A stretch of DNA of 64,000 nucleotides. It comes from Betaproteobacteria bacterium (GTDB lineage: Bacteria; Pseudomonadota; Gammaproteobacteria; Burkholderiales; SG8-41). The DNA is taken from the NCBI GenBank assembly GCA_028292225.1, contig JAQGMV010000106.1, positions 16,494-80,493 on the forward strand. The letters run 5' to 3'. The position numbers were made by a program, and so were the translations under genes. Below the pieces are notes generated by a model. That model did not search any database. It was not told the origin of the DNA and saw nothing but the letters and a program-made list of their open reading frames with translations. This document shows positions 1-64,000 of the stretch, in pieces (the stretch's first letter is position 1; every line of letters starts with the position of its first letter).

Positions 1-381
1 ACCGCCGGGGAGTGCGCGGCCACGATACAGAGGCAGCTGAAGCCTGCCAAATCCGCGATCGGCGAACCGCGTGCGCAGACTCACCGCGGACTTCACAGGA
101 ACCAGCTCGCGCAGTTTCTCGCACGCGACGCTCAGCGCAGCTGCTGCGTCGGTGAGCGCGCGTACCTCCGCATCATCGCCGCAGCGGTCGCACTCGAGTC
201 TTTTGCGAACGACCGTGAGACGCCGGCTCAGGTCTTCGATGCCGTGCACAGGAAGCTGTCTCGCTTCGAGGGGGATGCTCCGGGCATACCGCTTATGCCC
301 GAGCGATTCGAGCCACGCGGAGAGCAGGAAATAAACGACGTAATCGGTCCGGGCCAGCAGAATCGCCTGAATGATGAACAA
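1..381 (-). CDS. hypothetical protein, partial (3' end runs off the left window edge)
   Basis: The minus-strand frame is open from TTG at 381 (AGGGG about 8 nt upstream) to position 1, with GC-rich third codon positions like the other genes here. Translation begins LFIIQAILLARTDYVVYFLLSAWLESLGHKRYARS. It is absent from the ORF track because it has no stop inside the window. No family recognised. Confidence 0.35.
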   Translation of the reverse strand, partial: MFIIQAILLARTDYVVYFLLSAWLESLGHKRYARSIPLEARQLPVHGIEDLSRRLTVVRKRLECDRCGDDAEVRALTDAAAALSVACEKLRELVPVKSAVSLRTRFADRGFGRLQLPLYRGRALPGG

Positions 382-670
382 GATCGCACCCCTTTCACGA
401 AAGTGTCACGACGAGGCACGACCGGAACGCTTGCGCGACCATGTCCAACGGCGATGACCGGAATCGAATTAGGTTGCGTGCGGCCGGTTTGGTGCGGCTG
501 CGCAACAAGAACGTTTCTCACTCGAAAGACAATCGAATTCAGTTGAAGCACGTCGACAACCCAATCGCAAACGCTGAACGCGCTGCTCGGTCGCGCCCGC
601 TCAAGGCGTGATTACGTACGCGTCGCGGTTGCTTTACCCAGGGCGCACAGGAGGAGAGCGGCGCAGCGCT

Positions 671-1585
671 TCAGCTCAGGTCGATCAGCGACGGGATCAG
701 GCGCGCCGACAGCGCAAACGAGACGGCCTGCGTGCGATTCCTGACCTCGAGCTTCTTCAGAATGTTCTGCACGTGGTTTTTCACGGTGAACGGGCTGATC
801 TTCAGGATCTCGCCGATCTCGCGATTGCTTTTTCCTTCCTGCAGCCACTGCAGTATCTGCACTTCCCGTCCGGTCACCGCTTTGCGCAGGGCGCGCTCGA
901 CCGGCGCGGCGGCCGCCCGCGCGACCTTCTGCACGGGCGGCTCGCGGCTGGTGCTGAGCGTGCGCACGAATGCGACGTGCAGATAGGGAAGGATGATGTC
1001 GAGCAGGTAGGCGTGGCGTCGGCCGAGCGGCGCCGGCATGCGCGCGAAGAAAAAGAAACTGCCGGACGAACCATGGTATCTCGGCATCCCGTGTACGGCG
1101 CAGTTCGTGAGGTCGTACCGCGCCAGCGTCTCGCCGAAGCGGTCGACGAGCCGGGAGTGCCCGTTCTTCGGGCAGATCAGCAGCGGCGCGTGGCCGCATT
1201 CCTCCCAGGCCGCGTAGGCGCCGGCGAGCAGACCGCCGTCGACGCCGCAGATGTCACGGTACGCCTGCTCCGGAAAAGGACGCGCGGTATAGCGGTCGGT
1301 GATGAACGTTTTCGTTGCGGTATCGCCGAGCGCGCAGAAGAGGACCTCGTGCGGGATCAGCGCCTGGAGCACACCCTGGCTCCAGAGGAAGAATTGCTCG
1401 CGCTTGCGGATGGGGAGCGAAAACTCTATCGCGCGCATGAGATATTCCTCGTCGCGACTCGTGAGGATTGCGCTCTCGTCTTCCATTCTTTCCGATGCTT
1501 TTATTGTCACGCCCTGGCGGTGCTGCGCCGCCGCCCCCGTTTCAAGTTCGTCCGGCGCGCCGTGCGCCCGGGCTTCTGAGCTCAT
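671..1585 (-). CDS. LuxR-family transcriptional regulator, EpsA-like (C-terminal LuxR HTH, non-receiver N-terminal domain)
   Basis: Part of track ORF 671..1798. The C-terminus [45 protein letters not shown] is a LuxR/FixJ-type HTH, and no REC domain lies upstream. I placed the start at ATG 1585 (MSSEARAHG) because it overlaps the upstream gene's stop (TGATG at 1583-1587). ATG 1600 and the 1798 start are alternatives. The EpsA-like label is from memory of that family. Confidence 0.8.
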
Positions 1586-2214
1586 CACCGGCCGGTCCAT
1601 GACGGTCCGGGCGTCTGACCGACCGGCGCCGCCGCGGCATCCGCGCCGCCCGGTACCGCCAGCTCCGCCACGAACTTCCAGTCCGAATACTTCGCCGTCG
1701 TCGTCGAGCCCGTTGCGCCCGCGCTCGCGCGCAGCGGGGGCGCGCCGGAGAGGCTGTATACCCCTGCGATACGCTCGTCCTGCTTCACGAGTCCCCATGT
1801 CGCCTGCTCAGTCACCGGGTCGCGATAGACCCTGCGCAGGTGCCGCACCACCGTCGGATGCCGCGTGTCACGCAGGAGGTCGGACAAGGCGAGCGGCAGC
1901 TGCTTGACCGGTCCGGGCGTGCTCTCGTAATAGCGCTCGATCGCGCGCTTGAATTCGCCGCCGACGAACTGGAGCTGCGTTTCCTTGTCGCGCTGCACCG
2001 TCGTGCGCCACAACTGTGAGGCCGCAGCGGTGCCCGCAGCCATGATGGCGACCGTGAGCAGCAGCCCGATATACGTAAAACCTCCCGCTCCAGCGCGCCG
2101 ATCGGGCTCTTCACGGGGTATACGGGGCACAATACCCATGAGACGGCACCACGCCGCTCGATCAGCGGAGCGTCGGGACCATTCGGCAGTCGGTGTGTAC
2201 TTGCGTTGCGCCAT
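1585..2214 (-). CDS. prepilin-type N-terminal cleavage/methylation domain protein (type II secretion pseudopilin-like)
   Basis: [29 protein letters not shown] is a prepilin-like cleavage site followed by a hydrophobic helix. The +5 residue is Gly rather than the usual Glu. The rest ([39 protein letters not shown]) resembles small GspG-like proteins of Burkholderiales. The leader would be shorter if translation starts at ATG 2139 (MGIVPRIP). Confidence 0.65.
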
Positions 2215-2524
2215 GCGCTTTCTTCCGGGCGGTCTCGATCGGCGTTCCCAGGCTTCTTATTGGCGGCGAGGACTGGTACGCCGGGGGAATGCAGTGGCGC
2301 GAGCGAGTGCAGCCCAGTTTAGGAAGGCAATGTGACATGCGGATGAAGAGTCGATCATCGTCCGGGCAGGGACAGCGAAGACGTCGCATAGTCCGGGCGG
2401 ACCACGTCCGCAGATGACTCACGCCTGCACGGGCGACCGCAGAAGACCTGTTACGCGAGGTACGTACGCGCGGGCCTCGGGATTCGCACCCGGCATCGCC
2501 AGCGGCTGATAGAGTAGTGCGGCA

Positions 2525-5020
2525 ATGACCTCGTCATCCTTCGCGCGTTTCGGGAGCGGCGCTGCCGCGCACGACGCGGCGCACCGTCCCGATGTCCTGG
2601 TCCGGCCGCGCTGCGCCGTAGCCGCGCTCGCGATGCTGCTCGGCGTCGGCGTGATGGCGTTGCTGCTCTTTGTTCCGGAGCGGCTCGCAGCCCCTTCGGC
2701 GCGTCTCGGCGTGATGGCCTTCAATACCGCTTTGTCGATCAGCCTGCTCGCAGCCGCAGCGATGTGCCTGAACTCGGGAAAGACGGTGCTGCGGCGGCTG
2801 GGCGTCGCAGCAGGTGCGATCGTGGCGCTGGTTGCGGCGGCGACGCTGCTCGAGCACGCGCAATACGCGCCGTGCCTGATCGACAACCCCGCGCTTCACC
2901 GCCTCCTCGATCCACGCTCGCCTGCTCCGGGCCGCATGGGCGCGGGCGTCAGCGTCGTGCTCCTGTTGCTCGGTGTCGCCAGCATCCTCTGGCCCTATGC
3001 CGGCCGCAGACGCGTGGGCGTCACGGTGCAGGTGCTCGTGCTCGGCGCAATGCTGACGGCGCTGCTCGGGCTGATGGTCCGGGCGCTCGACGTGCAGTTT
3101 CTGTACAGCCCCGCATTCTCTCAAATGCCGGTCCACACCGGGCTTGCCCTCCTGGCGATCGGATCGTCCTTCTGGCTCGCATGGCATCACGCACCGTGGA
3201 ACACCCTGTTTCCTTTCGCCTCCGACGAGCAGCGCCTGCTGTCGGCGGGAGTGCTGCTTCTTCTGGGCGCGGCGATCACGGCGGTCGCCATCGCCATTTA
3301 TGTGTACGACGGTGCACTGGAGCGCACGATCCTCCAACAGCAGCAGGAGGTTCTGGCAGGCCGCACTGCGCTCGTGCAGGCGACACTCGATTACGGCACG
3401 GCGAGTGTGAAGGCCGTCGCGGTGACCTGGGCTGCGGACATCGCGCCTCTGCTGCGGGCTTCGGATAGAGCCGCAACGACCCGGCTCAACTCGATTGCGG
3501 CATCCGGAGTCGCAGCCGGAATGAGCGCAGTCGCTTTTTTCAACGCGCGGGATGAGCAGGTCGCCGGGACGGGTGAGCTGGTCGAATCCCCCGGCTGGAT
3601 CGTGATTCGCGAAAAACCCGAGCGGACCATGCTGCTGTGGGATGCCGGCGTATACCTGCGTTCCCAGATTCCCATCCGCAGCGGCCTCGATACGGTCGGA
3701 TCGATGGTCGCGGAGCAATACCTGCCGGCTCTCACCGAGGCCCTGTTCACGCAGCAGGCGGGAGACGCCCCCGGTGTGCTCGAGGTTTGCGGGGTGCATA
3801 TGCGCATTGCGCTGTGCCTGCCGACGCGCCTGGGGGGGTTCATGCGGGTCTATCCGTCGGAGACCGCGGAGAGCGTCTATCCGATATATCGAGCGCTCGA
3901 GGGTCGCCGCGGCCAGGCGTACGCCGCGGATCCTGCAGGCGCACGGGTGTTGACGACCTACGCTCCGCTCGGCGAGTACCGCCTCGGCATCGCGGTCAGG
4001 GCGCCGGAAGCGGAGCTGAAGGCGCCCGTGCGGCGGGTGCTGGAGAACTTCATACCGGCGATGTTCGCGCTCGTGCTCATCCTCGTGGCCGTGCTGCGAT
4101 ATCTGGTGCATCCGCTTGCAGTGCGGCTCGCTGCTCGCGAGCAGCAGCTCGCCATGGCGCTCGCGGCTTCGAGGCTCGCGTCATGGGATGTCGATCTCGC
4201 GACGACCAGGGTGCACCTGAGCGAGCAGTGGAATGCGATGCTCGGCGGCGAACCGGTCGCGACGACGACGACACTCGACGAGCTCGACGCGCTAATCCAT
4301 CCGGACGATTGGCCCCGCGTGCACGAGCAGATCGAGCGGGTCCTCAAAGGCGCGACCGACGCTTACGAGATCGAACACCGCATCCGGGACCACGGCGGCG
4401 GCTGGGTGTGGATACAGTCGAAAGGCGAGGTCATCTCGAGAAGCCGGGAGGGCCGTGTGCTGCGCCTGGCCGGCACCAATGCGAACGTCTCGGAGCGCAA
4501 GGCGGCGGAAGAGCAGCTCTTCTTCCAGGCGAGCCACGACGCGCTGACCCGGCTTCCGAACCGGCGGTTGTTCTCCGATCGTCTCAGGCAGGCGATGGCC
4601 CGCTCGCAGCGCAACCTGTCGGGCATGGCGGTGCTCTATCTCGACCTGGACAAATTCAAGGAGATCAACGACGGGTTCGGACACGCGGCCGGCGACCAGC
4701 TCCTTCAGGAGTTCGGGCAGCGCCTCGTGCGCTGCGTGCGCGCAACCGACACGGTCGCACGGCTGGGCGGAGACGAATTCGCGATCGTCCTCGACCCCCT
4801 CCAGAATCCGGCCGACAGCGGCGCCACCGCGGAGAAAATCCTGTCGGCCATGGCACAGGCATTCGTCCTGACCGACGCCTCCGTCAGCGTGACGACGAGC
4901 ATAGGTATCGCAACCTACTCGGGCGACGAGGAAACCGACGAAGCCGGCCTGCTCAAGCGGGCCGACGATGCGCTGTACGAAGCGAAGCGGGCCGGACGCA
5001 AAACCTATCGCTATGCCTGA
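2525..5020 (+). CDS. membrane-bound sensor diguanylate cyclase (multi-TM N-terminus, PAS, GGDEF)
   Basis: The N-terminal 250 aa are highly hydrophobic, and a second TM segment occurs near FIPAMFALVLILVAVL. A PAS-like region follows (LASWDVDL...IHPDDWPRVHEQ...WVWIQSKGEV). The GGDEF domain includes LTRLPNRRLF, YLDLDKFKEINDGFGHAAGD and an I-site RATD five residues before RLGGDEFAIVL. Confidence 0.9.
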   Translation: MTSSSFARFGSGAAAHDAAHRPDVLVRPRCAVAALAMLLGVGVMALLLFVPERLAAPSARLGVMAFNTALSISLLAAAAMCLNSGKTVLRRLGVAAGAIVALVAAATLLEHAQYAPCLIDNPALHRLLDPRSPAPGRMGAGVSVVLLLLGVASILWPYAGRRRVGVTVQVLVLGAMLTALLGLMVRALDVQFLYSPAFSQMPVHTGLALLAIGSSFWLAWHHAPWNTLFPFASDEQRLLSAGVLLLLGAAITAVAIAIYVYDGALERTILQQQQEVLAGRTALVQATLDYGTASVKAVAVTWAADIAPLLRASDRAATTRLNSIAASGVAAGMSAVAFFNARDEQVAGTGELVESPGWIVIREKPERTMLLWDAGVYLRSQIPIRSGLDTVGSMVAEQYLPALTEALFTQQAGDAPGVLEVCGVHMRIALCLPTRLGGFMRVYPSETAESVYPIYRALEGRRGQAYAADPAGARVLTTYAPLGEYRLGIAVRAPEAELKAPVRRVLENFIPAMFALVLILVAVLRYLVHPLAVRLAAREQQLAMALAASRLASWDVDLATTRVHLSEQWNAMLGGEPVATTTTLDELDALIHPDDWPRVHEQIERVLKGATDAYEIEHRIRDHGGGWVWIQSKGEVISRSREGRVLRLAGTNANVSERKAAEEQLFFQASHDALTRLPNRRLFSDRLRQAMARSQRNLSGMAVLYLDLDKFKEINDGFGHAAGDQLLQEFGQRLVRCVRATDTVARLGGDEFAIVLDPLQNPADSGATAEKILSAMAQAFVLTDASVSVTTSIGIATYSGDEETDEAGLLKRADDALYEAKRAGRKTYRYA

Positions 5021-5082
5021 GACGGCATCGGCCGTCAGCCGCGCAGTGCACGCTTTAGCCGGGCCTGCCGGGGCGCAGCCCG

Positions 5083-6015
5083 CTATTCCTTCTCCGCCTC
5101 CAGCATCTGCCGGTACTTCGCGAGCGCCTCGCGCCGCTCGGGATCGACCTTCGGGTAGCTCATCGGGATCGCCTCGAGCGTCTCGATGAGGACCCTCGAG
5201 ATGATGAGCCGCGCGTTCTTCTTGTCGTCGGCGGGTACGACGTACCACGGGGAGCGCTTCAGGCTCGTCTCCGACAGACACGCTTCATACGCTTTCATGT
5301 AGTCGTCCCAGTGGCCGCGCTCTTTCAGGTCGCCCTCGTTGAACTTCCAGTTCTTGTCCGGCTCGTCGAGCCGAGACAGGAAGCGCCTGCGCTGCTCCTC
5401 CTTCGACAGGTGCAGGAAGAACTTGACGATGCGCGTGCCGTTGTCGTGCAGGTGCCGTTCGAAATCCCGTATCGAACGGTAGCGCTTTTCCCAGACACGG
5501 CGGCCATGGTCGAGCGCTTCGTCGGGAAGGTTCTCCGCCCTCAGGAGCTCGGGGTGCACACGCACGATCAGCACATCTTCGTAATACGAGCGGTTGAAGA
5601 TGCCGATGTGACCGCGCTCGGGCAGCAGCCGCGCCGCTTTCCAGAGGAAATCGTGCTGTAGCGCTTCCGGACCCGGGTGCTTGAAGCTGTAGACGAGGCA
5701 ACCCTGGGGATTGACTCCGGACATCACGTGCTTGATCGCGCCATCCTTGCCCGCGGCGTCCATCGCCTGGAAGATGATCAGCAAGGCGTGACGGTCGTCG
5801 GCGTACAGCACCGGCTGGAGCTTGCGCAGCGCGTCGACGTGATCCGCCAGCAGCGCCTCGTATTCCTTGTTCGATTTGTAATACTTTTTCACGTCGGTGG
5901 GGCGCTTGCTCAGCCTCACCTTCGCGCCTTCTTCCACACGATAGTCGTCGACGTGTATCTTCACCGGGCCTCCCGCTGCTCTACCTTGGTGAGCGTAACC
6001 GATTGTTCGGCGCAT
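5083..6015 (-). CDS. ppk2: polyphosphate kinase 2 family protein (single-domain PPK2)
   Basis: [20 protein letters not shown] (P-loop), [43 protein letters not shown] and a length near 300 aa match PPK2-family polyphosphate:nucleotide phosphotransferases. Confidence 0.85.
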
Positions 6016-6052
6016 ATCACCACCCGGATAAAGCCGGTTGCAGGCCGCGTAA

Positions 6053-6715
6053 TTAACCGGTCAGAGCGAGGTGATACTGGAGCGAATCAACTTCCGTTCT
6101 GCGGATATTCGACATCCGCACGCCGCGAGGCGGGAGGAAGTCGGCTGCTATGGAAGCGATACGGTCGAATAACGAGGGTTGCATTTGTAGTGCTCGGAAC
6201 GCTCGGTGAATTCTGAGTTCGAGCGTGCAAACCTTGACTGCGAGATAGGTGGCCGCATCCTCTCTGCTGAGCTCAAATCCCCGAAGCAGGATCGCGTAAG
6301 CGGAAAATTGGGAGTACGTATCGGAGCAGATCTTCGCGAGCGACGCACTGCGCTGAACGCATTCCTCCTCGTGAAGCAGAAATTCAAGCGGATCGGAGTC
6401 GTCGCTGGCGGCGATGAAGTCCAGGAGTGACGGCCCCTGCTCTCCATCGCGTCCCGGCGGAAGCTGGTCCAGATAGACGCTCGCGATGTTCCCACGACGT
6501 GAGGCGTCGGAGGCACGCGCCAATCTGCGGAGTATCTCTATTCGGTCGGGTTCATCGCCACAATTGACCGGAACACCGCGCTCCCCCTCCATGTCCAGCA
6601 CAACCAGCCATACCGACTGCTTAATGTCTTCGAGCATCTGCCGCCGCGCGAGTTTTCGCAGTTGGGCGTCGTTAGCCTTGAGGAATTTGACGATCGAGTC
6701 GTGGTGCCGAGACAT
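6053..6715 (-). CDS. hypothetical protein with weak sigma-70/ECF-like region 2 and region 4 resemblance
   Basis: 220-aa ORF in a visibly lower-GC stretch. [19 protein letters not shown] resembles ECF region 2 (DLVQExWLRxx). [29 protein letters not shown] resembles the region 4.2 HTH (LSxEEIAxxLGxSxGTVKSRLHRARxxL). This is pattern recognition only. Confidence 0.45.
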
Positions 6716-6897
6716 CTACGCCGCCGACGTGAGTCGCGTGACCGGTCCGGGCCTGATGCACTTGCGCCGGGAATCGCGCGTCGAGCGAGGTATCGCACAT
6801 GTTCAGGTATTGTACAAGTGCTGTCGCGTTTTCCGAAGATCGACCCTGCGTCATTCGGTAGGGCTTCAGCCATTCGTTACGCCATCAGCCAAGCACG

Positions 6898-7338
6898 CTA
6901 TCGATCGAATCCCAACGTTTGTCCGTTGCCGCCACGAATCGGCAGCACCCGCAGGAAAGCTCCGAGAGCGACCCATGCGAACGCGGTCGCGTGCAGCGTA
7001 TGACCTGACGGAAAGCTGTACTGATCGAGCGGCGCCGCGCACAGGGTGATGCGGGGCTCGCCCGCGTACGGCCGCGCGCGCGAGGTTCCTCGCTTGATCG
7101 CCTTGTATAGCGCCGTGCAGACGAGTCCGACCACGATCATGTGCAGCACCGCCGGAATCGCCGTGGCGCCGCCGAATACGAGCAGGGACGCCATCAGCGC
7201 GTACCAGAAGATGCCGTTGCCGAGCCGGCTGGCGACGACCAGCGTCAGCCGCACGCCCGTGAAATGGGTCGCGCCATTGAAACGCCGGCACAGCGCGCGG
7301 TCCCAAGCCGCGAGCCTATCGAGCGCCTGCTCACGCAA
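6898..7338 (-). CDS. PAP2-family phosphatase, apparently 3'-truncated (possible pseudogene)
   Basis: It carries PAP2 motif 1 (KAIKRGTSRARP) and motif 2 (SFPSGHT). The ORF ends 30 aa later (LRVLPIRGGNGQTLGFDR-stop) without motif 3 (SRxxxxxHxxxD). I found no downstream frame that restores it. Confidence 0.6.
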   Translation of the reverse strand: MREQALDRLAAWDRALCRRFNGATHFTGVRLTLVVASRLGNGIFWYALMASLLVFGGATAIPAVLHMIVVGLVCTALYKAIKRGTSRARPYAGEPRITLCAAPLDQYSFPSGHTLHATAFAWVALGAFLRVLPIRGGNGQTLGFDR

Positions 7339-7379
7339 GTTCTTCTCCTGGAGTGACGTTTGCGTGACAGCGCGCGTGC

Positions 7380-8750
7380 TCAGGCCGGTTTCAGATCTTC
7401 GAGCGTCGTCGGAATGAGCTCGCTCACGGTCGGGTGTATGCGAACCGTGCGCCGCACCTCATCGTACGGCAGCTGCGCGTAGACCGCGTCGATGAGGGTA
7501 TGTACGACTTCGTCGCCGCCCGGACCGAGGATGGCGGCGCCGAGGATGTGCCGGGTGTCGCCGTCCACGACGATTTTCATGAAGCCCTGCGCCTCGCCCT
7601 TGATCACGGCGCGCTTCACGTCTTTCATGTCGCGCTTGCCCACGAGCACGCGCCTGCCGCGCTTCGCCTCGGCGACGGTCATCCCGATGCGCCCCAGCGG
7701 CGGATCGATGAAAAGCGCGTAAGCGGTGACACGGTCGCTCACGCGACGGTTCTCGCCGTCGAGGAGATTCGCAGCGACGATCTCGTAGTCGTTGTATGCC
7801 GTATGCGTAAAGGCACCCCGCCCGTTGCAGTCGCCGAGCGCATATACGCCGGGCACACTGGTCGAGAGATCGTCGCCGACCTCGATATAGCCGCGCGGGT
7901 CGGTGCGGATGCCGGCCGCGGCCAGGCCGAGATTGTCGGTGTTCGGTACCCGCCCCACCGCCAGCAGCAGGTGCGTGCCTTCGAGCTGCGGCGGTCCTAC
8001 CGCGCACGCGACACCGATCGCCACACCGCGCGGGCTGCGCTCGAGCGTGAGGCACGTGGACTCCAGGTGCAGCTCGATGCCTTCATCGCGCAGGATGTCC
8101 GCCACCGCAGCTGAGACGTCATCGTCTTCGCGCCCGATCAGGCGCGGCGCTTTCTCGACGATGGTGACTTCGCTCCCGAAGCGTTTGTACATCTGCCCGA
8201 ACTCGAGCCCGATGTAGCTCCCGCCGACGATGAGGAGCCGCTTTGGCACCGAATCGAGGTCGAGTATCGAATCGCTGGTGAGAAACGGGACTTCGCCCAC
8301 GCCGGGCATGTCGGGAATAAGCGGGCGTCCGCCGACGTTGACGAATACACGATCCGCTTCCAGGGTCTGCGCGCCGACGCGAACCGCGCGCGGGCCGATG
8401 AAGCTCGCGTGTCCGACATAAACGGTGCAGCGCTCGAGGCCCCGCAGCCAGGACTCGAGATCCTGACGCAGCTTGCCGGTTATCGCGTCCTTGCGGCCCT
8501 TCACGGCACGCATATCGACGCTGACTGCGCCCGCGTCGATGCCGAAGTTAGCAGCGGTGCGCGCCTTGTGCGCGACGTACGCGCTCGCGACCAGTGCCTT
8601 TGTCGGAATGCAGCCGGTGTTCACACAGGTGCCGCCGAACTTCGCGCGCTCGACGATCGCCACCCGCATCCCGGCGGCGGATAAGCGGCCGGCGAGCGCG
8701 GGGCCAGCCTGACCCGTGCCGATGATGATTGCATCGAAATGCGCGCTCAT
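7380..8750 (-). CDS. FAD-dependent pyridine nucleotide-disulfide oxidoreductase, class I (MerA/Lpd-like, no metal-binding N-domain)
   Basis: FDAIIIGTGQAGPALAGRL is the dinucleotide fold and GGTCVNTGCIPTK is the redox-active disulfide. A second Rossmann motif (LLIVGGSYIGLEFG) and a C-terminal HPTVSE interface motif are also present. Confidence 0.85.
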   Translation of the reverse strand: MSAHFDAIIIGTGQAGPALAGRLSAAGMRVAIVERAKFGGTCVNTGCIPTKALVASAYVAHKARTAANFGIDAGAVSVDMRAVKGRKDAITGKLRQDLESWLRGLERCTVYVGHASFIGPRAVRVGAQTLEADRVFVNVGGRPLIPDMPGVGEVPFLTSDSILDLDSVPKRLLIVGGSYIGLEFGQMYKRFGSEVTIVEKAPRLIGREDDDVSAAVADILRDEGIELHLESTCLTLERSPRGVAIGVACAVGPPQLEGTHLLLAVGRVPNTDNLGLAAAGIRTDPRGYIEVGDDLSTSVPGVYALGDCNGRGAFTHTAYNDYEIVAANLLDGENRRVSDRVTAYALFIDPPLGRIGMTVAEAKRGRRVLVGKRDMKDVKRAVIKGEAQGFMKIVVDGDTRHILGAAILGPGGDEVVHTLIDAVYAQLPYDEVRRTVRIHPTVSELIPTTLEDLKPA

Positions 8751-8890
8751 GAGACCGTCCGATTTGGCCGTTGAACCGCGTAGGCGCAGCTTCGCGCGTG
8801 CGGGGCGGTGACGCGCCGCAGGCGAATGACGATATCATCGACATCGGTCCGGGAGCGCCGCAAAGTGAGCCGTTCGTACCGAAACCGTGA

Positions 8891-9880
8891 TTGTTTGGCG
8901 TCCATTGTGCCCCCGGACGTGGCAACTTGTTCTGCTCGTCTGCAGCAGGCGTACCCGACTTGAGCATTGCACACCCGACAGGAGACTGCGCCACGCTCAC
9001 GCTCGTGCTCCTCGTGCTCGCTGTCGTATCGGCGGGCGGCGTGCTGCTCGTGCGCTGTCGCCGCATGCGCCACGCGACGGCGGCGCGCGCCGGTGCGGAA
9101 CGCGCGTCGGGCGATGCGAGCGCGGCCCGGATCCTCGCGCTCGAGGCCCAGCTCGCGCAGCGCACGGCCGAGATCGAAGCGCTGAACAAGGAGCTCGAGT
9201 CTTTCTCGTATTCGGTTTCTCACGACCTCAAGGCGCCCTTGCGCCATATCAGCGGGTACGTGCAGCTCCTCGCGGATGCAACCGAAGGCCGCCTCGCAGA
9301 GGAGCCGCGCCGGTATCTGGATGTCATCGCGCAGGCCGGCGTCCACATGGGCGGCCTCATCGACGATCTGCTCTCGTTCTCGCGTCTGACCCGCGGCGAC
9401 ATGCGCGCCGCGCGAGTCGCTCCGCGCGACTTGGTCGACCCGGTCATCGCGCGAATGCAGGCGACTCGGGGCCGGAACATCGAGTGGCGGATATCGGAGA
9501 TGCCGCTCGTGCACGCCGATCCTTCCATGCTCGGGATCGTCTACGAGAAGCTGATCGGCAACGCGGTCAAGTACAGCGCCCCCCGGGACCCCGCGGTGAT
9601 CGAGATCGGCGCGGCCGGCGAGGAGTCGGGGCGCCCGGTGCTTTACGTGCGTGACAACGGGGTGGGCTTCGACATGGCTTACGCCGACCGGCTCTTCGGC
9701 ATTTTCCAGCGCCTGCACCCGCGGGAAGATTTCGAAGGCACAGGCACCGGTCTTGCCACGGTTCAGCGCATCATCGCCCGCCACGGCGGGCGCGTATGGG
9801 CGCGCACGGCGCCCGGAGAGGGTGCGACGTTCTACTTCACCCTCGGCAATCCCACTGATGCGCCGACGAACAGCGTATGA
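8891..9880 (+). CDS. sensor histidine kinase (single TM, coiled coil, HisKA, HATPase_c)
   Basis: H-box SFSYSVSHDLKAPLRHISGYVQLL, N-box YEKLIGNAVKY, G-boxes VRDNGVGFD and GTGTGLATVQRII, and a single TM (LTLVLLVLAVVSAGGVLLV). The track start at 8891 is TTG, so the true start is uncertain. Confidence 0.8.
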   Translation: MFGVHCAPGRGNLFCSSAAGVPDLSIAHPTGDCATLTLVLLVLAVVSAGGVLLVRCRRMRHATAARAGAERASGDASAARILALEAQLAQRTAEIEALNKELESFSYSVSHDLKAPLRHISGYVQLLADATEGRLAEEPRRYLDVIAQAGVHMGGLIDDLLSFSRLTRGDMRAARVAPRDLVDPVIARMQATRGRNIEWRISEMPLVHADPSMLGIVYEKLIGNAVKYSAPRDPAVIEIGAAGEESGRPVLYVRDNGVGFDMAYADRLFGIFQRLHPREDFEGTGTGLATVQRIIARHGGRVWARTAPGEGATFYFTLGNPTDAPTNSV

Positions 9881-12357
9881 GCCAGCAGATCCGAGTCTTA
9901 CACCTCGAGGACAGCCCCTTCGACGCCGACCTCATCGGGCGCAGGCTCACCGATGAGCACCCCGGGTGCGAGATCACCTGGGTGCAGGGCAAAGCCGAGT
10001 TCGAGGCGAAGCTCGAAGGCCCGGCTTTCGATCTCATCCTCTGCGATTACAACCTCCAGGGCTACGACGGGCTTTCGGCGCTGAAGCTCGCGCACGGGAA
10101 GCAGCCGACAGTGCCCGTGATCATCGTCACCGGCACGCTCGACGAGGACCAGGCGGTCGACTGCGTCAAGGCGGACGCGACCGATTACGTCCTCAAAAGC
10201 CGGCTGCAGCGGCTGGGGCCTGCGGTCGTTCGCGCGCTGCGCGAAGCGGCCGAGCAGCGCGAGCGTCAGCAGGCCGAAGACGCACTGCGACAGAGCGAGC
10301 GGCGCCTGCAGCTCGCCCTCGAAGCGTCCGAAGTGTCGGTGTGGGAATTCGACATCGAGTCAGGCCACGTCGCATTCTCGCGCGAGCTCGGGCCGTTTCT
10401 CGGCTACACCGCGCACGAGGTGCCTGCGCGAATCGAGTCGTGGGAGTCGCTCGTCCACCCCGACGACGTGAAGCGCCTGCGCGTGGCGCTCGCGAAACAC
10501 TACCGCGGAGAGACCGCGCGCCTCGAGATCGAGTACCGCATCCGCGCGAAAAACGGCGAATGGCGCTGGCTGCAGACGGTGGGACGAACGGTTCGGCGCG
10601 ATGCGCAAGGCCGCGCGACCCTGATGTCGGGAACGCATCACGACGTGACCGAGCGCCGCCGCGCCGGGGAGATGCTGCGCCTGCAGGAGCTCGCGATCGA
10701 CGCGGCGACCAATGCGATCCTGATCGTCGATGCGCAGGCGCCTGATTTCCCGGTCGTCCACGTCAACCGCGCTTTCGAGCGCATCACCGGATACCGCCCT
10801 GACGAAGTGATCGGCCGCAACTGCCGCTTCCTTCAGCGCGAAGACCGCGACCAGCCCGATCTCGAGCGCCTGCGTGTAGCGATCGCCTCCGGCACCGAAG
10901 CGTCGGTGCTGCTGCGCAATTACCGGAAGGACGGCACGCTCTTCTGGAACAACATCCGCATTTCTCCGCTGCGTAACGACGACGGCGTCGTCACCCACTT
11001 CGTCGGTATCCAGAGCGACGTCACCGAGTTGAAGCAGTACGAAGCCGAGCTCGAGTACCGCGCCAACTACGACAGCCTGACCGGCCTCGCCAACAAGAAC
11101 CTGCTCAACGACCGGCTCGATCACGCGATCTCGTTCACCGACCGGTCGCGCCGCAAGTTCGCCCTGCTCTATCTCGACCTCGATCGTTTCAAGCTCATCA
11201 ACGACAGTCTGGGCCACGCGAGCGGCGACGCGCTGCTGAAGACGATCGCGTTGCGCCTTCGGGCGTGCGTGCGCGAATCCGACACCGTCGCCAGGCTCGG
11301 CGGGGACGAGTTCGCGATCGTCCTTCACGACGGGGAAAACGTCAGCTGGATCGCGTCGGTCGCGCAGAAGATCCTGACCGAGGTCGACCAGCCGGTCGGA
11401 ATAGACGGGCGCGACGTGTTCACGTCGGCCAGCATCGGTGTGTGCATCTTCCCCGACGACGGCGACCGCCGCGACGCGCTGCTGAAGCACGCGGACACCG
11501 CGATGTATCGCGCCAAGCACGCCGGCCGCAACCAGGTGTGCTTCTACACCGAGGATCTCAACGCCGGCGCGCTCGAGCGCCTCCAGCTCGAGGCGGACCT
11601 GAGGCGCGCGCTCGCGCTGCACGAGTTCGAGCTGCACTATCAGCCGCGCATGGACCTCGATACCGGCCGCATCACGTCGGTCGAAGCGCTGATCCGGTGG
11701 CGTCGCGCCGGCGGCGAGTTGATCCCGCCGATGCGCTTCATCCCGATTGCCGAGGAGACCGGCATCATCGTTCCGATCGGTGAATGGGTGTTGCGCACCG
11801 CGTGCGAGCAGATGCGGGAGTGGCGCGACGCGGGTCATTCGAGTCTGCGAGTCGCAGTGAACCTCTCGCCGCGGCAGTTCAGGCAGCCCGACATCGCCGC
11901 GACCATCCGTTCGATCCTCGCCGACACCGGCCTGGAAAGCCGTCATCTCGAGCTCGAAATCACCGAGAGCGTCGCGATGCACGACCCGCAGGCGACGCGC
12001 AGCGTGCTCGAGAAGCTGAGCGCCCTCGGCGTGCTGCACGCGATCGACGACTTCGGCACCGGTTACTCGTCGCTCGCGTACCTCAAGCGCTTTCCGATCG
12101 ACTTCCTGAAGATCGACCAGTCGTTCGTCCAGGGCGTCCCCGACGACGCCGACGACGCCAACATCGTGCGGGCGATCATCGCGCTCGGGCGCAGCCTCGA
12201 AGTCACGCTGATCGCCGAAGGCGTCGAGACCGAGGCGCAGAGCGATTTCCTCCACGCGCACGGCTGCCACGAGATCCAGGGTTACCTGTTCTGCAGGCCG
12301 AAGGCCGCGGCCGACCTCGCGCCGCTGCTCGCCGAGTCGCTCGGCCACACCATGTAA
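9877..12357 (+). CDS. response regulator with PAS-PAS-GGDEF-EAL output
   Basis: The ATG overlaps the kinase stop (ATGA at 9877-9880). REC domain: IRVLHLEDSPFD, acceptor in LILCDYNL, PVIIVTG. Two PAS domains follow. GGDEF domain: RESD I-site then RLGGDEFAIVL. EAL domain: SVEALIRW, DDFGTGYSSLAYLKRFPIDFLKID, EGVETEAQ. Confidence 0.92.
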   Translation: MSQQIRVLHLEDSPFDADLIGRRLTDEHPGCEITWVQGKAEFEAKLEGPAFDLILCDYNLQGYDGLSALKLAHGKQPTVPVIIVTGTLDEDQAVDCVKADATDYVLKSRLQRLGPAVVRALREAAEQRERQQAEDALRQSERRLQLALEASEVSVWEFDIESGHVAFSRELGPFLGYTAHEVPARIESWESLVHPDDVKRLRVALAKHYRGETARLEIEYRIRAKNGEWRWLQTVGRTVRRDAQGRATLMSGTHHDVTERRRAGEMLRLQELAIDAATNAILIVDAQAPDFPVVHVNRAFERITGYRPDEVIGRNCRFLQREDRDQPDLERLRVAIASGTEASVLLRNYRKDGTLFWNNIRISPLRNDDGVVTHFVGIQSDVTELKQYEAELEYRANYDSLTGLANKNLLNDRLDHAISFTDRSRRKFALLYLDLDRFKLINDSLGHASGDALLKTIALRLRACVRESDTVARLGGDEFAIVLHDGENVSWIASVAQKILTEVDQPVGIDGRDVFTSASIGVCIFPDDGDRRDALLKHADTAMYRAKHAGRNQVCFYTEDLNAGALERLQLEADLRRALALHEFELHYQPRMDLDTGRITSVEALIRWRRAGGELIPPMRFIPIAEETGIIVPIGEWVLRTACEQMREWRDAGHSSLRVAVNLSPRQFRQPDIAATIRSILADTGLESRHLELEITESVAMHDPQATRSVLEKLSALGVLHAIDDFGTGYSSLAYLKRFPIDFLKIDQSFVQGVPDDADDANIVRAIIALGRSLEVTLIAEGVETEAQSDFLHAHGCHEIQGYLFCRPKAAADLAPLLAESLGHTM

Positions 12358-12373
12358 TCCACCCCCGTCCCGA

Positions 12374-12476
12374 CCTTCCCGCTGGGGGGGAAGGAGAGTT
12401 AGAAACGGTCCCCTCGCTCAGCGGGAGGGTCAGGGGGGTTTGAACCTCGGATCAAAGCACGCGGTTTACCGTGCTT
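12374..12476. terminator. cluster of three stem-loops between convergent genes (terminator or REP-like)
   Basis: CCTTCCC/GGGAAGG (12374-12394), CCCCTCGC/GCGGGAGGG (12410-12429) and AAGCACG/CGTGCTT (12455-12476, enclosing the stop of the minus-strand gene). No clear U-tracts. Confidence 0.4.
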
Positions 12477-15099
12477 CGGCTTCCATGAGTCCGACTGAAG
12501 CTTCCCGAAGCAGCACGGTCGCTTCGTCCTTCGGCACCGGCGCGCTGAAGTAATACCCCTGCACTTCGTCGCAGCCGAGCCGCCGCAACAGATCGAACTG
12601 CGGCCGGGTCTCGACGCCTTCGGCGATCACGGTCAGGTGCATCGTGCGCGCCATCGCGATGATCGCGTCGGTGATCGCCATGTTGCCCGCGTCTCCCGGC
12701 AGGTCGGAGATGAACGAGCGGTCGATCTTCAGGGTATCGATCGGAAAGCGCTTGAGGTGTGCGAGCGACGAATACCCGGTGCCGAAATCGTCCATCGCGA
12801 TTCGAACGCCGAGCTCCTTGAGCTCCTCGATCACGAGAGCGGCGCCTGCGGGGTCGTGCATCACCATGCTCTCGGTGATCTCGAGCTCGAGATATCCCGG
12901 CTTGCAGCCGCTGCTCTCGAGCACCTGCAGGGTGTCCTTGACGAGCCCTGCATGCAGGAACTGGCGCGGCGAGAGATTGACCGCGATACGCGCCGGCGCG
13001 ATGCGCTTCGCCTGCCATTCCCGATGGGCTTTGCACGCCGTCTGTATGACCCAGTCGCCGAGCGGAACGATCAGGCCGTTCTCTTCGGCCAGCCGGATGA
13101 AACGCGCCGGAGGCAGGACACCGAGCTGCGGATGGCGCCAGCGCACGAGGGCTTCCATGCCGACGATGCGCCCGGTGCACGTTTCGATCTGCGGCTGGTA
13201 ATAGAGCTCGAGCTCGTCGCGCTCCAGCGCGCGGCGAAGTCCCGATTCGAGGCTGAGGCGCTCGATCGCGTCGTTGGAGAGCTGCGCCGAGTAGAACTCG
13301 AAAGCGTTGCGGCCTTTTTCCTTCGCGCGATACATCGCGGCGTCGGCGGTCTTCAGCAGCGTCTCCGGATCGGCGCCATCGGCAGGATAAGCGCTCACGC
13401 CGATGCTCGCGGTCACCCGGTACTCCCTGCCGCCGATCGTGAACGGCGCGGCCAGGGTGTCGATCAGCTTCTGGCTCACGCTGCCGACGTACACGGGATC
13501 GAGCACTTCTTCGAGCAGCACGACGAACTCGTCGCCGCCCAGGCGCGCGACGGTGTCGCCTGCCCTCAGGCTTTCGGTCAGACGCCGTGACGCTTCGCCG
13601 AGCACGTAGTCGCCCGCTTCGTGGCCGAGCGTGTCATTGATGACCTTGAACTTGTCCAGATCGATGAAGAGCACAGCGAGCGTTCGTCCATGGCGTTCCG
13701 CATTGGCGATCGCGCCGGCGAGGCGCTCGGCGAACATCGCGCGGTTCGGAAGCCGCGTCAGCGCGTCGTGCATCGCCATGAACTTCACTGCCTCTTCCGC
13801 CTGGGTGCGCACGAGATACTGCCCGACTTCGCTGCCGATCGCCTCCGCAGTGTTGATGAGCACCGGGTTCGGCTCGCCGGCGTCGCGATGGAAGAACTCC
13901 ATCACGCCGAGCACCCGGCTGCCGCGCATCAGCGGAAATGCAAAGCCCGCGTGCAGCCCTGCGGCGGTGGCGAGCGCCTGCCGCCTGAATCCCTCGCTGT
14001 CGCGTATGTCCGCTATCCATACAGGCTTGCGGGCCCAGTACGCGCGGCTCGCGAGCCCCCCGCTGTCGGCGCGCGGCTCGAGTTCGAAGCTCGCGATCGC
14101 CTCGTCGAACTGCCGGATGCCGGCGCTGTCGGAGCCCCAGCTCTCCGCGCGCTGGAGCCGTCCCGACGCCGGGTTCCAGTGCCAGCGGGCGCCGTAGTGC
14201 CAGCCCAGATCGGTGCAGAGAGTCCTGAGCACCGCGGTCATCGTTTCCGGCACGGTGCCGGCCTCTGCCAGCGCCCGGGTCACCGCGTGTTCCATCATCT
14301 GCCGCTTCTCGGCCTGCCTGCGCTCGGTGATGTCGACGATCGTGCCGATCACGCCGGCCGGTCCGTCGTCGCCGCCGTAGCTCGCCTTGTAGCAGATCAC
14401 GTCGCGCATCCGTCCGTCCGGCGCGGCGAGCGATGCCTCGTGCGTCTGGTCGCCGTCGCCCTGAAGCAGGGCGTCGGACCAGTCTGCGATTCCCGGAATG
14501 GCTGCGAACAGCTCGCGCGCGGTCCGCCCGATCGCAGCGCCTCGCTCGATCGAAAAGAAAGCTTCCCACGCGCGGTTGACGCCGCGATAGCGCCCGTCCA
14601 TGCCCATGAAGAAGATGGGATTCGGAAGCGCTTCCATCATGCCCTGGCTGATGCGCTCGGCCTCCGAGCGCCGCGATTCGCGCGTCATCAGGTACAGCTC
14701 GACGAAAACCCGCACCTTGGTGCGCAGGATCTCGGGTATCGCCGGGGTGACGATGCAGTCCACCGCGCCCAGCGCATAGCCTGTGGCTTCCTGCATGGCC
14801 TCGGCGTAGGCGGTGAGGAAGATGATCGGGGTGTGCGCAGTCTTCCCGCGGCCGCGGATATACCGCGCAGTCTCGAAGCCGTCCATCCCCGGCATGTTCA
14901 CGTCGAGCAGGATCACCGCGAATTCCCGGTCGAGTAGGCGCTTGAGCGCCTCCTGTCCCGAGCGCGCGGTGATGACGTTCTGGTCGAGATCTTCGAGCAT
15001 GCTCTCCAGGACGAGGAGGTTTGCCGGCCGATCGTCGACGATGAGGATGTTCGCTTTCTCGGACCCCGGGCCCGCCAGCTCGCCTGGTGTGTCGTCCAT
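12466..15099 (-). CDS. response regulator with PAS-GAF-GGDEF-EAL output
   Basis: REC domain: ANILIVDDRPANL, ILLDVNMPGMDG, IIFLTAY. A PAS domain follows, then a GAF-like region (LCTDLGWHYGARWHWNPASGRLQ). GGDEF domain: RAGD I-site then RLGGDEFVVLL. EAL domain: GMEALVRW, DDFGTGYSSLAHLKRFPIDTLKID. I placed the start at ATG 15099 (MDDTPGE), which is preceded by GAAGGAAC. The track ORF extends to 15174. Confidence 0.9.
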   Translation of the reverse strand: MDDTPGELAGPGSEKANILIVDDRPANLLVLESMLEDLDQNVITARSGQEALKRLLDREFAVILLDVNMPGMDGFETARYIRGRGKTAHTPIIFLTAYAEAMQEATGYALGAVDCIVTPAIPEILRTKVRVFVELYLMTRESRRSEAERISQGMMEALPNPIFFMGMDGRYRGVNRAWEAFFSIERGAAIGRTARELFAAIPGIADWSDALLQGDGDQTHEASLAAPDGRMRDVICYKASYGGDDGPAGVIGTIVDITERRQAEKRQMMEHAVTRALAEAGTVPETMTAVLRTLCTDLGWHYGARWHWNPASGRLQRAESWGSDSAGIRQFDEAIASFELEPRADSGGLASRAYWARKPVWIADIRDSEGFRRQALATAAGLHAGFAFPLMRGSRVLGVMEFFHRDAGEPNPVLINTAEAIGSEVGQYLVRTQAEEAVKFMAMHDALTRLPNRAMFAERLAGAIANAERHGRTLAVLFIDLDKFKVINDTLGHEAGDYVLGEASRRLTESLRAGDTVARLGGDEFVVLLEEVLDPVYVGSVSQKLIDTLAAPFTIGGREYRVTASIGVSAYPADGADPETLLKTADAAMYRAKEKGRNAFEFYSAQLSNDAIERLSLESGLRRALERDELELYYQPQIETCTGRIVGMEALVRWRHPQLGVLPPARFIRLAEENGLIVPLGDWVIQTACKAHREWQAKRIAPARIAVNLSPRQFLHAGLVKDTLQVLESSGCKPGYLELEITESMVMHDPAGAALVIEELKELGVRIAMDDFGTGYSSLAHLKRFPIDTLKIDRSFISDLPGDAGNMAITDAIIAMARTMHLTVIAEGVETRPQFDLLRRLGCDEVQGYYFSAPVPKDEATVLLREASVGLMEAEAR

Positions 15100-15324
15100 T
15101 GTTCCTTCGCTTCCTCGGTTACGCTGTCGGGCTTCGATTCGCGCCCGATCTGTCCAACCGCAGATCCGTAGCAACGCGCATGCCGCGATCCGCGTATCAT
15201 CCGTCCCCGATTGCTTCGACCGTGACTAACGGCACACGCGGCTTGCACTTTTCGGCACATAAACTGCTCTAATCACGCCGGTCCCCGTCGGGTGGACCCG
15301 CATCTGCCGCCGAGGACTTCGAGT

Positions 15325-15927
15325 ATGGCCCGTCAGCTTTCCGACCGCGAGAAGCGGGTCGCAGCGCTCATCTTCAGCGCGGCTGCGCTGATCCTCTGCG
15401 GGTTGCCGTTCGACTCCGCGCCCGGCATCGCCCCGGCCCTCATCGGCGTGAAGGAAGCGGCGGCAGCGGACAGCGGGGCGCACGATCATTCGGTGAACGA
15501 GCCGAAGGCCGCACCCGCGAGAAAGAAAGGACGCAGCGCCCGCGACGCGCCGATCGGGCGTGAAGGCGATCCGCGCAAAGTGAGCCGCGTCATCAAGATC
15601 GAGATGTCCGACGCGATGCGCTACTTCCCCGACCATATCTCGGTGAAAAAAGGCCAGACCGTGCGGTTCGTGGTCGGCAACGGCGGGCAGGTCCAGCACG
15701 AGCTGGTGATCGGCACGATGGACGACCTGAAGAAACACGCCGAGCTCATGAGAAAGCACGGCGAGCAGGGCCCGATGGTGCACGACGAGCCGAATGCCGC
15801 GCACGTCGAACCCGGCGCGACCGGGCGCATCGTGTGGCAGTTCACCAGAACCGGGGAGTTCTACTACGGGTGCCTCGTTCCGGGACACTTCGAAGCGGGA
15901 ATGATAGGCACGATCGTCGTGCGCTGA
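15325..15927 (+). CDS. cupredoxin-fold copper-binding protein (COG4454/CopI-like), secreted
   Basis: Signal-like N-terminus (RVAALIFSAAALILCGL). The C-terminal type-1 copper ligand set is H in VQHELVIG plus YYGCLVPGHFEAGMIGTIVV (Cys-x2-Gly-His-x4-Met). I placed the start at ATG 15325; the track start at 15292 is GTG. Confidence 0.7.
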   Translation: MARQLSDREKRVAALIFSAAALILCGLPFDSAPGIAPALIGVKEAAAADSGAHDHSVNEPKAAPARKKGRSARDAPIGREGDPRKVSRVIKIEMSDAMRYFPDHISVKKGQTVRFVVGNGGQVQHELVIGTMDDLKKHAELMRKHGEQGPMVHDEPNAAHVEPGATGRIVWQFTRTGEFYYGCLVPGHFEAGMIGTIVVR

Positions 15928-15935
15928 ACGCCTGA

Positions 15936-16877
15936 TCAGGCCTCAGCGGCTGTTGCGAGCATCGTCATCAACGCGGGCACCTCCGCGGCAAGCTCGCGCG
16001 CGAGGTAGCCGATCTCACCGAACCGCCGTGCGAGCCTTTCCCCCGCGCGCGCGTGCAGCGCGACGCCCCACACGCCCGCCTGCTCGAGCGACGCCCCGCG
16101 CGCGAGTAGTCCCGCGATGATACCTGCGAGCACATCGCCCGAGCCGGAGGTCGCGAGCCCGACGTTACCCCCGTCGTGGCGCCACACGCGAGCGTCCGGC
16201 GCGGCAATGTGAGTGATCGGACCTTTCAATGCGACCACCGCGTTCCACTGGCGCGCAGCATCGAGGGCAACGGCTCGAGGCCGGGATGTGATGCTGCCCT
16301 TGTCGTTGCCGCTCAGGCTCGCCATCTCGCCTGCGTGCGGGGTCAGGAGCACCGGCGACGTAAAACGCATGCGCGCCTCGCGTGCGTGCGTCGGCGGGCG
16401 CACCACGCGCATCGCCCCGGCGTCGAGGACGATGCGGGCCTTCGAGTATGTCTCGAGCAGCGCAACAGTGAGATCGCACGTCGACGCGTCATAAGGAAGA
16501 CCGGGCCCCACGAGCAGCGAGGTCGCACCTTCCGCAAGCTCTGCGAGCGCCGCGGCAGCGCCTGCCGCGATGCCGCCGGCGTCGCTTTCCTCGAGCGCGA
16601 CGATGCGGGACTCCGGAACGGCGAAGGCGAGCGCGCCAGCGATGCTCGCCGGTGCACCGATCGCCACTTTACCGGCGCCGGCGCGCAGCGCCGCCGTCGC
16701 AGCGAGAACCGCGGCGCCCGGTATCTCGCGCGAGCCCGCGACGATGACGACCCGGCCGCGTGTCTCCTTGTCGCCGTGATCTGAAGGCATCGGCAGCGGC
16801 CACGCCCGTAACGCGGCGTCGTCGACCCCGATCATGTCGGCAGCGACCCCGGTGTCGTGCGCCACGCGAGCTTTCAC
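15936..16877 (-). CDS. nnrD: ADP-dependent NAD(P)H-hydrate dehydratase (YjeF C-terminal domain family)
   Basis: DKETRGRVVIVAGSREIPGAAVLAATAALRAGAGKV, LLVGPGL, LLTPHAGEMA and GLATSGSGDVLAGIIAGLLARG are the carbohydrate-kinase-like NnrD motifs. The GTG start is 1 nt after the upstream gene's stop; ATG 16835 is an alternative. Confidence 0.85.
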   Translation of the reverse strand: MKARVAHDTGVAADMIGVDDAALRAWPLPMPSDHGDKETRGRVVIVAGSREIPGAAVLAATAALRAGAGKVAIGAPASIAGALAFAVPESRIVALEESDAGGIAAGAAAALAELAEGATSLLVGPGLPYDASTCDLTVALLETYSKARIVLDAGAMRVVRPPTHAREARMRFTSPVLLTPHAGEMASLSGNDKGSITSRPRAVALDAARQWNAVVALKGPITHIAAPDARVWRHDGGNVGLATSGSGDVLAGIIAGLLARGASLEQAGVWGVALHARAGERLARRFGEIGYLARELAAEVPALMTMLATAAEA

Positions 16878-16878
16878 G

Positions 16879-17700
16879 TTATGACTTCGGCGCGGCCGGC
16901 ACGTCCGGCTCCGCAGTGACGGGCGCTCCCGCTTCGACGAGCGGCGCGACGAAGCTCACGAGCTTCGGCACGAGCTTGCCGTTCTTCCCGCGAGCGGGAT
17001 CGAAGGCGTAAGAGGTCACCGAGCAGTTCGGGATGTCGCCCGCACGATCGATCTCGAGGATCTGCTGCTCGTCCATGCGCTCGAAAAGATAGCGAAAGCA
17101 GCTCACGATCACCTGATGTCCGACGATGAGGACGCGCTCGCGCCGGTATTCCCGGGTGATCGTGTCGATCACGTTGCGCAGTCGCAGGATCACGTCGCAC
17201 CAGCTCTCCCCTCCCGGAGGACGGAAATAGAACTTGCCCACGTGCGAGCGCTGGTCGGCCAGCTCGGGGAATTTCTGGATGATGCCGTGCTTGGTCAGCC
17301 GGTCGAGGATTCCGAACTCTTTCTCGCGCAGGCGCTCGTCGGCATTGAAGGTCAGGGCGTCGCGCGCGAGCCCCGCGGATTCGAGAACGATCTCGGCGGT
17401 TTGTCGCGCGCGGAAGTACGGCGAGCAGAGCACGACCGTCGGCCGCTCGCGCTCGGCCATCTCGCCGAACCACGCCCCGAGCGCGCGCGCCTGCTTCCTG
17501 CCGAGGTCAGACAGCGGGGTATCGACGTCACGGGTGAGAATATCGATGAGCGGCAGGCCGGCGGCTTCAGCGGCGTCACGGGCGACGTTCCCGGCGCTCT
17601 GGCCGTGGCGCACGATCCAGAGAGTGTCCGGCCACTTCTGCTCGCGGTCCGGGGTTATGCGCGATAGGTCGTCCATGACGCGGTCCCGATCAAGTTCCAT
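16879..17700 (-). CDS. histidine phosphatase family protein (phosphoglycerate mutase-like)
   Basis: LWIVRHGQSAGN carries the catalytic RHG motif. LCSPYFRARQTAE and a later VLIVGHQ motif fit histidine phosphatase branch 1. Confidence 0.8.
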   Translation of the reverse strand: MELDRDRVMDDLSRITPDREQKWPDTLWIVRHGQSAGNVARDAAEAAGLPLIDILTRDVDTPLSDLGRKQARALGAWFGEMAERERPTVVLCSPYFRARQTAEIVLESAGLARDALTFNADERLREKEFGILDRLTKHGIIQKFPELADQRSHVGKFYFRPPGGESWCDVILRLRNVIDTITREYRRERVLIVGHQVIVSCFRYLFERMDEQQILEIDRAGDIPNCSVTSYAFDPARGKNGKLVPKLVSFVAPLVEAGAPVTAEPDVPAAPKS

Positions 17701-17859
17701 GCCCGCGCCGCGTGGCCATCCGAATACTGCGCGTCACACACCGCCCGGAAACCGCGAATGCCGGTCCCTGCGGACAGACCTGCCCGCGATTCAAGTGTGT
17801 GCACCTGGCAGCCGTTACCTACGTAATCACGTCCAAACAACATCACTCCGGGTGAATCG

Positions 17860-18879
17860 ATGAAGATATGTGTAGTGGGAGCGGGGGCCATAGGCGGTTA
17901 TCTGGCGGTGTTATTCGCACGCGCCGGCAACGACGTGACGGTCATCGCCCGCGGGCCTCATCTCGCGGCGATCCGGGCGCACGGTCTGCGCCTGATCGAC
18001 GTACAGGGAGCGCACGTCGCCCACGCACGCGTCAAAGCGACCGCCGACCTGGAAGAGGCCGGCGTCCAGGACCTCGTCCTCCTCACTCTCAAAGCTCACC
18101 AGGTCGAGGCGATCGCCTCCAGGCTGCACGCGTTGATGCACGACGAGACCGTGGTCGTGCCTATGCAGAACGGCATTCCGTGGTGGTACTTTCAGCGCCA
18201 TGGCGGCGATCACGAAGGCCTCGCCGTCCACACCGTCGATCCCAGCGGCGTCCTGGCGAGGAGCATAGACCCCGCGCGCATACTCGGCTGCGTCGTGTAT
18301 CCGGCGACGACAGTCGTGGCCCCCGGCGTGATCAAGCACATCGAAGGCAACCGGTTTCCGCTCGGTGAGCTCGACGGGGTGGAGTCGGAGCGCGTAGCGA
18401 AGATCTCGCAGGTGTTCGTCGACGCAGGGCTCAAGTCGCCGGTGCTCGGCGATATCCGCTCCGAGATCTGGCTCAAGCTGTGGGGCAACCTGAGCTTCAA
18501 CCCGATCAGCGCGCTCGCTCATTCGACCCTGGTCGATCTGTGCGAGCACCCGCTCGCGCGCGAGCTCGCGCGCAACATGATGCTCGAAGCGCAGGCGGTC
18601 GCGGCCAAGCTCGGAAGACAGTTGCGCGTCACCGTCGATCGGCGCATCGAAGGCGCCGCACGCGTCGGCAAGCACAAGACCTCGATGCTTCAGGACGTCG
18701 AAGCCGGCCGCGATCCGGAGATCGACGCACTCGTCGGCTCGGTCATCGAGCTCGGCGCCCTGACCGGCGTGCCGACTCCGCACATCAGCTCGGTCTACGC
18801 GTGCGTGAAGCTCCTCAGCCAGACGATGGCAATGGAGAAAGGGGCGGTGCGCGTGATGCCACTGGCCGTCGCCGCCTGA
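17860..18879 (+). CDS. panE: 2-dehydropantoate 2-reductase (ketopantoate reductase family)
   Basis: MKICVVGAGAIGGYLAVLFARAGNDVTVIARG is the N-terminal Rossmann fold. LLTLKAH, a C-terminal ApbA_C-like region (IWLKLWGNLSFNP, KTSMLQDVEAGR) and a length of 339 aa also fit. Confidence 0.8.
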   Translation: MKICVVGAGAIGGYLAVLFARAGNDVTVIARGPHLAAIRAHGLRLIDVQGAHVAHARVKATADLEEAGVQDLVLLTLKAHQVEAIASRLHALMHDETVVVPMQNGIPWWYFQRHGGDHEGLAVHTVDPSGVLARSIDPARILGCVVYPATTVVAPGVIKHIEGNRFPLGELDGVESERVAKISQVFVDAGLKSPVLGDIRSEIWLKLWGNLSFNPISALAHSTLVDLCEHPLARELARNMMLEAQAVAAKLGRQLRVTVDRRIEGAARVGKHKTSMLQDVEAGRDPEIDALVGSVIELGALTGVPTPHISSVYACVKLLSQTMAMEKGAVRVMPLAVAA

Positions 18880-18891
18880 GGCGACTCCGCG

Positions 18892-18966
18892 AAATCGGGG
18901 AAATCGGGGAAATCGGGGACAGACCCCGATTTACGGGTGGTGAAAATCGGGGTCTGTCCCCGATTT
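18892..18966. repeat. REP-like palindromic element pair (family A) with a 3x 9-bp tandem at its 5' end
   Basis: AAATCGGGG occurs three times in tandem (18892-18918). The last copy pairs with CCCCGATTT across loop ACAGA (hairpin 18910-18932). A second hairpin, AAATCGGGG-TCTGT-CCCCGATTT (18944-18966), is the inverted copy. Related weaker copies lie at 19005-19023 and 45203-45253. Confidence 0.8.
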
Positions 18967-19013
18967 ATGTGTTCAGGCGCGGGCTTCAGACCTCCCCCCG
19001 GATCAAACCGGGG

Positions 19014-19379
19014 TCAGTCCCCGTCCATCCCGTTTTCCTTCAGCAGCCGCTCGCATTCGTCGAGCAGGTCGAACGCCAGTACCGGCCGATACCTCGCGTC
19101 GAGCGCTTCCATCATCTCGTGCGCGGTGTATTGCCCCGCCTGGTGCGTGAGCGTCGCTGCCAGCCGGCGCGCGAAGTCGTCGCTCAGCGCCGAAAGCACC
19201 CGGCGCTCGGCCTGCGCGAGCTGAAGCCTGGAGCGCGAGAGCCAGAGCCCGGCGAGGCTCACTCCCTGTGCGACCGTCATCCACTTGCCGTGCTCGTAGT
19301 ACGCGGAGAGCCGCTCGGCGGTGAGCGCGAACAGCAAGGCTTTACGGGTATCGAGGTCGAGGGCCTGCGGGTTTTCCAT
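19014..19379 (-). CDS. hypothetical protein (121 aa, helical, acidic C-terminus)
   Basis: ATG-initiated ORF with typical codon bias. No motif recognised. The last few codons and the stop sit inside a family-A REP-like hairpin. Confidence 0.45.
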   Translation of the reverse strand: MENPQALDLDTRKALLFALTAERLSAYYEHGKWMTVAQGVSLAGLWLSRSRLQLAQAERRVLSALSDDFARRLAATLTHQAGQYTAHEMMEALDARYRPVLAFDLLDECERLLKENGMDGD

Positions 19380-19504
19380 GAATTGCGATCTTTCAGTGCC
19401 TCTATTCCGCGGATTACGTCCTGGACGTCCGCGCTAAGGTTGGATACCCGGGCGCGCCATACGTCTGACGCCCGGAGCGATCGATAAACAGGGACGGGGC
19501 GGCG

Positions 19505-20128
19505 ATGACGGTCTTGACGAATCTGAATCTGGTCACCGCCACGGGCGTGGCTTACGCGCTGCTCGGCGCACTCACCATGTTCGTGTGCAACCGCGCGCTC
19601 TATCGCAGCGCGAGCCGCATTGTAGCGGGCTACCCGGGCGTGCTCGCGATCCTGTCGACCCGGCGCCGCGACGCCCGGTCCGGTCTGGTGCTGCTCACTG
19701 CGGGCATCGCGCTCCAGGCGCTCGGCGCCTGCGGCTACACCGCGCCGGCGAGCCTCTGGCGCTATCCTGTTTTCACGCTCGCCGCCTTCCTCCTCATCCA
19801 TTGCGTGCTGCGCTTCAACGCTTCGCGGCACATTCCGGTCTCGCGCAGAGCGGGTTCCCGCGAGCTCTTCCAGACCCGGCGCTCGATGCGCCTGCGCGAA
19901 GCGGCGCAGCGCGAAGCCGCCAACCTGCACGCGAGAGAGGCCGCCCGCAGCCCTCGCGACAACGGCATCGTTTACCTCGGGCACGAATGGGCGCCGCAGT
20001 GGTGGAGCGACAGGTTCGGCGTGAGCATCGACGTCCTCAGGACGGCCTTGCACCACGTCGGTCCGATGGTCGTCGACGTCGAGCGCTTTCTCGCGCTCCA
20101 GCGCCGCACGCGCGAGCTCGCCGCCTGA
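19505..20128 (+). CDS. membrane protein with C-terminal DUF3606-like domain
   Basis: Three predicted TM helices in the first 100 aa. The C-terminus SPRDNGIVYLGHEWAPQWWSDRFGVSIDVLRTALHHVGPMVVDVERFLA resembles the DUF3606 pattern (xxINVxExYEVxYWAxxLGVSxxxLxxAVxxVGxxVxxVxxxL). Confidence 0.55.
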   Translation: MTVLTNLNLVTATGVAYALLGALTMFVCNRALYRSASRIVAGYPGVLAILSTRRRDARSGLVLLTAGIALQALGACGYTAPASLWRYPVFTLAAFLLIHCVLRFNASRHIPVSRRAGSRELFQTRRSMRLREAAQREAANLHAREAARSPRDNGIVYLGHEWAPQWWSDRFGVSIDVLRTALHHVGPMVVDVERFLALQRRTRELAA

Positions 20129-20152
20129 CCGCGCCCCGCTCGTGGTAATGCG

Positions 20153-21118
20153 CTAGTCGAGCTTCGCGCCGGAGTCGACGGCGAGGCGGCTCAGCTTCGC
20201 CAGCTCCTGCCTGAGCCGCCGCTCGCTTTCGTCCACGTCCGCGATGACGGGCTCCGCCCCGAGCTTCTTCCAGCTTTCGCGCGATGCCGGCCGTGACATC
20301 GTCGCGTTGATCTGCGCGTTGAGCCTGGTCACGATCTCGCGAGGCGTTCTGGCCGGCGCGAGGATACCCTGGTACAGCATGAGCTCGTAACCCGGCAATG
20401 CTTCGCCCATCGCCGGCAGGTCGGGCAGCAGCGCGGAGCGCTTCGCGGTCGTCACGGCGAGCGCGCGCACCCTGCCGCTCTGCATGTGAGGAATGACCGA
20501 GCCGGTCGTCGCGAAAACAACAGCCACTTCACCGGAGATGAGCGCGGTCACCGCGGGCGGGCTGCCTTTGTAAGGCACGTGCACCAGATCGACTTTAGCG
20601 AGCTTCCTGAACAGCTCGCCGGCGAGATGAAGAACAGTGCCGTTGCCTGACGAGCCGTAGTTGATCTGCCCCGGGCGCGCCCTGGCGAGCGCGACCAGAT
20701 CGCTGACCGACTTCGCCGGCAGCGAAGGATGGACACTCAACACGAGCGGCGATGCGGAGGCGAAAGCCACGGCGGTGAAATCGCTGACCGCGTCATACGG
20801 CAGCTTGCGATAAAGACCCGCGTTGATGCCGTGCGTCGTGATGTCCTGGAAGAACATCGTGTAGCCGTCGGGGGCCGATTTGGCGACGATGTCGGCGGCG
20901 AGCGTGGTTCCCGCTCCGGGGCGATTGTCGACGAGTACCTGCTGGCCCCATTCCTGCGCGATGCTCTGCCCGAGGATACGTGCGAGGCCGTCGGAGAGCC
21001 CGCCCGGCGGGAACGGCACGATCAGCCGTATCGGCTTGGCGGGATACTCCGCAGCGCCCGCGAGTGCTGCAAAGCCGAACGTCGTCGCAACCAGGATCGC
21101 CGTACAGGCTGAGCGCAT
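20153..21118 (-). CDS. Bug-family (TctC-like) tripartite tricarboxylate transporter substrate-binding protein
   Basis: Signal peptide MRSACTAILVATTFGFAALAGAA followed by the hallmark EYPAKPIRLIVPFPPGGLSD, then NRPGAGT, GYTM, SSGNGTVLHLAGELF and HVPYKGS. I placed the start at ATG 21118; the track ORF extends to 21268. Confidence 0.9.
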   Translation of the reverse strand: MRSACTAILVATTFGFAALAGAAEYPAKPIRLIVPFPPGGLSDGLARILGQSIAQEWGQQVLVDNRPGAGTTLAADIVAKSAPDGYTMFFQDITTHGINAGLYRKLPYDAVSDFTAVAFASASPLVLSVHPSLPAKSVSDLVALARARPGQINYGSSGNGTVLHLAGELFRKLAKVDLVHVPYKGSPPAVTALISGEVAVVFATTGSVIPHMQSGRVRALAVTTAKRSALLPDLPAMGEALPGYELMLYQGILAPARTPREIVTRLNAQINATMSRPASRESWKKLGAEPVIADVDESERRLRQELAKLSRLAVDSGAKLD

Positions 21119-21444
21119 CGAGAACCCTTCGCAGTATGCGTGAGCGCCGATCTTACTGGGCGCAGGCCGGGTGTGCTGCGTTATCCCCGGCATGGTGCCG
21201 GTTACTCGATGATGACCCACGCCGGTGCGTGATCGATCGCGCCAAAGCGCTTTATGGTCGGGCCACAAAAAAAGAGGAGGAACACTCGCGGCGATCTAGT
21301 CCGGACCACGCGGGTCATGGAGGACGGACGGGGATCGACGACCAGAGCGCCGCGACGCGAGCCGCCGTGATCTAGGGCAGCGCATAATGCCCGTGTATCC
21401 AGGCGAGGTGTGTTAGGGTTTTCGTCCCGCCTGCGGAGACTGTC

Positions 21445-22830
21445 ATGAACCTCCATCGTTTGCTTCTCGAGCGCGCGGCCGCGCGCAAGCCGCTGCGCGT
21501 GCTGCTGATCGGCGCCGGCAAGTTCGGGTCGATGTTCCTGTCGCAGGCGCGCCGCACCCAGGGGCTGCACGTCGTCGGCATCGCCGACCTCGACCCGGCG
21601 CGCGCGCGTGAAAGTCTTGCGCGCGTGGGCTGGCCTGCGGAGCAGTATGCGGCGCGCACGCTAGACCGGGCCGCGCGCATGGGCGAGACATGCATCACCG
21701 ACGACGCACCCGCGGCAATCGCTACCCACGCCGTCGAGATCGTCATCGACGCGACCGGCAGCCCCGCCGCGGGAATCCGCCACGCGCTGCTTGCGAGCGG
21801 ACACGGCAAGCACATCGTGATGGTCAACGTCGAAGCCGACGCGCTCGCCGGGCCGCTGCTCGCGCGGCGGGCGGCGCAGGCCGGCGTCGTGTATTCACTC
21901 GCCTATGGCGATCAGCCCGCGCTGATCTGCGAAATGGTCGATTGGGCGCGCACCGCGGGTTTCGAAGTCATCGCCGCGGGCAAAGGCACTAAATATCTGC
22001 CGGCGTATCACGACTCGACACCGCAGACGGTGTGGGGACACTACGGCTTCACCGACGAGCAGGTCACCAGGGGCGATTTCAATGCGCAGATGTTCAATTC
22101 GTTCCTAGACGGCACCAAGTCCGCGATCGAGATGGCCGCGGTGGCGAACGCGACCGGCCTCACACCGGCTGCGCACGGCCTCGACTTTCCGCCGTGCGGC
22201 GTCGACGATCTGCCGCGCGTGCTCAAACCCCGAGCCGACGGCGGCGTGCTGGACCACCGCGGCCAGGTCGAAGTGGTGTCCAGTCTCGAGCGCGACGGCA
22301 AACCGGTCTTTCGCGACTTGCGCTGGGGCGTGTACGTCACGTTTGCGGCGGACAGCGAGTACGTTCGCCGCTGCTTCTCCGAATACGGGCTCGTCACCGA
22401 TGACAGCGGCAACTACAGCGCGATGTACAAGCCGTATCACCTCATCGGCCTCGAGCTCGGCATCTCGGTGGCCAGCGCCGGCCTGCGCGGTGAAGCGACC
22501 GGCGCACCGAATGATTTTCGCGGCGACGTGGTGGCGATCGCGAAACGCGATCTCGCAGCCGGCGAGACGCTCGACGGCGAAGGCGGCTACACCGTGTACG
22601 GCAGGCTGACGCCCGCATCGGATTCGCTGCGCATCGGCGGCCTTCCCATCGGCCTCGCGCATCGCGTGCCGCTCACGCGCAGCGTGGCCAAAGGCGAGGC
22701 GATCACCTGGAACGACGTCTCGGCACCGGATTCCGAAGCAGTGCGCGTGCGGCGGGAAATGGAACGCCTCTACGCGGCCAACGCGGTCCCTGCCGAGAAG
22801 GCGAGCGCCCCCGCACTGCTGAGGAGCTGA
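21445..22830 (+). CDS. NAD(P)-dependent oxidoreductase with C-terminal SAF domain (COG4091, homoserine-dehydrogenase-like)
   Basis: N-terminal Rossmann fold LRVLLIGAGKFGSMFLSQA, then IDATGSPAAG and AYGDQPALICEMVDWART. The C-terminal SAF-like segment is VVAIAKRDLAAGETLDGEGGYTVYG. Confidence 0.7.
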   Translation: MNLHRLLLERAAARKPLRVLLIGAGKFGSMFLSQARRTQGLHVVGIADLDPARARESLARVGWPAEQYAARTLDRAARMGETCITDDAPAAIATHAVEIVIDATGSPAAGIRHALLASGHGKHIVMVNVEADALAGPLLARRAAQAGVVYSLAYGDQPALICEMVDWARTAGFEVIAAGKGTKYLPAYHDSTPQTVWGHYGFTDEQVTRGDFNAQMFNSFLDGTKSAIEMAAVANATGLTPAAHGLDFPPCGVDDLPRVLKPRADGGVLDHRGQVEVVSSLERDGKPVFRDLRWGVYVTFAADSEYVRRCFSEYGLVTDDSGNYSAMYKPYHLIGLELGISVASAGLRGEATGAPNDFRGDVVAIAKRDLAAGETLDGEGGYTVYGRLTPASDSLRIGGLPIGLAHRVPLTRSVAKGEAITWNDVSAPDSEAVRVRREMERLYAANAVPAEKASAPALLRS

Positions 22831-22861
22831 TGCAGTCGCTGTAGAAAACGCGCGCACGCAC

Positions 22862-23091
22862 GCGGGCAAGAAAGAGCTGAGTCAGATCGGCAATGCGCTC
22901 GACGACATGGCCGATGCGCTGCAGGAAAGGGACGCCGAGTTGCCGATCACGGGGAAGAGATCGAGACGCTGTTGCGCGCCGCCGACGCCGCGCTCTACGA
23001 AGCCAAACGCAGCGGACGCGATCGTGTGGCGGTGTACGGCGGAGGAAGCGCGGGTGACACGGCCGGCGCCGAAACCGGAGCGCCGCGATAG
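22862..23091 (+). pseudogene. relic of a HAMP-GGDEF diguanylate cyclase gene (only the HAMP end and the last ~45 aa of GGDEF remain, in different frames)
   Basis: Frame 2 reads KELSQIGNALDDMADALQERDAEL (HAMP C-terminal helix). Frame 1 from about 22942 reads ADHGEEIETLLRAADAALYEAKRSGRDRVAVYGG-stop at 23089-23091, which is the canonical GGDEF C-terminus. The GGDEF core and any sensor region are missing. Confidence 0.65.
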
Positions 23092-23123
23092 GCGGCGCGG
23101 GCGCGGTGACTTAGAATCAGACC

Positions 23124-23300
23124 ATGATGAACAAGCTATGTGATGGCAGCCGTCGTCCCGTTCGGGGCGAGCGGCATCAGCTCAAGACCTCGACCACGGG
23201 TCACATGAAAGCGTGCTGCCCGGTGTGCAAACGACGCCTGACGGTAGCGCGCGTGATGGGGGTGGTCGAGTTCCCGCGGCACGAGCGCCGCGAGAACTAA
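23124..23300 (+). CDS. small hypothetical protein, 58 aa, Cys-rich (possible zinc ribbon)
   Basis: ATG 23124 to TAA 23298-23300 translates to MMNKLCDGSRRPVRGERHQLKTSTTGHMKACCPVCKRRLTVARVMGVVEFPRHERREN. It is below the 60-aa track cutoff. Coding status is uncertain. Confidence 0.3.
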   Translation: MMNKLCDGSRRPVRGERHQLKTSTTGHMKACCPVCKRRLTVARVMGVVEFPRHERREN

Positions 23301-23316
23301 GAACCGAAGATCGCCG

Positions 23317-23472
23317 CTAGATCACGCCCATCAGCAGCAGCACGATGAGCACGACGACGAGCAGCCCGATGCCGCCGACGGGACCGCCGCCCCAGCCGGA
23401 GCGGTAACCGTATCCGCCGCCTCCGAGCAGCAGGATGATCAGGATGATTACGATCAATGCGGTAGTGCTCAT
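23317..23472 (-). CDS. DUF3309-like small membrane protein (51 aa)
   Basis: ATG 23472 to TAG 23319-23317 translates to MSTTALIVIILIILLLGGGGYGYRSGWGGGPVGGIGLLVVVLIVLLLMGVI. This is two hydrophobic helices flanking a Gly-rich YGxxxGWG loop, the pattern I recall for DUF3309. It is not in the ORF track (<60 aa); the 78-aa track ORF here is in another frame. Confidence 0.6.
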   Translation of the reverse strand: MSTTALIVIILIILLLGGGGYGYRSGWGGGPVGGIGLLVVVLIVLLLMGVI

Positions 23473-23572
23473 GGCATGCCCTCTCTGATGTTGTTGTTGC
23501 CGCCGGTGCTACAGCAAGGGCTGTGCCGAGCACCGCGGCACGTGCGTCCCGGCAAACCTGCCGGGGGCCGCG

Positions 23573-24913
23573 CTATCGGCCGTCGGCACCGCGCACGCGC
23601 ACATAAACCCTGATCCGGCTGTCGGCGCGGTTGTCATAGCGGCGGATCTGCTCGATCAGCGAAGCACTGAGCGGGTGATCCCTCGACACGAGCAGCGTGC
23701 CGTCAGCGGCGACCAGATCGCGCGTGAGCACCATCCCGGGCTCGAGCGCGTCGGGCTCTAGCGCGCGCTCCATGACCGGCACGACACCGGCGACGTCCAG
23801 AACCGCGACGAGCGCGTCGACGACTGCGGGGTCGTAGTGCTTTTCGCTCGCGTCGATCAGCAGCGCGCGCGCCTGCACCCTCGACACCGCGGTGCCGGTG
23901 AGGACGCCTTCGAGCGCGGTTTCGTAATCGTGTGCGACGGCGAGGATGCGCGAGCCCATCGGAATGTCGAGACCGCTCAGCCGGTCGGGATAACCCATGC
24001 CGTCGTAGCGTTCGCGATAGTTGCGGATGAGCGTAGCCGCGCCGTGGAGCTGCTCCAGAGCCATCAGCGCCCACTGCGCTTTGAGCGGATGCTTCATGAC
24101 GGCTGCGCGCTCGTCGGGATCGAGCGCGTTCAAACGCTTGCGAAGGATGGTCTCGGGCAGGCCGAGCTCTCCAATGCCGTGCAGGAGCCCGGCGAGCGTG
24201 ACGTCCTGCAGATCCTCGCCGCCAAGCCCCAGCCGCAGGGCGATGCGCCGCGCGAGATCGGCGACGCGCCGGGAATGCCCCGACGTCGCGCCTTCGCGAA
24301 GCTCGATCAGGTTGGAGAAGACTTTCACCGAAGTGACGAAGCTTTTCTTGAGCTTGTCGTGGACGGCTTCGAGACTGGCGAGCGCGTCGGCGAGCTCCGC
24401 GGTGCGCGCATGCACTTTCTCCTCGAGGGTTTCGTTGAGCGTCCTCAGCGCCTCGTTCTGCTGCGCGGTCAGGCGCTCGAGACGCGCCTTCTCGCGCCCG
24501 AGACGCTTGCGTTCCAGCGCATCGCGCACCACACCGAGAACGACCGCGTCCTCCCACGGCTTCGAAATGTAGCGATAGATCTCCGCCTTGTTGATCGCGG
24601 ACACGGTCGAGGCGAGGTCAGCATAGCCGGTCAGCAGGATACGTGCGGTGTCGGGCGAGCGTGCCTTCACCTGCTCGAGAAACTGCGCGCCGTCCATGTG
24701 CGGCATGCGCATGTCCGAAAGCACGAGGTCGACCGTCGTGGCGGCGATCACCTCGAGACCTTCGGCGCCGCTCGGGGCGGTGAGCACGCGGTACCCGTGC
24801 GGGCGCAGCAGGCGCCGCAGCGCATTGAGGATGTTCGTCTCGTCGTCGACGCACAGCAGCGTCAAAGGCGCGTCCTCCCGGGTATCCCCGGCCGGCACCG
24901 AGGCGGTGTTCAC
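23573..24913 (-). CDS. response regulator with degenerate HD-GYP domain
   Basis: REC domain: LLCVDDETNILNAL, acceptor in LVLSDMRMPHMDG, ILLTGY, YISKPW. The HD-GYP-like domain reads HSRRVADLA, LLHGIGE (HD changed to HG), KHP and NYRERYDGMGYP (HHE changed to YRE, GYP kept). A possible GTG start at 24913 overlaps the upstream stop (GTGA); the track start is 24955. Confidence 0.85.
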   Translation of the reverse strand: MNTASVPAGDTREDAPLTLLCVDDETNILNALRRLLRPHGYRVLTAPSGAEGLEVIAATTVDLVLSDMRMPHMDGAQFLEQVKARSPDTARILLTGYADLASTVSAINKAEIYRYISKPWEDAVVLGVVRDALERKRLGREKARLERLTAQQNEALRTLNETLEEKVHARTAELADALASLEAVHDKLKKSFVTSVKVFSNLIELREGATSGHSRRVADLARRIALRLGLGGEDLQDVTLAGLLHGIGELGLPETILRKRLNALDPDERAAVMKHPLKAQWALMALEQLHGAATLIRNYRERYDGMGYPDRLSGLDIPMGSRILAVAHDYETALEGVLTGTAVSRVQARALLIDASEKHYDPAVVDALVAVLDVAGVVPVMERALEPDALEPGMVLTRDLVAADGTLLVSRDHPLSASLIEQIRRYDNRADSRIRVYVRVRGADGR

Positions 24914-26250
24914 GTAATACCCTTCGCCGCCGCCTGCCTGCGCACCGGGATGCACACGCGAAACGTGGTGCCGTGGCCCTGCCGGCTTTCGACCTCGATG
25001 CGCCCGCGATGCTTCCGGACGATGCCGTACGAGAGCGCCAGCCCGAGGCCGGTCCCCTTGCCGACGGGCTTGGTCGTAAAGAACGGATCGAAGATGCGAT
25101 CGATGTGACCGGGATCGATACCCGACCCGGTATCGGTGATCTCGACCCGGACTTCCTCACCTTCGCCGACGCCGACGCAGGTCCGCACCGTGATCGTGCC
25201 GTGCCCGTCGATCGAGTGCGCCGCGTTGACCAGAATGTTCATGAACACCTGGTTGAGCTGTGACGGCAGGCACTCGACCTGCGGGAGCGCGCCGTACTCC
25301 CTGACGAGCTGCGCCTTGTACTTGATCTCGTTGTTGACGATGTTGATCGTGCTGTCGATCCCCTCGTGCAGGTCCGCGTGCCGCCACTCGTCGTCACCCC
25401 CGCCGTGTGAAAAATCCTTCAGGTCCTCGACGATCTTGCTCACTCGAGAGATCCCTTCCTCGGACTCGCGCATCAACGCGAACACATCCTCTGTCAGGTA
25501 GGCGAGGTCTGCGCTCTCCTTCGCGGCGAGCACCGCCTCCATCACCGCGGGGTCGCAGATCGACGCGTCGGCCCGCTCGTACGCGGCGACGACGTCGAAC
25601 ACCTGCTTCAGATAGCCGCCCAATGCCCCGAGGTTGGACTTCACATAGCCGATCGGGTTGTTGATCTCATGAGCGACACCCGCAGCGAGCTGCCCGATCG
25701 AGGCCATCTTCTCCGATTGCAGCAACTGGTTGCGCGTCTCGCGCAACTGCTGGTTGATCTGGCGCTGCTCCTCGTTGCTTCGAAGCAGCGCCTGCTCGGC
25801 GTCCCTGCGGGCGGAGATCTCCTCGACCAGCGCCTCGCTCACCTGCGCCGCGCGCAGCATGTAGCGCACGCGGTGCCCGAGGATCGGCCAGTTGACCGGC
25901 TTGGTCACGAAGTCGGTCGCGCCGCATTCGTATGCGCGCTCGATGGAAATGGTATCGTGCAGCGCGGTCATGATGAGCACCGGCGTGGTCGCGCTGGGGG
26001 CGATCTCGCGCAGACGGGTGCACACTTCGAAGCCGTCGATCCCCGGCATCATGAGATCGAGCAGGACCATGTCGTGCCGCGTGCGGGCGAACGCGTGAAG
26101 CGCGCCCGCGCCGTCGACCGCTTCTTCGACCCGCATGCCGCAACGCTCGATCGCCCTGCGTGCGCAGAGGCGCTGCACCGCGTTGTCGTCGACGACGAGC
26201 ACCACCGGCGCGACGCCGCGCGCCGCCACCGACGCCGAGGCCGCGCTCAT
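24910..26250 (-). CDS. hybrid REC-histidine kinase (N-terminal receiver, HisKA, HATPase_c; no TM or ligand-binding sensor domain)
   Basis: REC domain: VVLVVDDNAVQRL, VLLDLMMPGIDG, VLIMTAL, FVTKPV. A coiled coil follows, then H-box ASIGQLAAGVAHEINNPIGYV, N-box FMNILVNAAHSI and G-boxes ITDTGSGI and GKGTGLGLALSYGIV. The ATG overlaps the upstream stop (ATGA at 26247-26250). Confidence 0.9.
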   Translation of the reverse strand: MSAASASVAARGVAPVVLVVDDNAVQRLCARRAIERCGMRVEEAVDGAGALHAFARTRHDMVLLDLMMPGIDGFEVCTRLREIAPSATTPVLIMTALHDTISIERAYECGATDFVTKPVNWPILGHRVRYMLRAAQVSEALVEEISARRDAEQALLRSNEEQRQINQQLRETRNQLLQSEKMASIGQLAAGVAHEINNPIGYVKSNLGALGGYLKQVFDVVAAYERADASICDPAVMEAVLAAKESADLAYLTEDVFALMRESEEGISRVSKIVEDLKDFSHGGGDDEWRHADLHEGIDSTINIVNNEIKYKAQLVREYGALPQVECLPSQLNQVFMNILVNAAHSIDGHGTITVRTCVGVGEGEEVRVEITDTGSGIDPGHIDRIFDPFFTTKPVGKGTGLGLALSYGIVRKHRGRIEVESRQGHGTTFRVCIPVRRQAAAKGIT

Positions 26251-29200
26251 GAACCCCGCGTCTCGAGGGCCGCGGCTTCGACGCGCGTCTCGCTCAACAG
26301 CAGACGCAGGTTTTCATTGGCCTGCGTGAGCGCTTTGACGCGCGCGGCCGCGGCTTCGTGCCGGCGCTGGTTGTCCCTGACCGCCGCATACCGGCGGCAC
26401 GCCTCCGCGATGTGCGCGCGAAGCAGGTTGTCGTCCCACGGCTTGGTGAGGAAGCGGTAGATCGCCCCCTGGTTGATCGCATCGGTGACGCTCTCCAGAT
26501 CGGTATAGCCGGAGAGCACCATGCGAACCGAGTCCGGGTAGAGGTCTTTAACGCGCCGCAGGAACTCCACCCCGGTCGCCTCCTGCATGCGCTGATCCGA
26601 AACGATCACGCCGACGCGGTTCGCGGCAAGGACCTCGAAGGCGGCGCTCACGCTCGTGGCCGTGAAAATACGGTATTTGTCGCGGCGCAGAAGGCGCTTC
26701 AGCGACGACAGCACATTCTCCTCGTCGTCGAGGAGCAGCAGCGTGCGCTCGCCTTCGTCGTCATCGGTGCGCGGACGTTCGAGCCGGCGGTTCTGACCCA
26801 GCATTTCGGTGATCGCGGACGCGTCGCAAGGCCGTGAGAAATAGTAGCCCTGGATCTGGTCGCACCCGTTCGAGGACAGGAACGAAAGCTGCGCTGCGGT
26901 CTCCACGCCTTCGGCGACCACCTTCAGGTGCAGGTTGTGCGCCATGTCGACGATCGCCTTCGCGATCGAGGCGTCGTCCGGGTTCGAGGCGAGATCGGTG
27001 ACGAACGAACGATCGATCTTCACGGTATCGATCGGCAGGCGTTTCAGATAGCTCAGGCTGGAATACCCGGTGCCGAAATCGTCGATCGCGAGGTCCACGC
27101 CGAGGGCCTTGAGCTCGCGCAGGGTCGCGATCGAGGCTTCGGCGTTGTGCATCGCGACGCTTTCCGTGATCTCGAGCTCGAGCAGATGCGGCGCCACATC
27201 GTGCTCGCGCAGGGTCCTGCCCACGAGCTCGCACAGATCCTGCTCGTGAAACTGCCGCGATGAGAGGTTGACCGCCACCGGCACCGCCTTCACGCCCGCG
27301 GCTTTCCACGCCGCGAGCTGTGCGCACGCGGCGCGCAGCACCCACTCCCCGACGGGAACGATGAGCCCGGTCTCTTCCAGCAGCGGGATGAAATCCCCGG
27401 GCGATACGATCCCGGATTCGGGCGAGTTCCAGCGCAGCAGCGCTTCCAGACCGGCGATCTCGCCCGTCGCGAGATCGACTTTCGGCTGGTAGTGCAGGAA
27501 GAACTCCTCGCGCTCGAGCGCGTGCCGAAGCCGCCTTTCCATCTCCATTTTTTCGAGCGCGCGCGCATTCATCTCCGCCTTGTAGAACCGGCAGGCGTTG
27601 CGGCCGGCCGCTTTTGCGCTGTACATCGCGGCGTCCGCGTCCCGCATGAGCGTGTCGACCTCGCGGCTGTCCGCGGGATAGAGCGCGATGCCTATGCTCG
27701 CGGTCGCGAAGATCTCGTGGCCGTCGATCCCGTACGGCTCGGCGACCGAGGCGAGGACGTGCCGGGCGATGGTGCCGGCGTCCTGCAGTGTCCCGAGGCC
27801 CGACAGGATGACGGCGAATTCGTCGCCGCCGAGCCGGCCGATCGTATCGGCCCCGCGAACGCACGCTCTCAGGCGCTGCGCCACCTGCTGCAGGAGCTTG
27901 TCGCCCACGGCGTGACCGAGCGTGTCGTTGACGACCTTGAAACGGTCGATGTCCAGACTGAGCACCGCGATCGTCCACGCATTCCTCTGCGCCTGCGCCA
28001 CCGCCTGCAACAGCCGGTCGTGGAAGAGCACGCGGTTGGGCAGCGCTGTGAGCTGGTCGTAGTGCGCGAGGTGCAGCAGCCGCTCCTGCGCCTGCTTGCG
28101 CTCGGTGACGTCTTCGGTGACGCCCGCGATGCGATGGACCTCGCCACAGGCGTTACGCACCGGGAACGCGCGGCTGTGTGCCCAGCGCTCGGTGCCGTCG
28201 GTGTGGGCGATGCGAAACTCCACATCGAAATCGCCGCTCTCGCCTTTGCGCGCCCACTCCCGCTCGACCCGCTCGCGATCGTCCACATGCACGACCTCGA
28301 CCCAGTTGCGGCCCTCGAGGTCAGCGGCCGCGCGTCCCGTGAGCTTCTCGACTGCGGGACTGATGTAGCTGAGCGCGTAGTGCTCGGTGTCGCTGATCCA
28401 GAACGTTTCGGGAATGTGCGCGATGAGCTGCCGGAACTTTTCGTCGCTCTCGCGCAGCGAGTCTTCCGCAGCCTTGCGCTGGATGAGTATCCCGAGCTGC
28501 GCGGCCACTACGGTGACGAGCTCCACGAGCTGCGCGTCATCGCTGCGGTTTTCGTTCATGAAAAACTCGAGCAGCGCCGCGGAGCGCTTCTCCACAGGCA
28601 CGGGAATGCCGCACCAGGACACGAAACCCGCTGCGCGCGCGCTGTCATTGCGCCTGAATCCGTCCTGCGTGAGATCGGGCACCCAGCGCGGCGCATTGTT
28701 CACGAACACCGAACCGGCAAACCCGAGCTCGGATTCCAGGTTCAGGCGCCGCTTGCCGCCGGCGAACGCCGCGAACCGGTCCGAGCCGTCGTGCCAGGCG
28801 ACCCGGCACTCGAGGACTTTTCCCGCCAGATCCGGCAGCCACGCCTGGCCGTAATTCCAGCCGGTGGTGTCGCAGATCTTCTGCAGCACGATCGACAGCG
28901 CCGCGTCGACGTCGCGGGCCTGGCTGATCGCGAGCGTCGTTTCCTGCAACAGGGCGGCGCGCGCTTCGGCACGCTTGCGGTCGGTGATGTCCTCGATGAC
29001 CCGCAGGAAGTAGAGCGGCACGCCCGCTGCATCGCGCACCACCGACACGGTGCGGTTCACGCACATGATCGAGCCGTCCTTGCGAACATAGCGCCGCTCG
29101 GCCGCAAACGTCTGGGCGTTACCCTCCAGCAGCATGGTGTGATCGGCGCTGATGGCGCGATCGTCGGGATGCAGCACCTGGTCCGTGCGCATCGTGAGAA

Positions 29201-30128
29201 GCTCCTCGCGCGTGTAACCGAGCATGTCGCACAGCTTCTGGTTGACCATGAGATAGCGCCGGTCCAGCGACGCGTTCGCGATGCCGACCGCTGCCTGCTC
29301 GAACGTGGCGCGAAAGCGCTCCTCGGCGGCTTTGCGCTCCGAGATGTCGAGGGCCATCGCGACGAAATAATCGACCTCGCCTGTCGTTTTTCGAACCGCC
29401 GACACCGCGACCTCCACCCAGAGGATGCCGCCCATCTTGGTGAGATAGCGCTTCTCGATCGACGCGGTGCGATCGCACGTGGGATCGGACATCAACGCCT
29501 CGTGCCAGCGCATGCTTGCCGCGTGGTCGTCGGGGTGCAGGATGTCGAGCACCCCGCGCCCGCGCAGCTCTTCCCGCGTATAACCGAGCATGCTGCAAAA
29601 ACGCCTGTTCACTTCGATGAACTTCCAGTCGGTCGTCGCGTGCGCGATACCCGCGCCGGCCTGGTCGAAAGTGGCGCGATAGCGCTCCTCGTGCCGCGCC
29701 TCGCTTGCGCGCATCTCGTCGGCGCTGAGCCGGACCGCTCTGCGCAGACGCCGGCGCTCCATGGCGGAGGCGATCGACGGGACCAGCCGGGTGAGCCGGT
29801 CCTTCAGCAGGTAATCGTCGGCGCCCTGCTGCATCGCCTGGACGGCGTGATCTTCCCCGATCGCGCCGGACACGATGATGAAAGGCACGTCGAGCCCGGC
29901 GGCGTTGAACAGCTCGAGCGCGCGTGTCGAATTGAACGCGGGCAGCGCGTGATCGCACAGCACGAGGTCGGGACACGCATTCAGCGCGGTGACGAAGCCG
30001 GCCTCGCCGTCTACGCAGGTCGAGTCGACGGTACAGCCCTCCGCCTGAAGCGTCGACAGAATCAGTTCGGCATCGCGTACGTTGTCTTCGACGAGCAACA
30101 GGCGGACAGGCGAAACGTCGATGCTCAT
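26247..30128 (-). CDS. REC-PAS-PAS-GAF-PAS-GGDEF-EAL-REC multidomain c-di-GMP turnover protein (1293 aa)
   Basis: N-terminal REC ([23 protein letters not shown]). Repeated PAS blocks ([48 protein letters not shown]). GAF-like block ([19 protein letters not shown]). GGDEF domain (RGAD I-site then [11 protein letters not shown]). EAL domain ([32 protein letters not shown]). C-terminal REC ([33 protein letters not shown]). I placed the start at ATG 30128 ([12 protein letters not shown]); the track ORF extends to 30353. Confidence 0.9.
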   Translation of the reverse strand: [1293 protein letters not shown]

Positions 30129-30261
30129 GAGGGAGAAGCTCGCATGGTCTATAACGCGGGGGCACGTCGCTGGCGCACGTTCTATGAATAGTGGGGGATC
30201 ATAGTGAGCCGCATCGCCCGCGCCTATCGGGATGCCCCTGAAGGAGGGGCTGCCAAATACC

Positions 30262-32367
30262 TTAAGCCGGCGCGGAATGAAGGAGAGGCAGGACCAGACT
30301 GATCTCGGTGCCGAGCTCCTTTGATGACACGATCTCGATCCGTCCGCCGGCAAGCGCCACCCGCTGCTTCATGTCGGCGATGCCTGCTCCCGACAGACTC
30401 GCGCACACGGCCGCGACATCGAAGCCTGCGCCGTCGTCGACGAGGGTCAGCTCCAGCTCCCCCGCGCTGACCGTGAGCTCGACCCAGACATTGCGCGCAC
30501 CTGCGTGCGCGACGACGTTCGCGAGCGCCTTCTGCGCAATGCGAAAACAGTTCGCCTCGAGATCCGGGCGCAGCCGCGTGGCGCCGAGCGACGAACGAAA
30601 ATGCGCGGCGAGTCCGCTCCTCGCGCTCTCGCGCTCGACGCACGCGCGTAGCGCGGCTTCGAGCCCGAGCTCGGTGAGCTGCGGCGGGCGCAGATCGACC
30701 GACAGCGCGCGCACGCGCTGCAGGGCCGCGTCGGCAATGTGCAGGGACTCTTTGAGCTGCGGGCTCGGCATGCGCCGGTGCACCGACTGCACGTTCATCT
30801 TGATCGCGGCGAGCGACTGGCAGAGCTCGTCGTGCAGCTCGTAGGCCACGGTGTGGCGCTCGGCTTCCTGAGTCTCGAGGAGGCGCACCGAGAGCGCCTG
30901 CAGCCGTTCGTTCGCCGCCTCCAGCGCGTGCTGCGTCCTGAGGCGCTCGCCGATGTCGCGCGCGACCTTCGACGCCCCGACGATTTCCCCCGATGCATCC
31001 CTGATCGGGGAGATCGTGACCGAGACGTCGATCAGGCGGCCGTCGCGAGTCACACGCACCGTGTCGAAGTGGGCGATGCGCTCGCCGCGGCTGATGCGAC
31101 TCTGAATATGTTCTTCCTCGCCGCTGCGCTCCGGCGGAATCAGGCGCGTGATCGAAGTGCCGACCATATCGTGCGCCGGATAGCCGAAAAGCCGCTCGGC
31201 GCCCGGGTTCCAGCTCGTGACGATGCCTTTCAGATCCTTGCCGACGATCGCATCGTCGGACGAATCGACGATGGCGCCGAGGCGCGCGCTCGCGGCGTCT
31301 CGCGCCTGCAGCGCCTGCGCCATATCGTCGAAAGCTGCGGCGAGCTCGCCGAGCTCCCCCGCCGCGCGAGCACTGCCGCTGCGCGCCGCAAACTCCCCCC
31401 GGGCCAATCGCCGCGCGGCGGAGGCCAGCCGCTGCACCGGGCGCAGCACGAACGCGTTGCCGCCGAACACCGCAGCCGCAAGCGATAGCACGATGACTGC
31501 GGCGAGGCCGCCGAGGTTGCGCGCGAGCTCGCGGTAGGCCGCCTGGAGCATGTCCGTGCGCGGGATCCCGATCGCAGTGAACAACGCGGGGCCCGACGCC
31601 GTGTTGAGCATGGTGTAGGAGTACACGCGGTCGATACCGTCGATGGCCGAGGCCTGCACCGTGCCCGATACGCCGCGCGACGCCGCGTCGAGCAGCGGAC
31701 CCGCCTGGAGCTTCTGGCCGACGAGGTAAGCCTTGTCGGGGTAGGCGCTCAGAACGACCCCGTGCCGGTCGGTGGTGAGGAGCATCGCGCTCGCGGGCAG
31801 CGCGATCTCCCTTGCAAGGCGCTCGAACTCGTCCATGCGCACCGAGGCGAATATGACCGCGCTCACGCGTCCGCCGTCGTCGAGGACGGGATACGCGACA
31901 CTGAAGGACGGCCGACCGGTCGCGCGCCCGATCTGATACTCCCCGACGGTGAACTCACGCGCCTGAAGTGCGCGGGTGAAATACGAGCGGTCAGCGATGT
32001 TCAGCATGCGCCCGGACTTGCGCGAGTGACAGCGCACGTCGCCGTCGGTCGTGGCCACGCCGAATACGCCGTACCACGAGTATTGGGCGATGAGCTCTGC
32101 GAGATACTCCCCGCAGGCATCCGAGACGTCGTTGCGAACGACCCCGGTGTGCGAGAGCGCGACGAGCAGGTGGTGCGTGCCTTCGAGGAGCCGCGCCTGC
32201 TGCATGGCCACGAGCCTCATCAGGCGCGCGTTGTCGTCGCGCTGCGCCCTCACCAGCGCCTCGTGCTCTCCGGACGCGTTGTACAGGATCAACGCGGCTG
32301 CGGGAACGAGTGCGAGCAGCACGAGGAGCACGAGCCTGGCGCGCAGGCCGCCGAAGTGGATAGGCAT
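30262..32367 (-). CDS. sensor histidine kinase (Cache-like periplasmic domain, HAMP, PAS, HisKA_3, HATPase_c)
   Basis: TM1 LVLLVLLALVPAAALIL. Cache-like block IADRSYFTRALQAREFTVGEYQIGRATGRPSFSVAYPVLDD. A second TM and HAMP (LRPVQRLASAARRLARGEF...ELGELAAAFDDMAQAL). PAS domain (IVDSSDDAIVGKDLKGIVTSWNPGAERLFGY). NarX-type H-box YELHDELCQSLAAIK. Confidence 0.88.
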   Translation of the reverse strand: MPIHFGGLRARLVLLVLLALVPAAALILYNASGEHEALVRAQRDDNARLMRLVAMQQARLLEGTHHLLVALSHTGVVRNDVSDACGEYLAELIAQYSWYGVFGVATTDGDVRCHSRKSGRMLNIADRSYFTRALQAREFTVGEYQIGRATGRPSFSVAYPVLDDGGRVSAVIFASVRMDEFERLAREIALPASAMLLTTDRHGVVLSAYPDKAYLVGQKLQAGPLLDAASRGVSGTVQASAIDGIDRVYSYTMLNTASGPALFTAIGIPRTDMLQAAYRELARNLGGLAAVIVLSLAAAVFGGNAFVLRPVQRLASAARRLARGEFAARSGSARAAGELGELAAAFDDMAQALQARDAASARLGAIVDSSDDAIVGKDLKGIVTSWNPGAERLFGYPAHDMVGTSITRLIPPERSGEEEHIQSRISRGERIAHFDTVRVTRDGRLIDVSVTISPIRDASGEIVGASKVARDIGERLRTQHALEAANERLQALSVRLLETQEAERHTVAYELHDELCQSLAAIKMNVQSVHRRMPSPQLKESLHIADAALQRVRALSVDLRPPQLTELGLEAALRACVERESARSGLAAHFRSSLGATRLRPDLEANCFRIAQKALANVVAHAGARNVWVELTVSAGELELTLVDDGAGFDVAAVCASLSGAGIADMKQRVALAGGRIEIVSSKELGTEISLVLPLLHSAPA

Positions 32368-32469
32368 GCGGCAAGCTTAGGCAGTGCGGGTGTGCGCGCA
32401 CAATCGGGCGATACCCGAGGCGGCGCCTGGAAAAACCTTAAGCGTGCCGCCGTGCAGCGCCGTCAGGCG

Positions 32470-33111
32470 CTAGATGCCGATCAAACCCTCGCGTATCGCA
32501 TAGCGCACGAGGCCCGGGATATCGTTGATGCCGAGCCGCTCCATGAGCTGCATCCGATGCGTCTCGACCGTTTTGACGCTGACCAGGAGGCGGTGCGCGA
32601 TCTCCTTGGTGCTGTGACCCTGCGCAATGTGCAACAGGACTTCGCGCTGCCTCGGCGTGAGCGGCTGATCGGTTTTTTTCGCATCGCGGCCGAGATAGTC
32701 GTGGATGACCTGTGTCGACACCGCCGGGCTCAGGTAGGTGTCGCCGCGAAGCACCGCGCGCAGCGCGAGCTCGAGCTCCAGCGGCGCCGCGTCCTTGAGC
32801 AGATACGCCGAAGCGCCCGCTCTGAGCGCCTGGGTCACGTACTCCCTGCTGTTGTGCATGCTGAGGATGACGATCCGGATACGCGGGTCGCGCTCGCGGA
32901 TGCGGGCTGTCGCCTCGAGCCCGTTCAGCGCTTGCATCGCGATGTCCATGATGACGATGTCGGGCCGGTGCTCCTGCGCCAGGGTGACGGCTTGCGCGCC
33001 GTCCGCGGCTTCGGCCACGACCTCCATGTCCGGCGCATCGCCGAGCAGCGCGCGCAGGCCCGCGCGAACGATCGCATGATCGTCGACGAGCAGGATGCGT
33101 GCTCGGGTCAT
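32470..33111 (-). CDS. NarL/FixJ-family response regulator (REC + LuxR HTH)
   Basis: MTRARILLVDDHAIVRAGL, acceptor in DIVIMDIAM, ILSMH, YLLKDA. The C-terminal HTH is LTPRQREVLLHIAQGHSTKEIAHRLLVSVKTVETHR. ATG 33111 overlaps the upstream kinase stop (ATGA at 33108-33111). The track ORF (to 33507) is over-extended. Confidence 0.92.
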   Translation of the reverse strand: MTRARILLVDDHAIVRAGLRALLGDAPDMEVVAEAADGAQAVTLAQEHRPDIVIMDIAMQALNGLEATARIRERDPRIRIVILSMHNSREYVTQALRAGASAYLLKDAAPLELELALRAVLRGDTYLSPAVSTQVIHDYLGRDAKKTDQPLTPRQREVLLHIAQGHSTKEIAHRLLVSVKTVETHRMQLMERLGINDIPGLVRYAIREGLIGI

Positions 33112-34181
33112 TCTGCCCTTCCCCCCTGCACTGCCAGAGGAAACGACGCCGTGACGGCGGTGCCTGCCGGGGTTCGCCGGGCGATCGAGATGCGGCCTGC
33201 GGCGAGGAGCGTGCGCTCGTGCATCCCGAGCAGGCCGAGGCTTGCGCCGCCGACGGCGCGTGCGTGGGCCTGCGCAACGTCGAAGCCGGTCCCGTTGTCT
33301 TCGATGGTGAGCTCGAGCGTGCCGTCCCTGCAGCAGAGCTGGACCCACACGTCCTCGGCACCCGCATGGCGCAGCACGTTGGTGAGCGTCTCCTGGGCGA
33401 CGCGAAAGCACGCGATCTCCAGCTCGGGCCGAAGACGCCGCGGGACCCCGTGCGTGTGAAAATGCGCCGCGACGCCCGAGGCATCGCACTGGTGCCTGAT
33501 CAGCCACCCGATCGCAGCCTCGAGCCCGAGGTCGTCGAGGTGGGGCGGCCGCAGGTTCAGCGAGAGGCCGCGCACCTGGTCGAGCGCGCGCGCCGCAATC
33601 GTGGCGCAGTCGTCGATGTCCGCGCCGAACGCGGCATCGGTAATCTTGCGGCGCAGGCGCTGCAATCCGATCTTGACCGCGGTCAGCGCCTGCCCGATCT
33701 CGTCGTGCAGCTCATGCGCGATGCGCCGGCGCTCGGTCTCCTGCACCTGGAGAACGCGTCCGGCGAGACCCTGCGCGCGGCGGTTGGCGATCAGCAGCGC
33801 CTCGTCCGCGCGCTTGCGTTCGGTCAAGTCCTGAGCCGTGCCGTACATGCGGCCCGCAACACCGGGCGTCGCGTCCCAGGCACCGCGTCCGAGCAGCGGT
33901 ATCGTCGTCGAGTCGGGGCGCATCACACGGTATTCGCACGTGAAACTCTCATGTGTCGCGCGGCAGAGCGCCACCGCGCTTTCGAGAGCGCTCACGTCGT
34001 CGGGATGAACGCGCTCCAGCAGCCCGCGTAAGGTCGGCGTGAAGGTTTCAGGCGTCACGTCGAAGATGCGGTAATGCTCGTCCGACCATGTGAGCCGGTC
34101 GCGGCCGATGTCCCATTCCCAGCTCCCCACGCGCGTGAGGTCCTGAGTGAGGCGCAGGTGCTTTTCGAAATCGAGGGTCAT
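33108..34181 (-). CDS. cytoplasmic PAS-HisKA_3 histidine kinase
   Basis: PAS domain (VGSWEWDIGRDRLTWSDEHYRIFD, VHPDDV), H-box HELHDEIGQALTAVK, and HATPase motifs (AQETLTNVLRHAGA, IEDNGTGFD, GLLGMHER). No TM segment. Confidence 0.88.
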   Translation of the reverse strand: MTLDFEKHLRLTQDLTRVGSWEWDIGRDRLTWSDEHYRIFDVTPETFTPTLRGLLERVHPDDVSALESAVALCRATHESFTCEYRVMRPDSTTIPLLGRGAWDATPGVAGRMYGTAQDLTERKRADEALLIANRRAQGLAGRVLQVQETERRRIAHELHDEIGQALTAVKIGLQRLRRKITDAAFGADIDDCATIAARALDQVRGLSLNLRPPHLDDLGLEAAIGWLIRHQCDASGVAAHFHTHGVPRRLRPELEIACFRVAQETLTNVLRHAGAEDVWVQLCCRDGTLELTIEDNGTGFDVAQAHARAVGGASLGLLGMHERTLLAAGRISIARRTPAGTAVTASFPLAVQGGRAE

Positions 34182-34363
34182 GCGGCGGCTTTTGCACGGC
34201 GGTGCCGGAATCTAGGCGCTATCGCCGGCCCCGTCTGTCGGGAGTGTTTGACGCCGGGCAAGACCGGGTGCGATCGATGCAGACGCCATGACTTTTTATA
34301 TTCGGGGAACACGCATGCGCACCTCCACAACCCCACGGTTTCCGGCCCGCGAGTCTCCCGCGA

Positions 34364-34651
34364 CTCGAGGTCGCACGATCGGAAGGCAGCGTCCTCGACG
34401 ACACCGCAGGCCGCAGGTACATCGACTTCGTCGTGGGCGGGTGCGTCGGCACTTCGGCTGGCGCAACGCACCAGCGCGCAAGGCTATCGCACGCTACACA
34501 GGCCCCGACTGCGTCTATCCCGGTTATACGTGCGCCGCGGGGGCGCAGCTTGCGGAGCTTCTCGTCGAACTCGCACCGGGCGAGCGAAGTGGCCACCGGC
34601 TTCGGCCGCACCGGCAGGCTCTTCGCGTGCGAGTATTACGGTATCGTGTGA
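34364..34651 (+). pseudogene. decayed class-III (BioA/omega-type) aminotransferase fragment
   Basis: One frame reads LEVARSEGSVLDDTAGRRYIDFVVGG (N-terminal signature of class-III aminotransferases) and ends ATGFGRTGRLFACEYYGIV-stop (the DEIxTGFGRTGKxFAxEH box). A shifted frame gives YPGYTCAAGAQLAELLVELAPGE. About 130 aa between the boxes and the whole C-terminal half are missing. Confidence 0.6.
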
Positions 34652-34734
34652 ACCGGCCTGCCGGACCGGCAGCGCTGTAGGGAGAGTTTGACAGTTGCGC
34701 CGGGCGGCCTCGCCATCGCCCGAACGGCGCACTC

Positions 34735-36570
34735 GTGCGTGTGACAATATGCGATTCGCATCTGCGACCGCAGCTCTGTCGCTCGTTCGTGTCCGCGCGC
34801 TCCCTCGTCAATCGATTGCTTCCCTTCGACCCTCTGCCCCGCGCCACCATACGAAGCCGGCTCATCGCGCTCGTGCTCGCGATCGCGCTGCCGCTGCTCG
34901 CCTTCGCAGGATTTCTCATCCACTCCAACGCCGCGCAGAGCCGCCGCGTGGCCGAGTTCTCGGCGCTCGCGATCGCCCGCGACGTCGCCGGCGCGACCGA
35001 CGAATTCCTCGATGCCTCGGCGAAAGTGCTGCCGCGGCTCGCCGGCCGCACCCGCTTCACCGACAAGGGACACATCGAGTGCGATCCGCTGCTGCCGGAG
35101 TTCCACGCGGTGCTGCCGAGGATCGTGAACATCATCGTCGTCGATCGCGAAGGCACTCTGGTGTGCAGCGCGATCCCTTTTCCTGGCGGACGTTTCGAGT
35201 CGGCAGCGAACGAGCCCTGGTTCAAGGCGACGCTGAAGGAACGCAGGAGCTTTCTGAGCCCGCCTCGCATCGGCAAGATCAGCGGGAAGTGGATCAGCAG
35301 CTTCACCTACCCGATCTTCGACACGACCGGCGAGCCGCGAGGCGTGATGACTCTTGCGATCGACCTCGTGAAGTTCGAGCCGGTGATGCGCGCGCTCGCA
35401 CTGCCGCCGGGTGCGATCGCCGGCATCATCGACGAGCACGGCACCGTCGTCGCGCGATCGATCGATGCGGAAAAATGGATAGGCGGCCGGATCGGCGTCC
35501 CGATGAGTCAGGTCATCGCACCGGACGCGCCCACCGGGCAGGTCCAGACCGCGGGACTCGACGGCGTCGAGCGCTTCCATGCGCTCGTGCGCATCCCGCA
35601 GACGTCGTGGATCGCCTACGCAGGCATCCCGGCAGGCCCGCTCGCACAGCAGGAAAGGCAAAGCCGCCTCGCGCTCTACGCGGCTACGGTTCTCGTGCTG
35701 CTCGCCGCGGGCGCTCTCGCGCTCGCGCTCGGCCGGCGTATCACCCTGCCGATGCGCGCGATGGCTGACGTCGCGCGCGCGGTCGCAGCCGGCAACACCG
35801 GGCGCCGGGCGCCCGTTGTCGGGCCGATCGAAATCCGGGAAGTCGCCACCGAGTTCAACCACATGATCGAGGTGAGGCAGCAGTCGGAATCGCACCTGCG
35901 CGAGCTCGCGACGCGCCTTCGCACGCTCTCGCGGCGCCTCATCGAAGTGGAAGAAGCCGAGCGCCGTGCGATCAATCGCGAGTTGCACGACCGTATCGGC
36001 CAGAACCTCGCGGTGCTCAACCTCAATCTCGAGATCGTTCGCGGGCAGTTGCCCGCCGACGTGTCCGCTGACGTGAACACGCGGCTGGCCGACGCGCGCG
36101 GCCTGCTCGAGCGCACCGTGGCGCACGTGCGCGACGTCATGTCCGACTTGAGGCCTGCGGCCCTCGACGAATACGGCCTCGACGCCGCACTGGGGATTTA
36201 CGTCGAAGCGTTCAGCGCAAGAACCGGCGTGGCGGTGATCTACGGCGCAGAGCCCGTCGCGCCGCGGCTGCCGATGATGATGGAGACCGCGCTGTTTCGC
36301 ATCGCCCAGGGGGCGCTCGTGAACGTTGCAAAGCACGCGCACGCGCAGCACGTGGAGCTTACGCTCGTCGCGACCCCGGATCGCGTGGTGTTGACGGTAT
36401 CCGACGACGGCATAGGCTTCGCTTCCGAAGCGGCCGGCGAAGCGCACGCGCACTGGGGCCTGGCGACGATGCGCGAGCGCGCCGAGGCGATCGGAGCGGT
36501 CATCCGCATCGAGTCGGCGCCGCACGAGGGCACGCGCGTGACCGTGGACGTCCCGCGACCCGCGCTTTGA
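34735..36570 (+). CDS. sensor histidine kinase (Cache-like domain, HAMP, HisKA_3, HATPase_c)
   Basis: TM LIALVLAIALPLLAFAGFLI. Cache-like block IVVDREGTLVCSAIPFPG...WFKATLKERRSFLSPPRIGKISGKWISSFTYPIFD. HAMP (RRITLPMRAMADVARAVAAGN...EVATEFNHMIE). H-box RELHDRIGQNLAVLN. HATPase (AQGALVNVAKHAHA, VSDDGIGF). The track start is GTG and is uncertain. Confidence 0.85.
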   Translation: MRVTICDSHLRPQLCRSFVSARSLVNRLLPFDPLPRATIRSRLIALVLAIALPLLAFAGFLIHSNAAQSRRVAEFSALAIARDVAGATDEFLDASAKVLPRLAGRTRFTDKGHIECDPLLPEFHAVLPRIVNIIVVDREGTLVCSAIPFPGGRFESAANEPWFKATLKERRSFLSPPRIGKISGKWISSFTYPIFDTTGEPRGVMTLAIDLVKFEPVMRALALPPGAIAGIIDEHGTVVARSIDAEKWIGGRIGVPMSQVIAPDAPTGQVQTAGLDGVERFHALVRIPQTSWIAYAGIPAGPLAQQERQSRLALYAATVLVLLAAGALALALGRRITLPMRAMADVARAVAAGNTGRRAPVVGPIEIREVATEFNHMIEVRQQSESHLRELATRLRTLSRRLIEVEEAERRAINRELHDRIGQNLAVLNLNLEIVRGQLPADVSADVNTRLADARGLLERTVAHVRDVMSDLRPAALDEYGLDAALGIYVEAFSARTGVAVIYGAEPVAPRLPMMMETALFRIAQGALVNVAKHAHAQHVELTLVATPDRVVLTVSDDGIGFASEAAGEAHAHWGLATMRERAEAIGAVIRIESAPHEGTRVTVDVPRPAL

Positions 36571-36590
36571 CTCGCGTGCCGCGTGAGTGC

Positions 36591-38015
36591 CTAGGTGCGA
36601 GCGGCGACGATCTTTCCGAGCGTCGCCATCGCCGCATCGAGCGCACCCGTCCACTTCATGCCGTAGTTCAGGCGGATGAAGTTTCCGAACTTGCGCTGCG
36701 GCGAGAAGACCGGGCCGGGAAGCAGCGTGATGTTCCTGTCGAGCGCGGCGCGGTAGATGTCGACGCCGATGTAGCGCGGCGGCAGCTCTACCCAGAGAAA
36801 GTATCCGCCCTCCGGTCGCGACACGCGCGTGCCTTCCGGAAACTCGCGCACGATGGCCGCGAGCATGCGCTCCTGGCTTTCGGCGAGCGTGCGGCGCAGG
36901 GTGCGCAGGTGGTGGTCGTAACCGCCGCGGCCGAGGTATTGGGCGATCCCGGCCTGGGTCGGAACGCTGGTCGCGATGGTCGTCATCAGCTTTTCGCGAT
37001 CGAGTTGCTCGGCGTAGCGTCCGGCGCAGGTCCAGCCGATGCGATAACCCGGCGCAAGGCACTTCGAAAACGACGAGCAATGCAGGACCATGCCGCGCCG
37101 GTCGAAAGCCTTCGCCGGTCTCGGCGCCTGCTCGCCGAAGTACAGCTCCATGTAGACATCGTCCTCGATCAGCGGGATGTCGCGCGCCGCGAGCATCTCC
37201 ACCAGGTCGCGCTTCCTGTCTTCGGGCGTCGAACTGCCCACCGGATTCTGAAAATTGGTCATGAACCAGCACGCTTTGACCGGGTGCTTTTTCAGCACTT
37301 CAGCCAGCGCATCGAGGTTTACGCCTTCACCCGCGTCGGTCGGCACTTCCACGGCTTTCATGCCGTAGCGCTCTATCGCGTCGAGCGCGGCATAAAACGA
37401 CGGGCATTCGATCGCAATCACGTCTCCGGGACCGGCGACCGCCCGCAGGCTCAGATTGAGCGCCTCCATCGCTCCGGAGGTCACGATGATTTCGTCGGGA
37501 TCCACGACCATGCCGACGTGCAGGTAGCGGCGCGCGATCTGACGCCGCAATTCGAGAAGCCCGGGAGGCAGGTGCTCGACCATCTCGTGCGGAGCGAGGC
37601 GCCGCGCCGCCGACGAGAGCGCGCCGGAGAGCTTATGCAGCGGGAAAAGATCGGGGCTCGGAAACGCCGAGCCGAAAGGCACGACGTCTGTCGCCTTGAT
37701 CGCGTTCAGCACCTCGAAGACGAAGTCGCTCACGTCGACGCTGCGCGTCGCCATGGAAGGCCGGGTGGGACGCGGCGGCGGCGGCACCGTTGCGCGCTGC
37801 GGATTGACGTAATAACCCGAGCGCGGTCGGGTGCGGATTTCGCCGCGGTCCTCGAGCGCGTAGTACGCCCTCAATACGGTCCCGCGGCTCACGCGGTGGG
37901 CCTGGCTCGCCTGCCGCACCGAAGGCAGCCGGTCGCCGACCCGGAGCACGCGTGAGCGGATCTGATCGGAGATTTTTTCGGCGAGCTGTTCGTAGCGTTT
38001 CATCGCCGCCAGCAT
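36591..38015 (-). CDS. MocR-family regulator (GntR-type HTH fused to a PLP-dependent aminotransferase-like domain)
   Basis: N-terminus MLAAMKRYEQLAEKISDQIRSRVLRVGDRLPSVRQASQAHRVSRGTVLRAYYALEDRGEI is a GntR winged helix. The fold-type-I aminotransferase body includes IIVTSGAMEAL, a Lys in SSFSKCLAPGYRIGW, and RLNYG near the C-terminus. Start is ATG 38015 or 38003; the track ORF (to 38435) is over-extended. Confidence 0.85.
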   Translation of the reverse strand: MLAAMKRYEQLAEKISDQIRSRVLRVGDRLPSVRQASQAHRVSRGTVLRAYYALEDRGEIRTRPRSGYYVNPQRATVPPPPRPTRPSMATRSVDVSDFVFEVLNAIKATDVVPFGSAFPSPDLFPLHKLSGALSSAARRLAPHEMVEHLPPGLLELRRQIARRYLHVGMVVDPDEIIVTSGAMEALNLSLRAVAGPGDVIAIECPSFYAALDAIERYGMKAVEVPTDAGEGVNLDALAEVLKKHPVKACWFMTNFQNPVGSSTPEDRKRDLVEMLAARDIPLIEDDVYMELYFGEQAPRPAKAFDRRGMVLHCSSFSKCLAPGYRIGWTCAGRYAEQLDREKLMTTIATSVPTQAGIAQYLGRGGYDHHLRTLRRTLAESQERMLAAIVREFPEGTRVSRPEGGYFLWVELPPRYIGVDIYRAALDRNITLLPGPVFSPQRKFGNFIRLNYGMKWTGALDAAMATLGKIVAART

Positions 38016-38175
38016 GGGCAAGAGCTGTGCCTCCCACGACAGGGAGGAACTGTACCTGCGATTGTCCTGTTCCGGGGTGCGGCGGCGCCATCTGTGTCTT
38101 TCAGTTGTACGCCCTACCGAGTACCTTTTGCGCCCCTGTCGCAAAAGCGACCGATTACCGGTGACCGGAAAGCAA

Positions 38176-38817
38176 GTGGCGATACGCGTTTTTATAACTG
38201 ACGACCACGCAGTGATGCGCGACGGGCTCAAGGCCCTGCTCAGGTCCGTGCCTGACTTCGAAGTCGTGGGCGAGGCTTGCGACGGGCGCGACGCGGTGCG
38301 GGAGGTGCTCAAGCTCGAGCCCGACGTGGTCCTGATGGATATCTCGATGCCGGGGCTCAACGGCATCGAGGCCGTTCGCGTGCTGCGCAGCCGCGAGTGC
38401 ACCGCGCGCCTGGTGATGCTGTCGATGCATTCCACTTCGGAGCACGTGTTTCGCGCGCTCGAGGCGGGCGCCGACGGCTATGTGCTCAAGGAATCGGCGG
38501 GGACCGAAGTGGTGGCCGCGGTGCGCTGCGTGCATTCGGGCCGGCGCTACATGAGCCCGGCGCTCGCCGCCGCGCATCTCGACACCGCCGGCGCCGCGAT
38601 GTCGGGCAGTCCGCTCGAGCGCCTGAGCACGCGCGAGCGGCAGGTCCTCCAGCTCGTCGTCGAAGGCAGGTCGAGCAGCGAGATCGCAGCGTGCGTGCAC
38701 CTGTCGCCGAAGACGGTCGAGACCTACCGCAGCCGCATGATGAAGAAGCTCGGCGTGCAGGATGTCACCGGGCTCGTGAAATTCGCATTGCAGCACGGGC
38801 TGACCACGCTCGATTGA
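38176..38817 (+). CDS. NarL/FixJ-family response regulator (REC + LuxR HTH)
   Basis: IRVFITDDHAVMRDGL, acceptor in DVVLMDISMPGLNG, MLSMH, YVLKES. The HTH is LSTRERQVLQLVVEGRSSSEIAACVHLSPKTVETYR. I placed the start at GTG 38176; the track ORF starts at 38014 inside the divergent MocR gene. Confidence 0.88.
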   Translation: MAIRVFITDDHAVMRDGLKALLRSVPDFEVVGEACDGRDAVREVLKLEPDVVLMDISMPGLNGIEAVRVLRSRECTARLVMLSMHSTSEHVFRALEAGADGYVLKESAGTEVVAAVRCVHSGRRYMSPALAAAHLDTAGAAMSGSPLERLSTRERQVLQLVVEGRSSSEIAACVHLSPKTVETYRSRMMKKLGVQDVTGLVKFALQHGLTTLD

Positions 38818-38954
38818 ACGTCGGGTGACGCGCCCGCCCCGGCGGAAGTGGTACGCGCGCACCCTGGACCGGTCCCGCGCCCGTGCTGCCATTGCAGCCT
38901 GGCCGCCGCCGCTGGCATCATGACGATTCTCGCGGATGTCGGCCGGGAGCCTCG

Positions 38955-39662
38955 ATGCAAAGACGCAGTTTCTTACGGGCGTGCGCCGGATACGCCGCGC
39001 TCGGCGCAGCGCCGTCGCATTCCGCTCAGGGTGAGGTGCAGCCGAGGGCATACTCGCGCACCCGGCTCACCGACGAGCGCGCGCAGCCGCTGCGCGCTGA
39101 AACTCTAGTCGCCGGCCGCAATTACATCTTTCATTACCCTTTCGAAGGCACGCCGTGCTTTCTCATCAAGCTGGGAAGGCCGACGGGGCGCAACGTGCGC
39201 CTGCGCACCGAAAACGGCAATGGCTACGAGTGGCCCGGCGGGGTCGGGCCCCAGCGCGGAATCGTCGCGTATTCTGCGATCTGCACGCACCGCATGACCT
39301 ATCCGACGCGCCAGATCAGCTTCATCAGCTATCGCGAGCGCTCGACCGCCGGGGCCGCGGCGAAGCTGAACACCATCCACTGCTGCTCCGAGCACAGCGA
39401 ATACGACCCGGCCTCCGGGGCCCGCGTGCTGAGCGGGCCCGCGCCGCAGCCGCTTGCCGCGATCCTCCTCGAATACGAGCCTGCCACCGATGGCCTCTAC
39501 GCCGTCGGCACGCTGGGCGGCGATATGTACAATGCATTCTTCGCGAAGTACGAGATGAAGCTCGAGCTCGATTACGGCAGCGGCCGCGCGCGCCGGCGAG
39601 TCGACGGGGTCAGCGTCGTAGCCGAGCTCGGCAACTTCTGCAAACAGCAGGTGCGATGCTGA
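38955..39662 (+). CDS. TAT-exported Rieske [2Fe-2S] domain protein (arsenite-oxidase small-subunit-like, orphan)
   Basis: Twin-arginine leader MQRRSFLRACAGYAALGAA. Rieske ligands are CTHRM (Cys-x-His) and CCSEHSEYD (Cys-x-x-His). The surrounding pattern (FLIKLGRP...GGVGPQRGIVAYSAICTH...VLSGPAPQPLAAILLEYE...LYAVG) resembles AioB-type subunits. I placed the start at ATG 38955. Confidence 0.7.
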   Translation: MQRRSFLRACAGYAALGAAPSHSAQGEVQPRAYSRTRLTDERAQPLRAETLVAGRNYIFHYPFEGTPCFLIKLGRPTGRNVRLRTENGNGYEWPGGVGPQRGIVAYSAICTHRMTYPTRQISFISYRERSTAGAAAKLNTIHCCSEHSEYDPASGARVLSGPAPQPLAAILLEYEPATDGLYAVGTLGGDMYNAFFAKYEMKLELDYGSGRARRRVDGVSVVAELGNFCKQQVRC

Positions 39663-39691
39663 ATCGCATACAACGACAGGAGAGGCAAAAC

Positions 39692-40207
39692 ATGACAAAA
39701 ATCGTCGGCGGCACTGCAACCATGCTGCTGCTCGCAGCTTGTGCGTCCACACCGGACAGCGGGGCTCCCACTGCGACGGCGACCCTGCGCCCGGCGAGCG
39801 GTTCGCAGGTCCAGGGCCAGATCAAGTTCACCCAGGTCGGGCCGAACCGGGTGCGCGTCACCGGTGAAGTGTCGGGGCACCAGCCCGGGATGAAAGGTTT
39901 CCACATCCACGAAAAAGGCGACTGCAGCGCGCCCGACGCCATGAGCGCCGGCGGTCACTTCAACCCGAACAAGAGCCAGCACGGCGTCACCCCGGCGGTC
40001 GGCCACGCCGGCGACATGGGCAATCTCACGTTCTCCGATGGCGGGCGGGCGACGATCGACACGACGTTCGAAGGGCTGACCGTGAGCAGCGACGCAGCCA
40101 ACGGCATCATCGGACGCGCGCTCATCGTGCACGTGGGCACCGATGACCTGAAAACCGATCCGACCGGTAATGCGGGCGCGCGCGCGGCTTGCGGCGTGAT
40201 CGGCTGA
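39692..40207 (+). CDS. sodC: periplasmic Cu,Zn superoxide dismutase, lipoprotein form
   Basis: Lipobox MLLLAAC. GFHIHEKGDC, AGGHFNP, HAGDMGN, ALIVHVGTDD and RAACGVIG are the SodC metal-ligand and disulfide motifs. AGGAGAGG lies 8 nt upstream of ATG 39692. Confidence 0.93.
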   Translation: MTKIVGGTATMLLLAACASTPDSGAPTATATLRPASGSQVQGQIKFTQVGPNRVRVTGEVSGHQPGMKGFHIHEKGDCSAPDAMSAGGHFNPNKSQHGVTPAVGHAGDMGNLTFSDGGRATIDTTFEGLTVSSDAANGIIGRALIVHVGTDDLKTDPTGNAGARAACGVIG

Positions 40208-40237
40208 TCGGATCCAGGATTCGACGGCAGGATTCAG

Positions 40238-40265
40238 AAAAACGGGCGCTCGAGCGCCCGTTTTT
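40238..40265. terminator. bidirectional intrinsic terminator shared by sodC (+) and the DksA-like gene (-)
   Basis: AAAAACGGGCGCTCGAGCGCCCGTTTTT is a perfect GC-rich palindromic stem flanked by an A5 run on one side and a T5 run on the other. It lies between two convergent stop codons. Confidence 0.85.
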
Positions 40266-40295
40266 CTGCTTGCGCCGACGCACTGGCAACTGCCG

Positions 40296-40691
40296 TCAAA
40301 GCGTCGGTGTCGACCTCGTAGCGAAAGTCTTCTCGAACTTCTCCTGATCCTGGATGCAGCGCGTCGCGGTCGGCTGCGCTTCGAGGCGTGGAAACCCGAT
40401 GTCCTGGCCGCAGGCCTCGCAGTCGCCGTAGCTGCCGTCCTCCATGCGTCGCAGCGCGGCGTCTATCGCGTTCAGCTCCTCCATGTCGCGCCCGGCCTCC
40501 TGGATCTCGAGATCGGTGTTCATGCGCAGCACCGATTCGTCTCCGGCATCGCCGACCCCGCCCATCGCGTCCTCGTTGCCTTCGGTCGCCGCCTGCTCCC
40601 GCTTTTCCCTCACCTCGCCCACCAGCACGCGCTGACGATCGAGCAGCTTTTGCTTCAGCTTCTCGAGTTGGCTTTTCGTCAAGTTTGCCAT
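40296..40691 (-). CDS. DksA/TraR-family zinc-finger protein (variant Cys-x2-Cys...Cys-x2-Asp)
   Basis: The coiled-coil N-terminal half carries an acidic tip (GDAGDES). The C-terminus YGDCEACGQDIGFPRLEAQPTATRCIQDQ matches the DksA finger CxxCx17CxxC, except that the fourth Cys is Asp. Confidence 0.8.
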   Translation of the reverse strand: MANLTKSQLEKLKQKLLDRQRVLVGEVREKREQAATEGNEDAMGGVGDAGDESVLRMNTDLEIQEAGRDMEELNAIDAALRRMEDGSYGDCEACGQDIGFPRLEAQPTATRCIQDQEKFEKTFATRSTPTL

Positions 40692-40831
40692 TCACCGCCT
40701 CTTCAGTTGATTGCGGCGCCTTCTCGCTGACGGCGCCGGACATGGGGGGCACGTTAACAAGTAGCGTGCCCAGCTCGTAAACGGGAGCCCGATCGGGAGT
40801 AGTGGCCACAGAAGCGTTTTATCACCGGCTG

Positions 40832-40880
40832 CCCCGTCCCCCGTCCCCCGTTCACCGTCTACCGTTCACCGTTCACCCGC
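40832..40880. repeat. 7-bp tandem repeat, about 7 units (CCCCGTC/CACCGTT type)
   Basis: It reads ccccgtc ccccgtc ccccgtt caccgtc taccgtt caccgtt cacccgc. It lies in the divergent intergenic region between the DksA-like gene and the glycine-zipper gene. Confidence 0.8.
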
Positions 40881-40993
40881 CTTTGTAACAACCCTAACAC
40901 TTTGTTGCACTTGATTCGTGGACCCGCCGGGCGCGCCCGCGTTTAATCACTCATGCGGAATGGATTCCGCGAGAAAGAGACAAGGAGATCGTC

Positions 40994-41521
40994 ATGTCAG
41001 TCAGCAAAACCCTGCATGTGCTTGCCGCAGGCGCCCTCGTCGCCGCGTCGCTTCCCGCGATGGCGGACCATGGGGGGCGCTGGGAGCGCGATTCGGGTTA
41101 TCGCCAGGACCGCGTGATTGAGCAGCGCTACCCCGCGCGCGAAATCGTCGTAGCCCGCCCCGTCCGTGAACGCGTCGTCGAGCGGCCCGTGTACGTCGAC
41201 CGCCGCCTGGAGGTCCAACGGCCGGTCTATGTCGACCGACCGGTGTACGTGGAGCGGCCGGTATACGTCGAGCGCCCGGCGCCCGTCTACGAGCCGGTAT
41301 ACGGCCCGGTTTACGAGCCGGCGCCGGTCTCGTATCCGTCCTATCCGGCGTATCCGCAGTCGACCGGGTACCCCCGCCGCGACGAGCCCAACATGATCGG
41401 CGTCGCGGCAGGCGCCGCTGTCGGGGCGGTCATCGGCAGCCAGGTCGGGGACCGCCACAGCCGCGGCGCGACCACGGCCATCGGCGCAGTCATCGGAGGC
41501 CTGCTGGGCAGCCAGTTCTAA
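40994..41521 (+). CDS. secreted glycine-zipper (Gly-zipper_2TM / 17-kDa-antigen-like) protein with RPVYV(D/E) repeats
   Basis: Signal peptide MSVSKTLHVLAAGALVAASLPAMA and SD GGAGA upstream. Repeats run ERPVYVDR...QRPVYVDRPVYVERPVYVERPAPVYEPVYGPVYEP. The C-terminal glycine zipper is IGVAAGAAVGAVIGSQVG...AIGAVIGGLLGSQF. Confidence 0.8.
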   Translation: MSVSKTLHVLAAGALVAASLPAMADHGGRWERDSGYRQDRVIEQRYPAREIVVARPVRERVVERPVYVDRRLEVQRPVYVDRPVYVERPVYVERPAPVYEPVYGPVYEPAPVSYPSYPAYPQSTGYPRRDEPNMIGVAAGAAVGAVIGSQVGDRHSRGATTAIGAVIGGLLGSQF

Positions 41522-41524
41522 CGC

Positions 41525-41591
41525 CGGGAGGGGGAACCCTCCCGCGTTAGAACTCGATGAACAAGTCAGAGGGAAACCCATGGTTTCCCTC
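41525..41591. repeat. two stable hairpins after the glycine-zipper gene (family C palindrome)
   Basis: GGGAGGG-GGAA-CCCTCCC (41525-41544) lies directly after the stop. GAGGGAAACC-CAT-GGTTTCCCTC (41569-41591) has a perfect 10-bp stem. A related GGAAACC-TT-GGTTTCC lies at 63369-63386. Confidence 0.7.
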
Positions 41592-41945
41592 CGACACCTC
41601 CTTTCCTTTGGGCTCTCTGCGGTCGCTCCGCCGCACTAAATCGCACACGCGATTTCCCTCAGCCCGGGTGACGATCCATCCTTTGTGTGAAATTCCCTCC
41701 AAGGGCAGCTGCGGCTCCCTTTTTCTTGGAATTGGGGCGTATTTCGGCTCCTTTTCCATGATCGCGCACCGCCGGAGCGGCGATATAGTTTTAGTCGTAT
41801 TCAGGAGTGCTGAATCCGGACGTAACTGAATTTAAGGGTGTGCGGCGGCGGCAGCGGTGCGATCGAGTCTTACGATTGATCGAAACACTGCTGAATCCAC
41901 ACAATAAATCTCAGTTGTCGCCGGTTGGCAACAGCGTTCGTTGCA

Positions 41946-41960
41946 TGGCACAATCGTTTC
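41946..41960 (+). promoter_or_regulatory. possible sigma-54-type -24/-12 element upstream of the M23 peptidase gene
   Basis: TGGCACAATCGTTTC compared with the consensus TGGCAC-N5-TTGC has one mismatch in the -12 box (TTTC). It ends 24 nt before ATG 41984. An alternative sigma-70 reading is TTGGCA (41925-41930)-N18-CACAAT. Confidence 0.25.
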
Positions 41961-41983
41961 GCGATCTATAACTACTTTGAAAA

Positions 41984-42934
41984 ATGCGCAATCTCCTCGG
42001 TAAGTTTGCGTCTTTCGGCGCCCTGATGGCCTGCGTACTCGGCTCTGCCGGGGCCGCAGTCACCGACTACCCTTTCAAGCTCCTGACCCGCGCCGAAGGC
42101 GCGGCTCAGCAGGTCGTGGCCGAGAACAATGGCCCCGCCCCGATCAGCGTCTACGTGACCCTCAGCGGCGAAAACTACGCGAGCGATCACGAGTGGCCGA
42201 TCACCACGGTCGTCGCGCCGTATACCACCGTGGCCCTGGGCCGCGTGTTCGCGAGCGAGAGCACCGGCGCCCCTTACAACTTCCTTTTTCGCTACAGCCA
42301 TCATTTCGGCCGTCTCGACGCCCAGCACGACTCCGACGCGGCCTACCGCCTGCCGTTCGAAGAAGGCCAGTCTTTCGCCGTCAGCCAGGCCCACGGCGGC
42401 CGGCTCACGAGCCACAACAACCGGGAAAACCTCTACGCGGTCGATTTCGCGATGCCAGTCGGCAGCGCGGTCCTCGCGGCTCGCGCCGGCGTCGTGATCG
42501 ATGTGACTCTGCGCCACCACGAAGGCGGCTTCAGCATGAGCTACATCGACAAGGCGAACACCGTCGCGATCGTCCACGACGACGGCACGGTCGCCGAGTA
42601 CGCGCACCTTTCGCCCGGCCCCGATTCCGTGAAACCGGGCCAGCGCGTCGCTGCCGGCGAGCTCCTCGGCTACTCCGGCAACACCGGGTACTCTTCGGGC
42701 CCTCACCTGCACTTCATCGTGTCGCGCCCGACCGTGGCGGACGGCAAGGTGACCCGCGTCTCGGTCCCGATCCAGTTCTACGCAAACGACCCGGCAGTGC
42801 GCTTCAGCGCCCAGGCGGGCACGACGCTCACGGCGAATTACCATACGCCGATGGTGGCCCAGGGCCAGCCCGCCCGTGACGTCATAGTCAATACGGCGAC
42901 CGGCCGCACCTCGCAGGAATCCCCGTCCCAGTAG
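41984..42934 (+). CDS. M23-family metallopeptidase (LytM-type), secreted
   Basis: Signal peptide MRNLLGKFASFGALMACVLGSAGA. LYAVDFAMPVGSAVLAARAGVVI carries the D of the HxxxD-type zinc motif. HDDGTVAEYAHL and GYSGNTGYSSGPHLHF carry the C-terminal HxH zinc motif. Confidence 0.88.
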   Translation: MRNLLGKFASFGALMACVLGSAGAAVTDYPFKLLTRAEGAAQQVVAENNGPAPISVYVTLSGENYASDHEWPITTVVAPYTTVALGRVFASESTGAPYNFLFRYSHHFGRLDAQHDSDAAYRLPFEEGQSFAVSQAHGGRLTSHNNRENLYAVDFAMPVGSAVLAARAGVVIDVTLRHHEGGFSMSYIDKANTVAIVHDDGTVAEYAHLSPGPDSVKPGQRVAAGELLGYSGNTGYSSGPHLHFIVSRPTVADGKVTRVSVPIQFYANDPAVRFSAQAGTTLTANYHTPMVAQGQPARDVIVNTATGRTSQESPSQ

Positions 42935-43013
42935 CTGCGGCTCGCGTGCCCTTCAGCGCCTGACCCGGGAACGACCGCCTTACGGGTGGCCCGAACCTTG
43001 CTCGGATAAAGGC

Positions 43014-43211
43014 ATGAAGCGCATTCCCACCAAGTACCCCCACATCTTCAACGCCGACGGCAGCCGGCGTTACGAGGCGTGCGTCGGGTATCTCGAAATT
43101 GTGTCCGACGGAAGCGGCGTGTACGTCTGCTGCAACGAGTGCGGCGAAGGTTACCGGTTTCAGTTCGTCATGCGGCGCAGCGACGAGCTCGCCAACGGGA
43201 ACGACCGGTAA
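43014..43211 (+). CDS. small hypothetical protein (65 aa)
   Basis: ATG ORF MKRIPTKYPHIFNADGSRRYEACVGYLEIVSDGSGVYVCCNECGEGYRF. It has lower GC than its neighbours and no family was recognised. Confidence 0.35.
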   Translation: MKRIPTKYPHIFNADGSRRYEACVGYLEIVSDGSGVYVCCNECGEGYRFQFVMRRSDELANGNDR

Positions 43212-43317
43212 GCTTTACTAGCACTCTCTGCCAGCTCTGGCGTACGTCGTTCATCGCCGCAACACACTGCCCGGTATAGCCGCGTCGCATTGGCAGGCGC
43301 CGGACCAGCCCGGCGGC

Positions 43318-44106
43318 TCACGCTGTCAGGAAATCCATGACGAGCTTGTTGAAAACTTCGGGACGCGTTTTCGACACCGAGTGCCCGCCGCCGTCGAGGA
43401 CCTCGAGCCTGGCCCCCCTGATTTGCTGCGCCAGCGTGCGGGCGTAATAACTCGGCGTGATGTAGTCATTGCTCGACGCGATGATGAGCGTCGGGGTCTC
43501 GATGCGCGAGAGTCCCGCACGTCGATCGAATCCGAGCAGCGCATCGATACGTCCTATCGAGACTTCCACGGGCGGCGCACCCGATGCGGCGCGGCGGCGC
43601 TCTTCGTCGATCTCGGCGTCATGCTCGTTCACGTAATCTGGAGGCAACAGCCACAGCGGGTGAAACATCGCGTGCAGCTCCGGCCCCGCCTGCTGGTACA
43701 TCGCACGCCGGGCTTCGAACAAACGCCTGAACCATGGATCGCAGTGCGTCCACGTGCTGCACATCACCAGGCGGTTGAGGCGCTGCGGCTGCTCGATCGC
43801 GAGCGTCTGGCCGATCGCGCCTCCGGTCGACAGGCCGACGAGATGGGCGCGCTCGATCTTCAGCTCGTCCAATAGAGCGATGAGGTCAGACGCCATCCCG
43901 TCGAGCGAGAACTCGCGCTGGTTTTTGTCGCTCGATCCCGTTCCCCGGTGGTCGTAGGTGATCACCCGAAAGTGCGGGCTGAAGACCGGCACCTGAGGCT
44001 GCCAGTAGCGCGCGACGCCGTTGAGCCCGCTGACGAACACGAGCGGCTCGCCCGAGCCGGCCTCTTCGTAGTGGATTTCACCGCCGGGAACTACAACCTT
44101 GGGCAT
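43318..44106 (-). CDS. alpha/beta-fold hydrolase (RutD/PcaD-like)
   Basis: Oxyanion region LVFVSGLNG, then YDHRGTGSS, nucleophile elbow HLVGLSTGG and a C-terminal GGHSVS histidine motif. 262 aa. Confidence 0.8.
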   Translation of the reverse strand: MPKVVVPGGEIHYEEAGSGEPLVFVSGLNGVARYWQPQVPVFSPHFRVITYDHRGTGSSDKNQREFSLDGMASDLIALLDELKIERAHLVGLSTGGAIGQTLAIEQPQRLNRLVMCSTWTHCDPWFRRLFEARRAMYQQAGPELHAMFHPLWLLPPDYVNEHDAEIDEERRRAASGAPPVEVSIGRIDALLGFDRRAGLSRIETPTLIIASSNDYITPSYYARTLAQQIRGARLEVLDGGGHSVSKTRPEVFNKLVMDFLTA

Positions 44107-44187
44107 CGTACCCCTCCTTTAAATGCTGATGATGAGTGCGAAATGGACCGATGCTCGGCGCGTGAGCGCTCATTGCGCATCCCGCAT

Positions 44188-45168
44188 TCAATCTATCTTC
44201 GCCCCCGACGCCTTCACCACCTTCGCATAACGATCGTATTCACGGCGGATCAACGCGCTGAATTCCTGTGCGCTCCCCGACCCGGGCTCGGCGCCCTGCG
44301 CTTCGAGCTGCGCGCGCAGCTCGGGCGTGGCGATCACTTTGGAGAACGCCGCCTGGACCCGTGCAAGTATCGGTTTCGGCATTTTCGCCGGGGCGAGCAT
44401 GCCGAACCACGTGATCGCTTCATAGCCCGGAACGCCCGCTTCGTTCACCGTCGGAACGTCAGGAAGCTGCGGCGAGCGCTTGGCTCCGCCCACGCCGAGC
44501 GCGCGGAAGCGGTCGGCTTTGATGTGCGCCAGCACCGGCGGAATCGAGTTGAACATCATGTTCATGTGACCGGCGAGCACGTCGGTCACCGCCTGCGGCG
44601 CGCCTTTGTACGGCACGTGCGTGATGTTCACACCCGCCATGCTCTTGAAAAGCTCCATCGCGAGGTGGTTTGCCGCGCCGTTCCCGGCCGAAGCGTAGTT
44701 GAGCTTGCCGGGCTGCGCTTTCGCGAGCGCGACCAGGTCTTTCAACGTCTTCGCGGGCACCGACGGATGCGTGATCAGCAGGAAAGGATTGCTCGCGATG
44801 ACCCCGATCGGGGCGAAATCGCGTAGCGGGTCGTACGCGATCTTTTTCTGCAGGTGAGGAATGATCGTGAGCGGGCCCGGGCTGCTGACCAGCAGGGTGT
44901 AGCCGTCGGGCGCCGCCTGCGCAGCGACTTCGGTGCCGATCAATCCGCCGGCGCCGCCGCGGTTGTCCATCACCAGCGGCTGGCCCAGCAGCTTCGACAT
45001 GCCGGCAGTGATCGCGCGCGCCATCACGTCGGGCGTGCCGCCTGCGGGCACGCCGACGATGACGCGTATCGGTCGATCGGGATAATTCTGTGCGCCGGCG
45101 CTGAACGACGCCAGCGCGCAGGCAACGGCAAAGACATAGCGGTTCGACATTCTTGTCGGGCTCCTCAT
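44188..45168 (-). CDS. Bug-family (TctC-like) periplasmic substrate-binding protein
   Basis: Signal peptide ([14 protein letters not shown]), then [47 protein letters not shown] and HVPYKGA. ATG 45150 is an alternative start. Confidence 0.9.
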
Positions 45169-45202
45169 GAGACGCTGGATGATAGCTCAACAAAACTTGG
45201 AC

Positions 45203-45253
45203 GAAACCGGGGTCGGACCCGATCGAACTGACTGGGGTCTGACCCCGGTTTTC
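45203..45253. repeat. REP-like element, family A (two imperfect hairpins)
   Basis: AAACCGGGGTCGGACCCGATCG followed by CTGGGGTCTGACCCCGGTTTT. The core GGGGTCWGWCCCC matches the elements at 18910-18966 and 19005-19023. It lies in the divergent intergenic region between the Bug and SDR genes. Confidence 0.65.
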
Positions 45254-45301
45254 CGCCCAATATCGGCTATCCTTCGCCGTTTCATCATGAGGAACGACGC
45301 C

Positions 45302-46057
45302 ATGACAACGACGGGCACGCAGGAGCTCGCAGGAAAGGTCGCACTGATCACCGGTGCCGCAAAAAACATCGGACGCTCGATCGCGCTCGAGCTCGCGGCG
45401 GCGGGTGCAGCGGTCGCAGTGAACACGCGCGCATCGGTCGCCGACGCCGAGCGCGTGGTGCAGGACATCCGCGATGCCGGCGGGGACGCCGAGCTGTACG
45501 TCGCCGACATCGGCGACCCTGCTGCGGCCAAAGCGATGGTGGGCCAGTTGCTCGCGCGCTTCGGCCGCGTCGATTTCCTCGTGCTGAACGCTTCGGTACG
45601 CACCGAGAAAGCGTTCCTGGCGCTCACTTACGACGAATGGCGCACGCCTCTTGCGATCACGCTCGACGGCGCTTTCCATCTCGCGCAGGCGTGCATACCG
45701 TCGATGCTCGAAAACGGCGGCGGCAGCATCATCACCCTCGGCGGGATGCAGTCGCTCTCGGGCGCGAAGAAGCGCATCCACGGATCGGTCGCCAAGCACG
45801 GCCTCGTCGGTCTCACCCGCGGCCTCGCGCGCGAGTTCGCCGAGCAGGGCATACGGGCGAACTGCATCGCGCCGGGGCAGATGGATACCGCCCGTGCCGC
45901 CGGCCGCTCGGCGCGCCCCGGCGCAGAGCTCATCCCGATGATGCGCCGCGGCGCTCCGGAAGAGATCGCCACCACCGTGCGCTTTCTCTGCGGTCCGGCG
46001 TCAAGCTACATCACCGGGCAGACCCTGCACGTGAACGGCGGCCAGATGATGTTTTAA
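45302..46057 (+). CDS. short-chain dehydrogenase/reductase (FabG-like)
   Basis: [20 protein letters not shown] is the TGxxxxxG cofactor motif. NASV and GSIITLGG follow, then the active-site region ([18 protein letters not shown] present). The C-terminal [12 protein letters not shown] also fits. I chose ATG 45302 because GAGGAA lies 7 nt upstream. Confidence 0.85.
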
Positions 46058-46062
46058 GGCCC

Positions 46063-46153
46063 ATGCGGAATGCGGAATGATGAATGCGGGATGTAAAACC
46101 CACCGTCCGCCCCACCGACCGGGGTTCATTCATCATTCCGCCTTATCATTCGC
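46063..46153. repeat. REP-like element, family B (GCGGAATGATGAATG inverted repeat)
   Basis: GCGGAATGATGAATG (46072-46086) pairs perfectly with CATTCATCATTCCGC (46127-46141). Extra half-copies (ATGCGGAATGCGG, TTATCATTCGCC) flank it. It lies between convergent stop codons. A second copy is at 61681-61766. Confidence 0.75.
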
Positions 46154-46155
46154 CC

Positions 46156-46998
46156 TCAAGCGCGCGGGTGGTTCCAGCCGAGCCAGTGGCAGAGTCCCTT
46201 GCCCATGACCCAGCTCCTGTCATCTTCGGACAGCCACGGCATCTCTTCGGTGACCATCGTCACCGCCTGACGGTACGTGCCCGGCTTGAGCTTGGTCAGG
46301 TCGGTGCCCCAGAACACCCGCTTCGGACCGAACGCGTCGACGACTTTCCTCAGAGGCGCGTGCACGCTCGCGTGGGGATAAGCGTCTGTCGCGTAATGCG
46401 AGAGCGAAGTCGCTTTGACGGCGATGTTGGGCACGGCTGCGAGCTTCACCAGCTCGTCGATGTGCGCAAACGCAGCGGCGTCCTTCTTCCCTTTGGGGAT
46501 GCTCAGGTGATCGAGCGTGAGCTTCAGCCCCGGGTGTTTCTCCGCGACCTCGCGGATTTTCGGCAGCAGCGGCGGCGGCACGAGCACCATCAGCGGCACG
46601 CTGTGCTTCTCCGCCTCGCTCCACAGCCAGTCGATGTGGCCTTCGGTCAGCAGCGGCTCCATCTGCGCGGTGTGAAACGTGAAGCGCAAACCGAGCATGC
46701 CGGGCTGCGAGCGCCACCGCGCGAGCGCGCCGCGCGACTTCCGGTCGGTCGGATCGAGCCGCCCCATGACCGCGAAACGCGTCGGGTGCTGGCGCGCGGC
46801 TTCGAGGCCGAGGTCGTTGCGGTCGCCTTCCCATCCAGGCGGCACGATGATCGCGGCGTCGACACCGGCGGTATTCATTTCCTTGAGCAGGTCCTCCATG
46901 CCGAAAGGCTCGGGCCGATGCGGCGCGTGCCGCGCAGGCCACGGACGCTCAGGCGTGTCGGCGCCCCAGATGTGCACTTGTGAATCGACGATCAGCAT
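46156..46998 (-). CDS. amidohydrolase-2 family metal-dependent hydrolase (lactonase/decarboxylase-like)
   Basis: The N-terminal MLIVDSQVHIW is the HxH-type metal motif of the amidohydrolase_2 family. A TIM-barrel-length protein (280 aa) with later His/Asp residues (LDHLSIP, FWGTDL). Confidence 0.75.
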   Translation of the reverse strand: MLIVDSQVHIWGADTPERPWPARHAPHRPEPFGMEDLLKEMNTAGVDAAIIVPPGWEGDRNDLGLEAARQHPTRFAVMGRLDPTDRKSRGALARWRSQPGMLGLRFTFHTAQMEPLLTEGHIDWLWSEAEKHSVPLMVLVPPPLLPKIREVAEKHPGLKLTLDHLSIPKGKKDAAAFAHIDELVKLAAVPNIAVKATSLSHYATDAYPHASVHAPLRKVVDAFGPKRVFWGTDLTKLKPGTYRQAVTMVTEEMPWLSEDDRSWVMGKGLCHWLGWNHPRA

Positions 46999-47057
46999 GG
47001 CGGCACCCGTTTATTAGTAAATAACCCGTTTTAAACCACGAATGTGGCTAATGCCTT

Positions 47058-48071
47058 TTACAAAGCCTTCAGAGATTCCACCACCTTGCGCTCGAGCACG
47101 ATCCCTTCCTTGCGCCGGCGCTCGCGCTCGCGGTACGCGCGCTCCGACGGAACCCGGATTTCGTCGACGCCGGGCTGGCGCGGGGTCGCCTTGATCTTCG
47201 TGACGAGCTCCGCCATCTGCCTTTGGAAATCCCCTCCGGGCAGCATCATGTTCGGATCGACGACCCAGAACAGGAAGCCATAGTCCTGCACTTCGCCCCG
47301 CGCGAGCGCCGCGCCTGCGAGAAGCCCGAGCGCCTGCACGGCGAACGCCAGACCGTAACCCTTGTACCCGCCGAACGTCGCCACACCGCCGCGCAGCGCC
47401 GCGTTCGCATCCGTCGTCGGCGTGCCGTTCTCGTCATAGCCGATACCTTCAGGTAGCGCCTGCCCGAGATGCGCGTGCAGCATGATGTCGCCCCACATGA
47501 GCGCCGCCGTGCCCATGTCGAAAATCACCGGCCCGTTGTCCGATGGAAAACCGAAACACAGCGGGTTGGTGCCGAGCGCGGGACGCGCAGCGCCGGGCGG
47601 CACCGCTCGGGGCTTGGCGCTCGCGATATGCATCGCGACGAAGCCTTCCTTCACGACCTTCTCGACGAAGTACGCGTTGCGCCCGCTGTAATAGCTGTTG
47701 TACGCGCCGACCGAAGCCATGCCGTGCTTGCGCGCTTTGTCGATCGCGACTTCGGCCGCGCGATACGCGACGATGTAGCCGACATTGTTGCCGCCGTCCA
47801 TCAGCGCGGAGAGCGGCGTCTCGTGCACCACCTTGACGGGCGTGCGAGCCTTGCCGGTTTTCTCGTCGCCCGCGATCGCGAGGATGCGCGGCAGTCCCGC
47901 AAACTTGTAGCCGCACAAGGCGTTGTCGACGAGCTGATCGACGATGATCCGCGCGTCCTCGCCGCTGTAGCCCACGCGCTGCAATGCCGCCTCGCCGAGC
48001 ACGGTCGCTTCGGCGACGCTCATGCGGATGGTGTCGGGGGTGTCGAGATCGATCTGTGCTTCCTGAGACAT
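47058..48071 (-). CDS. Ldh_2-family oxidoreductase (malate/L-lactate/sulfolactate dehydrogenase type 2)
   Basis: DNALCGYKFAGLPR, SALMDGGNNVGY, GTNPLCFGFP, FDMGTAA and GGYKGYGLAFAVQAL match Ldh_2-family blocks. I placed the start at ATG 48071 with GAGGAA upstream; the track ORF is over-extended to 48335. Confidence 0.8.
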   Translation of the reverse strand: MSQEAQIDLDTPDTIRMSVAEATVLGEAALQRVGYSGEDARIIVDQLVDNALCGYKFAGLPRILAIAGDEKTGKARTPVKVVHETPLSALMDGGNNVGYIVAYRAAEVAIDKARKHGMASVGAYNSYYSGRNAYFVEKVVKEGFVAMHIASAKPRAVPPGAARPALGTNPLCFGFPSDNGPVIFDMGTAALMWGDIMLHAHLGQALPEGIGYDENGTPTTDANAALRGGVATFGGYKGYGLAFAVQALGLLAGAALARGEVQDYGFLFWVVDPNMMLPGGDFQRQMAELVTKIKATPRQPGVDEIRVPSERAYRERERRRKEGIVLERKVVESLKAL

Positions 48072-48112
48072 ACGTTCCTCTGGTTGGTTATCGCGTAAGC
48101 GTGACGACGCCA

Positions 48113-49096
48113 TCAACTGCCCTTGATCCCCGCCTCCCTGATCACCCTTCCCCACTTCCTGCTCTCGGCTTTGACGAAGGCGTCGAATTCCTGCGGCGTG
48201 GTCGGCATCGGCTCCGCGCCCTGTGCGAGCAGGGCATCGCGGGCTTCGGGGACCTTGAGGCTCGCGACGACATCGCGGTTGATCTTGTCGACGATGGGTT
48301 TCGCGGTTCCGGCGGGCGCGAACAGGCCGAACCATACGCTCGACTCCATTCCCGGAAAGCCGGCTTCGGTGATGCTCGGAATGTCCGGCGCGGCGGGAAA
48401 GCGCTTGGGGCTCATGACCGCGAGCGCTTTGAGCTTGCCGGCTTTTACCTGGCCGCTCGCCGTCGTCGTCGACAGAAAGGCCGCGTGGGTCTCTCCGGTC
48501 AGGACCGCCGTCAGCGCGAAACCGGCGCCTTTGTAAGGGATGTGCACGAGCTTCGCCCCGGTCATCTGGTTGAAAAGCTCGCCCGAGAGCTGGCTGCTCG
48601 TCCCGCCTCCGGCGGAGGCGTAATTGAGCGCGCCCGGCCGCGCCTTGGCGTAAGCGACGAACTCTTTCATCGTGCCGACCGGTACCGATGCATTAACGGT
48701 GAGCGCGATGCCTGAATTGGTCAGCAGCGATATCGGCGCGAAGTCCTTGATCGGGTCGTAGCCGAGCGTCTTGAACAGGAACTGCGGGCTCGCGTGCGTG
48801 CCGATGTGGCCCACGGCGAGCGTGTAGCCGTCAGGCGCCGATTTGGCGACGATCTCGGTGCCGATGATGCCGCCGGCGCCGGGCCGGTTGTCGACCACGA
48901 CCGTTCGGCTCCAGCGCTCGGTGAGCTTCTGCGCGACGAACCGCGCCACGATGTCCGACGTGCTGCCTGGGGACCCGGTGATCAGCCGCACCGGCCGATT
49001 GGGATAAGCGTCTGCCGCGTCGGCTGCACCGGCCGGCGCCGCACTGTAGAAGACGCTAACGACCGCGACTGCTGAAACGATTGCCTTAAATTGCAT
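48113..49096 (-). CDS. Bug-family (TctC-like) periplasmic substrate-binding protein
   Basis: Signal peptide MQFKAIVSAVAVVSVFYSAAPAGA, then AYPNRPVRLITGSPGSTSD, NRPGAGG, GYTLAV, SAGGGTSSQLSGELF and HIPYKGA. Confidence 0.9.
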   Translation of the reverse strand: MQFKAIVSAVAVVSVFYSAAPAGAADAADAYPNRPVRLITGSPGSTSDIVARFVAQKLTERWSRTVVVDNRPGAGGIIGTEIVAKSAPDGYTLAVGHIGTHASPQFLFKTLGYDPIKDFAPISLLTNSGIALTVNASVPVGTMKEFVAYAKARPGALNYASAGGGTSSQLSGELFNQMTGAKLVHIPYKGAGFALTAVLTGETHAAFLSTTTASGQVKAGKLKALAVMSPKRFPAAPDIPSITEAGFPGMESSVWFGLFAPAGTAKPIVDKINRDVVASLKVPEARDALLAQGAEPMPTTPQEFDAFVKAESRKWGRVIREAGIKGS

Positions 49097-49219
49097 TTTT
49101 GAATCTCCTCGATCTCTTTTTAGGCAGGAATTTCGGCGATGAACAATGCTCAGGATTACGCCGCGGCTGCGCCAGGCGCTGGCGCCGAGCGCCGAGCGCC
49201 GCTAACGCAGCCGCCCCAA

Positions 49220-50200
49220 TCAGGGCTGCGCGATCGCATCGGTTATTTTCAAATGTTTGTCGAAAAACGCCATGAACGCGTCGAACGCCTGCCGCTGCAC
49301 GCGATCGGGCTCGAACGTCCCGTCGGCACGCCGATACAGGAAGGGATAGCCATGCTCCGGATGATCGAGGCTCAGCCACGTGCTGTCCTTGCCCGCCTCG
49401 ACCATCCACTCGTGCGCGAGCTCGAAGATACCCTGAAGGTGATCGGGGTCTCGCCCGATGTGCAGGATCGGGATCGCGATGCGTGCGATACGCGCCATCG
49501 CTTTGGCCTTGTCCGCGTTCGCGCGCGCCCGCTCCCTGTCCTGGTACTGCACCACGCCGGCGTCTCGCGGCGCGTTCGGCCCCATATCGACGCACAGGAA
49601 CTCGTGCGAAGCGCCTTCGATGACCACGCCGCACGCAAAGCCCGTCTCCGCGGCGACTTTCAGGATCATCTCGCCGCCGTGGCTGACGCCGACGCAGCCG
49701 ATCGCGTCCTCGTTCACGTATGGCAGCGCCTTCAGGTAATCCAGGATCGACATCATGTCGTCGGAATCGAGCGACGGGCACGACTTGAGCGTTCGGCCTT
49801 CTCCGCTCACGTCGTCGGCGATGTTGTGCGTACCTTCGACCGCGTTGTACAGGTGCGGAATCTCGTTCCGATAGCTCACGTACGCGACGGCGTAGCCGCG
49901 CGCGAGCATGAGGTCCTGCATCGCCGCGTGCCGCTCGACCTGCGCCTCGACGTGAGGCAGTCCGCCGCGGCCGTTGCCGCGCCCGATCGCAATGAGAGGA
50001 AAAGGACCCGCGCCCTTCGGCCGGCGAACGGCGATCGGCACATAGATCTCGTCGCGCGTGAGCACGAAAGTGTAATCGGCGGCGATGTCCGATCCGGGCA
50101 CCGGCTTCGTGATAACGAACCCGTGCGAGGCAATATTCTGTGCGACGGGCGCGTGCTTCGCCGTGGACGGTGCCGTCCGGTCCATAAAGCGCTCCTCCAT
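49220..50200 (-). CDS. alpha/beta hydrolase (dienelactone-hydrolase / S9-peptidase-like)
   Basis: Nucleophile elbow IGCVGVSHGGEM. It also has a DLH-like layout (PFPLIAIGRGNGRGG, YAVAYVSYR) and a C-terminal His in LDHPEHGY. I placed the start at ATG 50200; the track ORF is over-extended to 50986. Confidence 0.7.
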   Translation of the reverse strand: MEERFMDRTAPSTAKHAPVAQNIASHGFVITKPVPGSDIAADYTFVLTRDEIYVPIAVRRPKGAGPFPLIAIGRGNGRGGLPHVEAQVERHAAMQDLMLARGYAVAYVSYRNEIPHLYNAVEGTHNIADDVSGEGRTLKSCPSLDSDDMMSILDYLKALPYVNEDAIGCVGVSHGGEMILKVAAETGFACGVVIEGASHEFLCVDMGPNAPRDAGVVQYQDRERARANADKAKAMARIARIAIPILHIGRDPDHLQGIFELAHEWMVEAGKDSTWLSLDHPEHGYPFLYRRADGTFEPDRVQRQAFDAFMAFFDKHLKITDAIAQP

Positions 50201-50326
50201 TGGTTGCGCGTATTCTGAACGAAAACGGCCGCTGCCGCAGAGCGCTCGATGTGCCCCATAATGTGGAAAATAATCCGAAGCACTCACGCCGACGCGTGAA
50301 TAGGGGGCCCGGTCAAAACTTATAAC

Positions 50327-52489
50327 GTGTGCGCGATCGGCTGCGCCGCCGCGATGAGTGTCGCCTCGAGCGATGCAGCGTGCGCGCAGTCGACGCTTCC
50401 GGAAGTCGTCGTGAGAGACTCGCGCGACACGCCGCTTAACACCAATTCTCCCGCTGAAAGCGCGACGCGGCTGGGTCTGCCCGTGCGCGAGATACCCGCG
50501 ACGGTCGAAGTCATCGACGACAACACGATGAGAAGCCGCGGCTATCGAACCGTCTCCGAAGCGGTCCAGGGGGCGGTCGGCGTCACCGCCGGGGATTTCC
50601 CGGCGGAGCCTTCGGCGTTCTCGATGCGCGGATTCAGCTCGAGCCAGATCAACACCCTGTACAACGGCATACGCACCGGCCCGCAGAACATGACTTCGCG
50701 AGTCATGGATGTCGGCAATCTCGAGCGCATCGAGATCCTGAAAGGGCCGGCATCGCTCATGTCGGGCGAAGGCGCAGCCGGCGGTGCGATCAACTTCGTG
50801 ACGCGGCGCCCGCATCAGGGCCCGATCGAGAACGAGGTCTACGTCTCGTACGGCTCTTTCAACACCTGGCGCTCGGGTTTCGGCTCGGGCGGCAGCACCG
50901 CGGTCGAAGGCCTCGACTACCGGTTCGATCTCAACCGGGCGTCGAGCAGCGGCTTCATCGACGACACGCGTAGCGAAAGCTGGCATGCGTCGGGCCAGCT
51001 CGACTACCGTGTGTCGGGCGCGCTGAAGCTCTTCGGCGCAATGGAAGCGAAGAAGGATCGCGCGGGCGCGTACTGGGGCACTCCACTCGTTTCCGCCACG
51101 ACCGCTGCCCCGACGAGCGGCATCGTCTCGGGCACTTACGTGTCGAACTACAACGGGACCAATCTCGGCGCCGTCACCATCGACTCACGCACGCTCAGGG
51201 CGAACTACAACGTGGTCGACAACCGCAACCAGGCTGAAGAGTACTGGGTGCGAGGCGGTTTCGAATGGCTCGCGGGCGGCGCGGTGACGGTGCGCGACCA
51301 GGTCTATTACTACACCGCGAACCGCGAGTGGTTCAACAACGAGGTGGTCGCGTTCAATGCAACGAGCGGCCTCGTCGACCGCGAGCGCTTTTTCGTCGCG
51401 CACGGCCAGACACTGTTCGGGAACAACGCCGAGGTGCAGTGGGATTCGAAGCTCGGCACGCTGGACAACCGCGCCGTGTTTGCGCTCGAGCTCAGCCGCC
51501 TCGATTTCGACCGGCCGGGCGCAGCCAATTTCCCGTCCGACTCGGTGACGCTCGTCGATCCCGCGCGGGGCACTTACGGACCGCTCACGATCCAGCGGCA
51601 GACCGCGAAGATCGATACGGCCGCGCTCGCCGCTGAAGACCGCCTGAAGCTCACGCCGGCGCTGTCGGTCATCGGCGGCCTACGCGTGGAAGAGATCCAC
51701 CTCGAGCGCACATCGATGGACGCGACCGGCGCTGCCCGCACGGGCTTTCCGTTTTCCAAGACCTGGCATCCGACGACCGGACGCATCGGCTTCACGTGGG
51801 AGACCGCGCCCGGGCTGATGCTGTACGGCCAGTACGCGACGGCCGCCGACGTCGCGGCGAACAACCTGTTCCTGCTCAGCGGCACCCAGCCGCTCGATCT
51901 CACCCGAGCCCGCACCGTTGAGGCCGGTCTGCGGCATCTCTTCTGGAGTCGCTCGGCCGAGTGGTCGCTCGCGGTGTTCGACATCGAGCGGCGCAACGTC
52001 TTCGCGGCCCAGGGTGGGCGGGCGCTCAACCTCGCCGGACGACAGGTCTCGCGCGGAGTCGAAGCCGCGGCGGCGCTGCGGCGCTCGGGCTGGAACGTCT
52101 GGGGCAACGCCGCCTACACCCGTGCGCGCTACGAAGACTACGACTTCACCGGCGGGTCGTTCTCGGGCAACACACCTCCGAACGCGCCGCGTGTCGTCGC
52201 GAACACCGGCGCTTCGTACCGCTTCGCAGGCGCGCTGCCGGTGGAGATCGGCGCGTCGGTGCGGCACGTCGGCGATCGCTACAACACCGACGCCAACAGC
52301 ATGAAGCTCCTCGCCTATACGATCGGGGACGCGTACGCCGCAATCGACGTGCGTAAAACGCGTCTCACCCTGCGGGTGCGCAACCTGACCGACCGGACAT
52401 ACGCGGTGTGGGGCGACCCGTTCTATCCCGACCAGATCCTTCTCGGCACCCCGCGCAGCTACGAAGTCTCGGCGGCGCTGAAATTCTGA
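50327..52489 (+). CDS. TonB-dependent outer-membrane receptor (siderophore-type)
   Basis: TonB-box-like TLPEVVV. Plug motifs IPATVEVIDDNTMRSRG, VSEAVQGAVGV, RGFSSSQINTLYNG and NLERIEILKGPASLMSGEGAAGGAINFVT. A long beta-barrel ends in the terminal SYEVSAALKF. The only possible start is GTG 50327, which gives an atypical signal peptide. Confidence 0.88.
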   Translation: MCAIGCAAAMSVASSDAACAQSTLPEVVVRDSRDTPLNTNSPAESATRLGLPVREIPATVEVIDDNTMRSRGYRTVSEAVQGAVGVTAGDFPAEPSAFSMRGFSSSQINTLYNGIRTGPQNMTSRVMDVGNLERIEILKGPASLMSGEGAAGGAINFVTRRPHQGPIENEVYVSYGSFNTWRSGFGSGGSTAVEGLDYRFDLNRASSSGFIDDTRSESWHASGQLDYRVSGALKLFGAMEAKKDRAGAYWGTPLVSATTAAPTSGIVSGTYVSNYNGTNLGAVTIDSRTLRANYNVVDNRNQAEEYWVRGGFEWLAGGAVTVRDQVYYYTANREWFNNEVVAFNATSGLVDRERFFVAHGQTLFGNNAEVQWDSKLGTLDNRAVFALELSRLDFDRPGAANFPSDSVTLVDPARGTYGPLTIQRQTAKIDTAALAAEDRLKLTPALSVIGGLRVEEIHLERTSMDATGAARTGFPFSKTWHPTTGRIGFTWETAPGLMLYGQYATAADVAANNLFLLSGTQPLDLTRARTVEAGLRHLFWSRSAEWSLAVFDIERRNVFAAQGGRALNLAGRQVSRGVEAAAALRRSGWNVWGNAAYTRARYEDYDFTGGSFSGNTPPNAPRVVANTGASYRFAGALPVEIGASVRHVGDRYNTDANSMKLLAYTIGDAYAAIDVRKTRLTLRVRNLTDRTYAVWGDPFYPDQILLGTPRSYEVSAALKF

Positions 52490-52571
52490 CCGGCGGCGCA
52501 AAGGTGCAGCCATCTCCGCGCTGATATTCGTTCACCGGTGGCTCGGCGTCGCCTTCTGCCTGCTCTTCGCG

Positions 52572-53957
52572 ATGTGGTTCGCCACGGGAATCGTGATGCA
52601 CTTCGTGCCCTTCCCCACGCTGACGGAGACCGAGCGTGTGGAGGGCTTTGCGACGATCGATCGCAGCGCAGTTTCAAACGACGCAGCGGCGGCGGCCAGA
52701 GCCGCGAAGATCGACGACCCGGCGCGCATCCGCCTGATTTCGCGATCCGGCGGACCGGTCTACATCGTTCGAAGCGCAACCCGATTGGCTGCGATACACG
52801 CGACCGATCTCACATCCGCCGAAGTGGATACGCCCGCGCTCGCCCTCGAGATCGCCTCGAGTCACGCGCGCGCGCGTGAGCTTCAGGCCAACACCGCGCG
52901 TGTCGTTGCGTTCGAAGCGCACGACCAGTGGAGCGTCCCCAATAACCTCGACGCGCATCGGCCGCTGTATCGAATCGCGCTCGGCGATACCGAAGGCACC
53001 GAGCTTTACGTGTCTTCGGTCACCGGAGAAGTGGTCCGGGATACGACAGCGCGCGAGCGCGCCTGGAACTACGCCGGCAGCGTCACCCACTGGATCTACC
53101 CGACCGCGTTACGGCGAGACTGGCGTGCGTGGGATGCGACGGTGTGGACGCTTTCGCTCGCCGCACTCTTGACCGCGCTCGCCGGCGCCGTGCTCGGCGC
53201 GTTGCGTGTGAGCCCGAGCCGCGGACACCTCGCTTCGCCTTACCGCGGATGGCACGCATGGCACCACTGGCTCGGGCTGGCGTGCGCCGTGTTCGTGCTG
53301 ACGTGGATCACGAGCGGTTGGCTGTCGATGGACCATGGGCGAATTTTCTCCACCGGCAAGCTCGATGCAGCGGAATCATCGGCGCTGCGAGGCGGACGGA
53401 TCGCGTTCGATGCCGCCGCGACTGCGGGGCTGCCGGAGGGCGCGCGCGAAATCGAATGGTTCGTCCTCGGAGGCCGTGTGTACCGGCGCGACCGGTTCGA
53501 CGCGGCGGCGCAGCGCCTGATCGCGATCGGTGAGGCTTCGGGGCGCGAACGGGCGTATCTGCAGGCCCCTGAAATCACCGCCGCGGCGCAGCGGCTCTCG
53601 AGCGCGTGCGGGAAAGCGGATGCCGTGCAGCCGGGCGACGCCTACGCGATGCACTCGGTCCTGCCGGCAGCCCCGGTGTATCGGGTGATCTGCGGCGACA
53701 TCTGGATACACATCGATGGCGCCGACGGCGAGCCGCTGGAGAAGCTCGACGCGTCCAGACGCGCGTATCGCTGGTTCTACAGCGCGCTGCACACCCTGGA
53801 TTTTCCCGCGCTCGGTGCACGGCCGGTGCTGCGAACCGCCTTGATCGTCGTCCTGTGCGCGCTCGGTCTCGCGTTCAGCGTCACCGCAGTCGTGATCGGC
53901 TGGCGGAGAGTTACTTCTTCGTCGGGGCGCGCCGGCCCGCGACGTGGGCGGCGATGA
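52572..53957 (+). CDS. PepSY-associated TM-helix protein (PiuB-like partner of the TonB-dependent receptor)
   Basis: Repeated TM helices each follow HW/HRW motifs (VTHWIYPTALRRDW, WHAWHHWLGLACAVFVLTWITSGWL, YSALHTLDF). A further conserved-looking IFVHRWLGVAFCLLF lies in frame upstream of the first ATG, so the true start may be non-canonical or lost. Confidence 0.75.
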   Translation: MWFATGIVMHFVPFPTLTETERVEGFATIDRSAVSNDAAAAARAAKIDDPARIRLISRSGGPVYIVRSATRLAAIHATDLTSAEVDTPALALEIASSHARARELQANTARVVAFEAHDQWSVPNNLDAHRPLYRIALGDTEGTELYVSSVTGEVVRDTTARERAWNYAGSVTHWIYPTALRRDWRAWDATVWTLSLAALLTALAGAVLGALRVSPSRGHLASPYRGWHAWHHWLGLACAVFVLTWITSGWLSMDHGRIFSTGKLDAAESSALRGGRIAFDAAATAGLPEGAREIEWFVLGGRVYRRDRFDAAAQRLIAIGEASGRERAYLQAPEITAAAQRLSSACGKADAVQPGDAYAMHSVLPAAPVYRVICGDIWIHIDGADGEPLEKLDASRRAYRWFYSALHTLDFPALGARPVLRTALIVVLCALGLAFSVTAVVIGWRRVTSSSGRAGPRRGRR

Positions 53958-54537
53958 GCTCGACCGCGTGTTTGCGCACGCACGTGCCGCGATCGTCGAG
54001 CAGACACAGCCGCATGAGGCCGGTAAGGAATACGGTGGTTTCGAGCGCTGCGATCTCGGGCGTGATTCCCTTGCGCAGAGTGCCCTGCTGCTGCGCTTCG
54101 GCATAGACGCCGAGGAGCTGTTTACGCGCGCGCTCGACCTTGCGCGCGTGCTCGTCGAGCTCGCCTTCGAGCGCGCCCACGTACTCGCACTTGAAGTTCA
54201 TCACCGAGAAGGTCATCCGCGTGCGGCTGTCTTCGTCGACCGTCCGGAAGATGTCGAGCAGAAAACGCTCGACGCGCTCGAGCGGGTCACCCGAACGGTC
54301 ACACAGCAGAGTGAAATCGGCGCGATCGACGAGCGGCAGCGAGACGTCTTCACGGATCGCCGAAAGCACCGCGTGCTTGTCGGTGAAGTGATGATAGATC
54401 GCGCCTCGCGTCACGCCCGCGGCCTCGGCGATATGCTCAAGCGTGGTGCTCGCGATTCCGCGCGTGTTGAACGTGCGCAGCGCCGCGGCCATGATGCTGC
54501 GGCGGGTCTGCTCGGCTTCCTCCTTGGTACGTCTCAT
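53911..54537 (-). CDS. TetR/AcrR-family transcriptional repressor
   Basis: The N-terminal HTH is EQTRRSIMAAALRTFNTRGIASTTLEHIAEAAGVTRGAIYHHFTDKHAV. 208 aa, divergent from an RND efflux operon. Its 3' end overlaps the convergent PepSY gene by 47 nt. Confidence 0.9.
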   Translation of the reverse strand: MRRTKEEAEQTRRSIMAAALRTFNTRGIASTTLEHIAEAAGVTRGAIYHHFTDKHAVLSAIREDVSLPLVDRADFTLLCDRSGDPLERVERFLLDIFRTVDEDSRTRMTFSVMNFKCEYVGALEGELDEHARKVERARKQLLGVYAEAQQQGTLRKGITPEIAALETTVFLTGLMRLCLLDDRGTCVRKHAVELIAAHVAGRRAPTKK

Positions 54538-54598
54538 GCTACGTGTTGCGCCTCTTTCGGTCGCCCGCCGGGGCTGTCGTCACGATTCCCGCCGGCCG

Positions 54599-54626
54599 TT
54601 TACATACATCCATGATTGTATATAAT
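54599..54626 (+). promoter_or_regulatory. sigma-70 promoter of the RND operon with overlapping imperfect palindrome (probable TetR operator)
   Basis: TTTACA (54599-54604), a 16-nt spacer, then a perfect TATAAT (54621-54626). The spacer/-10 region TACATACATCCAT / ATGATTGTATATA is an imperfect inverted repeat (10 of 13 positions). It is unusually AT-rich for this genome. Confidence 0.6.
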
Positions 54627-54663
54627 GACGCCTTCCCCGTCGATGACTTTGAATACCTTGCGC

Positions 54664-55884
54664 ATGCACACCACTCATAAGAAACATACGTCGTTCGTAA
54701 TAGCGGGCACGATCGGCGTCCTGCTCCTGGCTGCATGCGGCAAGCAACCGGCGGACCCCGCGGGCAAAGGCGCACAAGGTGCCGGCGGACCCCCGCCGGC
54801 AATGCCGGTGACGGTGCAGAAGGTCTCGCTCGAGCGGGTGCCGATCGCGCTCGACGCAGTCGGGCAGGCCGAAGGCTCGCGCGAAGTCGAAGTGCGCGCG
54901 CGCGTGGGCGGCATCCTCGAAAAACGCCTGTACACCGAAGGCGCACCCGTGAGCGCCGGCTCTACCCTCTTCGTGATCGACCGCGCGCCTTACGAGATCG
55001 CGGTGGCCCAGGCCAAGGCTGCGGTATCGCAGGAGCGGGCACGGCTGGAGCAAGCGCAGCGCGAAGCCGAGCGTCTCAAGTCACTCGCGCAGAGCAGGGC
55101 GATCAGTCAGCGCGAGTTCGACGAAGCGGTCTCCGTCGCCAAGCAGTCGAGCGCCGCCATCGAAGGGGCCCAGGCGAAACTCGCGGAAGCGCAGCTCAAT
55201 CTTTCCTATACCAACGTCAAAGCGCCGATCGGCGGAGTCACCGGGCGCGCCCAGAAGTCCGAAGGCAGCCTCGTCATCGCGAACACCGACCTGCTCACCA
55301 CGCTCACCCAGATCAATCCGATCTGGGTGCGCTTCTCGCTCGCCGAAGGCGATTACGAGCGCATACGCGGAGCGGAGAAAACCGCAAAGGTCGAGATCCG
55401 CAGTCAGGACGGCTCGCTCGCGGTCACCAACGGCCGGCTCAACTTCTCGGGCTCCACCGTCGATTCCAAGCTCGGCACGGTTCAACTGCGCGCGGAGTTC
55501 CTGAACCCGACGGGCAAGTGGCTTCCCGGACAATTCGCGAAAGTGCACATCCTCGCCGGCGAGCAGGAGGGCTATCTCGTGCCTCAGGCGGCAGTCGTCC
55601 AGACCGAGCAGGCGAAGCTCGTGTGGGTCGCGGAGGACGGCAAAGCGAACATGCGTCCGGTGCAGACCGCGAACTGGATCGGAAGCAACTGGGTCGTGAC
55701 GGGCGGACTCAAGCCCGGTGACGCCGTCATCACCGACAACCTCATGAAGCTGCGTCCCGGCGCGGCGGTGCAGCCGCACGCTCCCGGCGCCGGTCCTCAA
55801 CAACCGCCTGGCGCAGGTGCGCCCGGCACTGCGCCCGCACCCGGCGCCGCCGACAAAAAAGCGCCCGCCGGCGCATCACGCTGA
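54664..55884 (+). CDS. RND efflux periplasmic adaptor (membrane fusion protein, AcrA/MexA-like lipoprotein)
   Basis: Lipobox VLLLAAC. HlyD-type blocks include VTVQKV, VEVRARVGGIL, GSTLFVIDRAPYE, a coiled coil, LSYTNVKAPIGGVTG and a beta-barrel region. I placed the start at ATG 54664 (MHTTHKKH), downstream of the predicted promoter. ATG 54643 and the TTG 54616 track start are alternatives. Confidence 0.88.
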   Translation: MHTTHKKHTSFVIAGTIGVLLLAACGKQPADPAGKGAQGAGGPPPAMPVTVQKVSLERVPIALDAVGQAEGSREVEVRARVGGILEKRLYTEGAPVSAGSTLFVIDRAPYEIAVAQAKAAVSQERARLEQAQREAERLKSLAQSRAISQREFDEAVSVAKQSSAAIEGAQAKLAEAQLNLSYTNVKAPIGGVTGRAQKSEGSLVIANTDLLTTLTQINPIWVRFSLAEGDYERIRGAEKTAKVEIRSQDGSLAVTNGRLNFSGSTVDSKLGTVQLRAEFLNPTGKWLPGQFAKVHILAGEQEGYLVPQAAVVQTEQAKLVWVAEDGKANMRPVQTANWIGSNWVVTGGLKPGDAVITDNLMKLRPGAAVQPHAPGAGPQQPPGAGAPGTAPAPGAADKKAPAGASR

Positions 55885-55893
55885 GCACGATCC

Positions 55894-58800
55894 ATGGGTA
55901 ATTTCTCCCGCTTCTTCATCGAGCGCCCGATCTTTGCGAGCGTGCTCTCGATCATCATCCTGATCGCAGGCCTGGTCTCGGCGTTCGGTCTTCCGATCTC
56001 TCAATATCCCGAGATCGCGCCGCCGACGGTCACGATCAGCGCAAGCTATCCCGGAGCCAGCGCAGAGACGCTCGCGAAGACTGTCGCCGCGCCTATCGAA
56101 GAGCAGCTCTCCGGTGTCGAGAACCTGATCTATTTCAGCTCGAGCGCCGCCGCCGACGGCACAGTCGCGATCACCGCGACTTTCGAAGTCGGCACCGACG
56201 TCGACAAAGCGGTGTTCCAGTTGAACAACCGGGTTCAGCTCGCGCTGCCGCGCCTGCCCGACGAGGTCCGCCGCAACGGCGTGATCGTACAGAAGCGCTC
56301 GAACGACATCCTGCTCGTCATCGGGATGCAATCGCCGAGCGGCAAGCGCGACACGACCTTTCTCGCGAACTACGCGACGGTCAACATCATCGACGAGCTG
56401 AAGCGCATTCCCGGCGTCGGCGACGTCACGCTTTTCGGCTCCGGCTACTCGATGCGGATCTGGCTGCAGCCCGACAGGATGGCGCGCCTCGGCGTGACGC
56501 CGACCGACGTCGCGAACGCGATCCGGGCCCAGAACGCGCAATACGCCGCGGGTAAAGTCGGTGCAGAGCCGGCGCCCACCGGCCAGGCGCTGAACTACAC
56601 CGTCACCGCCCGAGGACGCCTGCTGAATCCTGAAGAGTTCGGCGAGATCGTCGTTCGCGCCGGCGGCACAAGCGGCGTGCTGCGAATCAAGGACGTCGCG
56701 CGAGTCGAGCTCGGCGCTCAAAGCTACGACACGTCCACCACTGTGGACGGCAACCCCGCAGCGGGTCTGGCCGTATTCCTGCAGACCGGCGCCAACGCGC
56801 TCGACGTCGCTGCCGCGGTCAAGCGGCGGATGGTCGAGCTCAAGCAGGCGTTCCCTCCGGACACCGACTACCTCATCCCGTTCGACACTACGCGCGTGGT
56901 CGACGCCTCGATCCACGAAGTCGTGGTCACGATCGCCGTCGCCGCAGTCCTCGTCATCCTGGTGGTTTTCGTCTTCCTGCAGCACTGGCGGGCGACGCTC
57001 ATTCCCGTGATGGCGGTTCCGGTTTCGCTCATCGGCACTTTCGCCGGCCTTTACGTTCTCGGTTTTTCCATCAACACGCTGACGCTCTTCGCGATGGTGC
57101 TCTCGATCGGCATCGTCGTGGACGACGCGATCGTGGTGCTGGAGAACGTCGAGCGCCTGATGCGCGACGAGCACATGTCCGCCAAGCAGGCGTCGATCGA
57201 GGCGATGCGCGAAGTCTCGGGTGCGGTGCTCGCGATCGTGCTCGTGCTGTGCGCGGTGTTCATTCCCGTTGCGTTCCTCGGCGGTATCGCGGGTGTGCTG
57301 TACCGGCAGTTCGCGGTGACCGTCGCGATATCGGTGGTCATCTCGGGCGTGGTGGCGCTGACGCTCACGCCGGCGCTGTGTGCGCTCCTGTTGAAGCCGG
57401 GCGACCACGAGTCGCGCATCTTCCGCCCTTTCAATAAAGGTTTTGCCAAGCTGACCGACGCGTTTCTGCGCTGGGTCCATCGCACCCTCGTCCATCGCGT
57501 GATCGCAGGCCTCGTTTTCCTCGGGCTCATCGGCGTCATCGTGCTGCTGATGACCCTGGTGCCCACCAGCTTCGTGCCGCAGGAAGACCAGGGCTACATC
57601 ATCAGCTCGATCATGCTGCCCGACGCAGCGACCCTCCAGCGCACCGCGAAAACCGGCGCGCAGCTCCAGCAGCGGCTCGCGAAAGACCCGGTGATCGACC
57701 ACATGTTCGTCGCCCCCGGCCGCGACTTCATCGGCGGCGGCAATAAATCGAATGCGGGGACCAGCTTCATCCTTCTCAAGCACTGGGACGAGCGCACGAA
57801 GACCGCGCCGCAGCTCGCCGCGGAAGTGATGAAGATGGGATTCACCTTCCCCGACGGTATCGTCCTCGCGTTCAATCCGCCGGCGATCCGGGGTCTCGGC
57901 TCCGCGGGCGGCTTCGAAGTTTACGTGCAGGCGCGCGGCGATTCGGATCCACGGCGTCTCGCCGCCGCGCTGCAGGGCTTCACCGCCGCCATGAGCAAGC
58001 ACCCATCGCTTCAGGGCATCAACACCTTCTTCCGCCCCACCGTGCCGCAGATCCTGGTCGACGTGAACCGCGAGCAGGCAATGTCGCTCGGCGTGCCGGT
58101 GTCGGACGTTTTCGACGCGCTGCAGAGCACGATGGGACCGCTGTACGTGAACGACTTCAACATGTCGGGGCGCACTTATCGCGTGCAGCTTCAGGCCGAT
58201 GCGCCGTATCGCGCACAGCCCGACGACGTGGGGCAGGTCTACGTCCGCTCGAACACGACGAACGAAATGATTCCGCTCAAAGCGCTGATCCGCATGACCA
58301 GCGTCACCGGCCCCGAGCAGGTCGAGCGCTATAACGGCTTTCTCTCGGCGAAGGTGCTGGGCAGCGGCAAGCCGGGCGTGAGCTCGGGTCAGGCGATCGC
58401 GGCGGTCGAGCAGGTTGCCGCGCAGACGCTGCCGCCCGGTTACACGATCTCGTGGACCGGCCAGGCTTTTCAGGAGAAGCGCACCGGCAGCGCGTCGATT
58501 TTCGCGTTCGGTTTCGCGATCGTGATGGTGTACCTGATCCTCGCCGCGCTCTACGAGCGCTGGCGTCTCCCGGGTGCAGTCGTGCTCGCCGTGCCTTTTG
58601 CGGTCGCGGGCGCCCTGCTCCTCGTGTGGATGCGTGGAATGGAAAACGACATTTATTTCCAGATCGGACTGGTCGTGCTGATCGGTCTTGCGGCGAAGAA
58701 TGCGATTCTGATCGTGGAGTTCGCTCAGCAGGGCCTGCTCGCAGGGATGACGCCGATCGATGCGGCGCTGCAGGCAGCACGGCTGCGCTTCCGCCCGATC

Positions 58801-59034
58801 GTGATGACTTCGCTCGCTTTCGTCCTCGGGGTGCTTCCGCTCGCGGTCGCGTCGGGTGCAGGCGCAGGCGCGCGCCGCTCGATGGGAACCGGCGTCGTCG
58901 GCGGCATGCTCGCCGCGACGTTCATCGCGACGGTGTTCGTGCCCCTGTTCTTCGTGCTGCTCGCGCGGCGCCAGAAGATGGGGGAGAAAGCGCCGCCGGA
59001 GCCTGAAGGCGAAGTCGCGAGGGAGCTGCCATGA
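55894..59034 (+). CDS. RND multidrug efflux permease (HAE1 family, AcrB/MexB-like)
   Basis: MGNFSRFFIERPIFASVLSIIILIAGL, 1046 aa with a 12-TM layout and two large periplasmic loops. VDDAIVVLENVER and GLAAKNAILIVEFA are the conserved TM4 and TM10 region motifs. Confidence 0.95.
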   Translation: MGNFSRFFIERPIFASVLSIIILIAGLVSAFGLPISQYPEIAPPTVTISASYPGASAETLAKTVAAPIEEQLSGVENLIYFSSSAAADGTVAITATFEVGTDVDKAVFQLNNRVQLALPRLPDEVRRNGVIVQKRSNDILLVIGMQSPSGKRDTTFLANYATVNIIDELKRIPGVGDVTLFGSGYSMRIWLQPDRMARLGVTPTDVANAIRAQNAQYAAGKVGAEPAPTGQALNYTVTARGRLLNPEEFGEIVVRAGGTSGVLRIKDVARVELGAQSYDTSTTVDGNPAAGLAVFLQTGANALDVAAAVKRRMVELKQAFPPDTDYLIPFDTTRVVDASIHEVVVTIAVAAVLVILVVFVFLQHWRATLIPVMAVPVSLIGTFAGLYVLGFSINTLTLFAMVLSIGIVVDDAIVVLENVERLMRDEHMSAKQASIEAMREVSGAVLAIVLVLCAVFIPVAFLGGIAGVLYRQFAVTVAISVVISGVVALTLTPALCALLLKPGDHESRIFRPFNKGFAKLTDAFLRWVHRTLVHRVIAGLVFLGLIGVIVLLMTLVPTSFVPQEDQGYIISSIMLPDAATLQRTAKTGAQLQQRLAKDPVIDHMFVAPGRDFIGGGNKSNAGTSFILLKHWDERTKTAPQLAAEVMKMGFTFPDGIVLAFNPPAIRGLGSAGGFEVYVQARGDSDPRRLAAALQGFTAAMSKHPSLQGINTFFRPTVPQILVDVNREQAMSLGVPVSDVFDALQSTMGPLYVNDFNMSGRTYRVQLQADAPYRAQPDDVGQVYVRSNTTNEMIPLKALIRMTSVTGPEQVERYNGFLSAKVLGSGKPGVSSGQAIAAVEQVAAQTLPPGYTISWTGQAFQEKRTGSASIFAFGFAIVMVYLILAALYERWRLPGAVVLAVPFAVAGALLLVWMRGMENDIYFQIGLVVLIGLAAKNAILIVEFAQQGLLAGMTPIDAALQAARLRFRPIVMTSLAFVLGVLPLAVASGAGAGARRSMGTGVVGGMLAATFIATVFVPLFFVLLARRQKMGEKAPPEPEGEVARELP

Positions 59035-60422
59035 AGTCAGCCGCATTGACTGCCGTCGTCGCACTCGCGCTTTCCGGCTGCATGCTCCTCGGCCCGAACT
59101 ACAAGCGCCCGGCGGTGAACGTACCCGGAGCGTATCCGGAGGCGAGCACCGAAGGCGCTCTCACCGTACCCGCCGACTGGTGGCGGCTCTACAAGGACCC
59201 GACGCTCGATCAGCTCGTCACGACGGGTCTGCAGAAGAACGCCGATCTCAAGCTCGCGATCGCGCGCATGGCTGAAGCCGAAGCGGTGGTGCGTGAAGCG
59301 AACACGACGTTCCTCCCCGAGATCGACGGCAATGCCGGCGCCAGCCGCTCGCAGTCGAGCACCCGCACCGGCACCCTCCCCCCCGGCTCGGCCGCGATAC
59401 GCAACAATTTCGCGCTATCGGCGAACACCTCCTTCGAGCTCGACTTCTGGGGGCGCCTGCGGCGCGGGCGCGAAGCCGCGAGCGCGCAATATCTGAGCAG
59501 CCGCTACGGCCGCGACGTCGTCGCGCTCACGCTCGCGGCAGGCATCTCGCAGTCGTATTTCACCGTGCGCGGGCTCGATGCGCAGATCCTCGTCTCGCAG
59601 GAGACGCTCGCTGCCGCTGAAGACTCGCTGGACATCGCGCGTAAGCGCGCGGACGCCGGCGTCACTTCGGACCTCGACGTCAACCAGGCCGATGCCAATC
59701 GGGCGCAGATCGCCGCGCAGATCAAGGATCTGCGGCGTTTTCGCGCAGTCGCGGTTCACCAGCTCGGGCTGCTCAGCGGCGTGCTCGACGTGCAGATTGC
59801 CGAAGGTGACGTGTGGAAGCTTCCCGTGCCGCCGCTGCCGCCTGCGGGACTGCCTTCGACGCTGCTCGAGCGCAGACCTGACGTGCGCGAAGCGGAAGCG
59901 ACGCTGGTATCCGCAAATGCGCTCATCGGCGTCTCGCGTGCGGCGCAGTTTCCGACCTTGAGTCTTACCGCCGCGCTCGGTGCGCAGAGCAGGGAGCTCA
60001 CCACCCTGTTTTCGGCGGGCGCAGGGGTCTGGTCGATCGGCCTCGGCGTCGTCGGGCCTATCCTCGACTGGGGACGGTACGCCGCACGCACGCAGCAGGC
60101 CGAAGCCCGCGCGAACCAGGCCGCCGCAATTTACGAGAAGACGGCGCAGACCGCGTTTCGTGAAGTCTCCGATGCGCTGTCGAACGTGAGGTTCGCCGCC
60201 GACACCGAGCGCGATCTTCGCGCGCGCGTCGACCAGTCGACCAACACGCTGCGGCTTGCCAACATGCGCTACCGCTCGGGCTACTCGGCGTATCTCGAAG
60301 TGCTCGACGCACAGCGCACGCTCAACGACGCACAACTCGCCCTCGCGCGCAATCGGCAGGCATACCTGAGCTTCACCGTCGACCTGATGAATTCGCTCGG
60401 CGGGGGCTGGCAGCCCTACTGA
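59031..60422 (+). CDS. outer-membrane efflux lipoprotein (NodT/OprM family)
   Basis: The ATG overlaps the permease stop (ATGA). Lipobox LALSGC, then GPNYKRP, WWRLYKDPTLDQLV, and duplicated TolC-type repeats ending in SLGGGW. Confidence 0.92.
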   Translation: MKSAALTAVVALALSGCMLLGPNYKRPAVNVPGAYPEASTEGALTVPADWWRLYKDPTLDQLVTTGLQKNADLKLAIARMAEAEAVVREANTTFLPEIDGNAGASRSQSSTRTGTLPPGSAAIRNNFALSANTSFELDFWGRLRRGREAASAQYLSSRYGRDVVALTLAAGISQSYFTVRGLDAQILVSQETLAAAEDSLDIARKRADAGVTSDLDVNQADANRAQIAAQIKDLRRFRAVAVHQLGLLSGVLDVQIAEGDVWKLPVPPLPPAGLPSTLLERRPDVREAEATLVSANALIGVSRAAQFPTLSLTAALGAQSRELTTLFSAGAGVWSIGLGVVGPILDWGRYAARTQQAEARANQAAAIYEKTAQTAFREVSDALSNVRFAADTERDLRARVDQSTNTLRLANMRYRSGYSAYLEVLDAQRTLNDAQLALARNRQAYLSFTVDLMNSLGGGWQPY

Positions 60423-60440
60423 CGCCGCCTCCTCAATCCC

Positions 60441-60478
60441 CCTGTTAACATGTGTGGATAACGCACATGTTCAACAGG
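60441..60478. promoter_or_regulatory. AT-rich 14/15-bp inverted repeat (terminator of the RND operon and/or operator over the next gene's RBS)
   Basis: CCTGTTAACATGTG-TGGATAACG-CACATGTTCAACAGG. The arms are complementary except for one extra base. It starts 19 nt after the OMF stop, and its right arm runs into the AGGAGGA Shine-Dalgarno of the gene starting at 60483. Confidence 0.55.
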
Positions 60479-60482
60479 AGGA

Positions 60483-61682
60483 ATGGTGGGACAACAAGAT
60501 AAAGCAGCAATCCTCGCAAGCCTTCCGGTCCGTCCGGACGAGGACCCTTTCATCGTCGCGACCGGCGGCTTCTATCGCCGCTGGTTTAACCTGCTCGACG
60601 ATCTCCAGCCGCTGCTCGACACGGTGAAGAAGCTCGAAGGCACCGAAGACGAGATGTGGGTGCCGGCGTGGAGCGCGGTCGCGCAACGCTTCGAGAAAGA
60701 AGCCGGCGATGCGCTGTCGCGCAACGACAAGCCGGCGGCGCGCCGCGCTTTTCTCGAAGCGAAGACCTATTACAGCCTCGCGCGCTTTCCCGCGCCGTAT
60801 CGCTCGGGCTCCCCGATCTGCCCTGCCGACATGGGCCCGCTCAAGACACAGGCCTACGAGAACTACCTGCGGTGTTTCAGCCGCGCGGCCGAGTTCCTCG
60901 AGAACCCGCCGCAAACGCTGCGCATCGCGCGAGGCGAGTACGAAGCGTCCGGCCACCTGCGCCTGCCCAAAGGCGCGTCCGCCGGCAATCGCGTTCCCGC
61001 GGTGCTCGTGATGTGCGGCGGCGACATGTACAAGGAAGACCGCGAGAAGTACGCTGAAGGCGCGCTGAAGGAAGGCCTCGCCGCACTCGTGGTCGATGCG
61101 CCCGGCACCGGGCAGACGACCTTCCCGCACGCACCCGAATCCGTCGTCGCGTGGCAGTCCGCACTCGACGAGCTTGCTGAGCGTCCCGAGATCGACGGGT
61201 CGCGGCTGGGCGCCTTCGGCGTGAGTCGCGGCGGCCTTTGGGTGATGCGGCTGGCTGCGACCGATCAGCGCATCAAGGCGCTGATCTCGGTCGCGCCGGG
61301 CGGGGTCGGGTACTGGGGCACTGCGGAGGAGCGTGCGGACCTGCGCAAGCACGTCGACGAGCGCGCGAAGTTCTGGTTCGGCCCCAAAGCGACGCGTCCC
61401 GCGCGCACACCGCTCACCGAGGACGACCAGCGCAAGGAGTTCCTGCGCTGGTCGCTCAAGGACAACGGGCTATTGCAGAACCTGACCATGCCGATGCTCT
61501 TGATCAACGGCAAGCAGGACCACCTGACGCCGATCGGGAATCTGTATCTCGCGCTCGAAAGCGGCCCGGCTACGGGGCGTCTCGCGCGCGTCTATCCCGA
61601 CGACGGCCACATCGCCGCGAAGAACGAGCGCGAGTGGGGGCCTGCGGCGTGGAAGTGGCTGCGGGAAACGCTTACCAGTTAA
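60483..61682 (+). CDS. alpha/beta hydrolase (FrsA-like esterase architecture)
   Basis: Helical N-terminal cap, PAVLVMCGGDMYKED, nucleophile elbow GAFGVSRGG, LLINGKQDHLTP and a catalytic His near DDGHIA. 399 aa. Confidence 0.7.
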   Translation: MVGQQDKAAILASLPVRPDEDPFIVATGGFYRRWFNLLDDLQPLLDTVKKLEGTEDEMWVPAWSAVAQRFEKEAGDALSRNDKPAARRAFLEAKTYYSLARFPAPYRSGSPICPADMGPLKTQAYENYLRCFSRAAEFLENPPQTLRIARGEYEASGHLRLPKGASAGNRVPAVLVMCGGDMYKEDREKYAEGALKEGLAALVVDAPGTGQTTFPHAPESVVAWQSALDELAERPEIDGSRLGAFGVSRGGLWVMRLAATDQRIKALISVAPGGVGYWGTAEERADLRKHVDERAKFWFGPKATRPARTPLTEDDQRKEFLRWSLKDNGLLQNLTMPMLLINGKQDHLTPIGNLYLALESGPATGRLARVYPDDGHIAAKNEREWGPAAWKWLRETLTS

Positions 61683-61766
61683 TGCGGAATGATGAACGCG
61701 AAACGCGGAATGTACTTCGCGTTGGCGGCGGGGTACCATTCCTCATTCATCATTTCGCATTCATCA
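61681..61766. repeat. REP-like element, family B
   Basis: AATGCGGAATGATGAA (61681-61696) pairs with TTCATCATTTCGCATT (61748-61763) with 1 mismatch. An inner pair is ACGCGAA / TTCGCGT. It lies between convergent stops and shares its core with 46063-46153. Confidence 0.7.
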
Positions 61767-61789
61767 ATTGAGCGCCAGCCCCGCAGTGC

Positions 61790-62257
61790 TTACGTTCCCG
61801 CGTGCGGGACGTGCGGGTTGATCGATTCCGCCACGCCGATCTGCGTGAGCGTGTAGCCGGGGCGGATCGAGAAGAACAACGCGATGAGCGCGGTTCCGAG
61901 ATAGACCCAGGAGTTGTACAAGCCGTGCAGCGGCACGGTGCCCCACAGGGTCCTGATGGCGCTCACCGGGACGAGCCCCGCGACACCGAGCAGCAGAAAT
62001 ACCACGCAGCTGCCTCGCGCGAAAATCAGTGCCGAGTAGCGGTTGTTCGCCGACATCACACCCCACAGGCCGACGACCATGTGCACCATGCTCAGCATGA
62101 TGTTCACGACGAACACGCCGAAGAGGCTCGCGTAGAACACGCGGATGCTGAGTGCCGGCCCGCTCGGCGGCCGTTCCCACAACGCCGGCACGAAACCGAG
62201 TATGCCGAGCGCGAGATAGGCCCCCCCGAACAGCGCGGCGTAGGTGCGTGCGGTCAT
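61790..62257 (-). CDS. DUF4383-like small membrane protein
   Basis: Four TM helices. The N-terminus MTARTYAALFGGAYLALGILGFVP and a later NIMLSMVHMVVGLWG match my recollection of DUF4383 (xxxGxxxLxxGxxGF...N..HxxxG). Confidence 0.6.
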   Translation of the reverse strand: MTARTYAALFGGAYLALGILGFVPALWERPPSGPALSIRVFYASLFGVFVVNIMLSMVHMVVGLWGVMSANNRYSALIFARGSCVVFLLLGVAGLVPVSAIRTLWGTVPLHGLYNSWVYLGTALIALFFSIRPGYTLTQIGVAESINPHVPHAGT

Positions 62258-62301
62258 ACGTCCTCCGGATCAGTGATCGCCACGTCAGGCATTTGTTGTG
62301 C

Positions 62302-63087
62302 CTACCGGACTCGGTTGAGGAAAGCGGTGATCGCCTGGTTGAACGCTTCAGGCTGCTCGACGTTCGACAGATGCGCGGCCGACGGGATGATGACGAGTTC
62401 GGCGCCCGGCAGGTTCGCCTGGATCTGCCGCGCCATCTCCGGCGGCGTGCCGTGATCCTGCTCGCCGACGATGACGAGCGTCGGGCACTCGATCTCTTTC
62501 AGCCGGTCGAGCACGTCGATTTTCGCAATCGCGTCGCAGCTTCCAGCGAAGCCTTCGACCGGCGTGCTGGTGATGTCGCGCCCGATCTTTTCCATGACGT
62601 CCTTGTGCGCGTCGCGGTAAGGATCGGTGAACCAGCGGCTGAGCGTGCCTGCACGCACGCCTTCCATGCCTTTTTCGCGGGCGATTTTCACGCGCTCGCC
62701 CCACATCTGCTCGGCATTCGGCGGCCGGCGGCTCGTCGTGTCGGCGAGCACCATGCTCTGGAAAAAGCCCGGGTATTTCAGCGCGAAGGTCTCGCCGATC
62801 ATGCCGCCCATCGAAAGACCGATCCAGTGCGTGCGCTTTATGCCGAGCGCATCGAAAAGCGCTTTCGCGTCATCCGCCATCTGCTCGAGCGTATAGGGTC
62901 CCGGAGGCGCGCTGCTTCCGCCGTGGCCTCGCGTGTCGTAGCGCAACACCTTGAAGTTGCGGCTGAGCAGCTTCGCCTGCTCGTCCCACATCGACAGGTT
63001 GCAGGCAAGTGAATGCGACAGGGTCACCCATGGGCCTTCGCCTTCGACGGTGTAGCTGGTCTCGATGCCGTTGGTCTCGATTTTCAT
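62302..63087 (-). CDS. alpha/beta hydrolase, 3-oxoadipate enol-lactonase (PcaD)-like
   Basis: WVTLSHSLACN, YDTRGHGGS, nucleophile elbow WIGLSMGG, VIVGEQDHGTP and SAAHLSNVEQPEAF. Strong SD AAGGAGG precedes ATG 63087. The track ORF is over-extended to 63270. Confidence 0.8.
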   Translation of the reverse strand: MKIETNGIETSYTVEGEGPWVTLSHSLACNLSMWDEQAKLLSRNFKVLRYDTRGHGGSSAPPGPYTLEQMADDAKALFDALGIKRTHWIGLSMGGMIGETFALKYPGFFQSMVLADTTSRRPPNAEQMWGERVKIAREKGMEGVRAGTLSRWFTDPYRDAHKDVMEKIGRDITSTPVEGFAGSCDAIAKIDVLDRLKEIECPTLVIVGEQDHGTPPEMARQIQANLPGAELVIIPSAAHLSNVEQPEAFNQAITAFLNRVR

Positions 63088-63463
63088 GCAGCCTCCTTCT
63101 TCGAAATCTCTATTTTCAATCCACGCGAGCACCGGGCCGGTTGTCGACGATGACCCGCTGCTTCCCGTTTCGGTGAATTCCTGCGCGAGATACCGCGCGG
63201 TGATGTCCGGGCACGGCGAAAAGCGCGGGTGTGCGAACACCGAGGTCGGGCATCGGGCGGATCGCTGCAAAAAAAGTCCGCCCGACTATACAGCGCGACC
63301 GTCGCCCGCGCCAACAGCGCTGCCTCAGCGGCACTGCGGTCTACACGAAGAAAGGGGAGGTTCAGGAAGGGAAACCTTGGTTTCCATCTTTGGCGTTCAC
63401 CGCCCCGGAAGGTGGCTCGCAGGGCCCACCTCTTCGGCGTTCACCGGCGAGCGCGCGTAGCGC

Positions 63464-64000
63464 TCAGTGTATCGTGCGGCGCGCGGCCGGAGACGCGAGA
63501 AGATCGATGAGGACGCGCAGATCGACCGGCTTGACCAGGTGATGATCGAAACCCGCCGCTTTCGAGCGGTGACGGTCTTCTTCCTGGCCCCAGCCGGTCA
63601 CTGCGATGATCAGGAGGTCGGCCGAGGTCTCGCGCAAGGCCGCCGCAACTTTGTAGCCGTTCATCCGCGGCATGCCGATGTCGAGAATCACGACCTGCGG
63701 ATCGAAGCGCCTGACTTCCTCGAGCGCCTCGACGCCGTCATGCACGGTGCGCACGTCGTGTCCCTGCATGCCGAGCAGAGCTGCGAGGGTGAGCGCCGCG
63801 TCGACATTATCGTCCGCAATGACGACGCGCAACCGCTCGAAACCCGCCACATCAGGATCGGGTTGTCCGGATGCGTCCCAGCCCGAAGACCCGGTCAGCG
63901 GCTCGCGCATGGCGGACTCGCTCCCGGAAGATTCCAGCGAGGCTGCCGTGAAACGTTGGTCATGCGGCTTCGATCCCATGTTGCTTGAAAGAAAAGGTGA
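63464..64000 (-). CDS. receiver (REC) domain, probably the C-terminus of a hybrid histidine kinase that continues beyond the right window edge
   Basis: REC domain: LRVVIADDNVDAAL, VILDIGMPRMNG, IIAVTGW, HLVKPV. The frame stays open upstream of the first ATG (63979) to the window end (STFSFKQ). A Ser/Gly-rich linker precedes the REC, as in hybrid kinases. A stand-alone CheY-like protein starting at 63979 is the alternative. Confidence 0.7.
   Translation of the reverse strand, partial: SPFLSSNMGSKPHDQRFTAASLESSGSESAMREPLTGSSGWDASGQPDPDVAGFERLRVVIADDNVDAALTLAALLGMQGHDVRTVHDGVEALEEVRRFDPQVVILDIGMPRMNGYKVAAALRETSADLLIIAVTGWGQEEDRHRSKAAGFDHHLVKPVDLRVLIDLLASPAARRTIH

Follow-up and report, generated by a model that had tools for sequence, protein, structure and literature searches.

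A three-gene betaproteobacterial unit with a degenerate HD-GYP regulator as a putative NosP-less, receiver-gated variant of the NosK/NosR module

Three overlapping genes, here named g1, g2 and g3, were found on the minus strand of the window, the whole 64-kb stretch of DNA that was analysed. They encode a 1293 aa multidomain protein (g1, 26247-30128), a 446 aa soluble histidine kinase of the NosK type (g2, 24910-26250) and a 446 aa response regulator of the NosR family (g3, 23573-24913). ORF analysis of the sequence showed stop/start overlaps at both junctions, ATGA between g1 and g2 (26247-26250) and GTGA between g2 and g3 (24910-24913). The ATGA overlap is also present in the related loci L001, L089 and L099, while the GTGA overlap depends on a putative GTG start codon for g3. 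The longest g3 ORF begins 42 nt further upstream, and this longer form is the JGI call for an orthologue with 97% identity; the orthologues in L001, L089, L098 and the P0018 contig start with a 4-bp overlap, as for the GTG start. The overlaps are no special signal by themselves, since 4-bp overlaps are ordinary in the window, occurring at 5 of the 15 same-strand junctions of a rough gene map.

Upstream of g1 there is a 133-nt spacer (30129-30261, minus strand), possibly a promoter region or a stretch crossed by read-through from the preceding gene. A promoter/terminator scan found neither a sigma-70-like site nor a terminator in the spacer, and nothing exceeding shuffled expectation over the g1-g2-g3 unit. 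The preceding gene (30262-32367) encodes a dCache-HAMP-PAS-HisKA_3 sensor kinase, a candidate for outside input to the triad. Further upstream on the same strand lie genes for a NarL/LuxR-type response regulator of 213 aa (32470-33111) and a PAS-HisKA_3 kinase (33108-34181), the latter with an ATGA overlap onto the regulator gene (all three assigned by Pfam). The same dCache-HAMP-PAS-HisKA_3 architecture adjoins the triad in L088 and L099, and NarL-type regulators adjoin it in L001, L088 and L098. TctC genes are also found nearby, and the G+C content is about 66%; together with the nearest named matches, these features suggest an origin in uncultured Burkholderiales. A look-up of the exact g2 sequence gave no recorded match.

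Pfam domains in the g1 product follow the order REC1 (residues 9-125; 29754-30104), a first PAS (148-260; 29349-29687), a second PAS (270-381; 28986-29321), GAF (404-550; 28479-28919), a third PAS (564-676; 28101-28439), GGDEF (688-844; 27597-28067), EAL (865-1100; 26829-27536) and a C-terminal receiver, REC2 (1131-1240; 26409-26738), all on the minus strand. The catalytic motifs are intact, namely RGAD(x5)GGDEF, which comprises the I-site and GGDEF, as well as EALLR, DDFGTG and EGVE, and both receivers have an acceptor aspartate (D59 in REC1 and D1178 in REC2). The protein is thus predicted to be a PAS/GAF-sensing enzyme able to make c-di-GMP through GGDEF and to break it through EAL. Among its orthologues the EAL-REC2 portion is always kept and EAL is intact in all, while GGDEF and REC1 are variable: GGDEF is degenerate in two orthologues and the N-terminal REC1 is missing from that of L001.

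The g2 kinase consists of an N-terminal receiver (residues 17-122; 25885-26202; acceptor D65), a DHp region (about 25501-25743) with H194 in the box HEINNP and a weak HisKA match at residues 186-210, and a HATPase domain (residues 329-437; 24940-25266), all on the minus strand. Neither Hpt nor sensor domains were detected by Pfam, leaving the receiver as the only input, and a maximum 19-residue hydropathy of 1.63 indicates a soluble protein with no transmembrane segment. The HEINNP box corresponds to the H-E-I-N-N described for NosK (PMC12570481). Kinases that adjoin NosR homologues, in 56 of 60 species loci, share 55-63% identity with the g2 core, and those that flank FIST genes share 57-62%; orthologues sharing both REC and core show 65-69% identity. 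In L011, L013, L022 and L069, FIST/NosP genes lie between the NosR-like and the g2-like kinase genes, which ties the g2 core to NosK. We read g2 as a NosK-type kinase/phosphatase in which a receiver appears to have taken the place of the customary input, be it a NosP/FIST partner or a hemerythrin or PAS/GAF domain fused to the kinase. Assignment to the NCBIfam T2SS_HK family was considered and dropped, as the score of 388 bits falls below the cut-off of 450.

The g3 product contains a receiver (residues 20-125; 24539-24856; acceptor D67), a long linker helix (24293-24538), an HD-GYP domain detected as HD_5 (Pfam, residues 197-364; 23822-24325) and a family-specific C-terminal domain (23594-23791), all on the minus strand. 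It belongs to the NosR family NF053512 of NCBIfam, scoring 532.5 bits (cut-off 400) over the full profile (1-422 of 422; residues 19-438). The cut-off is also passed by the relatives P0005, P0066 and P0032 and by the L011 homologue, among which are degenerate, canonical and NosP-linked proteins. No Pfam family matched the C-terminal 70 residues, and a DUF3391-like identity suggested by an LxPGM motif was dropped after zero Pfam matches. The AF2 model of g3 has a pLDDT of 78.5.

Alignment to the solved HD-GYP proteins PmGH (4MCW), V-cGAP3 (5Z7C), PA4781 (4R8Z) and DvhD (9RBZ) revealed that in g3 the HD motif is changed to HG, the lysine following it to Glu249 and the HH pair to YR, while E-x-x-DG-x-GYP is retained. 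The full catalytic metal-ligand set (H, HD, H, HH, D) is therefore lacking, with D246 replaced by G, H299 by Y and H300 by R. The domain is best read as one that cannot hold the catalytic metals, making g3 a predicted regulator and not an enzyme. Thus the anatomy described in the sequence-only reading was recovered, including the two overlaps (apart from the putative GTG start), the g1 domain order with intact I-site, GGDEF and EAL motifs, a REC-HisKA-HATPase kinase with no transmembrane or ligand-binding domain and a receiver as sole input, and a probably non-catalytic HD-GYP with eroded metal ligands; the Pfam HMM scan it had proposed as a check detected REC, HD-GYP (as HD_5) and, weakly, HisKA.

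The degenerate clade that contains g3 was monophyletic (41/41) with the signature columns masked, and the signature (HG, E, YR) is nearly invariant across 38 sequences. Such substitutions, co-ordinated and then held almost unchanged to identities as low as about 54%, are unlike decay, and could be taken to mean that D to G, K to E, HH to YR and N to H328 together rebuilt a site for another metal or substrate, perhaps a different nucleotide, in a protein that retains H213, H245, H275, E301 and D329 and gained a histidine at 328. This reading is quite improbable, because every solved active HD-GYP has the HD aspartate and the HH pair among its core ligands (bioRxiv 10.1101/2021.11.05.467447), and the tested proteins without those ligands (HnoD, DvhD and ECA3548) are all inactive.

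Another role for a dead HD-GYP is that of a c-di-GMP receptor or effector, binding c-di-GMP that g1 either produces or leaves undegraded and relaying the signal. DvhD of Desulfovibrio vulgaris, which is without the HD and HH ligands, is a degenerate HD-GYP that binds c-di-GMP without metals (PDB 9RBZ; PMC13090378); it is among the best HD-GYP matches of g3 by sequence and fold, and one of the solved HD-GYP domains closest to it. Residues D304, G307, Y308 and P309 are also invariant in the degenerate clade. However, DvhD is a membrane LapD-like receptor, and its contact residues are not kept in g3: the phosphodiester-contacting K582, whose equivalent binds c-di-GMP in PmGH according to a survey of HD-GYPs, is Glu249, while the counterparts of M646, R650 and Y652 are A333, V337 and T339, although binding via other residues is possible. 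In addition, the RPY stretch is missing throughout the family of g3, and g3 has no known output domain beyond its small uncharacterised C-terminal domain. We consider a receptor function, the reader or effector role in which the sequence-only reading had cast g3, possible but unlikely.

Receiver comparisons separated the four REC domains of the unit. REC2 of g1 and the REC of g3 are 45% identical, whereas the other pairs show 24-30% identity, and REC2 matches the NosR model NF053512 at 2e-49; by this measure they are the only paralogous receiver pair of the four. Among g3 orthologues the REC is the best-kept part, with 64-80% identity versus 55-62% for the HD-GYP. Receivers that act as phosphate sinks occur in branched two-component pathways, and the strong conservation of the g3 REC would suit a protein that merely competes with g1 for g2 phosphate, its HD-GYP being a relic. 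The HD-GYP and C-terminal domains are conserved across the clade and their substituted residues are invariant, which argues for selection on those domains and makes a mere sink most improbable.

Neighbourhoods were compared in a sample of 80 betaproteobacterial species loci. Among these, 56 of 60 have a g2-type kinase core directly beside the NosR homologue, 42 of 53 have an EAL-REC2 protein no more than 10 kb away, and 40 of 53 combine all three partners. Across species only the g1 C-terminal REC and the g3 REC are co-conserved with the kinase core, while the kinase inputs vary among loci (a NosP/FIST partner, hemerythrin, or PAS/GAF). Metagenome contigs are the only known source of the close degenerate clade, and here the g1-g2-g3 triad was found in all six checkable independent contexts, with 63-97% identity, in agreement with the proposal that it forms a co-conserved, translationally coupled unit. 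The REC-fused kinase was present in all seven HG(E/K)-YR contexts with a readable kinase N-terminus and in none of the 80 other loci. In relatives the triad often adjoins additional kinases, or KaiC/KaiB. For a different branch of the degenerate clade (HV/HA/HG-Q, with HVQ/HGQ-YR), three contexts were examined and neither a kinase nor an EAL gene lay close by; this orphan sub-branch indicates that the regulator can work without a co-encoded partner.

The closest known system by family is NosP/NosK/NosR, encoded by the nosRPK operon of Burkholderia pseudomallei and B. thailandensis. In B. pseudomallei, NosK phosphorylates an HG-degenerate NosR, and the system has effects on biofilm, motility and resistance to nitric oxide (PMC12570481). 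Both NosR and g3 have HG in the HD motif, and both kinases are soluble, without transmembrane segments, carry H-E-I-N-N and are encoded adjacent to the regulator gene; relatives of g2 and g3 have a FIST/NosP gene between kinase and regulator. In contrast, the stretch of about 130 residues that is unassigned in NosK is a true receiver in g2, GYP is retained in g3 whereas Burkholderia NosR reads GTP, and the unit includes a GGDEF-EAL-REC enzyme, a type of gene not described for nosRPK (PMC12570481). Searches by tblastn, for which two FIST proteins served as queries, gave no NosP/FIST gene anywhere in the 64-kb window, nor in L001, L004, L085, L088, L089, L098 and L099.

In Shewanella oneidensis the HnoK/HnoS-HnoB-HnoD system provides a comparable logic. 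According to the summaries of Plate and Marletta 2012 in PMC6335343, PMC8846402 and bioRxiv 10.1101/2021.11.05.467447, the kinase branches to a REC-carrying EAL phosphodiesterase (HnoB) and a dead REC-HD-GYP (HnoD), and HnoD inhibits HnoB until phosphorylation relieves the inhibition. The triad has the same parts, a kinase, a receiver-bearing EAL enzyme and a dead REC-HD-GYP, as a match of architecture only. The inputs there are H-NOX and NosP versus a receiver in g2, HnoB is REC-EAL while g1 is a 1293-aa multi-sensor GGDEF-EAL protein with the receiver after EAL, no HnoC-type transcription factor is encoded inside the triad, and HnoD was inactivated independently, with SE and QLE in place of the HG and YRE of g3. 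Since the degenerate residues differ, the analogy between HnoD and g3 is functional and not one of orthology. By this analogy HnoK/HnoB/HnoD offers the most suitable model of how the three proteins may work together. A precedent for g2 acting on g1 is NosP-NahK-NarR of Legionella pneumophila, in which phosphorylation by a NosP-family kinase controls a bifunctional enzyme with receiver, GGDEF and EAL domains, although NarR is a simple REC-GGDEF-EAL protein with a NosP input and no degenerate HD-GYP partner (PMC8846402).

The RpfC/RpfG pair of Xanthomonas is similar in that a REC-HD-GYP regulator adjoins its own kinase. The kinase of that pair, RpfC, is a membrane hybrid with a C-terminal receiver of its own and an Hpt domain. 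This architecture rejects identity with the triad, as g2 is a soluble REC-HisKA-HATPase protein with an N-terminal receiver and no Hpt, and g3 groups in the NosR family and not with RpfG; the sequence-only reading had likewise set RpfC/RpfG aside. RpfG also works partly via protein contacts (bioRxiv 10.1101/2021.11.05.467447).

Four receivers and one kinase lie in one coupled unit, and the PAS/GAF domains of g1 could sense within it; both points would suit the self-contained phosphorelay of the sequence-only reading. In that scheme g2 would phosphorylate itself under the control of its own receiver and supply each of the three remaining receivers, independently of any external signal. Hpt families were absent from g1, g2 and g3 (Pfam, E up to 0.01) and from the scanned neighbours, and a kinase with a receiver as sole input needs an external phosphodonor, which disfavours this scheme. 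REC1 of g1 and the g2 REC are unrelated to NosR-type receivers, REC1 is absent from the L001 orthologue, and the kinases or KaiC/KaiB repeatedly found beside the triad would be able to feed it. A closed relay is accordingly very unlikely; distribution to three receivers narrows to REC2 and the g3 REC, alone paralogous and co-conserved; and the view that the unit maps to no named circuit gives way to the NF053512 match, the NosK box and the published HnoK/HnoB/HnoD logic.

With moderate confidence, we regard the unit as a NosP-less, receiver-gated betaproteobacterial NosK/NosR module encoded with a probable enzymatic partner. It is a modest variant of a known NO-linked signalling pair and not a new circuit type, most likely a branched two-component pathway fed from outside that would work like HnoK/HnoB/HnoD. 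In a first step, an outside kinase would phosphorylate Asp65 of g2 and set its kinase/phosphatase balance; in Rhodospirillum centenum CheA3 phosphorylates the receiver of CheS3, another kinase with an N-terminal receiver under the control of a second kinase, albeit in an unrelated Che-like cascade that controls cyst formation and has no c-di-GMP enzymes (PMC3868531). Phosphate from His194 of g2 would then pass to Asp1178 of g1 and Asp67 of g3, as suggested by co-conservation, receiver paralogy and the published transfer from NosK to NosR. The phosphorylation state of the g1 C-terminal receiver may in turn tune the neighbouring EAL/GGDEF domains, with HnoB and NarR as precedents. In the least certain step, g3 could bind g1 in a phosphorylation-dependent manner and modulate c-di-GMP turnover, as HnoD does on HnoB.

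A more elaborate version, which we think unlikely, takes the HG(E/K)-YR clade and its receiver-fused kinase as a derived two-tier cascade. An upstream system would drive the NosK-type kinase, and the g3 substitutions (D to G, K to E, HH to YR, N to H) would build a new binding site, which would dock onto the co-encoded EAL enzyme or recognise some ligand distinct from c-di-GMP. Candidates for the upstream component are the dCache/HisKA_3 kinases that recur beside the triad or, in some relatives, KaiC/KaiB. If this were true, NosR regulators, those of Burkholderia included, would have in the co-encoded EAL-REC protein the kind of target long sought for them. For the mode of action of dead NosR, phosphodiesterase inhibition or cyclase activation has been offered only as a guess (PMC12570481). 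EAL enzymes with a NosR-like receiver, within 10 kb in 42/53 species loci and in the same operon here, are a candidate partner class, so the triad makes one niche question directly testable, although it reveals no new signalling principle. The kinase input, be it NosP, hemerythrin, PAS/GAF or a receiver, can be regarded as a swappable part across loci.

Among the matches listed in a species-genome scan with the degenerate-clade alignment, identity reached at most 57%. In metagenomes, a DNA pattern encoding YRERYDGxGYP detected seven loci, one of them a true relative that was already in the set.

Three overlapping minus-strand genes form the triad: a GGDEF-EAL enzyme (g1; 26247-30128, 1293 aa, ATG start at 30128), a kinase (g2; 24910-26250, 446 aa) and a REC-HD-GYP regulator (g3; 23573-24913, 446 aa counted from a GTG start at 24913). 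As the sequence-only reading had described, the junctions are an ATGA between g1 and g2 (...TTC ATGA GCG...) and a GTGA between g2 and g3 (...ACG TGA ACA...). The latter involves what we infer to be a GTG start of g3, its orthologues having the same 4-bp overlap. Five of the 15 same-strand junctions in a rough gene map of the window are 4-bp overlaps, so those within the triad are evidence of an operon and nothing peculiar to it.

Pfam agreed with the domain orders proposed earlier, namely REC, PAS, PAS, GAF, PAS, GGDEF, EAL and REC for g1, REC, a weak HisKA match and HATPase for g2, and REC with HD_5/HD for g3. The I-site, GGDEF and EAL motifs of g1, said to be intact, were found (RGAD-x5-GGDEF, EALLR, DDFGTG and EGVE), and the acceptor aspartate is present in all four receivers of the triad. 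The description of g2 as lacking transmembrane and ligand-binding domains also held, since no sensor domain (Pfam) and no hydrophobic segment were detected. Alignment of g3 with solved HD-GYP domains bore out the erosion of its metal ligands: HD is changed to HG, the next lysine to glutamate and HH to YR, with E-x-x-D-G-x-G-Y-P retained. The AlphaFold model of g3 (mean pLDDT 78.5) contains a receiver, an 85-residue helix, an HD-GYP bundle and a small C-terminal domain, and the solved folds closest to it are receiver domains of HD-domain regulators, followed by DvhD, a degenerate HD-GYP receptor of Desulfovibrio vulgaris, and PA4781. The conserved C-terminal domain of ~65 residues (375-440, window 23594-23791; L-x-P-G-M-V-L ... 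L-I-E-Q-I-R-R-Y) is matched by no Pfam model and is predicted to adopt an alpha/beta fold (pLDDT ~80).

Homologues of g3 number in the thousands, and the best 120 are full-length REC-HD-GYP proteins of ~440 aa from Betaproteobacteria, with 51-97% identity. The view that no named circuit fits the triad could not be upheld, given a NosK-type box in g2 and a g3 score above the curated cut-off of NCBIfam NF053512 (response regulator c-di-GMP phosphodiesterase, NosR family). The match spans the entire 422-position profile, which includes the C-terminal domain, and degenerate, canonical and orphan relatives of g3 all clear the cut-off too. The family is named after the nosRPK operon of Burkholderia. 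There, NO is sensed by the FIST-domain haem protein NosP, which controls NosK, a soluble kinase that carries an H-E-I-N-N box and lacks any recognised sensor. NosK phosphorylates NosR, whose HD-GYP domain is degenerate (HG ... GTP) and whose downstream target was not known in that study (PMC12570481).

Like NosK, g2 carries such a box (HEINNP at His194), and several relatives have a FIST-FIST_C gene between a NosR-like gene and that of a 358-aa kinase 59-62% identical to the g2 core; these two observations identify g2 and g3, at the sequence level, as a NosK/NosR pair. The NosP-type genes were found between NosR-like and NosK-like genes in L011 (11363-12514), L013 (11351-12487), L022 (11330-12466) and L069 (3374-4513), loci of Sideroxydans and other Nitrosomonadales-type genomes with a canonical HD-GYP. 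The nosRPK gene order thus extends far beyond Burkholderia. Unlike nosRPK, the triad has no NosP gene: tblastn with two FIST proteins found none in the triad loci or in the 64 kb of the window. The NosK/NosR module is an already known kind, and what is new here is a receiver-gated, NosP-less version with an EAL/GGDEF partner in the operon. On balance, we read the triad as such a module, joined in one operon to its probable EAL/GGDEF partner. From the sequence-only reading the identity of the parts is kept in part, and the lack of a named circuit and the self-contained relay are given up. The chief value of the triad is that it offers a testable candidate for the target of NosR-type regulators.

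NosR-family proteins, canonical HD/HH members included, lack the RPY(K) stretch that follows D-x-x-D-A-L in other HD-GYPs (g3 residues 324-345, window about 23879-23944). This stretch gives c-di-GMP contacts in DvhD (PDB 9RBZ; PMC13090378), and substrate binding may be atypical even in family members that look active.

Among the matches listed were 80 species-representative loci, all at 57% identity or less, from Gallionellaceae, Rhodocyclaceae, Zoogloea, Sulfuricella, Methylotenera and others. A g2-core-type kinase (at least 50% identity to the g2 core) adjoins the NosR homologue in 56 of the 60 species loci with enough flank. An EAL protein whose receiver shares at least 45% identity with the C-terminal receiver of g1 was found at most 10 kb away in 42/53 species loci, and NosR homologue, kinase and EAL-receiver protein were all present in 40/53. 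The kinase N-terminus differs among the 80 loci, being short (NosP-partnered), hemerythrin-fused or long with PAS/GAF; a receiver at this position was found in none of them. Many canonical relatives (L009, L014-L016, L031, L044-L046 and L065) have, ~1.3-6 kb from the NosR homologue, a downstream set encoding a ~185-aa receiver protein, a ~215-aa Arf-like small GTPase (Pfam match in L009 and L016), a ~410-aa kinase and a ~743-aa receiver-containing protein. The window lacks this set.

The 40 closest homologues of g3 have the signature H-G/V/A-E/Q/K ... Y-R-E ... D-G-x-G-Y-P ... H-D. The other 80 of the best 120 are mostly canonical, H-D-K ... H-H-E ... N-D (about 71-77 per position), with partial substitutions in a minority (e.g. 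R/L-D, Q-H and H-R). In a 38-member alignment of the clade, H245, R300, E301, D304, G307, Y308, P309, H328 and D329 show no variation and Y299 is nearly invariant. A neighbour-joining tree with the signature columns masked grouped these 40 homologues and one HR variant in one clade of 41 with no canonical members inside. The near-invariant signature and this single clade argue that the degeneracy of g3 is a single ancient change, afterwards maintained, and not ongoing decay.

Eight HG(E/K)-YR contexts could be read: the window, L004 (97% identity), L001 (66%), the P0018 contig (L085 being its short NCBI copy), L089, L098, L099 and L088, the last of which ends inside the kinase. In all seven with a readable kinase N-terminus, the kinase directly upstream is REC-HisKA-HATPase and an EAL-REC enzyme is present, usually with 4-bp overlaps. 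Both domains of this kinase are 65-69% identical to g2 in the more distant orthologues L085 and L089, and 98% in L004. The degenerate signature and the receiver-fused kinase of a kept triad are two derived traits found together in the lineage of the window. Every g1 orthologue has intact EAL motifs and C-terminal receiver; GGDEF is degenerate in two (GADQF and GDDAF), and that of L001 lacks the N-terminal receiver. The deeper HVQ/HGQ-YR sub-branch is orphan in all three contexts examined, with no kinase nearby; in two different contigs (L086/L087, 10001-13970, and the P0025 contig) the HVQ-YR gene adjoins SbmA/BacA-type ABC transporter and formate/nitrite transporter genes.

The C-terminal receiver of g1 is 45% identical to that of g3 (local score 278) and matches the NosR model receiver at 2e-49, the remaining pairs of the four receivers sharing 24-30% identity. 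These two alone are conserved together with the kinase core across species and are therefore likely to be what g2 targets, which narrows the earlier proposal that the kinase feeds three other receivers. The g2 receiver and the N-terminal receiver of g1 come from different lineages and probably take their input from other kinases; phosphorylation of the CheS3 receiver by CheA3 is a precedent for receiver gating (PMC3868531). Pfam detected no Hpt domain in g1, g2 or g3, so the self-contained phosphorelay was an overreach, and a branched two-component pathway with outside input fits the triad better.

Metal-ligand losses like those of g3 made HnoD of Shewanella oneidensis, ECA3548 and DvhD inactive (bioRxiv 10.1101/2021.11.05.467447; PMC13090378), and for this reason g3 is quite probably non-catalytic. 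Its substitutions are co-ordinated and His328 was gained, as might be expected of a remodelled active site, a reading that we consider improbable. Two modes are known for dead HD-GYPs. HnoD inhibits the EAL enzyme HnoB by protein-protein control, which phosphorylation relieves (PMC6335343, PMC8846402, bioRxiv 10.1101/2021.11.05.467447), and DvhD binds c-di-GMP without metals (PMC13090378). The latter is the published precedent for the main rival, that g3 is a c-di-GMP receptor; however, g3 lacks the DvhD contact residues and has glutamate in place of the phosphate-binding lysine. Since the EAL-REC enzyme is also its near-constant genomic partner, HnoD-like action is favoured by analogy, in which g3 would control g1 through protein-protein contact.

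A ~13-kb signalling island has the triad at its downstream end and further, upstream genes at window 30262-36570. The upstream genes encode a dCache-HAMP-PAS-HisKA_3 kinase (30262-32367, minus), a NarL-type regulator (32470-33111, minus), a PAS-HisKA_3 kinase (33108-34181, minus, with an ATGA overlap with the regulator gene) and a divergent dCache-HAMP-HisKA_3 kinase (34735-36570, plus). The dCache-HAMP-PAS-HisKA_3 kinase and NarL-type regulator are next to the triad in the window (30262-34181), L001, L088, L098 and L099, and KaiC/KaiB are near it in L089 and the P0018 contig. In one of these two relatives (L089 4269-6295 / P0018 contig), KaiC (578 aa) and KaiB (97 aa) genes with 4-bp overlaps are inserted between the REC-kinase gene and a second PAS-GAF-GGDEF(degenerate)-EAL-REC gene, itself directly 5' of the dead REC-HD-GYP gene; the other has a KaiC-like gene just upstream. 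KaiC/KaiB could provide clock or redox input to triad-type modules and, like the dCache/HisKA_3 kinases and NarL-type genes, are possible outside donors for g2.

On the other side, a gene for a 51-aa DUF3309 small membrane protein (23317-23472, minus) follows g3 after a 100-nt gap, and a 51-aa gene also follows the g3 orthologue of L004. Downstream of the triad, at a distance of a few kb, both the window (19505-20128, plus) and L001 (13301-14167) encode a DUF3606-containing protein, which hints at wider synteny between the two.
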